DNA of 63,469 nucleotides, counting the filler, from Octopus bimaculoides (taxonomy: Eukaryota), in assembly GCF_001194135.2 (NCBI RefSeq). It is 6 parts of 5 records of this genome, joined end to end, with 100 filler letters (N's around TTAATTAATTAA, not from the genome) between each part and the next. Parts side by side here need not be neighbours in the genome. Positions count along the whole stretch, not along the records: positions 47,733 to 60,199 come from NC_068982.1; 5 more parts are not named here. One strand, 5' to 3'. Shown here piece after piece: positions 1 through 63,469 of this stretch. Below the pieces are notes generated by a model. That model saw only the letters and a list, made by a program, of their open reading frames with translations, ran no database searches and was not told the DNA's origin. A program made the translations under genes and the position numbers. How positions within the stretch are numbered: position 1 is the first letter of the stretch; each line of letters starts with the position of its first letter.

Positions 1-955
1 AAAAAAAAAAAAAAGAAGGAACGAGAAAGTGTAGAGATAAGTCATTTACGATGAGAATAGTACAAATCAAAGGAAACCAGATTATGTGTCCGACGCGGGA
101 AAATGAAAATGTAAAGATATGGATGCTAAGTTCGAAACGAAATATAAGGTCAAAGCGGCAAATGAGGGTAAGCAAAGCGATAGGTCACTACACGAATTGT
201 AGTGAAAGAGAAAAGAGAGATGAGAATGGAATTAGGAAGAGAGCGGAATGCTGGGAAAGGAAATGGGTAGAAAAGAGATGGGGAGAGAAACAAAGGGTCG
301 AAGGATTAGAAATAATGAAAGAGCGTGGGAGAAAATAAAGAGAAGAAAGTGGGAGGAAAAAGAAAAAGCAAAGAGGTCATAGCGAATTAGCAAAATCATG
401 AGCTGTGATGGGAAAACACTGCGTGCGTCGCAAGAAAATAAGAAAAAAGGTACGAAAGGAGAACACAAATGTAGATGAAATAACGACGATTTTTTTTTTT
501 TTAATCAGCAATCTAAATTAAGTAATGGCCTTATACAGCCTTAATAGGGGACAGAGACGAGACAAATAGATGAAATAAGTGAAAAAATTCAAATGAGCTA
601 ATATGAGTTTAGTTAGATAAACTAAGAGGGGATGCACTTGATGACTTACTCAAATATACTCAATTAAGTGCAATAACCCTTTCAGTTGGAGATAAACAAG
701 ATAAAATAAACCAAATTGTTAGTGACACTCAAAGAAAAAGGGAGATAATTTCCAGAAATTAAGAATTATATCCTGGAAATTAAGTCCGCTTACCCACCCC
801 ACCCCCTGCCGCTACCTCATGCTTAGGGTAAAATCTGATCTTTGCTAGCGAGTGAGGAGGGGGAAGCTGCGAGCAAGCTTCGTCCTTATTGGATCACATC
901 AACATAGCATAGTCTACCCAAGACTGTTTTGATTATGTATGAAAAGTTTATATCA

Positions 956-1010
956 GGCATGATTGTGGTAAGAAATTTGTCTTTCAAACCATCTGGTTCC
1001 AAGTTTCTTC
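956..1010 (+). mobile_element. SINE family A, 5' head fragment
   Basis: ggcatgattgtggtaagaaatttgtctttcaaaccatctggttcc resembles the head of the fuller family-A copies (tggctgtgtggtaag...accacatggttcc). Confidence 0.45.
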
Positions 1011-1263
1011 TTCATAAAAGAACAGAATGGAATAAGTGGAGCAGGAGCAAACACGAAGACGGAAAATGTCGCTGAAGAGGTCACAGGTGTGTTACGAAAG
1101 ATTTCCGGACAATGAGTTAGAATAAGAACAGTAATAAACGAGTGAAGTACGAATATATAGTGCTTGTGTTTATTTGACAAAAAATAAAGTAAAATGATAA
1201 AATGACCATCCCGAAATACATCAATATCTGTTTCAAATCAGGCATCTTGCAACACAAATTCAG

Positions 1264-1324
<61 letters not shown>

Positions 1325-2184
1325 AGTACATGTATATATGCATATATATAATAGATATATACACACACATGTATATATATATATGTGCGCGGGTGCGTGT
1401 GTGTGAATTATATATATATTATGTATGTGTGTGTGAGTGTGTGTGTTTTTTCGGTGTTATATACTTCCGTATGCATGAAGTATATACACTCATACTCACT
1501 CACACACACACACACACGCACACAAACACTCATACGCATAAACGCCCCCAGTAAATGTTTATGTACATATCCACTCAAATGTACCCACACATGTGTATAC
1601 ACACACACATCACACACATGCACACACACATACATACACACATACACAAGAGCACAAATAGATACCACACCTCACACAAACGTGTTTTGTAAAATGATAA
1701 CGCTACCACCACCACAACCACCACAATCACCACAATCACCACCACGACGAGTATTATATTTACTACTATCAATTGTATAATCAGTGTAATTACCATCAAC
1801 GACTCTACCAACACCCTAACATTACAACACCCACTACCAATACCTCCAGTGCTTCATACGCCCATACTTAATCATAATTTGATAGAGAGACGCTGTTTAG
1901 CCCTTGGCATGTAGAGGGACATTAGATTACTTAACCCTAATTATAGATATCAACACAGGCTACTTAACCCAAAGCATGGTCAACGATACAAGCAACTTGA
2001 TTCTAGACATATGGTGCACAGAGGTCTCTTAATCCTAGGCACGATTAGCCAATAACGTCTACCATCATCAATAACAGCAATAACAATGAGGAATATGTAT
2101 TGCCGCCAGCAATATCACAGAGTTCTAGACTGATGAAGTAATTTGCTATAAAAGGAAAAGTGTAATATATGTTAGGAGTATTGA

Positions 2185-2328
2185 TTGATTGTTTGGTAAA
2201 GAAATACGTGTCTCCTGGTTCGAACTCACTGCGCATCACTTTGGCCAAGCGTCTTCCATCATAGTCTCTATTTGAGCTCCAATGAGTGAAATTTGAACAT
2301 ACAGAAACTATGCGAGAGCCCAACGTAG

Positions 2329-2372
<44 letters not shown>
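2185..2372 (+). mobile_element. SINE family A, diverged 5' half ending in its internal (TG)n
   Basis: ggttcgaactcactgcgcatcactttggccaagcgtcttccatcatagtctc aligns by eye to family-A ggttcagtcccactgcgtggcaccttgggcaagtgtcttctactatagcctc, followed by (TG)n. Confidence 0.6.
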
Positions 2373-2374
<2 letters not shown>

Positions 2375-2399
2375 TGGGTCATCCCATAAATAATGCGGA

Positions 2400-3660
2400 T
2401 TTTTCAATTGCATGAACTAAAAGTCGGAGGGGGACGGGATAAACTACCTGCACCAACTTCCTATAAAAGCAGGTAGTAATTTTACCTGTACTTTTATCTG
2501 TAGACGAGGTCAGAACAATACTGGGGAAGTATTTTTCGTCACGGACAAGTGAATGTTGGAAGAGGGTCCTTGCAAGTCTACCAGAGAGATGGAAGAGCAT
2601 TGTAGAAAATGAAGGAGAGTATGTTTTAGGTGACGCCTTCACAGCCCTCCGCTTCTCGCCCCGAGAGTCGCGGCAGCCTGACGAGGAAGTCCGTTAGGCC
2701 CCTTCTGCTCTCCAGTCCACCACTCTTCCTGAAAAACTGAGCGAAGCGCTCCTGAAAGGTCTCGCACGTCTCCTCGGGTTCGTTTACTAAATTACCTAGT
2801 TGGTTCGTCAAAGATCTTATTGTGGAATTACTGCCACGTTGAGCTTCTATCATTCGGGCCCATCCAGCGGCCCTGATTCCCTCACGTCCCATTGCACGGA
2901 GTCTAGCTCTCACAATGCATCCCATGTGTTTGGTTTCGAGGTGCTGGTTTAATTCCAGCCTCATCGCCAACACCAGGGATGCAGAGCCAGTCCTCATTGC
3001 CTCTTCGTGCCTTAACTAGAGCTCTCTGTTTCCTAGTCTCCTTAGCCACTCGTCCTATACTATATCTAATAGACTCGAATTTTATGGCTCGTTTGAGGGC
3101 ATACCACCATTTATTATTCATATTGGTACCGGTTAATACCCTCTGCACTAACAACTTAATCCGGTTCCTGTACTCCTCATCCACCAAAAGGACATATTGA
3201 GTTTCCAGTAGCCGGAGCATTGCCTATGTAACCTGTCTGTGTCGAGCTCACAGGTCACAAGCTTGTGATCACTGTAGCTAACCAGATGAAACTGTGGACA
3301 CATATCTATGTGTTTATCTTTAATTCTAATGAAGATCTTATCTAGGTAAGCTCTAGAAGATCCGTCGCTATTTGGCCATGTCCACAATGGAGCATTCGGA
3401 AATTCCGGTCTGTAATAATCTGCTAGCTGAAAGCAACTTAGCATATCAGGAGGCAAGAGTTACCCCACCTATTTTGGTTTGAGCCAACATAATCTACGCG
3501 TGCATCACGGATTGTGTTATAGTTTCCTATCAGTCATACTAATGAGTGTGAAGTACCCAGCAAAATTAATTTTTGGTGCAGTTTCCAGCTGCACCGGAGA
3601 CGTTACTAAGGCTGGTATATCCACTGCTTCCTTGTTTCCAGACTCAACTAAGTCGCACAT
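2400..3660 (-). mobile_element. Tx1/L1-clade LINE ORF2 fragment (APE endonuclease C-terminal part and linker towards RT), frameshifted
   Basis: Minus-strand frames give LIGNYNTIRD, WTWPNSDGSSRAYLDKIFI, SYSDHKLV and SGYWKLN (APE end plus the GYWKLN motif typical of L1/Tx1), then GCIVRARLR and LPRLSGREAEGCEG. Several frameshifts and stops. Confidence 0.8.
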
Positions 3661-4099
3661 TTTTTAAAGGATTTGGGCTGACGTCCCACAAAAATGAAAT
3701 CAATGGTCAAAATGTCCCACAAAATTACAGCGACACACCGCGTAAATTTGGGCCAACACCCCACAGAAAAACAATGATTCCCCCTTCATACAAAGGGGAA
3801 TTATAACAAAAGAACTGCCACAAGAAGTTGCAACAGTTTTTTCAACAACACAAAACGTAACAAGTTCAATGACAGGTTCAATAGTACACTCACCAAACAG
3901 CAAAAATTACAACCGAACTCCAGAATGAGCGGAATTTTGGGACATCTTATTCAGGTGAATGATATAATAAGAGCTAAAGTTACATGTTTAAATAGATAAT
4001 GAAGCTATAGATAATAGTGTTTTAAGATGAATCCAAATGCATAAAGAGTAACTAGGTTAAAATCATATAAACTAATTTTTATTTTTTTTTTTTTGGAAA

Positions 4100-5185
4100 A
4101 AAAATTTTTTAAGTTGACAAATATTTATATCTACAAAGAATAATGACAGCCGAGATCTTGTTAAGTAAATTTTTTTTGTCAGTACGGAGTATATAGATCG
4201 CTTCTTTTGTGCATAATTTAAAGTTTCTGATGTGTGTATTGTATGGTGTGGCTTTCGTTATAATAGACCAATCTAGATTGAATTCTTTATTGCACATTTT
4301 TAATTTATTAATGTGGGTAGCTAGTGTAATTGAATTTTTTGTTTCTTGATTAATAAACGAATTTGACTATATCTAGTCTTAATATCTTGACTATATCTAG
4401 TCTTAAAATCAGTCATGCCTTCTATGTATATCTTTTTTTATTCACTAAGGGTTGAAACCTCAACTTTATATATGATATTTCTCTTTAAACAGGTTCCCTT
4501 TAAGGGACATAACTCTCGGCTACGGAAATTACATGTTCTATTTCCATGCTTCGCCTTTATATTTTTAATATCAGGATTTTTATCATTGTTCATATTAAGG
4601 TCAGCTATATTGTTATCTCTATCAATACTATTATTTCTAAGTTTAAATCTATTATTGGCCGCAATTATAGATCCTAGATTGGGCGTGGTTGAGTACGATA
4701 ATTTAAGGCAGGTCCTATTAAAGATGGAATGATATTTATGACCTAATGGGAAATTGTCAATAATCCTAAAAAATGATTTGGGGAAGTTTCTGACACGGGG
4801 GGAAAAAGAAGGGGTAAACCAGATAATTTCCCGTTTCCTCACCGAGTTGTTCCTACTCTGCCCAGTATATTTATTATTATTATAATTAAATTAATTATAG
4901 TGTCTTCTATTATGGTGTCGGCTCTGATACTCAGTGGGGTTGTTCACGGGAGTGATGTCAATGCTTAATTTCGCAAGAAACTGAATCCACTGTCCTTCAA
5001 TACTGTATTATAAAAGGATGCAAAGTTACAAAAAATCTTTTCGTTTGCAGATAAGTTAGAGATTCTGATCGACACTCCTTTGGCTACCCCATTAATAACA
5101 CTTTAGGGATGATTTGATAAGGCGTGGATATACTTAATGGCTTTATTAGGCTTATGGTAAGGATAAAATAAGCCATCATCTAATG
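4100..5185 (-). mobile_element. Penelope-like element: RT thumb, linker and GIY-YIG endonuclease, degenerate
   Basis: Minus frames give LDDGLFYPYHKPNKAIKYIHALSNHP, RKREIIWFTPSFS, HKYHSIFNRTCLKLSYS, CNFRSRELCPLKGTCL, a YIxGMT..FKTRY-like segment and FNLDWSIITKATPY..LCTKEA..LLN. These are characteristic PLE ORF motifs. A 24-bp tandem duplication lies near 4363-4410. Confidence 0.88.
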
Positions 5186-5190
5186 TGTGA

Positions 5191-5235
<45 letters not shown>

Positions 5236-5392
5236 GAAGAAGAATAAATGGAGCAAAACGCATATAATCAATAAGTTCCTTTAATTCCTACATATGTTTC
5301 AAAATATATGTGCACAGTAAGAGGTGCTGGAATTGCACATAAATTCATCGTCGGGAAACCAACATACCAAAGCAAGACATGCGTTAAATGCG

Positions 5393-5424
<32 letters not shown>

Positions 5425-5429
<5 letters not shown>

Positions 5430-5690
5430 ATAGTTCAAGTTTACAGAAAACAAAAGATGAAGACAGAAGAAGGAACAACAAGCAGGTGTATCAGTTTAAT
5501 GCTCGGGAAGAATGGAAATGTCTTTGAAATTTCGAGCCTACGCTCAACTGAGACCAAAAGAAAAAAAAACGGAAAGAGAAAAAATGTGCAGAGATTAACG
5601 GTCCTTCGACAGAAAGAATGAGGAAAGAAAACGGAGAGAAAAAAATGGAGGATAAAAACGTATTTGGATTAACGGTTTCATACATACGTA
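5425..5690 (-). mobile_element. Penelope-type terminal (pseudo-LTR-like) repeat
   Basis: The minus strand gagcgtaggctcgaaa...tacacctgcttgttgttccttc...catcttttgttttct matches a second copy at about 56960-57090 (+). It lies upstream of and co-oriented with the PLE ORF. Confidence 0.55.
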
Positions 5691-6089
5691 CATACATACA
5701 TACATACATACATACATAGGTATACACTCACACACATACATGCACATACACGCACATTCACAGAGACAAGTGTATGTGTGCACACACGTTTTTGTGTGTT
5801 TACACGAGTTTATGTGAATGGCTATATATATATATATATGTGCGTAAGGAATTGCTGTAACCCACTACTTTACAACTATTTATGTAAACGGTGAACGAAA
5901 TGTTTCCTTGATTCTTTACGCAACACAACGTGACCGGAAACGGGAAGCACCAAACAACACTAGCTTGATATTTTTTGACTGACATGTATTATTTACACAT
6001 GCATGTTGCATACACGTAGCTTATAAAGTTACATATGCGCTTATAGACACTCACACACACACACGCATACACACATGCATTTATATATG

Positions 6090-6124
<35 letters not shown>

Positions 6125-6126
<2 letters not shown>

Positions 6127-7140
6127 TTTCTTTATTTCCCACAAGGGTACAGCGCAATCTGAATGGGGTCAGACATAACGAATGATTTAACACAATTATG
6201 AAACTAAAAATTTTACAATATATAAAAGTTCGAATGGTGAGACATACCAAGACATTACAAATGGAGTGGGAGACGGGTTAAGTTCGGACCCCACGAGCCC
6301 CGCCTCTCCACTGATTGCATTCATGTGGTACTTTCCATACGCAACATTCATGCTACACTCTTCCATCGGTTGCGAAAGATTTTCGCCGACAAGCATTTTT
6401 TCTCCAGCCCTATCTTCCTTTTCAGGTGGAAGGTGAAAAAGTTCACCAACCCCGGGCCAGAGATGTAAATGCCTGTCGTTAATCTTTTCACTCTGGTCTT
6501 CCAAATCACCTTTCTCGCAATCGCTACTACGATGAGAAAACAATTCTTACCTTCTTTCAATAGGAAATCCGGTGGGTCGATTTTTACTATGGACTCAGTC
6601 GATAGCCGTACTCTTCCTGCACTTGACAACAGTTGTTCAACATAAACCCTCACATCTGACACTTCCGGACACTGAACAATAGCGTGCGGGACGATTTCCC
6701 TATCCCGCCCACAACTTCGATAGTCCAGAGAGCCAGGGCCGCCATGCCTTGCGAGCTTGTCCCGAACGGGTAAGGATCCTCGGTAACATTGCCATGCCAG
6801 AGACTTCTGGAAATTGTCCAGGGTCTTCGGCCCAAATGTACGTTGGAATAAACAGGTCAGCTGATTATCATCGAGATCTAGGGTCTCCCCTAAGGTATCG
6901 TCACATCCCGCCTCTACTAGACTGCGGTGGAGCCCCCACCGCAGGCATTGCCCGAATGACGGAATAGCTGGAGAGCCTTTACACTCCATAACCCATGTAC
7001 TCGATCTGCGATGGAACCAGGTTTCCTGTCCACTGAAACTAGTGAACGCGGGAAAGCTCCTTTTCGCCAGCGAAGATCATACCCGTTCACCATCCAGGTA
7101 GAGCCACAGATGTTGGGTATGAAAGACTGCGTGAACACGC
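6125..7140 (-). mobile_element. 5'-truncated Tx1-clade LINE: ORF2 C-terminal zinc-finger region, 3' UTR and polyA signal
   Basis: The 213-aa ORF 6348-6989 contains LAWQCYRGSLPVRDKL..CGRDREIVPHAIVQC (zf-RVT-like) and ends FHLKRKIGLEKKCLSAKIFRNRW. The 3' end cccttgtgggaaataaagaaac abuts (CA)n. Confidence 0.85.
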
Positions 7141-7159
7141 TATAACGTTACCAGAAGGT

Positions 7160-7367
7160 GTCGGTAGAGAAACAGGGCTCGTGGGGTCGGAGCGCTAACC
7201 TGTTTTAATATCTCATATTTTGTCTTTTATTGTTTTGTAATTGTCTTTTGTCTATCATACGATTATCATTTTTGCGCATTTTAAAATCTTATAACCATGC
7301 GCATGTGTCTGACCCCAATCAGGCTGTATTGTCCCCTCTCTATGTCCCCTTGTGGGAAATAAAGAAA
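7160..7367 (+). mobile_element. Tx1-clade LINE 3' UTR fragment (related subfamily)
   Basis: Shares gggctcgtggggtc, tgtctgacccca and cccttgtgggaaataaagaaa with the 3' UTR of the 6125-7140 copy, in the opposite orientation. Confidence 0.7.
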
Positions 7368-7911
7368 TAGCTTACAAAAAATTGTCATGGATTACCGAGA
7401 TGAACTTACCAAAGATATATATACAACTTTAAAATTTTCATACCAAGTCTACCTGCCTAAATCAAAACCAGTAAATTTTAATTTATTTTTCAAAAATAGT
7501 TTTTCATATATTTTCCTGATTTTTAAAATAACATTCGATATATTATAAAAATCTTCTCCATCTCTGACGAGCGGAAGTATTGTTTATCAATGTGTATCAA
7601 TAATAGATTCCATTATAATGACAAAACTTTCGCGAAATGATCGAAAGATGCATTAATTAACAAACTTTTAAACTGTCATATTTCATATATTTGCATATAT
7701 TTTTAATGCAATACTATTTTAGACACATATGTCTTCGTGGGGAATTTTTTTGATATTAAATTTCATGCTATTATTTCAAAATACAGTATATATGATTGCT
7801 CGTATTAAATGTCTAAATACTTTATAGTATTAATATTTTTGACACTTTATACAAAGAGCACTCATCATAAATTCAGTGTATAATATTCTCACAGAATATA
7901 CTTAATTAATG

Positions 7912-7912
<1 letters not shown>

Positions 7913-7996
<84 letters not shown>
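7913..7996. repeat. (TG)42 microsatellite
   Basis: Pure dinucleotide run read directly. Confidence 0.97.
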
Positions 7997-7999
<3 letters not shown>

Positions 8000-8289
8000 T
8001 TATTACCAGTCCAAGAAACACTATAGCCATATCAAACTGGATATCTGTGGAATAAAAATTTCAGTTGTTGACATAGTTTTCGTTTTCCGCCAGTGATATC
8101 AACGCTAGTTATTCAGATTATTTCTGTAGACACTGCAACTTTGTATCATCACCAAATCATATCTGCACTTGTGAAATTATTAAGTTTTGATGTTAATGTA
8201 ATTTTGAAAAGAATATAATCTTCTAAGAAAAATGTAAGCATTGTCTCCGGTCTTAGGACTCATAAAGCTGGTTAATCCTCGGCTTTATG

Positions 8290-8615
8290 AGTGACTGAGA
8301 TAACAACACGGTTGCTTCTCAGTTACCAACCCAGGCTCTGCTGCTTGTCAGGCTGAGAAAATAAAAGTTGTCAAGGTATCGGTCGCTCTCCGACAGGTTT
8401 AAAGTTGAGCCTTTGGCAGTTGAGGCCTCCGGTATTCTCGACTCTCGGACCATATCCCTGCTCACCGCTATCGGGGTGAAGATTGCTGTCCGCAAGTGTG
8501 AGCCCTGTGAATCACAGTGGATGTTCCAGCGCATCTCCCTCGCAATCCTCTGGGGTAACGCCTTTTCCATTTTGTCTGCTGGTGCCATGAGGAATGTTTC
8601 TAGCTTCATCAGCAA
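8290..8615 (+). mobile_element. CRE-like (R2 group) non-LTR retrotransposon 3' fragment, restriction-like endonuclease C-terminus
   Basis: With one frameshift: GSAACQAEKIKVVKYRSLSDRFKVEPLAVEASG...QWMFQRISLAILWGNAFSIL. This matches the AE..K..KY..L....P.A.ET.G...QRLS.A.QRGNA pattern of CRE-type RLE domains. Confidence 0.72.
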
Positions 8616-8716
8616 TAGTGTTGCAGTGAATTATTTATAACAGAAAGAGAATTAATATCTACGAGATGATCATTTTCTTATATGTAAAACATCTGAGATT
8701 GTTTCCTCTTAAATTA

Positions 8717-9722
8717 CACTGGTCAACAAAACAAAACATTTTTTTAACCATCAGAGTTGCTGATTGACTTTTCTGGGTTAATTTTTGATGCTGATTACGA
8801 ATCTGAGGTCTGTCAGGTCACATTTTCATGTTAATGATACCTGCTGTTTTAACTTATAGGATACGTAAAGCATGTCTATATAAAGTATATTGAATACAAG
8901 ATACGATAATTTCATGGCTTTTTATTGTACAAAATTAAAATTACTGTGTACAAATAAGTTGGAATACACTCAAATGCATAACAACATAAAATCTTTGGGA
9001 TTTGGACTTTCTATGGTGTTTTGTCTCAGGTTCATCCCTGTATAACATCCAACAATAGTCACCTAACATTCCTGCAATCCAAAATCCTTGATATCGTTGT
9101 TCCATCGATGCAATATCTTGATGAAAGCATTCCCCTTGCTCATCAGACACTTCTCCAAGGTTCTCTGCAAAAAAGACCAGATGTGAATCAAGGAAATGGA
9201 CTTTTAGTGATATCCGATAGCCCATTGCAGCCTAGGAGTCTAGAAGACATTTCACTTCATTTCTAAACTTTAGAGATCTCTTGTTGCCTAGGAAATTTTC
9301 ACAGAGCCATTTGAATGATTCCCAGGCTTTAAGCTCAATTTCCTCCATTGCTGTGAGGAAGTGGTTGTCCTTCAAAAGTTCTTTTATCTGCGGACCTATG
9401 AATACGCCCTCCTTCAGTTTTGCCTCTGTGATTTTTGGAAATTTGGCTTTCACATATTCAAAACCTTTTGAGCTTTTCCTGGCAAGTGGTTGGTTTCTTA
9501 TTACCGTTGTGTACTAGTACTGCTTTGAGGCTTCTCTTAGATGAATCAATGAATAAGCGCCATTCAGCTGGAGCATGCTCTTGGAACAAACAGCGAAATA
9601 ACTCATCAGTGTTATTACTGAAACAAAGTGGTCCATCAACAGAGAAGAATGAAGTCAGATCCCTATTTCTCTTCCTGAAATGCACTTTGCATCGTTTTAG
9701 CCTTCAAATGACGCCACATCGC
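8717..9722 (-). mobile_element. Chapaev3-type (CMC group) DNA transposon remnant, internally deleted transposase with one terminus
   Basis: Minus frames give EWRLFIDSSKRSLKAVLVHNGN, AKLKEGVFIGPQI, ISLKVHFLDSHL..F.ENLGEVSDEQGECFHQDI and GMLGDYCW. The terminus CACTGGTCAAC at 8717 is preceded by TTA. The superfamily assignment is from memory of these motifs. Confidence 0.72.
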
Positions 9723-9724
9723 TA

Positions 9725-9890
9725 GCTAGAGGGGCAGGCCAACATCCCACCCGCCTGATCGGAAGGAGAACTGGAGCAACGTGAAATGAAGTGCTTTGAT
9801 GAAGAACACAATTCGCCACTCAGTCTGGAAATCGAAACTACGATCTAACGATCGTGAGGGAAACAGCCTAACCACTAGGCCACGCGCCTT
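9725..9890 (-). mobile_element. tRNA-derived SINE family C, 5' part
   Basis: The minus strand ggcgcgtggcctagtggttagg (A box) ... gtagtttcgatttcc (degenerate B box) ... tgtgttcttcatcaaagcacttcatttcacgttgctccag truncates the transposase. Confidence 0.65.
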
Positions 9891-10836
9891 TACTTTATGG
9901 AATATGCCATGCTTGAATAATAAAATTATGAATATAGAGGTAAACACAAATATTACCCAAAATGCATTTTCTTATAATTCACCTTCGTCTATTCACCACT
10001 ATTTCTCACAGAACTTTTAGCAGCCTCTCGTGGAATACTAAGGCTCCACGTAGTTCCGATTGGGGAACGTTGTCTTAAATTCTAACTACAGAAATACTAA
10101 TCTGAGTTACTAAGCCCATACTACAAGAAGACTAACCTATCACTCCTAACTCCAAATAACAGAAACACTAACCTTAACCTTACCAGAAACTCTTAACCTT
10201 AACTTAACCGCTAACCAATTATACCCGACCTGAACCTGATCATAGAATTAACACTGACGCTCAGTGAGAATCCGAAGAACCACTCCCTACAAATAACCCT
10301 AACTATGACTCTTACACTAACCCCAAACGTAAGTCGAAACCCTAATATGCTTACTCAGACAAGCTATTTAGTATTCTCATATGACATATTTTAATTCAAA
10401 CCTTGTAATATACAGTATCAAAATTAAGAGCCCGGATGTAAATGTATATAATCTTTTCGTTTCTGTAGTTTGTCAAATTGGTTTTCCACACATTTTTGCA
10501 GAGTCAGACGACAGTTTTTAATATAGTAATGCCACCAGATGGCAGCTATGTATAGAAAAGCTATAGGTTTCCGACATACATTTTAAACACATTGTGACAT
10601 CATTGACATCAGTGACCTTTGAAGAGGTCACCGTCACCTGACTTTTGCAGAGATGTCTGTGATTCTGCTTGTTTGCGTATATGTATATAAATGTGTTTGT
10701 GTGTGTACATATATACATATTTGTAACGTGTGCATGAATATGTATATGTGTTTGTGTGTGCATGTACCTATATATTTATACATCCATATATACATGTTAT
10801 GTGTGCACGTATATGTACATATGTGTATGTATGTAC

Positions 10837-10941
<105 letters not shown>

Positions 10942-10988
10942 TACATGCGCACACGTACATACATATACACATAAATACACACACGCAC

Positions 10989-11019
<31 letters not shown>

Positions 11020-11271
11020 TCTAATATTTCGTTTAAAAGTTAATAGCCCTTTGACATATTCTCTAGTATTTACTGTTGTAGAAAAAGAGGTTGGTTAATG
11101 AGCGACAAATTATCTATTGTGTATACGTCTTCTTCACATTGTTACTATCATCATTATCATTATCATTGTAGTCGTTGATCTTCTTGTTGTTGTCGTTGTG
11201 GTTGTTGTTCCTGTCATAGTGTTTCCAAATTTGTCCCACTTGTTGACTGTCATGACGACAAACAGTAATAT

Positions 11272-11428
11272 GATTTCTAGCTTTGGCCCAATGTCAGAAA
11301 TCCTGAAATGAGGTGCTTTAGTCAACCAGTTTCCCCACCCAAGTAAGTACTGGCCTGATTTTCATTTTATCAGCCTCGGATGAATAAAAGGCAAATTCGA
11401 CAGTGATGAGATTAGAAAACAGAACGAA
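11272..11428 (-). mobile_element. SINE family B, diverged
   Basis: aagtactgg...ttttatcagcctcggatgaataaaaggcaaattcgac...cagaacg is a decayed reverse complement of the family-B body. Confidence 0.45.
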
Positions 11429-11499
11429 AAGAAACGAAGGTACATAAACATTAACAACACACTCTGCTGACTATCTGCTATCTATTTGCACCGAAGAAA

Positions 11500-11670
11500 A
11501 GAAGAAAGAAAATGTAAAAAAAGTTTATTGAGCGAAAAGTCACCCGACGAGACACATCTACACCGAAGGATGGACCACAACCAGTTGTCAAGAATCTCAT
11601 CCGCGAAGGACCGATGCAAGATGAGTCGAAACGATCGTTGTGATTAATAAAGAATCTCGTGAACTCTATA
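11500..11670 (+). mobile_element. Penelope-type terminal repeat fragment with a hammerhead-like relic
   Basis: gaaggac...gtcgaaacgatcgttgtgattaataaag: GAAAC plus the palindrome AACGATCGTT plus AATAAA, the usual layout of PLE termini. Confidence 0.35.
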
Positions 11671-11831
11671 CACTCTTTCTCCCATTACGGTGGTATTTAT
11701 ATTATTGCTGCTGATGACATCCGGTAGCCGCAGACAGTGAACGTGCTTTGATCGGCATACTATCAGGTGTAAACTCAAGTCTAAAATATATAATTAAAAA
11801 AATGTATATGAAAATGAAAAATGAAAAATGA

Positions 11832-11992
11832 CATCGACCCCAGTAGTTAACTCGTATCTTATTTTTCCCCCGGAAGTATGAGAGACAAAGTTGACCTCGG
11901 CGAGATTTGAGCTCAGAACATAAAGAGCCGGAAGAAATACCGCTAAGCATTTATATCCGATGCACTAACGATTCTGCCAGCTCACCGCCTTA
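11832..11992 (-). mobile_element. SINE family B
   Basis: The minus strand taaggcggtgagctggcagaatcgttag...tgagctcaaatctcgccgaggtcaactttg...ggggtcgat matches the other family-B copies. Confidence 0.8.
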
Positions 11993-12899
11993 GGTTGCAC
12001 TATGTGTCATAAGTCTGTCAGTGGTGTCATTATTTTTGTTACAAATGCATCGGGTACCCAATCTTACAACGGTATCAATATTATTTTATATTAGTTTTAT
12101 TATTTTATATTAATTTTATTATTTTATGTTACAAATGTGTCACAGACTACACCTTTACCACTAGTAACATTTTTATGTTGCAATTGCATCATGAACTGTT
12201 CTTCATATCATTCTGTGTATGCGCGTGCGCGTGCGTGTTTACATTAAACTATATCAAGATGTCCACTGCTGATGAAGCTATAGATCTTGTTTACTTGAAT
12301 GGTTTTACGTTCATCTCCCCCATTGATATGTTTGACTTTTAGAACGAATCACATTCATACAATATAGCTGATACCGTTTGCAGATACCTATACAATATAG
12401 GTATTGGTTTGCAAGATACCTATACAATATAGCTGATACTTCCCCGTTTTAGAAAAGCTTACTGAATAACATTAACATCCTCATTAAAAAAATAGCCTTA
12501 AGAAACGTCCAGAAGATGACGCCACTGCTACTCATGCAAATAAATGTGTTCTTTTTTGTTTCGTTCACATCTCTTCGAGGTTCAGCCATTAAATTTACAT
12601 TGCTTAGTCTTCGAGCAATTTTTGCAGCAATGTCTTTATTAACGCACAGTCAATTGTTGTCACTTCCTGTTGTTTACCCTTCGATAATTCCTTGCAACAC
12701 TCTCTTCATTAGCGTATACTAGATGCTTTCGTACACATCGGGATTCTCGAAACGTTATCTCTTCGCCGTGCACAAAAAGATATTTGATATTATATACGAA
12801 TATACATTCCTTCCATTACAACTAAGGTTTGTTGATTGAAAATAATTTCTTTTGCACCAGAATAGGACGACAATGTACATGACAGGTGTCAAACATCCA

Positions 12900-13045
12900 C
12901 TCGAGCAAAATACCTAACAGTATTTCGGCCGTCTTTACGTTCTGAGTTCAAATTTTACCGAGATCAACTTTGCTTTTCATCCTTTCAGGGTCGATGTAAT
13001 TGACTTACCCCTTTCCCCCGAAATTGCTGGCCTTGTGCTATTATT
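12900..13045 (+). mobile_element. SINE family B
   Basis: gtctttacgttctgagttcaaatt...tttcatcctttcagggtcgatgtaattgacttacccc...ggccttgtgc. Confidence 0.75.
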
Positions 13046-13189
13046 TTGGCTTGACTCAGGTTCGGTCATATTACTGGTAGGAATTATGCGGATAGCGGGT
13101 TACTATCTCTAACCTTAGGTATCCACAAGTTTTCCGCAGTCTTTCAGGTGCTTAGAACCCTCCTGATATTCCCTGACGTCCCTAACAGA

Positions 13190-13239
<50 letters not shown>

Positions 13240-13240
<1 letters not shown>

Positions 13241-13350
13241 CCTTCGGAATGGATAAAATAAGTACCAGTTAAGCACTGGGGTCGATCTAATCAACTAGCC
13301 TCCTCACCCAAAATTTCAGACCTTGTGCCTACAGTAGAAAAGATTATTAA
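13240..13350 (+). mobile_element. SINE family B, 3' half next to (ATT)n
   Basis: ataagtaccagttaagcactggggtcgatctaatc...aaatttcagaccttgtgcctacagtagaaaagattatt. Confidence 0.75.
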
Positions 13351-13557
13351 TTCGTTATTTCAATACAGGCTGGAATGGTTTTTCTATTATTTTCTTATGG
13401 TATGCTCTCAGCAGATTTTTTTTTTCCTGTAGGACCATTATATGTGGAATGAGGGAAGAAAAACATTGTCAGACAACCATTGATATTGTCTCTGTTGTTA
13501 TTGTTGTAAGCCCCAGTTAAATCTTAATTAAGAAGAACTATTTTTTCATTCTTTTAT

Positions 13558-13730
13558 TCTTTTACTTGTTTCAGTCATTTGACTGCAGCAATGATGGAAC
13601 ACCGCCTTTAGTCGAACAAATCAACCCCAGGACTTATTCTTTGTAAGCCTCGTACTTATTTTATCGGTCTCTTTTGCCGAACCAGCATCGGTTGTCAAGC
13701 GATGGTGGAGAAGCAAACACAGACACACAA

Positions 13731-13792
<62 letters not shown>

Positions 13793-13952
13793 CTATACGG
13801 CGAGCTTCTTTCAGTTTCCATCCACCAAATCCACTCACAAGAATTTGGTTGGCCTGAGGCTATAGTAGAAGACACTTGCCCAAGGTGCTACGCAGTGGGA
13901 CTAAACGCGGAACCATGTGGTTGAGAAGCAAGCTTCTTACAACACAGCCACC
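13558..13952 (-). mobile_element. SINE family A, near full length, with internal (TA)n(TG)n
   Basis: tRNA-like head tggctgtgttgtaagaagcttgc...ggttccgcgtttagtcccactgcgtagcaccttgggcaagtgtcttctactatag and 3' end gtcaaatgactgaaacaagtaaaagaata. Confidence 0.88.
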
Positions 13953-13959
13953 GTGGCCA

Positions 13960-14400
13960 TCAATTCTTCTTTGAGTTATCTTGAACTACATTACAGTGTC
14001 TTTTCCTTAATAAGACGGTAAGGCAGTGATTTGAGGAAGATTCGAGTGCTGTTTCTTGGAGGTCAATCGACCGCGTAGAGAATCCTTTGGTGGAGGCTTT
14101 TGTTGTTTAGACTAAAGTCACATCTGAACATACCTACGATCAGAGACGTTCCATCATTGACCATCTCATCTTTTTTTAGCCCTAGCGGATCTAGGACTGC
14201 AATACCTATTGCCTCTTTCCTTTTGTAAAATAAACATTAAGTTGCAATTTGAAGAAAATGCCATAGGTGTCTCTCGTAGGCCGAGCGACCACGTAGAGGC
14301 TGTCTTGTTATTGTCGTTGTGTAGCCCTAAGTAAGCCATATTCGAGTATATCTATGATCATAAGCATCTCAGTCGTTGCTATCTCGCTTTCTTTTTTCCT
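13960..14400 (+). repeat. Unclassified dispersed repeat family E
   Basis: gaacatacctacgatcagagacgttccatcattgacc and tgctgtttcttggaggtcaatcgacc recur at about 18205-18245 (-), 19160-19200 and 19400-19440. Confidence 0.55.
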
Positions 14401-14418
14401 ATGGATCTTTTCCGTTTG

Positions 14419-15181
14419 GTTGCAGCAGCTGCCAATGTCAATTTTCTGTTCGAATTGATTTCATATTTTAAGTGTAATGATACACTTTTAATGACGTGAA
14501 AGTAATCTTCGCTATAAATCAATGAATAAAGAGTTATTAGTAATTAAAGTTTGAAAATTTTGATAATTTTAGCCAATCATAAGCCACAGACACATTCCTG
14601 CCTGTTTCGACACTAACAAGCGGAAATATGAGAACTGTTGACAGCAGTCTTGTTTACTCGTTTCTTTTTGTCATTGAGCATTGAGGTGGTTGCGAGGTGT
14701 ACTAAAAATAACAGCTAAATAAGATTTTTTTCGATAAATCTTTTAAATTAAAGTTTATTTGCCAACATCTCGCTTAGAGATTTAAGACTAACTGTTTTTC
14801 TCTTTTGAATTAACATAAACATTTATTTACACGAAAGAAAATTACCGGAGTACTTTCGTGCTAAAAATAACAGCTAAATAATATTTATTTACATGAAAGA
14901 AAATTACCGGAGATATAACACATGTTGTTTACAAATATTGACAACACGTGCTATTTTCAGTATGTTGACGACAAAATATGCAGTCACGCACAAATGACAG
15001 CTTCCAAATCTTGTTTCCTGACTGAGTGAAATCGATCAAACTTTAAACCTCTATAACTTTTTAAAAACATTTTTCTGGAAAAAATGAAATAACTCCAGCA
15101 ATTCAGTTTGGGCAAATCTATTATTGTGCCAAATTTTATAATTTTCGGTAAACTTTAATTTTTGGAGCTGCTGGCAACCAA
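14419..15181. mobile_element. Candidate MITE with about 18-bp imperfect TIRs and internal duplications
   Basis: ggttgcagcagctgccaa (14419) is an inverted match to ttggagctgctggcaacc (15162-15179). No ORF and no clear TSD. Confidence 0.4.
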
Positions 15182-15503
15182 GAAGAAAAGATCCGTGCAA
15201 AGGACTCAAGACCGCATTATCCAATGTGTCCTTTTCTAAGACATCGGATGTCAATTAAAAAAGATCTAACTGCTATCTCTAGCATGTCATGCAGCACCCT
15301 CTGAGAAGGTGGAGTTGTTGTTGTTAATGCTGTTACTGTTGCTTGTAATCTAATTCGCCTTGTTATTGCATTTACATACAGGACTATTGCAGACACTGTT
15401 GATACCTTTCTTACTTACTCTCTCACAAGTTTTCACACTCTTTCTCTCTCCCTCCGTTCATTTCTCTTTTTTTCTTTCTCTCTCTTCCCCTTCTCTCTCT
15501 CTC

Positions 15504-15556
<53 letters not shown>

Positions 15557-15559
<3 letters not shown>

Positions 15560-15710
15560 ATTGTTGGCACTCCGTCGCTTACGACATCGAGGGTTCCAGT
15601 TGATCCGATCAACGGAACAGCCTGCTCGTGAAATTAACGTGCGAGTGGTTGAGCACTCCACAGACACGTGTACCCTTAACGTAGTTCTCGGGGATATACA
15701 GTGACTCGCC
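15557..15710 (+). repeat. Probable dispersed retroposon fragment (family F)
   Basis: A GC-richer block between microsatellites that resembles a common octopus interspersed repeat (from memory). Single copy in this window. Confidence 0.35.
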
Positions 15711-16409
15711 ATTCCTACACAACATATGCATATAAATGCACATACAATTACATACTTAAATAAACACATGCCCATACAGACACGCCCATGCACACACACA
15801 CATACACACACACACACACACATGCGCGTGCGCACATAAACAAACATATACATATGTACACGCATGCGTACAAATGAATATATACACATCCGCCTATACA
15901 CACATAAACACACAGACACACCTAAAATAGACACACACATAATATAAACATTAATGGAAAAAAGAAACATACTCATATAAACACAGTCACATACATGTTA
16001 TCTATTATATTCATAAGCCCACACAATCGTTTTATCACTTTACCTTATCCCAAGTCACCAGTGTCAAAGAAAGCCGTGGAGTGGTGATGGCGGCGGGATG
16101 CTGGTTATGTTGGTGGCGGCGGCGTTGGTGGTGGTGGTGGTGGTGGGAGCGGTGGGGGCGGTAGTAGTTATGGTGGTAGTGGGGTTTTTTGTTAGTGTTG
16201 TTGTGATTGGTGGGGGTTGGTGGGTAGCGGCAACGACATGTGACAGAATTAGAATTTATGGGTGAGGTAGCAGGGAGTGACGGTAGATATTGTGATTGCA
16301 GTAGTAGTGGTAGTAGTAGGGATTGGTGATACAATTAGACTGATAGTAATGGTGGTGGTGTTGTGTTGGTAGAGGTGATTGAAGTATTTATTCGCAAGCT
16401 GATAGTTGT

Positions 16410-16910
16410 GATCCTGTCGTTATTTTCTTTAGGGTAGAGCGCATCGTTAACTGTGAGCAGCTTCCCATTTCTTCAATTGAATCCCTGTAACTCTGTTTTC
16501 CTCCATATTACAATAAGACATGAGTATCTCACCACCGACATAGCTGCTTTGATAATATTCCCTTTATTCTTGTTTTCAGCATCTTCCTAATCCTTTTCGA
16601 GACTTCCTCTCATTTTTCTTTCAGTTATCCTATCGTCCTGCAGTACGCCTAGATACTTATGTCCTCCATTATCTCTCAGCAATCTAACAATATCATCTTG
16701 TCATTTTACACCATCAGATTTCATCGTTCGGTCTCTGATAGTTAAAACAGCACTTTTATTTACTCAAAACTGCACACCAGTATCACTGTTGAATATTCTT
16801 ATTATCTGGGTCAGAGAGTCCAGATATTTTTCATTTTTTTCGTTTAAAGTTTGAGGTCATCCGTACATAATAAGTTATGTAATTGGCTTTAGCAAGCTCG
16901 TAGGCAGGTC
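16410..16910 (-). mobile_element. R4/Dong-clade RT fragment (domains 5-7 and thumb), decayed
   Basis: Minus strand gives a Y(M)DDLKL-like motif, LDSLTQIIRIFNSDTGVQF.VNKSAVL, GGHKYLGVLQ and RYSCLIVIW. Confidence 0.65.
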
Positions 16911-16939
16911 TGGATTAACTAATTGGCAAAAAGTAACGG

Positions 16940-17137
16940 AGAGAGCGGCATAAAGCCAGCAATTTCGATGAAAGGGTAAGTCGATTGCGTCGATGCCAGT
17001 ACTCGACTGGTGCATATTTTATAGACCCCGAAAAGATGAAAGACAAAGTCGACCACGATGGAATTTGAACTCAGAACGTGAGATGCCGCTAAGCATTTCG
17101 CCCAGTGCGCTAACAATTCTGCCAGCATTCCACCTTA
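16940..17137 (-). mobile_element. SINE family B
   Basis: The reverse complement begins taaggtggaatgctggcagaattgttagcgcactgggcgaaatgcttagcggc. Confidence 0.8.
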
Positions 17138-17160
17138 TGTTTGTCTTATTATTATTAATA

Positions 17161-17345
17161 GTAAATGCGAGCTTGCAGAACTGTTAGCGCGCCGGGCTTA
17201 ACGGCATTTCGTCCGTCTTTACCGTCTGAGTTCAAATTCCACCGAGGTAAACTTCGCTTTTCATCGCTTCAGGGTCGATAAAATAAGTACTGGGGTCGAT
17301 GTAAACGACTTCCTCTCCTCTCAAAAACCTCTGGCCTTGTGTTCT
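17161..17345 (+). mobile_element. SINE family B
   Basis: gcgagcttgcagaactgttagcgcgccggg...tgagttcaaattccaccgagg...ggggtcgat...ggccttgtg. Confidence 0.8.
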
Positions 17346-17347
17346 CA

Positions 17348-17640
17348 TCGATTTTTTAAAGTTCCGTTTGGAAAAGAAAGTGAGGGTGGTGAGGGAAGTG
17401 CTACCTCTCAGTGAATTTGTGAAAAGATGGGTGGCTGTGACAAAAATGGCTAGAGTGAATGGCCCTACCCTAAGCATGCCCCTGTAGACTGGAGAACAAC
17501 TGTTAGGAGAGGGCTTGTACCTTTGGTGGTCAGGGTGGTCCTGGATCTGTGAGTTCACTGATTGGCCCTTGTTGATGTTTCTCCTGCATCAAGAGGACTG
17601 CATTATTCATGTTATAACACACTTTGTACACCATGGACAC
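17348..17640 (+). mobile_element. Tx1-clade LINE extreme 3' end (third subfamily)
   Basis: FFKFRLEKKVRVVREVLPLSEFVKRWVAVTKMARVNG..* resembles the C-terminus of the 6348-6989 ORF (FHLKRKIGLEKKCLSAKIFRNRWKSVA). Confidence 0.6.
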
Positions 17641-18279
17641 ATTTATCGCATTTCAGTCTTTTCCATTTCTTTCTCTCCATCTTTGATGTTACCCCTCCCC
17701 CCACACACACATAAGGGAGACTGTTTTTGTTTGGCCTCGTCACAAAAAGAAGAGAAGTGTTCGCGGCTTTTTACAGGACCTCTAAGACTGATGAGGGTAA
17801 AAGTGAAAGATATCCAGTTATACTCAAACTGGCAACCGGGTTTGAGAATTTGCAAACTCTACTAAAAAACACCCAAGAGTCACGTGGGAGTGGTAAACCA
17901 TACGATGAACTAAATCTACCAACACATGAACGGTAAAATCGAAACCTGAAACGTAAAATCGAACCCTGAAAACACGTTAATTACTTCCCGAACTTCTTAA
18001 CCGTACGGCTATCCTTTGCTCAGGTAACAGATTGGGTGGTCGTGACTAGTACGTCGTTGATCAATAAGTTCGGGCTGATCAGAGCTGCCTGGGGCTAAAC
18101 ACAGACGACGAGGACGATGACAACAACAGCAACAACAACAACAACACGGAAAGACATACGGACTATTCAGTTTTGGATATTCTGTCTGAATAAAAAGACT
18201 TGGTGGTCACGTCTGGAACATCTTTGATTATAGGCTTGTTGTCTAGCGTTGTGCGAGTGACATCCTGATCATGTCCTTA

Positions 18280-19010
18280 GTTGGCTCAAATTTTATGATT
18301 GGTGGTGATGTTGTTGGTGTTGTTGATGTTGTTACCGTTGGTAATAGTGGTAGTGGTGATGGTTGTTATGGCGATGGGTATGGTGTGGAAGATGACAATG
18401 ATGATGATGATGATGATGATGATACGGTGGTTGTGGTGGTGGTTACGGTGGTGGTGGTGGTGGTGATATAGTGTGTACTTATAGTCGTGGTAGTAAAAGT
18501 ACTAGTGTGCTACTAATGATAGTTCTAGTGTTGTTGTTGTTGTTGTTGCTGCTACTGATGCTGCCGATGCTGCTGCTGCTAATGATGATGATGATGTGGT
18601 GGTAGTGGTTATGGTTGTGGTAGTTGTGGTGCTGATGTTGGGGAAGAGAGCGGTATTGGTGGTCGTGGTGGTGTGGTAGTGTGGATGTGGCATCGGTGAC
18701 GATGTTGATGACGGTGGTAGTAGTGGTGGCGGCAGTGGTGGTGGGGATGGTGGTACTGGTACGGGTGCTGCTGCTGCTCATGGCGAGTTGTGGTGGTAAT
18801 AGTGGTTGTGATGGTGGTGCTGTTAGTGGTGGTGGTGTTGCTGCTGGTAGAGAGTTTGGTGGTGGTGGTGGTGGTGGTGGTGAGTGTTGTAGTAGTAATT
18901 ATAACAGTGATGTGCCACCGTGGGTTGCTACAGGTAGTGTTGTTGCTGCTGACGATGCTGACGACGACGACGACGAAAGTAAGATGGTGGTAACGATGGA
19001 GGTCTCAGTG
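18280..19010. repeat. Degenerate (GGT/GTT/GAT)n trinucleotide low-complexity tract
   Basis: Read directly. Similar tracts lie at 16080-16380 and 19590-19910. Confidence 0.9.
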
Positions 19011-19145
19011 CTCAGAGTAGTAGTGGATGTGATAAAAACAGTCCTACAATGGAGCTGGTGTTGTAATTCACCTCATGGCGTTGCTTGGCGGTAGAGTGAT
19101 AATTGACATGTTGGTAACATTGACAATTATTTGAGACAAGGTGTT

Positions 19146-19500
19146 ATTATTTCAGGCAGATTTGGTTGCTATTTTTAGCAGTCCGAACGACCATGAAATG
19201 GGTGCTGAAACGTCACTGATCATAGGTATGCTACACGAACTATACGGCCTAAGTCTACACAACAACGAAGGACCCATTACATGGTCGATTAGACTGCTGA
19301 AACTAGCAACCAAATCTGCCTGAAATAATGATTTCTTTATTATAGAAATCATTATTTCAGGCAGATTTGGTTACTATTTTTAGCAGGCCGTATTGTTCGT
19401 GCAGCATACCTATGATCAGTGACGTTTCATCCATGACCGTCCAGTCTTTTATTCAGATATAGGCTATCACGACACTGTCCAATATGTCCTTCCGTTTTAA
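19146..19500. repeat. Family-E sequence rearranged into nested inverted repeats
   Basis: A (19146-19202), A' (19273-19329) and A again (19351-19386); B (19207-19249) and B' (19386-19428). Confidence 0.85.
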
Positions 19501-20372
19501 AGTTGGTAGTGTGTGGCTTTTGCGATGATTTGGCAATTATTTCTAATATGTTGAATAGGTGAATAACTACGTGGGGATGTCGACGTAAATGGTGGTGGTA
19601 GTGGTGGTGACGAAGGCAGTGACGATCGTCGGGTGGAGTGGGACGATAATTGGTGGTGATTATAATGGTGGTGATGGTTGTGGTTGTGGTGGAGGTGGTA
19701 TAGGTAGAAACAGAAGTGGAAGTAATGGTAGTGGTGGTGGTGGTAGTGGTCGTCGTCGTCATCGTGAAAGTGGTGGTGGTGATGATGGTGGTAGTAGTGA
19801 CAGTTGTGGCGGTGGTAGTGGTGGCGGTAGTGGCGGTGGTGGTGCTTGTGGTAGTGGTGGTTATGGCGGCAGTGGTAGAAGTGTCGGCGGCGGCAGTGGC
19901 GGTAATGCTCTTTGTTTAATTACTGTTCTTGGGGGATGTTTAATGGCAGAGTTACTGAGCCTAACTTTCGTAACGAGGGAGGAAATCAAACTTGCTATTG
20001 TTATTGCGGTTATTGTTGCTGTCGTTTAACCCCAGGTTAAACGACAGGTTAAACGAAAGGTTAAACGACAGGTTAAACGACCCAGCCTGATCTACCAGAC
20101 TTATGATAAAAAAAAATAAAAAAGATTCCAGTTGTGGCAGTTCCTTTTTCTTATGCCCAGAAAACATTGGGCCACATTAGGCTAACGAGCCCCTTTTTTA
20201 AGAAACTAGGGTGTGGTGATTTCAGGGCAATTTTGCTGTTGTTTCTCGCGGTAGTGCATCAACAACCTGTTGATTGAAATGCTAGGAGTAGCTACTGTTA
20301 TAGTCGTTGATGTGGTGGCCATGGTGGTNNNNNNNNNNNNNNNNNNNNNNNNNNNNNNNNNNNNNNNNNNNN

Positions 20373-20384
20373 TTAATTAATTAA
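20373..20384. other. Artificial scaffolding linker TTAATTAATTAA inside a 100-nt gap (also 33970, 47677, 60244, 62340)
   Basis: An identical 12-mer (stop codons in all six frames) sits within N runs of about 44 nt on each side, at five places. Confidence 0.93.
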
Positions 20385-20428
20385 NNNNNNNNNNNNNNNN
20401 NNNNNNNNNNNNNNNNNNNNNNNNNNNN

Positions 20429-20478
<50 letters not shown>

Positions 20479-20814
20479 ACATACATATACATACATATAT
20501 ATATACATATATATACATACACATATATATATACATATATATATACATACATAAATACATATATATATACACACAGAGAGATATATACATATATGTATAT
20601 ATAAATATTAATATATACAAACTATTACTTATTTAACCCTACAATATTTAGATATATATACATACACACATATATATATATATAAATGTATATATATATG
20701 CATATATATATATTTATATATGCATATATATATACATATATATATACATATATATATATATATACATGCACATATATACATACATATATACATATATGTA
20801 CATGTATATATATA

Positions 20815-21709
20815 CAACCAGATCGAACCGTCTCAAGTGTAACTGCTCAAAATGGTCGTGACTTCTGGGACTTGAGTGATGAAAGAAAGTCAAGAATGAC
20901 CCGTCTTTTTTTGTCTGTCCTTCTAATTGTTTCTTTTGTCCGCCTTTGTATCGTCAATCTGTCCGAACGTTTTAATGCCGTCTATTGCGTTTTTGTTCCA
21001 TTTATATATATATATATCTAGCGGCGTACGTACACCCTTGTGCTCACCTTATAGAAAGTATGTATTTAAATTTTGTACGACTCTTACTCTATCTTTTATT
21101 CCTCCTCTCATTTTCCTTCCTTTTTCTCGCACCCCTCACTCACATTTCTTGGCCCTCACTTTCTTTATCCCTCACTATTTCCCACTTGTTTATCCTCCTT
21201 GTAACTTTCTCTTTGTCTCTGATTTTTTTTTTCTAATCCTTCGGTTCTGCTGTCCTCTACCCATCTCTCCTTCTTCCACGTGACCGGTTCCGGCCAGCCA
21301 TGATCTTTCTTTCTTGGCCTGACTGCCGGCCATCAGCACCTCTTGTGTCCATTTTACATGTCTCTGCCTTTAGGCTTTCACTTCATACATGCCAGCTCAA
21401 TTTGATTCATTCTCAGCCGAAAAACGCCTGTTGTTATTTCTTGTTGTTTGTATTCGTAATTGTGTACCATGTTCCCGGTGTTTTTGTTTATCTGTCTTTT
21501 TTTTGTTGCCTTTGTTGCCGTACACATTCGCTAGCTTTCTTACAATGCTCTAATGCTCTTAGCTTAGACATTTTTGGAGGCAACAAGATCGAACCATCTG
21601 AAGTGTAACTGCCCGAAGTGGTCGTAACTTCTGGAACTTGACTGTTGAAAGAAAGCCAAGAATGACTCGTCTTTTTTTGCCTGTCCTTCTAATTGTTGTT
21701 TCTTTTGTC
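20815..21709 (+). mobile_element. Non-coding element of about 895 bp bounded by direct repeats of about 125 bp (pseudo-LTR/retrozyme-like)
   Basis: 20815-20940 and 21581-21709 are diverged direct repeats (agatcgaacc...gaaagaaag.caagaatgac.cgtcttttttt...ttcttttgtc). The interior is pyrimidine-rich with no ORF. Confidence 0.6.
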
Positions 21710-21753
21710 ATACGTACATACATACATACATACATATATATACATATATATAC

Positions 21754-21811
<58 letters not shown>

Positions 21812-22779
21812 GCGTGAGTGTGTGTGTTTGTATGTATGTATGAATGTATATATGTATACACATTCACACGCGCGCACACACATATTGATAGATACATAGA
21901 TAGATAGATTTGTGAATTGCGATTCACGAACCACGGAACTGAACTGAAGAAGCACGTTATGTGGCTTGTTTGATAACATCATTTCTTATATCACCTTCAT
22001 CAATTTATATATATATATAATATATAATTTATATATATATATATATATATACATACACTCGCACACACACATAATAACGTTGAAGCTGGTGGTATTTGAA
22101 TACATGTCGAGGTTATTGAAGAAATTCTGTAGCTAAAGCAAGGCAATAATCAATTAATCTGTTTGTCTGTCTCTGGTGTCTGCCAGTCTGATGTCCTTTG
22201 CAATAAAAATAACGAAAACTTTTCGAAGTGATTACATTGTCATATTTCTGGTGTGTTATGCTTATGTTTATAATTGTCATATAAATAATCAGTTGATTAG
22301 AAATTAATTGCTCAGCATTATTAATTGAATGACAATAATCTCTCATTTTGTTTTCATGATAAATTTCTGCTTAGATTAATGTTAGCTTCAACAAGAATTC
22401 AAACAAACAAATCAAAACAACAAACCTAAAACAAAACCACCACTACACAATTTATTTCAACCATGACCAATAATAAAAACAGCAATGCAAATAGTAGCTG
22501 CTATGCTAGACCAGGTTGTGTGAGGAGTGTCGTTATGTGAATCAAATGCGATGAAATTATGAAGCTCATGTAATACAAATGCTAAAAGCACTGTCCTCTG
22601 AAAAGGTTAGTCTCCATGAAAAAGGCCTTTTTTTTTTTACTGCCTGCGTCCAGCGAAATAAACAGATACTACAAAGGAGCGGTGAATTAAAGAACAGTGC
22701 TTAGAAGTTTTACACGGAAACTACACAACCATATTACACCAAACACACATTACCACCATAAAAATGACGTATGAGGTGT

Positions 22780-22783
<4 letters not shown>

Positions 22784-22872
<89 letters not shown>
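22784..22872. repeat. (GA)n microsatellite
   Basis: Pure run read directly. Confidence 0.97.
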
Positions 22873-22876
<4 letters not shown>

Positions 22877-25479
22877 AGACAAAAATAAAATCAATACATT
22901 AACGAATGTACGAAGATTCATAAACAGTAAAAGCGATCCGAGAATGAGAAATAAAACAACTCATACAAAGAATGCACACTGGAAATAAAATAATAACCAG
23001 TCGCACACATGAATGATGAGCCCTAGAAGACATAAAAATAACTCAACAAGTATGACTATGCATAAAGAAGAAATTTTGCAACACAATGAAAATAGCAGAA
23101 CTGAACCGATCACCCACGAAAGAGGACGAGTCTTTGTAGATAGAGTAAGAATATAGTAAAAATATCTACATGAGAATGAGGACGATATGAGCGCCTCACT
23201 TCAGAGACCATTCAAATTCAGAGCTAAGACAAAGGTGTGTGTGTGTGTGTGCGCATAACAATAGAATAATAATAAAGAATAATCAAACTAGAACAATGTT
23301 AATTACATCATCGTAATATATTTGTAAAATATGAAGAAACAGTAAGTCCAAATGCAATAAGGCACCCCAGGGATTATTTTCAGGAATTATTTCCACAAAT
23401 GCAAAACTTAATGTAAATGTGATAAGGTATTGCAGTATGTACACCGCTCAAATAGAGCAGTCTCAATTTTAAGATAATATGTCAATGTAGCCATGGGAGA
23501 AACGAAATCATTAATAAAATTAAAATCAAACAGAAGATAATAAGAAAAAAACATAACCCTATAGGGAGAGGAATTGGGACATTTCTTATCTCTCCTCTCC
23601 TGTCTAGCTTTGAGTCCGCTAACAAATCTATTGGATAATACCAATAGTGTTTGCAATTAATGAAGAGAAATTATAAGTCAAATCTTCTATGGCGATGTGA
23701 AATTCTTAGAATTCACAAATATAGAGAACCTACTAAAAAATGTACATGATTCGTCAGTGATATCAAAATTCGTCAGTGATATCAAAATCAGTGCGGATTA
23801 GATAAATGACTCAGAGCTATTCTAAACGAGAGGTAAATCAATTTGAAAAATCAAGTTTGTTCCAAACACTTATATCAGAAGAGCGAATATATTGTGCAGA
23901 TTGGGATTTGAAGGAATAGATAAGGCATTGCATAAGAAAGGAAAGAGAAAATTAGTAGTAGGCTATTTCATATGACTCTGAATCGTTTTATAACAAACAG
24001 AACAGAATGTCAGAAATAGATTGCATGTATAACTACAACAACTATGCCAATTATGAACTATAGCCTTAACGTAGGTTAGAATTTGAATGAACTCATGACT
24101 CAAAATAGAAAAACCAGGCAACTATTCACTGCAGTCTGAAACTACTGACCCAAATCTGGTGTGTGTGTGTGTGTGTATGTATATATNNNNNNNNNNNNNN
24201 NNNNNNNNNNNNNNNNNNNNNNNNNNNNNNNNNNNNNNNNNNNNNNNNNNNNNNNNNNNNNNNNNNNNNNNNNNNNNNNNNNNNNNNNNNNNNNNNNNNN
24301 NNNNNNNNNNNNNNNNNNNNNNNNNNNNNNATATATATATATATATATACCATACATACATACATACGATATATACAAAGAAAAGGGTTTTAATTAAAAT
24401 AGCGAGCTTTTATAAAATAAACACATTGATTTTAGAAAAAAATACTTAAGAAGTAACAAAAGTAGACTAAATACATTTTCCCAGCGCATTAATTTAAATA
24501 ATATTATTAGTGAATAATTTACCGTCAAAGATATTCTGTAAAGCATCCTTAAGCACACCTAAATCAATGCTTCGCTGACGATGCTTAATAAGACAGAAGG
24601 AGGTAAGGAGTTACCGCCCTACTTCTCAAATATAAAACTTATTATTGCTTGTTCTCATCCATGTAATCATTTTGGGGTTTGTGAGTTACCTCCCTTGCCT
24701 TTGTAGATGAAAATTTTCATTAAAGCTAATAACTTTACTCTTCAGCAGGGGTGTAATTTTAATTCGTTAATACATTTTTGTGTCAGTACATAATATAAAG
24801 AAGAAACATAAATAAAGGAAAAAATCGATATAAACTAAAATTATACTGAAGTACCACGGAAGTTTAGATATGGACGAAAACAAAAACCGAAAAGAGAGGA
24901 GAAAACGGCAACTAGAAACAAAAGACAGAATCATTTGAAATTCCAAGCATTCTAGAGTAAAATTAAGAGAAAAATACCCTAAATAATAAAACTGGCTGTG
25001 AGGTTCAAAAGGTCTGGGTTAAAGGTATGAAGATTGGGAAGAAATGTGGAGATTCGTTGAGCATGATGGCACTGCCGTTAATTGTTTTGGCAAAGGCACA
25101 ACCATTTAACGGCATCGATTTAAAACTTGTTCTTAAACGTTTTCAAGATACCACCATTGATTTTTAGATCACACCTAGCGTCTCCCCATACACATATAGA
25201 ATGAGCAGATAACTGTTTCTTGGTATTAGGTCCACCGTCAATTTAAAGCGACAACTAGTCTAACCCTATAAACAAGACTTGTATGCCACAAATACAACTT
25301 TGGTAAAATAAACCTATTTACTAATATAAATGTAAATATACATCTCATCAATAACTATAGTGTCGTCATGGTGTTAATGGAGATGGATGTTCTTAGTGCA
25401 TGGATACCAGCTTCTCAACATCACGCAGGAAGGTACAAACAAAAAAATCTAGATAGGTATGTTCAGTAATTTCGTTCGT

Positions 25480-25900
25480 GTCCTTGAATGGAAAATAAAC
25501 AGGCTACTGCACCCAAGCTTTTGCGTACTAACTATGATGGTTGGAAAAGCAATGAAATATATCTTGACTTCATTCCAGAGTGCACGGCAGCGGCAAAAAT
25601 GGTTTGTCATAACAAAAAATCGTTATATGATTTTAAAAAACATTGGTCTCAGATCAATGTAATTTTACAGTGCAGTTATGTATTCCTCTACCGTACAAGT
25701 TTGCTCAAAGCAGATATCTAGAATTGGATTGAGTTCATATTCTGAGATATTAAGAAAAAAAAACCCTCCTGAAACGCAGTTTATCCAGATGTGCATAATA
25801 CACTTTAAAGGAAGCGTCTGGTATACTCTTTTCCTGCAACTTATAGAAGCTCGGGAATTGGAAGACGGCTTATGACACGCTGGAATAATTGTGACATGGA
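25480..25900 (+). mobile_element. Possible very old CR1/L2-type RT remnant
   Basis: IYLDF...VCHNK..MILKNIGL loosely resembles IYLDFxKAFDxVxHxxLLxKLxxxG. Heavily decayed. Confidence 0.25.
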
Positions 25901-26336
25901 TACAGACGTGGGCAGATTCTTAGCACAATATAGCCTATATNNNNNNNNNNNNNNNNNNNNNNNNNNNNNNNNNNNNNNNNNNNNNNNNNNNNNNNNNNNN
26001 NNNNNNNNNNNNNNNNNNNNNNNNNNNNNNNNNNNNNNNNNNNNNNNNNNNNNNNNNNNNNNNNNNNNNNNNNNNNNNNNNNNNNNNNNNNNNNNATATA
26101 TGTATATATGAATTAGAAACAGCTCGAGGTATATAAACAAAATCGAACATACATACGCAACATATATATACCATATGTATTTGTGCTCGCGTCTCAATAA
26201 ACCACAATTGTCCCTAAAAATTATTTTTTATATTTGCAACGGATTGCTTGAAGCTAACTTTCTTCCCACACCTCGATCCTTGTATCTTATATTTAAATAT
26301 GTGTGTGTGTGTGTGTGTGTGTTTGTCTGTATGTGC

Positions 26337-26380
<44 letters not shown>

Positions 26381-26999
26381 ATGAGTGTGTGTGTGCATAT
26401 GTGTGTGTAGGGTGTTCGGGCTAAATTACATGATGTTTTATACCTCCTGTTTTCGGAAACACCTTGAACAGTCTATGACATTGGAGAACATAAGAATTAA
26501 GATTGTAGTTGAGAGAAAGTTAGCTGACATGAAGGACTGTAACATTATGATTGGCGCCGAGTATAAAAACGCCGACATAATAATTAGCTCACAATGCTCT
26601 GTGAACATCGTAGATACTAACATGACATGGACACTTGGAAGCCATGACTAGCAAGAAAGGATACGATAGGCATTTTGACTGCGTTCGCACGCTGGAGTTC
26701 ATCCCCAAACCTTTAAACAGTGCATAAGCTCAATTCAGACGACAATGTGAAGATAATGGAGACTGTGGTCACTCTCTGGCTGGAAAGGGTTGCTGCTGGA
26801 AGGCTATATTTATGGCAGTAGGATTCGGCTCTTTGGCATACATCCGAAACGAGACAGAAGTGGCTGTCGGAGATTTCTACGACTCCGCCAGCCCAACTTC
26901 TGGCTTCCTAGTTTCTTTAACTGCAATCCCATATGTGGGGCGCGGTTCTGAAAGACACCAATCGCTTTGCTTGCAACAGCAAAGCCGTGCTGGTGTCTT

Positions 27000-27200
27000 T
27001 GTGCATGTGGTTGCCCCACCACCGTTTGAAAACCAGGGTTGTTTTGTTTAACTCCCCGTAACTTGACGGTTCACCAAAAGTGAACGATAAATAATTACCA
27101 GGATTAAAAATAATTACTCTGGGATCAGTTACTTCAACTAAAGCCTACAAGGTGGTGCCCCAGCATGGCTACGATCAATGACTGAAACGAGAAAAGTTAA
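27000..27200 (+). mobile_element. SINE family A-related 3' half (diverged subfamily)
   Basis: ccccaccaccgtttgaaaacc...ccccgtaacttgacggttc...ggtggtgccccagcatggctacgatcaatgactgaaac. Confidence 0.6.
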
Positions 27201-27230
27201 GAAATAATACATAGATACTCCGCCACATGC

Positions 27231-27289
<59 letters not shown>

Positions 27290-27290
27290 A

Positions 27291-27437
27291 GACGGGTTTC
27301 TTTCAATTTTCGTCCAGTAAATCCACTCACAAGGCTTTGGTTGGCCCTTGGCTATAATAAAAGACACTTGCCCTAGGTACCACGGAGTAGGACTAAGTCC
27401 GGAACCATGTGGTTGGGAAGCAAACGTCTTACTACAA
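27291..27437 (-). mobile_element. SINE family A, 5' half
   Basis: aaatccactcacaaggctttggttggccc...gacacttgccc...ggaaccatgtggttgggaagc. Confidence 0.8.
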
Positions 27438-28723
27438 ACCTATATAAACGTGTGTGTGTGTGTGTGTATATGTATAGGGATCTATATTGTTTTTATTGTA
27501 TTATCCTTATTATTATATATATATATCAATATATAATCGTATAATATATATGGCTATGCATACACACATATATACACGCACACACACACATATATAAATG
27601 TATATATGTATATCTACTCTCAACAAACTATCACATTCACAAAGCTGTACATACATTTCGTGTAAAGTTGACATCAAATTTTCCTGTACGTTGTTATTTA
27701 GTATTTCTTATCAGAAACGTGCATTTAGTATCTACCTTTGCATGGTTGTTGCTTCGGAAATGCTTGCTTATAGATATTCGCATGTTATCTTCACCTATTG
27801 TTAGATTTGTGTTATTATTTTATCTATTTTGTATGCATTTTCCTCCTGGTAATTTTATAACTTTCTAACTCTACTGTAAGATCACAAGTTGTAGGGGCAG
27901 CTTACTCTCCATTGAACTGACGTTAATATATTAGCATATATTATTAATTCTACACAGGAATGATGAGAGGCGAGACTAACCATATCGGAATTTAAACTGT
28001 GGATTTTAAAGGAAAGGGTTACATTCCACAAAATATTTACTCCAATACGCTTCCTTTTCTGTCAGTCTCTCTACGTTTTTATACATACCACTATCATATT
28101 CAAGAACGTCGGTTTTCGTGCTAAAATATTCTCAGCGTAGCTTAATGGAAACTGTACTACTTACTATTCCCATCTCAGTTATTATGGACTACGGTAAAGT
28201 GTTATAACAAACTATTAACAACGATGGACATTGTTAATATATAGGGACTGCTGATGTAGCAGTTACTAGATGCAAGCTACAAATTACATATAACACCTGA
28301 GATATGAGTCTCACTTTGTATCACAATGGTGATCTAGACCAAGAGATGAACGGAAGGCTCAGGCGAAAATGGAGATAAAGTGTATTAGCGTGAGGTTTAT
28401 TCTGTTAGACGTTTTCTACAGCAAACTATAATGTCGTATACGTTTGTTTTACAATAGCAGACATTTGCGGTTGCTATAAATTGTTTTGCATGTATTGAAT
28501 TTTGTTTGTAAAATGCATATGTTTCGAGTCTGTTATTATGTGTACATAATTGATGCTCAGTATATCAGATTACGCTCCATCTATCTATAGTTACTTTTAC
28601 AATCACTCACAATCAATTTAAAGATTATAAGTAAATAGATTTCAAATTTAGCTAGAATATATTATTTCTTTAAGAACGAAATGCTTGATTACTAAAGCAG
28701 AAATAATAATAATAATAATAATA

Positions 28724-28772
<49 letters not shown>

Positions 28773-28853
28773 TGATGATGATAATAATGATAATGATATT
28801 AATAAAAATTGTTGAAAAGAAATGTTCTCTTTCTCATGACAAAAGAACGTATG

Positions 28854-28891
<38 letters not shown>

Positions 28892-29205
28892 CGTGAATGT
28901 GTTTGTGATTGTGTGTGTTTCGATGAATGTCGGTAATTATTGTAGAAATGAAGTGATGTGAACAAATATGTATTTAAAGGAAAAATTGAAAAAGAGAGAA
29001 AAAAGACATGAAAATTTCTTGAAGAAATAATTGTTTGGGGGAGCATTGGTAAACATCTGTCCGAATGTTGCTGTTTTTACGTCTCTTCTAAGACTGCTAC
29101 GATGATCTGAATTTCTTATTTGTTCAAATACATACATATATATATATACACAAACACAAACACACTCACACATGCTTGTATATGAATACATATATATACA
29201 TATGA

Positions 29206-29249
<44 letters not shown>

Positions 29250-30519
29250 TTGATATATATGTATGTATGTATATATACGTGTTTGTGTGTGTACACACAC
29301 ATGCACATACACACACACGTTTGTATGTATATATGACTTCAGAAAAGAATCTTTACCAAAAGCAAACAATAAACATCAATAAAAAACATTTAGTACTTAG
29401 TTATCTATTTTTATTTCTTTCCAAGTTCATTCAATTATTTTGCACATTTCTTTTTATAGTAGCCCTTCCCTCTACTTTATAATCTTGGACCTCTAGAAAT
29501 ACCAAAATTCTCAGAGATACTCTTTTGATTGTGTCCACACCATTTACAATATTTTTTTTTTCATTGACGACATTATCATCAATAACAATCTCCATTTTGC
29601 TTCTCTCAAACCGTCGTCTTTAACTCTTGTCTTCTATGTTTCCCCTCGATCGAAAACCATATACAATTGTATATAATACACACATAAAGAAGAAAAGAAG
29701 CGGGCAAATGCTAAAGAGAACGATAGAGCAGCAACGATTAAAATACTAGCTGGAGGTTCATGAATGAGTGAACTATTTTCTTTATTCTATTTTATAATTT
29801 GAATCTTCTTCAATCTTACTCGCATCTGTTTTGATGTTTCCAAATTTAATTAATCTGCTATTTTGGTCTTCTATTTAATCTATTTTCTTTAAATGAATTT
29901 TATCTGAAATGAAGTTGACCCTTTTCTGTTTTTTATACGATCATTCTAATTTATTCGCCCACTCCCGCACTACTTGTGTTTTTTTCATTAATTTCCTACG
30001 ATCTGTTAAAACATAAAGTATGTCACATGTTCGTGAAGGTATTCATCTCGTATTTTGTTGTCAATATAGTGCATTGAAATAAAGTGACATAAAATATTTA
30101 ATAAAGATTGGTACAGGGTTACACATTATTAATAATTGAATCAACCCTAATACATGACTGGTACTTATGACACTCCAAGGGTGGAGACGAACAAATTATG
30201 TCGGTACCTACTGTGATCTGAAGACACAAACGTAAAGAACACAACAATGATGAATTTTAGATGCCTCTGTGTCTGGTGTTGATTTCTGATCGATGTTGTC
30301 AAATAACTCCAGACTTTGATAGAGAAAAGCAGTTATATGTCCAGTACTCGAATGGTACTTATTTTAGAATAAGTATCAGAATAAATGTGTGTCATGATTA
30401 AATTTGGCGGGGTTTGAAACCAGGACTTAAAGAGATGTAACTAAATGTAGGCATTTAGTTCAGTAATCAACCTTTAACGACACTCACCTACTCTCCCGTA
30501 CTTTGACGATGTTAAATAT

Positions 30520-30735
30520 CCTTTCTACTAGAAGTACAAGGACTCAAATTTGGGAGAAGGGATTAAGTCGATTACATCGACCCCAGTGCGTAACTGGTAC
30601 TTACTTTTTCGACCCTGAAAGGATGAAAGGCAAAGTCGACCTCGGCGGAAATCGAATTCAGAACGTTACAGCAGACGAAATACCACTAAGCATTTCGCCC
30701 AGCATGCTAACGATACTGACAGCTCGCTGCCTTGA
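30520..30735 (-). mobile_element. SINE family B, full length (an older decayed copy lies at about 30330-30490)
   Basis: gtcgattacatcgaccccagtgcgtaactggtactt...gaaaggatgaaaggcaaagtcgacctcggcgg...ctaagcatttcgcccagcatgctaacgat. Confidence 0.85.
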
Positions 30736-32805
30736 CGATACTAAATACCTACAACTATACTACAAAATGAACACATTCGTCGTGAAAAATCATAGATAAG
30801 TTAATTTACGGCAATGCATGACCCCGAAATAATTTTGGCATAGGGCCAAATTAAACTCAGAATAATGAAAAGCAAAACCAGAGGCAATTGAACCCAGAAC
30901 AGAAATTTAAAAAATGTATAACTACATACTACAAAACAGATAGCCTGGGTCTTAACCGTTTTAGCTTGTGACTTTCTTGAAAGCTTCTGTTTACATTAAA
31001 GCAAAACAAAGTAGATTGGAACGGCACGTATGGGAGACTGCCGAGTTAAGCACTTCATAGTATTTTGTTTAGTCTCAAGACTTTCTGCGTTCTACATTCT
31101 ACTGAGTAATTCTTCAGTTTCATGCATTTAGAGGAAATAATATATAAAAAAGAAGCTGGTTTCTACAAGGGACGATTCACTCACCTCAGCCCATAACGTA
31201 AGGTTTGTGATTTTATTTGGATGCGCGGAATCAATAATAAGTCTACATCTCTTATGCTTTTATACTAATCTTTAAGAAGTTCAAATAAAGAGCGTTAAAT
31301 CTAGACGCAGTCACTAACAGGTTTGACTAAATTACATAATTTTTGATAGATTATCATCGAAGTCTCAATGATGCATTACTTACTGCATCAGGCAAAACTT
31401 AAAGTTCTTTTTGAAAACTTGCCAAAAAAGAAAATGTCGAAATGGAAAACTGAAAACTGATCAAATGTTCAGCTGCAGTTACATAAAGATGGAGTTATGA
31501 CAAATATCTGTCCTTGATTTCTATAATGAAACAATAGCAAGGAAAAAATTTCGTAAAAGCTGACGAGACAACATTTTTATTTTTAGAAGATATAAAATGC
31601 TGACAATCGTTCTAATCGTAATGTCATGGAATTTTCAATAAAAATATGACATAACGTAGCAAAAGTGACACAGTCGAGAGGTGATACATAGACAGAAAGA
31701 TGAGGGTTGGTATAAAGTAGATGAAGAAAAAGAGAAAAATGAAGTGTGAAGAAAGAGATAAAAATATAAGAAAGATAAAAAGAGATAAATAAAAAGGAAA
31801 TTAAAGAAGAGAAAAGAACGATGGCGAGTAAGAGTAATTGAAGAGTAGAGTGAGAGCAATTGTAGGACAGTAGCAGATTTCAAAGACAACCAACTGTTGA
31901 AGGTAGAAAGCAAGAAACTGAAAACAGTCTATATTGAAAATATCGATTGCACGTGTGATGTCTGTGGCCTTCATGTATTTTTCAACTGTAATAGTTTCTT
32001 AATAAGAACATAATTTGCCTCGCAGACTTGTCTCCTAAGGAATTTTGTTCTTACTGTAAAGACTAGAGTAAATGACTCATCCATTACTGGCACTATAAGC
32101 CAAATATGAAGATATTGGGCTGAAGAAATTTATCACAAATATCAAGACAAAACTGCAAAACAGTATACATACTTTGATACGAGAAAGAGCAGAAACACAC
32201 GTTCATCTATAGTAATAAATGTAAAACCTCTCTCCTTGGTCTAAGAATTTTTGGAAAGAATCATTCGGATTAAATAAATATATGTCAACGCGGAATATGA
32301 AAACATTTCTACTCAAAATAGTACTCTCATAAAAGAAGTTACCATCAAGGATATTGTCATGGTTTGAGCTAGAATCTCAACTTGGTCTCTGTAAATTGAG
32401 GATTGAAGTTGCAATGTTTTTGTATTGATCTAATACGGATTCCAACCCAAATTCCAAGAGAAATAGACTATTTTTCAAAATAATCATTTAACCATGTTTC
32501 ATAATTTATGAAAATGTTTTCTAAGAAATTTTTGTTTAATTTCGTTTCTCTATTACACTTACGTAAGATCTCAGATTTAGCTTCAATATTTATCTACTGT
32601 AATAAATTGTTTGAAGAATTGATATTTTATCGACATTTTAACCTGTACTTTGTAGCAAATTTCTTTATGCAAAACATGAATATATCATATACGTATCTGA
32701 GTTGAGATATATCACTTCCAAATATAAACTACCAATTTGTATAATAACGAAATCATGTTTGATAAAACTTATCTAAATCACGAAACTTTTTCTTTTTCAT
32801 TTCAG

Positions 32806-32820
32806 CAGATTATATCGTTG
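32806..32820 (+). other. Candidate 15-nt (or 12-nt via NAGNAG) microexon
   Basis: tttttctttttcatttcag|cagattatatcgttg|gtaagg. No AG for about 97 nt upstream, frame-preserving length, and a repeat-free setting. Confidence 0.35.
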
Positions 32821-33873
32821 GTAAGGTTTTAAAGAGAATCTGTGGCTAGTATTGCTGAAGCATTGGCACCACAAATAACATAAAAGTTTATCATCATCTT
32901 TGATCCTTGTAATACAACAGTTTTACATTATTCATTATTCCTAGTCTTCCTCAAAGAATTTTCACGTCTTTATTAAAATAACGGATTTGTCCTTAAAAGT
33001 GTGAATGCGAAAAAGACCCAATTTGGTACAAACTGCATTGGATATTAGACAGGTTAGGAATAAACAAACATTCAAATCTCTTCCTCAATAGAATTATTAT
33101 TAACAATAGTAACACCGATATCAGGCTTACGGTTTTCCTATTTCAAATCTGGCGAGCAAACGACATAGATTCTTTATTGGTTTGTTGGCTCGTCGGTTCG
33201 TTGGTATACAGGTTGTTAACAAAGCTATGCACATAAACCTCACCACAGTTTACGTTGTCACTCAATATATTTCTCAACATTATCATGACAGTAATTTCAC
33301 TTGGTCTATTAACAACATATATATGACATTGAGCAGCTGAGAGAAACAGATATATGTCATACTACTGTTTAATCTATTTTAAAACACTATCAGTGAAATG
33401 TCAGTTCGTAGAGATCAGGTATAACTTACGTGAGCATTCAAGCATCACTAAGGAATATCCCAATAGTAGTTCGTTAACACTATATTAGTAGCGTTTTTTA
33501 TTAGTGTTAGCGACCTTAGCATACACTAAAGTATCAACACGTATATATATTATATATATATATAGAGAGAAAGAGAGCGGGATTGAGAGTATATGAGAGA
33601 GAACAGAGTGAGAAAGTGAGAGGGAGACAAAATAACCTAGATATTGTGGATTTGATCGATGTAATTTGGAATCACACAAGTAAAAAGATACAAATATGAG
33701 AATAATATTGTAAACATTATCGATATATGCAACTGAATACAAATACGCAAACGTAGATATATACGCATCCATGTCTATAAAACCGTTTGTCTGTTTCAAA
33801 TAAGTCTTCATCTATCTCTGTCTATTTGTCGGCCTGTCTACCTATCACTCTATCTATCTCTCCTCCTATCTCT

Positions 33874-33925
<52 letters not shown>

Positions 33926-34025
33926 NNNNNNNNNNNNNNNNNNNNNNNNNNNNNNNNNNNNNNNNNNNNTTAATTAATTAANNNNNNNNNNNNNNNNNNN
34001 NNNNNNNNNNNNNNNNNNNNNNNNN

Positions 34026-34061
34026 TGTGAGTGGATTTGGTAGACGGAAACTCAAAGAAGC

Positions 34062-34098
<37 letters not shown>

Positions 34099-34313
34099 AT
34101 ATGTTTGTGTGCCTGTGTTTGTTCCACCCACCATCACTTGACAATCGATGTTGGTGTGTTTACGTCCCCGCAACGGAGTGGTTCGGCAAAAGCGACCGAT
34201 AGACTAAGTACTAGGCTTACAAAGAATAAGTATTGGGGTCGATTTGTTCGACTAAAGGCGGTGCTCCAGCATGGCCGCAGTCAAATGACTGAAACAGATA
34301 AAAGAATAAAAGA
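34026..34313 (+). mobile_element. SINE family A (5' end lost in gap)
   Basis: tgtgagtggatttggtagacggaaact...ggcggtgctccagcatggccgcagtcaaatgactgaaac. Confidence 0.88.
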
Positions 34314-34494
34314 TTAAAAGAATAACATTCTTTATCGAACAAGTAAAGTCAATGCGAAGAACACGTATTCTTGTCATATGGTATTTTTCGTCTGAGGTAA
34401 ATTGCTTTTTAGGGTGAAGAATGCAAATTCTTTTTAGGGAGAACATCAACTCTGCGCGGCTTTGTCTACAGTTCATCGGTCTTTCTTCTGCACG

Positions 34495-34612
34495 TAGGGC
34501 CGGCTCAAGGTACCGACAACTGGTACTTAATTAATCAACCCCAAAAGGATTAAAGTCAAATGTGACCTCGGCGGATTTCGAACTCAGAAACGTTAAGACG
34601 GACGAATAAGAC
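34495..34612 (-). mobile_element. SINE family B fragment
   Basis: aactggtactt...caaccccaaaaggat...gacctcggcggatttcgaactcagaaacg. Confidence 0.65.
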
Positions 34613-34790
34613 GAAGAAAGACTTTGACGATGATGGTGATGGTGGTGACTTGAAGGAACGGAACAGTGGATTCGACATTGCTGCTATTTGATCTCAGTCT
34701 GCAAAGAGTTCAATAACAAAAAAAAACAAAAAAACTGGTACGCCTATTGGCGCTTGTGTGGGTGAGCGTGTTTGCATGTTTGTGTGTGTG

Positions 34791-34829
<39 letters not shown>

Positions 34830-35053
34830 CGACGACGACGACAGCAGAAGTAGCAGCAGCAGCAGCAGCAGCAATTTCAGGAACAAAATCTCCTAAATAT
34901 AATACATTCTATAGAGACAAGAATGGTAACAGACATGAAAAAAGACATCAACAAGTAGTTGAGAATCGAGGATAATTAATTAAGAAAGCTATAATTAAAA
35001 GTGCGTCAACATTAGCAATAGAAACGGTAACAACTGAAACAACAACAACATTG

Positions 35054-35122
<69 letters not shown>

Positions 35123-35349
35123 GGGAGCAAAAATCTCGAGAAGTACGTGGAACAAATAGGGGCTGCAAATAGGGGCGGAGAACTTGTAGAAAACAGCACT
35201 GCTTGGAACCACCCGAATACTCCGGAAGGTGCTCGAAAAATAAGAGGTGTTACCTTAGTTCACTGGTAGTGAACAGCTGACACCGTAGTACATCTCCAGC
35301 GTTAGAAGCTTTGCAAAGACAATAATAATAAAATTAATAATAATAATAC

Positions 35350-35670
35350 TCTTTTCAAATTTCGGCAGAAGGCCATCAATTTCGTGAGAGGGGACAAGTC
35401 GATTACATCGACCCAGGGACTGAATTAGTACTTATTTTATCGACCCTAAAATGATGAAATGTAAAGGTGACCTGAGCGGAATTTTGAAGTCAGAACGTAA
35501 AGACGGACGAAATGTCTCCAAAGGTAATTGCTACAAATTTTGGCTCAAGGTCAACAGTTTTAGTGGAAGGGGATAATCCGTTACCCTGGGACTTGACCAG
35601 TAGATTTTTTTATCGAAGCCGAAGGGTTGAAAGGCAAAAGTGACATTGGCTGGATTTGAATTTACAACGA
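35350..35670 (-). mobile_element. Two tandem SINE family B fragments
   Basis: gtcgattacatcgaccc...tacttattttatcgaccc...cagaacgtaaagacggacgaaatg, then a second decayed copy from about 35530. Confidence 0.65.
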
Positions 35671-35754
35671 AGGGAACCGGAAGCAACACCTCTAAACATC
35701 AACAACAGCATACTTGCTCTACAAAATCGAAAGAAGATGAAGACATAGAAAGGG

Positions 35755-36105
35755 CAGAAGAAGAAGAAGAAGAAGAAGAAGAAGAAGAAGAAGAAGAAGA
35801 AGAAGAAGAAGAAGAAGATGACGATGATGATGATGATGAAGATGATGATGATGATGATGATGATGCAGAAGAAGAAGAAAATGATGATGACGATGATGAT
35901 GATGATGGTAATGATTATGCGGAGGAGGAAGAAGAAGAGGAAGAACGGAAAGGTAGAAATTAAGAATAAAAGACGAAAAAAGAAACTGAAGAAAAAGAAT
36001 AAGGGGGGAGATGAAGGCGGAATGGAAGATGAAGGAGGAGGAGGGGAGGAGGAGGAGCAAGAAAAGAAGAAGAAGAAGAAGAAAAAACAACAACAACAAC
36101 TATAA
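35755..36105. repeat. Compound (GAA)n/(GAT)n/(GGA)n trinucleotide tract
   Basis: Read directly. It explains the poly-E/D ORF in the track. Confidence 0.92.
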
Positions 36106-36820
36106 CAAAGCAACACCATCACCGACGGAAACAACGACCATAGCAAGGACAATACTAGCGGCGCATGCGCTGCTTAACTTTCAAGACGCATACTCCATTA
36201 GGATTTGATCATTGGCGTGTTTCATACGCTAGACTTCTCGCAAGTGCTGACGTCACTATTAGATTTAAAACGTGTCTGCCGTTCTGTTGAAGGACTTCTA
36301 GTTTCAAGTACTCTCTTAAGCACAATAGCTTTCTCTTCGAACTTTTGAAAGCTTCTCAACAGAATCTCAGTGTTCTTCAAATATCTTCACGCTGGTCTGT
36401 ACCAACCCGCACCTTGTCTCGTTGTTATTTTGGTTGCTTAAAATGTCTCACAGTGATTGAAACGGAATCCGTTCTATGTATGCATGTATGTGTGTATGTA
36501 TGTATGTATGTACGTATGTATGTATGTCTGTATGTATGTATGTATGTATATATGTACGTATGCATGCATGTATATATGTATGCACGTACGTACGTAGTAC
36601 GTATATATATATATATATATATATATNNNNNNNNNNNNNNNNNNNNNNNNNNNNNNNNNNNNNNNNNNNNNNNNNNNNNNNNNNNNNNNNNNNNNNNNNN
36701 NNNNNNNNNNNNNNNNNNNNNNNNNNNNNNNNNNNNNNNNTATATATATGTATATCGGTATGTATGTATTACGTACGTACGTATGTTTATATATCTTTCT
36801 CTCTATGCTTTCTCATCCCT

Positions 36821-36864
<44 letters not shown>

Positions 36865-37319
36865 TCTCTCTCTCTGTATCACTTTCTCTCTGTATATATG
36901 CAAAGATATAAATATATATTTGGGGAATGAGGCATCTTTGCGTTGCATTTAAGCGCTACCTGTTTGGCGTTGGTTATTCAACGTTGACTTACTTGACATT
37001 GGACGTTTTTTTTTCCCCAATACCTTTTTGCACCTCGAAGATTTTGTTTTTAATTCTTGGTACCAACTGTTTTGGGATCATAGCAACGAAACTACGCGGC
37101 TACTAAATTTCGGTTCGCTTTCAGCTTCACTTTATTTATGTATGATGACCGGTGAAATATTGTCACGAAATATTGTCATGGAAAAGAAAACTTTTCTCAT
37201 TATACCTTTCGCTTCATCTTTTACAAAATAGAATTGACAGCGAGTTTAGATTTTGGTACAGAGAGTAGAAAAGTCAAAGAATGAAAAAGAAACTCAGAGA
37301 CATTAAGATGTATTAAATG

Positions 37320-37717
37320 ATCCAATTGCCACACACACACATATACACACACACACATGCACGCATGCACACACATGCACACACACTCACTTATACACAC
37401 GCACATACTCATTCATACACTCACTCATTCATATACACACACAAACATACAGTCACTCACTCGTACACACACACACACACTCACTCACTCACTCATACAC
37501 ACACACGCTCACTGACTCATACACACACACACGCTCACACACATACACTCACTGATACACATACACACACAAACACTCTCATTCACTCATACACACACGC
37601 ACATACACACACACTGATACACATACATACACAAACACTAATTCACTCACAGACACACACATACACGCACAAACACACTCATTCACTCACACACTCATTC
37701 ACTCACACAGACACACA

Positions 37718-37761
<44 letters not shown>
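37320..37761. repeat. Degenerate (CA)n/(CACT)n satellite running into an 880-nt gap
   Basis: Read directly. Confidence 0.92.
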
Positions 37762-51692: not shown

Positions 51693-52224
51693 TCCTCTTA
51701 CCAAATAACTTGGTCATTTAAAAAATTAACTTCTAATACTCTTTTCTCATATTTATTTACCTGTTAAATGAATTCAAATTCCGAAAGAAGGACAAAAACT
51801 GCATTTAAAACGTAAGTTCTAATTCTATTAAAGTCAACAGAAAATAATCCTCAACTAGTTATATAATTTCAAATTTTTAGATATGATCAAACAAGAGATT
51901 CGTTTAGTTGCAGTGTATTCTGTTTCATTAAAATGGCGGCAGAACTGACCTAAATAGTTATCTCCCTTCATAACATTTATGACTGAAGCGTTGACAGACA
52001 GTTAAGCTATTGTTGGTCTTACTTTGTCAGTGATGAGTACATATCCTGTTACTGGATAACATATTCGTGGACTGACGTGTTTTAACTCAAGTTTCTTTCT
52101 CAGACCAACCTCAGTGAATGCTTCACATTCTTTGATACTTAATTTAGAAAATATACACCAAATAGCGGGCGAGAAATGATTGTAGAATTGTACGATTCCA
52201 GATTTACGAAGTAATGGATGCTTG

Positions 52225-52800
52225 ATATTGTAATGTTCATGATTTTTATGAAATAGATTGACAGGCGCAGCCGCTGTGGAAGTGGTATCACAATCAGTGG
52301 ATATAGGATCTGTTGGTGGATAGCAGACGACATAGTGCTACTTGGCTCATCAGGAGGTAACCCCCCCGGCATGCACTGAAATGGTTCGCTGCAAGGCAAG
52401 GATGAGAATGAGTGTTGCGAAGACTGATACATTGGTCCTTTTGAGAAAATCTTTCCAGTGCTCTCTACATGTTATTGGAACATCACTGAGACAAGTGGAA
52501 CAGTTTAAGTAACCCAGAGCCGTATACATGAGTTGTAGGAAGCAGAAAGCTGAATATTGTAAGCTAGAATTGCAGCCGCAAGCACAGTTAGAGGTTGGTA
52601 AAAAGTGCCCAATACGCTGTCTTCATTTCGGTTTCCATGCTTATCCTCACCTATCACCATGAACATTGGGAAATACAAGAATACAAGCGGCCGAAATAGG
52701 GTTCCGCCGAAGGATCTCTGGAGTTATGGAGTTATGTTATTCGACAGGTTCCGTAGCTCGGAAATCAGGGGATCTCTCCAGGTCGAGCTGCTACTTCAGG
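52225..52800 (+). mobile_element. RTE-clade (Expander/Rex3-like) RT fragment, decayed
   Basis: With frameshifts: FMIFMK.IDRRSRCG...IADDIVLLGSS, RHALKWFAA..GMRMSVAKT, LRQVEQFK, ILTYHHEHW and RIQAAEIGFRRRISG..DRFRSSEIRGSLQVELLL. Confidence 0.78.
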
Positions 52801-53599
52801 AAACTGAGGCTATACTAACAGCGAGACGGTTAGGTAATACCCCAAATCTTTGATAGGATCCTATGGAGCCTGTGGAGGAGGTGCTGAGGACTTTTACCCC
52901 ACAACACTTCCAGGAATAGAGGACGGAGAAGATAGATAGATATTGTAATTTAGAAGTATGAATTTGGATTCTTAAAAGATGGTCCCATCAGATTGTTTCA
53001 TTTGAAAATGAACGTCTTGCGAAATGGTTCAATCAACGCTTTATAGCGAATATGTATATATCAAATTAAATGTATGTATGTATGTATGTATGTATGTATG
53101 TATGTATGTATGTATGTACGCCATTATTCAGTCTTATTTCAAGATTTCTTGCCAATAGAGAAAGAGCCGGTTACTAACCCAGATCCAAGGCTGGAAGTTA
53201 CAACTTTCGTCTGTTACCTATACCTCAAAACATGCAAGTCTGGATCGAGACTGAATATAGTCTTCTGAGAGATCATTGACAGAAAGTTAGAAATGCCATT
53301 GACAGCGTAGAAGCATAAAGAGACAGAATCGTATGTGAAGAGGAAGCAATCACCATATTTGTATATGCATGTACATGCTTAAATATATGCATGTGCAAAT
53401 GTATGCCTGTATATCTATGTATTTATTCATGCATATATGTGTGTATGTGTATATGTATGTATGCGTATTATAAAATTTATTGAAAAAGTTGACCTTAATC
53501 TGTGAACAAATTCAATACAGAAAACTTGTCTATAAGGTTCAGAAAGGATTATCCACAAAATCCCGAGTGCAATGTAAAAGCGGATACGAAGATAAAAAA

Positions 53600-53930
53600 C
53601 AGAAAAATCTTTCTTAGAAAATGTACAAACTGCTCCACACCCTAGAACACGAGGAGTGGTTTGATAGGAAGAAGAATTAAAACAAGAAAACCACCAATCT
53701 CACCGTAGGACAGAAAGAACAAACGGAGTAAGGTCATTGACTTTGCAATTGCGTATAATGGTTGAATAGATTAAAAGGAAACTGAGGAAATTGCGAAATA
53801 TGAGGACCTAGCCAAAGAAATGATAAATATTTTAGGACAGAGTGATAAAAATTGTTCCTGTAGCAATTGGAGCACTGGGCACAGCACCCAAATTGCTCTC
53901 TGAGAGGCTGCAGAATATTGGAATTGAGGT
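53600..53930 (+). mobile_element. R4/Dong-clade RLE fragment
   Basis: DRKNKRSKVIDFAI...KETEEIAKYEDLAKE...IVPVAIGALGTAPKLLSERLQNIGIE. Confidence 0.75.
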
Positions 53931-53931
53931 A

Positions 53932-54115
53932 CGCAGGAAGAAATGTTTAGCGGCATCGCCTCCGCCTTGACGTTCTGAGTTCAAATTCCGCCGAGGTCAG
54001 CTTCGCCTTTCATCCTTCCGGGGTCGATAAATTAAGTACCAGTGAAATACTGAGTCGATGTAATCGACTGGTCCCCTCCCGCCAAATTTCTGGCCGTGTG
54101 CCTTTAGTATAAAGG

Positions 54116-54189
<74 letters not shown>

Positions 54190-54190
54190 N
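53932..54190 (+). mobile_element. SINE family B with long (ATT)n tail
   Basis: gttctgagttcaaattccgccgaggtcagcttcgcctttcatccttccggggtcgataaattaagtaccag...aaaggattatt. Confidence 0.85.
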
Positions 54191-54256
54191 NNNNNNNNNN
54201 NNNNNNNNNNNNNNNNNNNNNNNNNNNNNNNNNNNNNNNNNNNNNNNNNNNNNNNT

Positions 54257-54590
54257 CCCACTGCATGGTACCTTGGGCAAGTGTCTTCTACTATAGTCTC
54301 GGGCCGACCAAAGCCTTGTGAGTGGATTTGGTAGACGGAAACTGAAAGAAGACCGTCGTATATATGTATATGTATATATATGTGTGTGTTTGTGTGTTTG
54401 TGTTTGTCCCCCTAACATCGCTTGACAACCGATGCTGGTGTGTTTACGTCCCCTTAACTTAGCGGTTCGGCAAAAAGAGTCCGATAGAATAAGTACTAGG
54501 CTTACAAAGAATAAGTCCTGGGGTTGATTTGCTCGACTAAAGGAGGTGCTCCAACATGGCCGCAGTCAAATGACTGAAACAAGTAAAAGA
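54257..54590 (+). mobile_element. SINE family A
   Basis: Near-perfect match to the other family-A copies. Confidence 0.9.
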
Positions 54591-54611
54591 TTATTATTAT
54601 TATTATTATTA

Positions 54612-55040
54612 TTGAAGCAGCCAGCCTACATAATCGTTAGTGCACCGGAGAAAATGCTTAGCTGCATTTCGCCCGTCTTTGCACTTTGAGTTCAAAGGTT
54701 GCCAAAATTGACTTTGCTTTTCATACTTTCGGGCTGAAACTAGGGTCGATGTAATGGAGTAGCCTACCTCAACACCAAATTTCAGGCCTTCTGCCTATAA
54801 TGGGAACGATTGATTATTATTAAGGCAGTCAGCTGGAGTAATCGTTAGCCCGCCGGACAAAATGTTCAGCGCCATTTCTTCTGGCTTTACGGTCTGAGTT
54901 CAAATGCGTCCAATGTCAACTTTGACGTTCATCCTTTTGGGGTCGATAAAATTAAGTACCAGTTAAATATTGGTGTCGATCTAATTGACTTGCCCTCTCC
55001 CGCTAAAACTGATAGCCCTATGCCAAAATTTGAAACCACT
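54612..55040 (+). mobile_element. Two tandem SINE family B copies (54612-54812 and 54820-55040)
   Basis: Each starts right after (att)n, with a head like taaggcagtcagctggagtaatcgttagc, and carries ggggtcgataaaattaagtaccag or a remnant of it. Confidence 0.8.
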
Positions 55041-55389
55041 ATTACCAACAGAACCCTATACCATTACTAAAAGCCTGACCAAACAACAATCACATATAAA
55101 ATGCTTTGTTAACATACAAAATTGAAAGGAGTGTAATCGTAATGGCATTTATTGCCGCTATAAGTGGCATTTCCTCCCTCGTAACTCACTTTATTATAGA
55201 CAGGAAACGTTCATAATATAATTTGCAGTAAAACTAAATGGATTTTCAGCTTTCCTTTTTACTTTATTTATTCTTTATTTTCTTTCATTTGTTTATTTAT
55301 CTACTTATTTATTAATTTATTTATAATGATGATAAAATATTTTTTCGTGTTTGTTTCGTCGGGTTTTTATGAATGGTATTAATAATTGT

Positions 55390-55730
55390 TGGGCTCAAAT
55401 TTTGGCACAAGGCCAACAATTTCGGGGGTATGAGGTTAAGTCGATTAAATTAACACCAGTAATCAACTGGTACTTATTTCATCGACCCCGAAAGAATGAA
55501 AGCCAAAGTCGACGTCCGTGGCATTTGAACCCAGAACGTAAAGACGGACGAAATGCCGCTAAGCATTTTGCCTGGTGTGCTGACGATTCTGCCAACTCAC
55601 CGCCTCAAACTTGTTCAAGATGCTACGCGTTGGGATTGAACCAGGGAACGTCAATGAACACTGGGGTTAATTTAATCGACTTAACCAGATCACCCCCGAA
55701 ATTGATGGCCTTGTGCCAAAATTTGAACCC
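55390..55730 (-). mobile_element. SINE family B copy (55390-55605) plus a fragment (55655-55730)
   Basis: aactggtacttatttcatcgaccccgaaag...cagaacgtaaagacggacgaaatgccgctaagcatttt...attctgccaactcaccgcc. Confidence 0.8.
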
Positions 55731-55974
55731 ATTAATTATTAATACTCCAAAATCCCAAGCATTCGACCATGCCAGCACCCAGTGATATTAATGATTATTG
55801 GCTTCTAGTAATAGTATAAACTTTTTCGTTGCCATTTCTCTGTCGATATATATTGTTTTTGTTCCAATTAATTTTGAAAATAATGAAGAATTTAATAAAG
55901 CAACTTTGTCATTGTTAAACTTGTATTTGAAGCAAAAAGTAAAAGGTTTCATGGAACATTCTTAATCTAACGCA

Positions 55975-56160
55975 AGCTGGCGTTAGAGCATAGGATAATA
56001 TACTGAGTGATATTTCTTCCGGCTCTCTATGTTCTAAGTTCAAATCTCGCCAAGGATAACTTTACCTTTTATATTTCCGGAGTCGATAAAACAAGTACCA
56101 ATCTAGCGCTGGGGTCGAATAGTATCGATTAATCTGCTTCTTCCTGAATTGTTGATCTTG
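55975..56160 (+). mobile_element. SINE family B, diverged
   Basis: gttctaagttcaaatctcgcc...ggagtcgataaaacaagtacc...ggggtcgaat. Confidence 0.65.
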
Positions 56161-56609
56161 CATCTAATCAGAACCAATTTTAAAACATGATAAAATTAGT
56201 TGTGGTCTTTGGCGGGTTCCTATCAAACGGGTTAATACTGTTACGTCTATCACGGAGGTTTGGCTTTAAAAAAAATTTTATAAATGAATCATTTCCCCGC
56301 GGTTTGTAAAAGGAACAATGGTAGATTCTTTGACATCAAACACGCAGCCCACAGTGGCAAAGCTTCCATCGTCACGTACTTAACCATCTCTACCCTTTCC
56401 AGTTAAGACTGCATTCGATGGGTTGGATTTGGTGCTGATACACACATTACCAATATGTTTTGTCTTCGATCGCGTTGTTTACATAGAAATATATGGTTTA
56501 CGGAATGTCGTAACTTGCAGTGTCATAACTTTGTAATTCTATAGAAAAATCTATAGAGATAAACTCATATATATGTGTGTGTATATGTATATATATAATA
56601 TATATATAT

Positions 56610-57090
56610 CTGTCTTCGAAACGCCTGGTTTTAGAATAGAGGCAGCTGATGAAGGATTAATTCCAAGTGGCTTGTTTGTTTTCCTATGTGTTCGTTCTGT
56701 TGTCTGTAAACAAAGTCTGTTTTGTTTTTATGCTCCTGTTCATTTGTCTAACGTCCTGTACCCGAATATGCATCTATAAATACATGTAGATGTGGGTATG
56801 TACATATATGTATGTATACATACATATGCTTATATATCATTTGTATTACTTATATATATACATATATATATATCATATTGAACCTACCCTACACATTATT
56901 ATTTTTTCTGTTTTTTTTTTTTTTCGTTTACTCCATTTTTTCCCTTTCAATCTTTTCTGTTGAGGAGCGTAGGCTCAAAACGTTAAAGACTCTATTCTTC
57001 TATTCTTCATGAACGTCAAACTAATACACCTGCTTGTTGTTCCTTCACCTGTCTTTTGTTTCACCATCTTTTGTTTTCTAAAAATTTGAA
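56610..57090 (+). mobile_element. Penelope-type terminal repeats with hammerhead-like relics
   Basis: ctgatgaaggattaattcc and ctgttgaggagcgtaggctcaaaacgttaaaga. 56960-57090 matches 5425-5555 (-). Confidence 0.5.
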
Positions 57091-57130
57091 ATATGTATAT
57101 ATATATATATATATACATATGTGTGTGTGT

Positions 57131-57170
<40 letters not shown>

Positions 57171-57450
57171 AAGTATGTATATACGTATATGAGACAGTTG
57201 GTATATGAATGCACGTGGTTGGATGTATAAAAAACAAAATAGGATGAAAAAACTACAGATTTGTATTATATGGTTAAAAACTTTATTAAAATTGTCATGT
57301 TAGGGAAATTATATAAAATCTTGTGTATAGGGGGTTCCTATAAGGTTGTTATCCACCCCTGATTGGAACTCTCCCGTATGACATGTACGCATGCTCAGTG
57401 ACTTGCTTTAACTTCCGCAGACGACTCACATACTGTACTGACCGGTTAAT

Positions 57451-57637
57451 ATGTCTCCGAAGAAATCACGCGAATACTGCTGTATATGCAGCCACTATAG
57501 AAGGAAGAATGTAGACGGCAAAGTTATTTCACTACATAGATATCCTGCAAACGTAGCTATTCGTCGTATTTGGCTTCAGAGATCGAGACTTGTGAGGAAA
57601 GACTTTGTTTACACTGCAAGCTATGATATGTTTCTTT
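57451..57637 (+). CDS. THAP-type zinc-finger N-terminus (probable transposase), partial, runs into gap
   Basis: MSPKKSREYCCICSHY...VISLHRYPANVAIRRIW...VRKDF: C-x2-C, H-R-(F/Y)-P and R-x-x-W THAP signature. The C-x2-H end is not visible. Confidence 0.68.
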
Positions 57638-58143
57638 NNNNNNNNNNNNNNNNNNNNNNNNNNNNNNNNNNNNNNNNNNNNNNNNNNNNNNNNNNNNNNN
57701 NNNNNNNNNNNNNNNNNNNNNNNNNNNNNNNNNNNNNNNNNNNNNNNNNNNNNNNNNNNNNNNNNNNNNNNNNNNNNNNNNNNNNNNNNNNNNNNNNNNN
57801 NNNNNNNNNNNNNNNNNNNNNNNNNNNNNNNNNNNNNNNNNNNNNNNNNNNNNNNNNNNNNNNNNNNNNNNNNNNNNNNNNNNNNNNNNNNNNNNNNNNN
57901 NNNNNNNNNNNNNNNNNNNNNNNNNNNNNNNNNNNNNNNNNNNNNNNNNNNNNNNNNNNNNNNNNNNNNNNNNNNNNNNNNNNNNNNNNNNNNNNNNNNN
58001 NNNNNNNNNNNNNNNNNNNNNNNNNNNNNNNNNNNNNNNNNNNNNNNNNNNNNNNNNNNNNNNNNNNNNNNNNNNNNNNNNNNNNNNNNNNNNNNNNNNN
58101 NNNNNNNNNNNNNNNNNNNNNNNNNNNNNNNNNNNNNNNNNNN

Positions 58144-58391
58144 AGCAGATTGGGATCAGGCAATACTTCACCGAGAGGAGATATAAGCTTCTGCTTATTC
58201 CTGTCTGAAGTATCGTCCGATACTTCAGACTTATCGTCCGATGAATTTACTTTGTTGACATTCTTCATCGACAGAATTTTTATACCTTTCAACCTTTCAG
58301 TCAAGTCCGCCTTTCTTCCAGTAACATACTGTCCATATAATCTTAAATATTTCTTTAACTCAGGCACAGTAAGTACTTCGATAAGTACCAT
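58144..58391 (-). CDS. SAP-domain protein N-terminus (probable ISL2EU second ORF, SWIM/YqaJ type), partial
   Basis: LTVPELKKYLRLYGQYVTGRKADLTERL is a SAP consensus, followed by KQKLISPLGEVLPDPNL. About 82 codons with no stop before the gap. Confidence 0.7.
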
Positions 58392-59371
58392 GATAAGACG
58401 TAAAACAATAACAATAGCGTGGATAGTCTGCGGAAGTTTAATTGTCTACACGGAGCGCTGCCTAGCCAAGGGAGATAACCTACTTATAGGAAAGTCCTAT
58501 AGTGACATTGTTTTTGGAGAAATAATCGGTTTCGCATTTTCTTTTCAAATTTCTCAAATTTCTTTACCGATATTCTGTCATGTATTCGTTATGGTGTAAA
58601 CCACATTTGAACTATTTTCTGTGCAAACGAATAAACAACATTCCAGGAATCTCGACTTTTCACAATACCCCATCATCTAATCAATGGATTGCTGTGATGG
58701 TGATAATATTTTACCTTGAACCAATGCCAAGAGACAGAACTCTAAAACACCATGCAAAAGAAAAAAAAAAGCTTCCAATGAATTATAGAAATGCAGTGTA
58801 GGTAATTATTTTTATTAAATACAAAAACAAGAACAAGGATAGGCAAACGCGGAGAGGATACGGCAGTGTGTGAAGGGAGCGGGGCATTTTCCGACAGTAA
58901 TAATCTCAGGTGTCGAACTGGCAGATTCGTTCGCGAGTTCTAAGACTCGGCACTCCGAGTTTGTCTGTCACCCATGTCGACTTGGTTGTTCATCCCATCG
59001 GATTCGAAAAGAGAAAGAAGTTCCAATCCAAGGTAATGGATTGGTGGTACTGAAAGAACATTGAACGAATGCCTTGTACTATTTGTTTCAGTTCTTTCTG
59101 TCTGAATTCAAATCCCACCATGGCCAATTTGTGTGGTAGATTTAATCCGTTGCTAAATTTTATTTACATTATCACCTGGACTCCACTCTATTGCAAGCAT
59201 TAAGGCTCGATTTCCGGTTTGAGTATAACTTCCTTTTTCCATCCCATCACTTTTGGAGACTCTGTGAAGAGTTATGGGTACTGGCCCTTTTCTTGACACA
59301 AAGATAACAATTATGAAAGGTGTGACATTTGACATTTATTGGTGATATAGAATGTGATGTCAATCAGGACA

Positions 59372-59602
59372 GACCAAAGCCTTGTGAGTGAATTTAGTAG
59401 ACGGAAACTGAAAGAAGCCCGTCGTATATATCTATATATATGTATATATGTATATATGTATGTGTGTGTATATGTTTGTGTGTCTGTGTTTGTCCCCCCA
59501 ACATCGCTTGTCAACAGATGGTGGTGTGTTTACGTCCCCGTAACTTATCGGTTCGGCAAAAGAGTCCGATAGAATAAGTACTAGGCTTACAAAGAATAAG
59601 TC
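59372..59602 (+). mobile_element. SINE family A, internal part
   Basis: gaccaaagccttgtgagtg...gaaagaagcccgtcg(TA)n...ggttcggcaaaagagtccgatagaataagtactaggcttacaaagaataag. Confidence 0.85.
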
Positions 59603-60299
59603 TATAATCACTGATATCTCAAATCTTGTTCTGTTGCCCCTATTTAATCATTGGACTAATGGACAACAGATTGACATATGTTCAACATCTAATAAGGAAT
59701 AAAATTATAACGTAGCTTGTTTTTCAGACAATTTTCTTCATATTGGAGCTATTGTTTATACAATATTTATATATCATATTACACACCCTTTTGATTCGCT
59801 GATCTAACCAGTGAGCTAGAGCTATCATTTGAAAGTACTTAACCCATTGTGTTCATATTTGTTTCAGTACGTGTTGATAATTGCTTGTATTGTGAATTTT
59901 TAATCTTGCCAGTTCGTTTATTCTTAAATAAGGAGAAAACTGTACAATAAAGATGACTGTAAAATGTTGAGTGAGTTGTTATAGGCTATACAAATTCTAT
60001 CATGTAATCTGGTTGATTAATTTTCTTCTTGCTAAAAGTCCCACGTTTCAATGAATACGTGGGAGGTACACCAGAGACTTCGTTTTATTACTGCATGTCA
60101 GTCAACCGAAATACATTCGTCTCTAAGCTATGCATATTGGGGAAGATGAATTCAGTACGAGCAAATTTCATACTACGAATATATATATATATATATATAN
60201 NNNNNNNNNNNNNNNNNNNNNNNNNNNNNNNNNNNNNNNNNNNTTAATTAATTAANNNNNNNNNNNNNNNNNNNNNNNNNNNNNNNNNNNNNNNNNNNN

Positions 60300-60432
60300 G
60301 CCTTTCATCCTTTCGGGGGTCGATTGAATAAGTACCAGTTACGCACTGGGGTCGATATAATCGTCTTAATCCGTTACTCTGTCCTTGTTTGTCCCCTCTG
60401 TGTGTAGCCCCTTGTGGGTAGTAAAGGAATAA
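60300..60432 (+). mobile_element. SINE family B-related 3' part
   Basis: gcctttcatcctttcgggggtcgattgaataagtaccagttacgcactggggtcgat, with a variant 3' end. Confidence 0.7.
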
Positions 60433-60639
60433 GAAGCACCCACTCTTGTGTCCTTATGGCCACAGTGGAGTGATTCATCGCGTCTTCTTCATTCGCGAAC
60501 CTCACCTCCACTGTGCCATACTTTCTACCTCTCGTGTAAAAAGTTGTAGAATTTTCAATCTCTTCTAAAATTCTTCTATTGCTTCAATGGCAGCGATTTC
60601 TATCCTTTTGTATGATACCGACAACGTTCTATACACTAC

Positions 60640-61462
60640 TCTTTTACTTGTTTCAGTCATTTGACTGTGGCCATGCTGGAGCACTGCCTTTAGTCGAGCA
60701 AATCGACCCCAGGACTTATTCTTTGTAAGCCTAGTACTTATTCTATCGGTCTCTTTTTGCCGAACCGCTAAGTTACAGGGACGTAAACACACCAGCATCG
60801 GTTGTCAAGCGATNNNNNNNNNNNNNNNNNNNNNNNNNNNNNNNNNNNNNNNNNNNNNNNNNNNNNNNNNNNNNNNNNNNNNNNNNNNNNNNNNNNNNNN
60901 NNNNNNNNNNNNNNNNNNNNNNNNNNNNNNNNNNNNNNNNNNNNNNNNNNNNNNNNNNNNNNNNNNNNNNNNNNNNNNNNNNNNNNNNNNNNNNNNNNNN
61001 NNNNNNNNNNNNNNNNNNNNNNNNNNNNNNNNNNNNNNNNNNNNNNNNNNNNNNNNNNNNNNNNNNNNNNNNNNNNNNNNNNNNNNNNNNNNNNNNNNNN
61101 NNNNNNNNNNNNNNNNNNNNNNNNNNNNNNNNNNNNNNNNNNNNNNNNNNNNNNNNNNNNNNNNNNNNNNNNNNNNNNNNNNNNNNNNNNNNNNNNNNNN
61201 NNNNNNNNNNNNNNNNNNNNNNNNNNNNNNNNNNNNNNNNNNNNNNNNNNNNNNNNNNNNNNNNNNNNNNNNNNNNNNNNNNNNNNNNNNNNNNNNNNNN
61301 NNNNNNNNTATACGACGGGCTTCTTTCAGTTTCCGTCCACCAAATCCACTCACAAGGCTTTGGTCGGCCCGAGGCTATAGTAGAAGACATTTGCCCAAGA
61401 TGCTACGCAGTGGGACTGATCCCGGGACCATGTGGTTGGTAAGCAAGCTACATACCACACAG
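60640..61462 (-). mobile_element. SINE family A with a gap over its internal microsatellite
   Basis: Both halves match family A on either side of the 60814-61308 N run. Confidence 0.85.
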
Positions 61463-62185
61463 CCACTCCTACGCCTATGTTCCTACTGTTCCTTTTACAA
61501 CACTATTTGTCAGCTCTTCCGGTGGGGTTGTCCTCAAACTGGATCCTTCTCTTTCGATTAACTTTTTACACCCCTTCCACGTTTTTCGATCCACCTTCAC
61601 TTCTCGAACCTCCAAAGCCTCGGTGTCTATACATTTCTATTCATACATACTTTTTTTGAATGCCCACTACTCCGATAATTCTGCATTTTTTACAGTTACA
61701 CTTTTTCCATGACACTAGTTAAATTTTTTATTCCACAACATATTTGTAGTGGTTTCATGCAGCCATAGCATGGATTCAATCCTCGATTGCCAAATTTCAC
61801 TTAACACTTCAACAGCACTTTTCTCACAGTAAAACAATGGTTTTTCTGTGAATGACAGCAGTTATACATTTCCCAGATGCTTTTGCTAAGCAGAATAATG
61901 TCTTTGCCTCTCGCCAACCTCCGAAAATCTCCAACAATCTCTCCCTCCTCCAGCTAACAGTTTTTTGTACTTTTTCGAGACGGAAAATATACTTTTTGTG
62001 GCAGTTATCACGAAATTGCATTCTTATATCAGCGTAATAAGGCATTTCAACAGAACATCTTTACCCCCGGGAATTACCAGGTACACCAGCTAGTATATGT
62101 GTGTATAAATGTGATTGTATGTGGTTATGTAAGTTTGGCTACATAAGTGTGAGAGTTGGGGTGTGTATGCGTGTATAGCTATATA

Positions 62186-62295
62186 CAAGGGTCGGTTGAA
62201 AAGTTCATCGGCTAACCAAGATATTTAATGGAATGAGACAAAATGAGGTTTCTTTTTCAACATGGCCCCACCTTGTGGTCCACATCCATTGGTGT
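62186..62295 (+). mobile_element. Tc1/mariner-type terminus (MITE-like), truncated by a gap
   Basis: TA|caagggtcggttgaaaagttc resembles TA|CGAGGG..AAAAGT mariner ends. Confidence 0.5.
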
Positions 62296-63149
62296 NNNNN
62301 NNNNNNNNNNNNNNNNNNNNNNNNNNNNNNNNNNNNNNNTTAATTAATTAANNNNNNNNNNNNNNNNNNNNNNNNNNNNNNNNNNNNNNNNNNNNGAAAG
62401 AAAATTGAGAAATAACCTCGCCCCTCAAGTAACGTTCTTAAACGCAACAACATTTCACTATAACCTTTCGTAGACGTGGTTTTCCACAGCTCGTCTGTTT
62501 GACAGAGCTGCAGTACTAGATAAAGCTTAGACTGCAGGAAGGTACCTGGCATTTGAGGTTCTGCCAGGGGCTAACAGACTTTTGCCAGTCGGGCAGTGCG
62601 GTCGGTGGATGTTGCATCGTGTGTTGTAGAGGATCAGTGGACATGCTTGGACATGAATTTTGTCGTATTTATAAGAAAGCAGACAGCTAGAAGGATGAAG
62701 ATATCAGTGGTGCTTCAGTGGTGTGGGATCGTTTGAACACTCCGTACGCTAGGAAGGTTAGATGTGAAGTCGATGACAATATATTTCACTTGACAAGGTA
62801 GCATGTGGTTAATGTCTGTTACTATCTTCCATTGTCCCGTAGTGAGAAGTAAGTTTTATTTCCTGTCGTGGGAATGAAATGAGAATGAGATGTAAGGGGA
62901 CAATGTTTTTGAGATTCCGGTTCGAATTCGAATGTAAGGCAGGTCTGAAAGGGTTCCCAACAGTTATTAGTAGCAGTGGCAGAATGTTTATAACGAATAT
63001 GTATGTATGTATATATGTGAGGTAATAGTTTCACTATAATAGTGAAAATATTAAACTGAAAGTATCTCACATTGCAATAGAGAGATGTTATTGTTTCACT
63101 TTTGATACGTAATACTGAAATAGAGCAAGAGACAAGAGATTGCTCTGGG

Positions 63150-63325
63150 CTCGCATTAGACAAGAAGTTGAAAAATTTTTTTTGGGGGGGGGGGCATGAC
63201 ACAGCATGGACCATAAGTAAGGCATGTGTAAAATTTGAATGAAATCGGTTGGGTAGTTCTCGAGTTTTAGGGATTCACACAGACAGACAGACACATTCTC
63301 AACTTCATATATATATATATATATC
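63150..63325 (+). mobile_element. Non-autonomous Helitron/Helentron-like 3' region
   Basis: aaaatttgaatgaaatcggtt...gttctcgagtttt...cagacagacagac...tatatata is a typical layout of animal non-autonomous Helitrons. Confidence 0.4.
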
Positions 63326-63469
63326 TCGGTTCCGTGCCTCATCGCGTTCATACACACATAATTTTTCTCGTCTGGCCGTAAAGCCTTTTCTGTTTGTTTT
63401 CCTGTCTTGTTTTTTGTCCGCCACTACATTCCTCCATGGCTAGATTTAATTTGCGTATACAAATTTAAT

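What the first reader, a model, noticed from the sequence alone, without database searches (positions are those of the whole stretch)
57329..58498. TIR-bounded two-gene element with convergent THAP and SAP ORFs, core hidden in a gap
Seen: 25-bp imperfect TIRs (agggggttcctataaggttgttatc vs the reverse complement of 58474-58498, 19/25), flanked by AT if the ends are AGG..CCT, or by TATA if GG..CC. A THAP-like ORF starts at 57451 (+) and a SAP-domain ORF at 58391 (-). Both are stop-free up to the gap. Known: ISL2EU (PHIS group) transposons encode a THAP+DDE transposase plus a second SWIM/YqaJ exonuclease-type protein; Kolobok elements also carry THAP transposases, with RR..YY ends and a 4-bp TSD. 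Inference: the KL..GE.LPDP motif favours ISL2EU with an added N-terminal SAP DNA-binding domain. Nearly all other gaps here abut microsatellites, but this one opens in unique-looking coding sequence, as expected for a young multicopy family the assembler collapsed. At 1170 bp as assembled it cannot hold both full genes, so either the gap is under-sized or this is a deletion derivative keeping both promoters and N-termini.
Basis: partly seen in the sequence, partly recalled or inferred. Interest (0 to 1): 0.75.

Follow-up and report, generated by a model that had tools for sequence, protein, structure and literature searches.

The report
Defective ISL2EU transposon copy in octopus
This is one copy of a multi-copy "cut-and-paste" jumping gene of the known ISL2EU type in the Octopus bimaculoides genome, with its middle hidden in an assembly gap and signs of decay. 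It is ordinary as a genome feature, though its relatives show some tidy, little-described details of this transposon family.

Summary
The 25-nt inverted ends match 19/25 and each is flanked by AT. A THAP ORF starts at 57451 (+) and a SAP ORF at 58391 (-), and both are open up to the gap.

The ISL2EU reading is supported by relatives. The SAP peptide belongs to a mollusc family of 565-600 aa proteins with SAP, SWIM and YqaJ exonuclease domains. In Sinanodonta, Mya and Haliotis that gene lies tail-to-tail with a THAP + HTH_Tnp_4 + DDE_Tnp_4 transposase gene.

The Sinanodonta element is 4,566 bp and the Mya element 6,484 bp. Their ends align with the octopus ends, and AT flanks every end but one, a Mya copy that reads TG at one end. 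This settles the ends as AGG..CCT with an AT duplication and rules out Kolobok.

SAP is shared by the mollusc clade, not added in this element. Fish, tick and sponge relatives carry a C-terminal PHD finger instead.

About 3.9 kb of the Sinanodonta element lies between the points where the octopus contigs stop, against 506 estimated N. Other octopus copies are proven internal-deletion derivatives. This copy has lost the ancestral SAP start and a zinc-binding Cys of THAP, so it is defective and probably short.

It is a new member of a known kind, of low interest.

The parts
57327..57328 (.). Left target-site duplication, AT (inside TATA)
   Evidence: Read directly. AT is invariant next to the first element base in all six termini aligned, from octopus, Sinanodonta and Mya. 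It flanks 6 Mya copies at the left end and 5 of 6 at the right.
57329..57372 (+). Left (THAP-side) terminal inverted repeat. The 25-nt core 57329-57353 extends by homology to about 57372.
   Evidence: 19/25 match with the right end. It aligns with the Sinanodonta THAP-side end AGGGCATTCCAATAAGGTTGTTGTCTCCCCTTATTAGGAACTCT.
57387..57395 (+). TACGCATGC, a palindromic motif conserved on the THAP side (Sinanodonta TGCGCATGCG, Mya GGGCATGCGC). It resembles an NRF1-type site; that reading is inference.
57410..57422 (+). Subterminal motif AACTTCCGCAGAC, 29-41 bp upstream of the THAP ATG. It is either an ETS-like promoter element or a transposase-binding site (inference).
   Evidence: An identical copy lies inverted at 58426-58438. 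ACTTCCG is invariant in all six aligned termini and is also present at both Haliotis ends.
57451..57637 (+). 5' stub of the transposase gene: the N-terminal half of the THAP zinc finger, 62 codons, cut by the gap. The third zinc ligand (Cys of CxxH) reads Phe.
   Evidence: Pfam THAP E=0.004. 80-83% identical to octopus THAP paralogs. 67% identical to the start of the Sinanodonta THAP-HTH-DDE gene. TASYDMFL here against TANSQMCS in paralogs and in Sinanodonta.
57638..58143 (.). Assembly gap, 506 N (estimated size). In a full-length element this interval would hold about 3.9 kb or more.
   Evidence: The homologous points in Sinanodonta L001 are about 10246 and 14161.
58144..58391 (-). 5' stub of ORF2 (SAP-SWIM-YqaJ exonuclease gene): the SAP domain and the linker up to the KLISPLGEVLPDPNL motif, 82 codons. 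The first three codons (MVL) replace the ancestral MDIKQLDDSA.
   Evidence: Pfam SAP E=8e-6. 97-99% identical to octopus paralogs. Homologous to Sinanodonta P0016.
58203..58242 (.). Perfect 13+13 palindrome and an 11-bp direct repeat inside the ORF2 linker. This is a deletion hot spot in paralogs.
   Evidence: I4. P0004 lacks 7 aa here and P0008 is deleted or frameshifted here.
58426..58438 (-). Subterminal motif AACTTCCGCAGAC on the SAP side, mirror of 57410-57422
58455..58498 (-). Right (SAP-side) terminal inverted repeat. The 25-nt core is 58474-58498. The extension is homologous to the Sinanodonta SAP-side end (CCCTTAGATAGGTGGCGCT).
58499..58500 (.). Right target-site duplication, AT

Best explanation
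Positions 57329-58498 are one copy of a multi-copy ISL2EU DNA transposon (PHIS / Harbinger-like superfamily) of Octopus bimaculoides, inserted at an AT dinucleotide inside TATA.

The autonomous form, seen intact in bivalves, has two genes that point inward from the two ends. One encodes a THAP + HTH + DDE transposase that cuts and pastes the element. The other encodes a SAP-SWIM-YqaJ protein, a lambda-exonuclease-type nuclease with DNA-binding modules. I infer that it helps process or repair the DNA ends during transposition; this is not shown.

Each end carries a roughly 25-45-nt inverted repeat plus a conserved ACTTCCG motif 15-40 bp ahead of the start codon. These presumably serve as transposase-binding sites and as a compact promoter.

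The window copy keeps both ends and the first 62 and 82 codons of the two genes. It cannot be autonomous as read. Its ORF2 start region is replaced and a zinc-binding cysteine of THAP is lost.

My best estimate, at about 0.6, is that it is an internal-deletion derivative of roughly 1.2 kb that could move only with transposase supplied by another copy.

Shown: family membership by homology, ends, AT flanks, multi-copy status, and the existence of deletion derivatives in the same genome. Inferred: the role of ORF2, the promoter function of the motifs, and the true size of this copy.
For: Species and copy number: 14 UniRef O. bimaculoides proteins match the two stubs at 72-100% identity, and some clusters hold 3-9 members.

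ORF2 family: an exhaustive HMMER search gives mollusc proteins of 565-600 aa with SAP, SWIM and YqaJ/Viral_alk_exo domains. The window motif KLISPLGEVLPDPNL is shared with them.

Two-gene architecture: the SAP-YqaJ gene is convergent with a THAP + HTH_Tnp_4 + DDE_Tnp_4 gene in Sinanodonta, in 6 Mya loci, in Haliotis by tblastx, and in a fish relative. The window THAP stub is 67% identical to the start of the Sinanodonta transposase.

Ends:
- The Mya copies are 6,484 bp, more than 99.9% identical, and flanked by AT.
- The Sinanodonta element is 4,566 bp with ends AT|AGGGCATTCCAATAAG.
- The octopus ends align with these, with side-specific homology: left = THAP side, right = SAP side. Nucleotide identity is 74-76%.

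Literature: ISL2EU is defined by an AT duplication, a THAP/HTH/DDE transposase and a YqaJ ORF2. It is already known in the oyster, and non-autonomous families of 746-1483 bp are known.

Deletion derivatives in octopus: the tail of P0015 after the SWIM codons CNC is the reverse strand of window 57342-57419 (85% identity, E=4e-14). Six more models stop right after CNC.

Decay of this copy.

Gap size: it is an estimate, not a placeholder.
Against: The interior is unread, so no DDE or YqaJ coding sequence is seen in this copy or in any octopus sequence I could reach. Every octopus protein model found is 133 aa or shorter, apart from one 278-aa chimeric model (P0020) that keeps only the SAP start and part of the pre-SWIM segment.

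The 506-bp estimate could be wrong. Both contig ends lie inside a repeat, so read pairs from other, shorter copies could have set it.

The cluster of differences in the last 18 bp before the gap (5 of 6 codons) could be a contig-end assembly error rather than real decay.

A 2-bp AT duplication seen at a single copy has no statistical weight on its own. It rests on the relatives.
Confidence: 0.88

Rival explanations
1. This copy is a full-length, two-gene ISL2EU element of about 4.5-6.5 kb. The gap is simply under-sized because the assembler could not resolve a young repeat.
For: Both gene stubs run open into the gap with authentic coding sequence. On the SAP side the sequence continues past the point where the P0001-type models diverge. 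Contigs break about 300 bp inside the repeat on both sides, which is typical of a collapsed repeat. The SAP stub is 97-99% identical to paralogs, so the family is fairly young.
Against: The gap estimate is 506 bp against at least 3.9 kb needed. The ORF2 start and a THAP zinc ligand are damaged in this copy. No octopus protein with DDE or YqaJ from this family turned up in either large search. Deletion derivatives are demonstrably common in this genome.
Confidence: 0.35
2. It is a Kolobok transposon, which also has a THAP transposase, with a 4-bp TATA duplication and GG..CC ends.
For: THAP domain at the N-terminus; TATA on both sides.
Against: The closest transposase, 67% identical over the stub, carries HTH_Tnp_4 + DDE_Tnp_4, the Harbinger/ISL2EU type. 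In Mya the flanks share only AT, not 4 bp, and the base outside AT varies. The partner gene is YqaJ, the ISL2EU hallmark.
Confidence: 0.01
3. Scaffolding mis-join: the left and right contigs belong to two different copies or fragments of the family, not to one element.
For: Both contig ends lie in multi-copy sequence, so linking read pairs may be ambiguous.
Against: The two arms are the two different ends of the family (THAP side and SAP side). They stand in the correct inward orientation, each is bounded by AT, and each continues into unique-looking flank. The chance that a random join gives this exact geometry is low.
Confidence: 0.05
4. It is a pair of host genes, a domesticated THAP gene and a SAP gene, not a transposon.
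For: UniProt lists the paralogs as 'THAP-type / SAP domain-containing protein'.
Against: There are dozens of near-identical, truncated and frameshifted paralogs. The element has inverted ends with AT flanks that are homologous to those of mobile copies in Mya that are more than 99.9% identical to each other.
Confidence: 0.01

Closest known systems
ISL2EU transposons of Repbase / PHIS superfamily, e.g. ISL2EU-10/11/15_CGi of Crassostrea gigas (PMC4482050, Table S2)
   Same: AT target-site duplication. Transposase with THAP + HTH_Tnp_4 + DDE_Tnp_4. A second gene with a YqaJ exonuclease domain. Size of 4-6.5 kb in relatives. An animal host, with molluscs already known as hosts. Non-autonomous short derivatives exist.
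   Different: The published consensus has TIRs starting with GG and a target A|AT|T. Here the ends start AGG (octopus, Sinanodonta) or TGT (Mya), and the site is T|AT|A. The papers I could read describe ORF2 only as 'YqaJ'; here it is SAP-SWIM-YqaJ. I found no paper naming ISL2EU in a cephalopod. I could not compare directly with Repbase sequences.
The unnamed elements found here in Sinanodonta woodiana (L001 9900-14465) and Mya arenaria (L004 9915-16396)
   Same: Homologous termini, with 74-76% nucleotide identity to Sinanodonta. The same side-specific subterminal motifs, the same start of the transposase (MSPKKSREYCCIC / MSLPKTRKYCCIC), and the same ORF2 family and motifs.
   Different: Those are complete two-gene elements. 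The Mya copies are more than 99.9% identical and so probably active. The octopus copy shows only the two 5' stubs and is damaged.
PIF/Harbinger
   Same: Related DDE_Tnp_4 transposase and a two-gene layout.
   Different: Harbinger makes a 3-bp TWA duplication and its second gene is Myb/SANT-like, not YqaJ.
Kolobok
   Same: THAP domain on the transposase.
   Different: Kolobok has a different transposase catalytic domain and a 4-bp TTAA duplication (own knowledge). Neither is met here.

Membership tests
ISL2EU (PHIS superfamily) | 2-bp AT target-site duplication | tested here: met
   AT on both sides of the window copy. AT is invariant in the six aligned termini of three species and flanks 6 Mya copies at the left end and 5 of 6 at the right. 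No empty site was available to prove duplication in octopus.
ISL2EU (PHIS superfamily) | Transposase with DDE_Tnp_4-type catalytic domain plus HTH and N-terminal THAP | tested here: inconclusive
   The window copy shows only the first half of THAP; the rest is in the gap. The homologous gene in Sinanodonta, Mya and the fish has THAP + HTH_Tnp_4 + DDE_Tnp_4, and the window stub is 67% identical to its start. The feature is met for the family and unread for this copy.
ISL2EU (PHIS superfamily) | Second gene encoding a YqaJ exonuclease-domain protein | tested here: inconclusive
   The window copy shows only SAP and the linker. Octopus paralogs reach the SWIM region. Full-length relatives have YqaJ at E=1e-12 to 1e-19. 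The feature is met for the family and unread for this copy.
ISL2EU (PHIS superfamily) | Terminal inverted repeats of 6-259 bp, usually starting with GG | tested here: met
   A TIR is present, with a 25-nt core matching 19/25. The first base is A followed by GG (AGG..CCT), a small departure from the usual GG; Mya starts TGT.
ISL2EU (PHIS superfamily) | Multi-copy, mobile | tested here: met
   At least 16 distinct octopus protein models derive from paralogs. Mya copies at 6 or more loci are more than 99.9% identical.
Kolobok | 4-bp TTAA duplication and a Kolobok-type transposase core | tested here: not met
   The flanks are TATA, of which only AT is conserved in relatives. The related transposases are DDE_Tnp_4.
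PIF/Harbinger | 3-bp TWA duplication; Myb/SANT second gene | tested here: not met
   The duplication is AT. The second gene is SAP-SWIM-YqaJ.

The most novel reading that the evidence does not exclude
The mollusc ISL2EU lineage has two features that the ISL2EU papers I could read do not describe.

- Its second protein is modular: SAP-SWIM-YqaJ in molluscs, against SWIM-YqaJ-PHD in fish, ticks and a sponge.
- Both 90-120-bp termini have stayed 74-76% identical between an octopus and a freshwater mussel, which is more conserved than the coding sequence. They contain an ACTTCCG (ETS-like) motif in front of both genes and a GCGCATGC (NRF1-like) motif in front of the transposase.

If these motifs are a built-in housekeeping-type promoter pair that doubles as transposase-binding sites, the element would couple expression of its two convergent genes to the same DNA that defines its ends.
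Probability: 0.3. Interest if true: 0.4.

Novelty: new member of a known kind. Interest (0 to 1): 0.25.

Why it matters
For the octopus genome this matters mainly for annotation. Dozens of 'SAP domain-containing' and 'THAP-type domain-containing' proteins in UniProt for O. bimaculoides are stubs of this transposon and its deletion derivatives, not host genes.

For transposon biology, the near-identical 6.5-kb copies in Mya arenaria look like a currently active ISL2EU element with both genes intact. That would be a good starting point for testing what the YqaJ-type second protein does, which remains unknown for this group.

Tried and rejected
- Fetching DNA of octopus paralogs: the look-up of encoding contigs has no record of P0001 or P0003. 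The octopus proteins are UniRef-only, so no second octopus copy could be read as DNA. TSD and TIR comparison within octopus was therefore impossible and was done with bivalve relatives instead.
- Testing whether the tail of P0001/2/4 (LKIFVSCRISQIMT) is the reverse strand of the THAP stub, which would mark a roughly 580-bp derivative: only a 4-aa match (CRIS, E=1.8). Not usable.
- A small inversion to explain the missing MDIKQLDDSA start: it cannot be tested without paralog DNA, so I dropped it.
- Recent horizontal transfer between octopus and mussel: coding identity is only 64-68% nt and 67% aa, so there is no support for it.
- A literature search combining ISL2EU with mollusc terms returned only unrelated papers. 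ISL2EU plus octopus returned none.
- Other copies of the ends elsewhere in the piece: none found.
Full report
**What is in the sequence**

The piece comes from Octopus bimaculoides. Both peptides hit UniRef proteins of that species at 72-100% identity.

- 57329-57353 against the reverse complement of 58474-58498 match at 19 of 25 positions. The repeat finder gives 28 nt at 79% when the flanking TATA is included.
Its 13-nt core AACTTCCGCAGAC is identical at 57410-57422 (+) and 58426-58438 (-).
- AT stands directly outside both ends, at 57327-57328 and 58499-58500.

Both ORFs are open up to the gap. The THAP ORF (57451, +) has 62 codons and the SAP ORF (58391, -) has 82. Pfam gives SAP at E=8e-6, above its cut-off. 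It gives THAP at E=0.004, below the cut-off because only model positions 1-40 of 87 are present.

**The gap**

What can be said without reads is this.
- The long ORFs that the ORF listing carries across the N run are artefacts.
- The two real ORFs are on opposite strands and converge, so there is no frame to be continuous.
- The gap length is an estimate, not a placeholder. The only other gap in the piece is 66 N and abuts (ATT)n.
- By homology the two flanks are the two different ends of one transposon family, in the correct mutual orientation (see below). This argues against a random mis-join but does not prove continuity.

**What the two stubs belong to**

The octopus paralogs of the SAP peptide are, with one exception, short models of 63-133 aa. 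Several of them continue into KAKQQLRSGIFYHDRHVHSIEYHD...VHSADCNC. The exception is P0020, a 278-aa chimeric model with a Kazal domain that keeps only the SAP start and part of that segment.

An exhaustive HMMER search with one of the short models (P0003) found 108 relatives. The complete ones are 565-600 aa, and the best is Sinanodonta woodiana P0016 at 54% identity. Pfam finds SAP at the N-terminus, a SWIM zinc finger, and a YqaJ / viral alkaline exonuclease domain in them.

Examples are KLVTPLGEKMPLP, KFLSPLGELLPDP and KLITPLGETIPDP.

A k-mer search with P0016 shows the family across bivalves and gastropods, with no cephalopod full-length member among the 120 best.

**Genomic context in relatives**

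- In Sinanodonta the SAP-YqaJ gene (L001 10001-12110, +) is followed by a convergent gene (12353-14346, -) with THAP, HTH_Tnp_4 and DDE_Tnp_4.
- Six Mya arenaria loci show the same pair.
- In Haliotis the transposase is unannotated but present downstream on the opposite strand (tblastx).
- The window's THAP stub is 67% identical to the first 60 residues of the Sinanodonta transposase: MSPKKSREYCCICSHYRRKNVDGKVISLHRYPA against MSLPKTRKYCCICSNFRGKEVDEKTISLHRFPA. The octopus THAP paralogs that are complete reach 72-75%.

So the two stubs in the window are the 5' ends of the two genes of one element type.

**Ends and target site**

The Mya copies share 6,484 bp at more than 99.9% identity. They end AT|TGTCCTTTCCGATAAC...GTTATCGGAAAGGACA|AT. 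The Sinanodonta element is 4,566 bp (9900-14465) with ends AT|AGGGCATTCCAATAAG...CTTATTGGAATGCCCT|AT.

The octopus ends align with these. In the six-terminus alignment the invariant positions are AT, a single G, TTCC, ATAA, TT, and ACTTCCG.

The homology is side-specific. The octopus left end matches the THAP side of Sinanodonta (...CCCCTGATTGGAACTCT.., 73.7% over 114 nt). The right end matches the SAP side (...CCCTTGGCTAGGCAGCGCT.., 75.6% over 82 nt).

The ends are AGG..CCT with a 2-bp AT duplication, not GG..CC with TATA.

**Comparison with what is known**

PMC4482050 defines ISL2EU by three features:
- an AT duplication;
- a transposase with DDE, HTH and THAP;
- a second ORF with a YqaJ exonuclease domain.

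Its mean length is about 4.8 kb and its hosts are animals only. Table S2 of that paper already lists four families in the oyster Crassostrea gigas, and non-autonomous families of 746-1483 bp in other animals. PMC4122938 and PMC9179366 say the same.

All defining features are met by the family. For the window copy itself the DDE and YqaJ parts are unread.

Kolobok is excluded, because the related transposases are DDE_Tnp_4 and only AT is conserved outside the ends.

Two small departures from the published consensus remain. The first base of the TIR is A or T rather than G. The site is T|AT|A rather than A|AT|T.

**Is SAP an addition?**

Not for this element. SAP is present in the mollusc relatives generally. 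More distant relatives from fish, ticks and a sponge have SWIM-YqaJ with a C-terminal PHD finger and no SAP. The fish one is likewise paired with a THAP-HTH-DDE_Tnp_4 gene.

The second protein of ISL2EU therefore carries different DNA- or chromatin-binding modules in different lineages. The papers I could read mention only YqaJ.

**State of this copy**

Between the points where the two octopus contigs stop, Sinanodonta has about 3.9 kb (L001 about 10247-14160). The gap is estimated at 506 bp.

Three observations bear on the choice between a short derivative and an under-sized gap.

1. Internal-deletion derivatives of this family certainly exist in the same genome. The tail of P0015 after the SWIM codons CNC (SSKSLSMRTCHTGEFQSGVDNTL) is the reverse strand of window 57342-57419 at 85% identity, E=4e-14. 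In that copy ORF2 is fused directly to the left subterminal region, and the whole transposase gene and the YqaJ part are gone. Six further models (P0003, 5, 7, 9, 10, 11) end exactly after CNC, where the window's reverse strand reads TAA. The window copy is not of that type, because it keeps the ACTTCCG block and 62 THAP codons.

2. This copy is damaged at both stubs.
   - The ancestral ORF2 start MDIKQLDDSA is present in all 11 paralogs and is homologous to MSYLNDDA of Sinanodonta. Here it is replaced by unrelated sequence, and the ATG at 58391 is fortuitous.
   - The last six THAP codons before the gap read SYDMFL where paralogs and Sinanodonta read NSQMCS. This removes the Cys of the C-x2-H zinc ligands.
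   - The THAP changes are in-frame substitutions packed into 18 bp at a contig end, so an assembly error there cannot be excluded.

3. No octopus protein containing DDE or YqaJ of this family appeared in either large search. This evidence is weak, because annotators mask repeats.

I put about 0.6 on a roughly 1.2-kb deletion derivative, 0.35 on a longer copy hidden by an under-sized gap, and 0.05 on a mis-join.

**How it works**

The first part follows from established knowledge of Harbinger/ISL2EU elements. The DDE transposase binds the ends, with THAP and HTH as its DNA-binding parts. It excises the element and inserts it at AT with a 2-bp staggered cut.

The role of the second protein is not known. 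From its domains I infer a 5'-3' exonuclease of the lambda-exo/YqaJ type, since the ExK motif LEIKCP is conserved in the relatives. It would be tethered to DNA by SAP and SWIM and would process the ends or the donor break.

The ACTTCCG motif lies 15-40 bp upstream of both start codons in all four species, on the sense strand of each gene. On the THAP side there is also a GCGCATGC-like palindrome. From my own knowledge these resemble ETS and NRF1 sites of housekeeping promoters. They could equally be subterminal transposase-binding sites. This point is inference only.

A copy like the one in the window could move only if another copy supplies both proteins.

**Verdict**

The element is a new member (octopus) of a known kind and probably a defective copy. 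Interest is low. The useful by-products are the annotation point (many octopus 'SAP' and 'THAP' proteins are transposon stubs), the SAP/PHD modularity of ORF2, and an apparently active element in Mya arenaria.

Noticed in passing
window 58203-58242: There is a perfect 13+13-nt palindrome (GTCTGAAGTATCG tc CGATACTTCAGAC), plus an 11-bp direct repeat TATCGTCCGAT 21 bp apart, inside the ORF2 linker. Paralog P0004 lacks exactly 7 residues here and P0008 is deleted or frameshifted here, so this looks like a slippage hot spot.
   Followed up: partly
window 47733-47808, 53977-54052, 54896-54971, 56036-56111: There are four copies of a tRNA-like SINE core (GAGTTCAAATTCCGCCG...GGGGTCGATAAA..AAGTACCAGT), often next to (ATT)n (D5-D7).
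   Followed up: no
window 48739-49078 (-), 54256-54590 (+), 59367-59602 (+): A roughly 340-bp repeat carrying a TG/TA-rich microsatellite occurs in three copies at 83-92% identity (I1-I5, D8-D10). It is another interspersed repeat family.
   Followed up: no
L003 9913-22559 (Mya arenaria CP111013.1): Two complete copies of the 6.5-kb element lie head to tail and share a single AT between them. All Mya copies are more than 99.9% identical, so the family is probably active now.
   Followed up: partly
L006 16395-16397 (Mya arenaria CP111012.1): One Mya copy ends ...GGACA|TG instead of |AT at its right flank. It is the only exception to the AT flank among the copies read.
   Followed up: no
L008 10936-13286 (Haliotis cracherodii): A THAP-DDE transposase gene is not annotated in the record but is detected by tblastx downstream of the SAP-YqaJ gene. 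The terminal repeats of this copy were not found; only the ACTTCCGCCGAGTA inverted pair at 7977 / 13352 was.
   Followed up: partly
P0183, P0184, P0188, P0193, P0197, P0208 (sponge, fish, tick and metagenome relatives): Distant relatives of ORF2 carry a C-terminal PHD finger and no SAP. In the fish locus L010 the gene overlaps a THAP-HTH_Tnp_4-DDE_Tnp_4 gene on the other strand.
   Followed up: partly
P0020 (O. bimaculoides, 278 aa): This gene model fuses the SAP start and part of the pre-SWIM segment of this transposon (it diverges before the SWIM finger) to a Kazal-domain and acidic-tail sequence. It is either a chimeric prediction or a host gene that captured the transposon's 5' exon.
   Followed up: no
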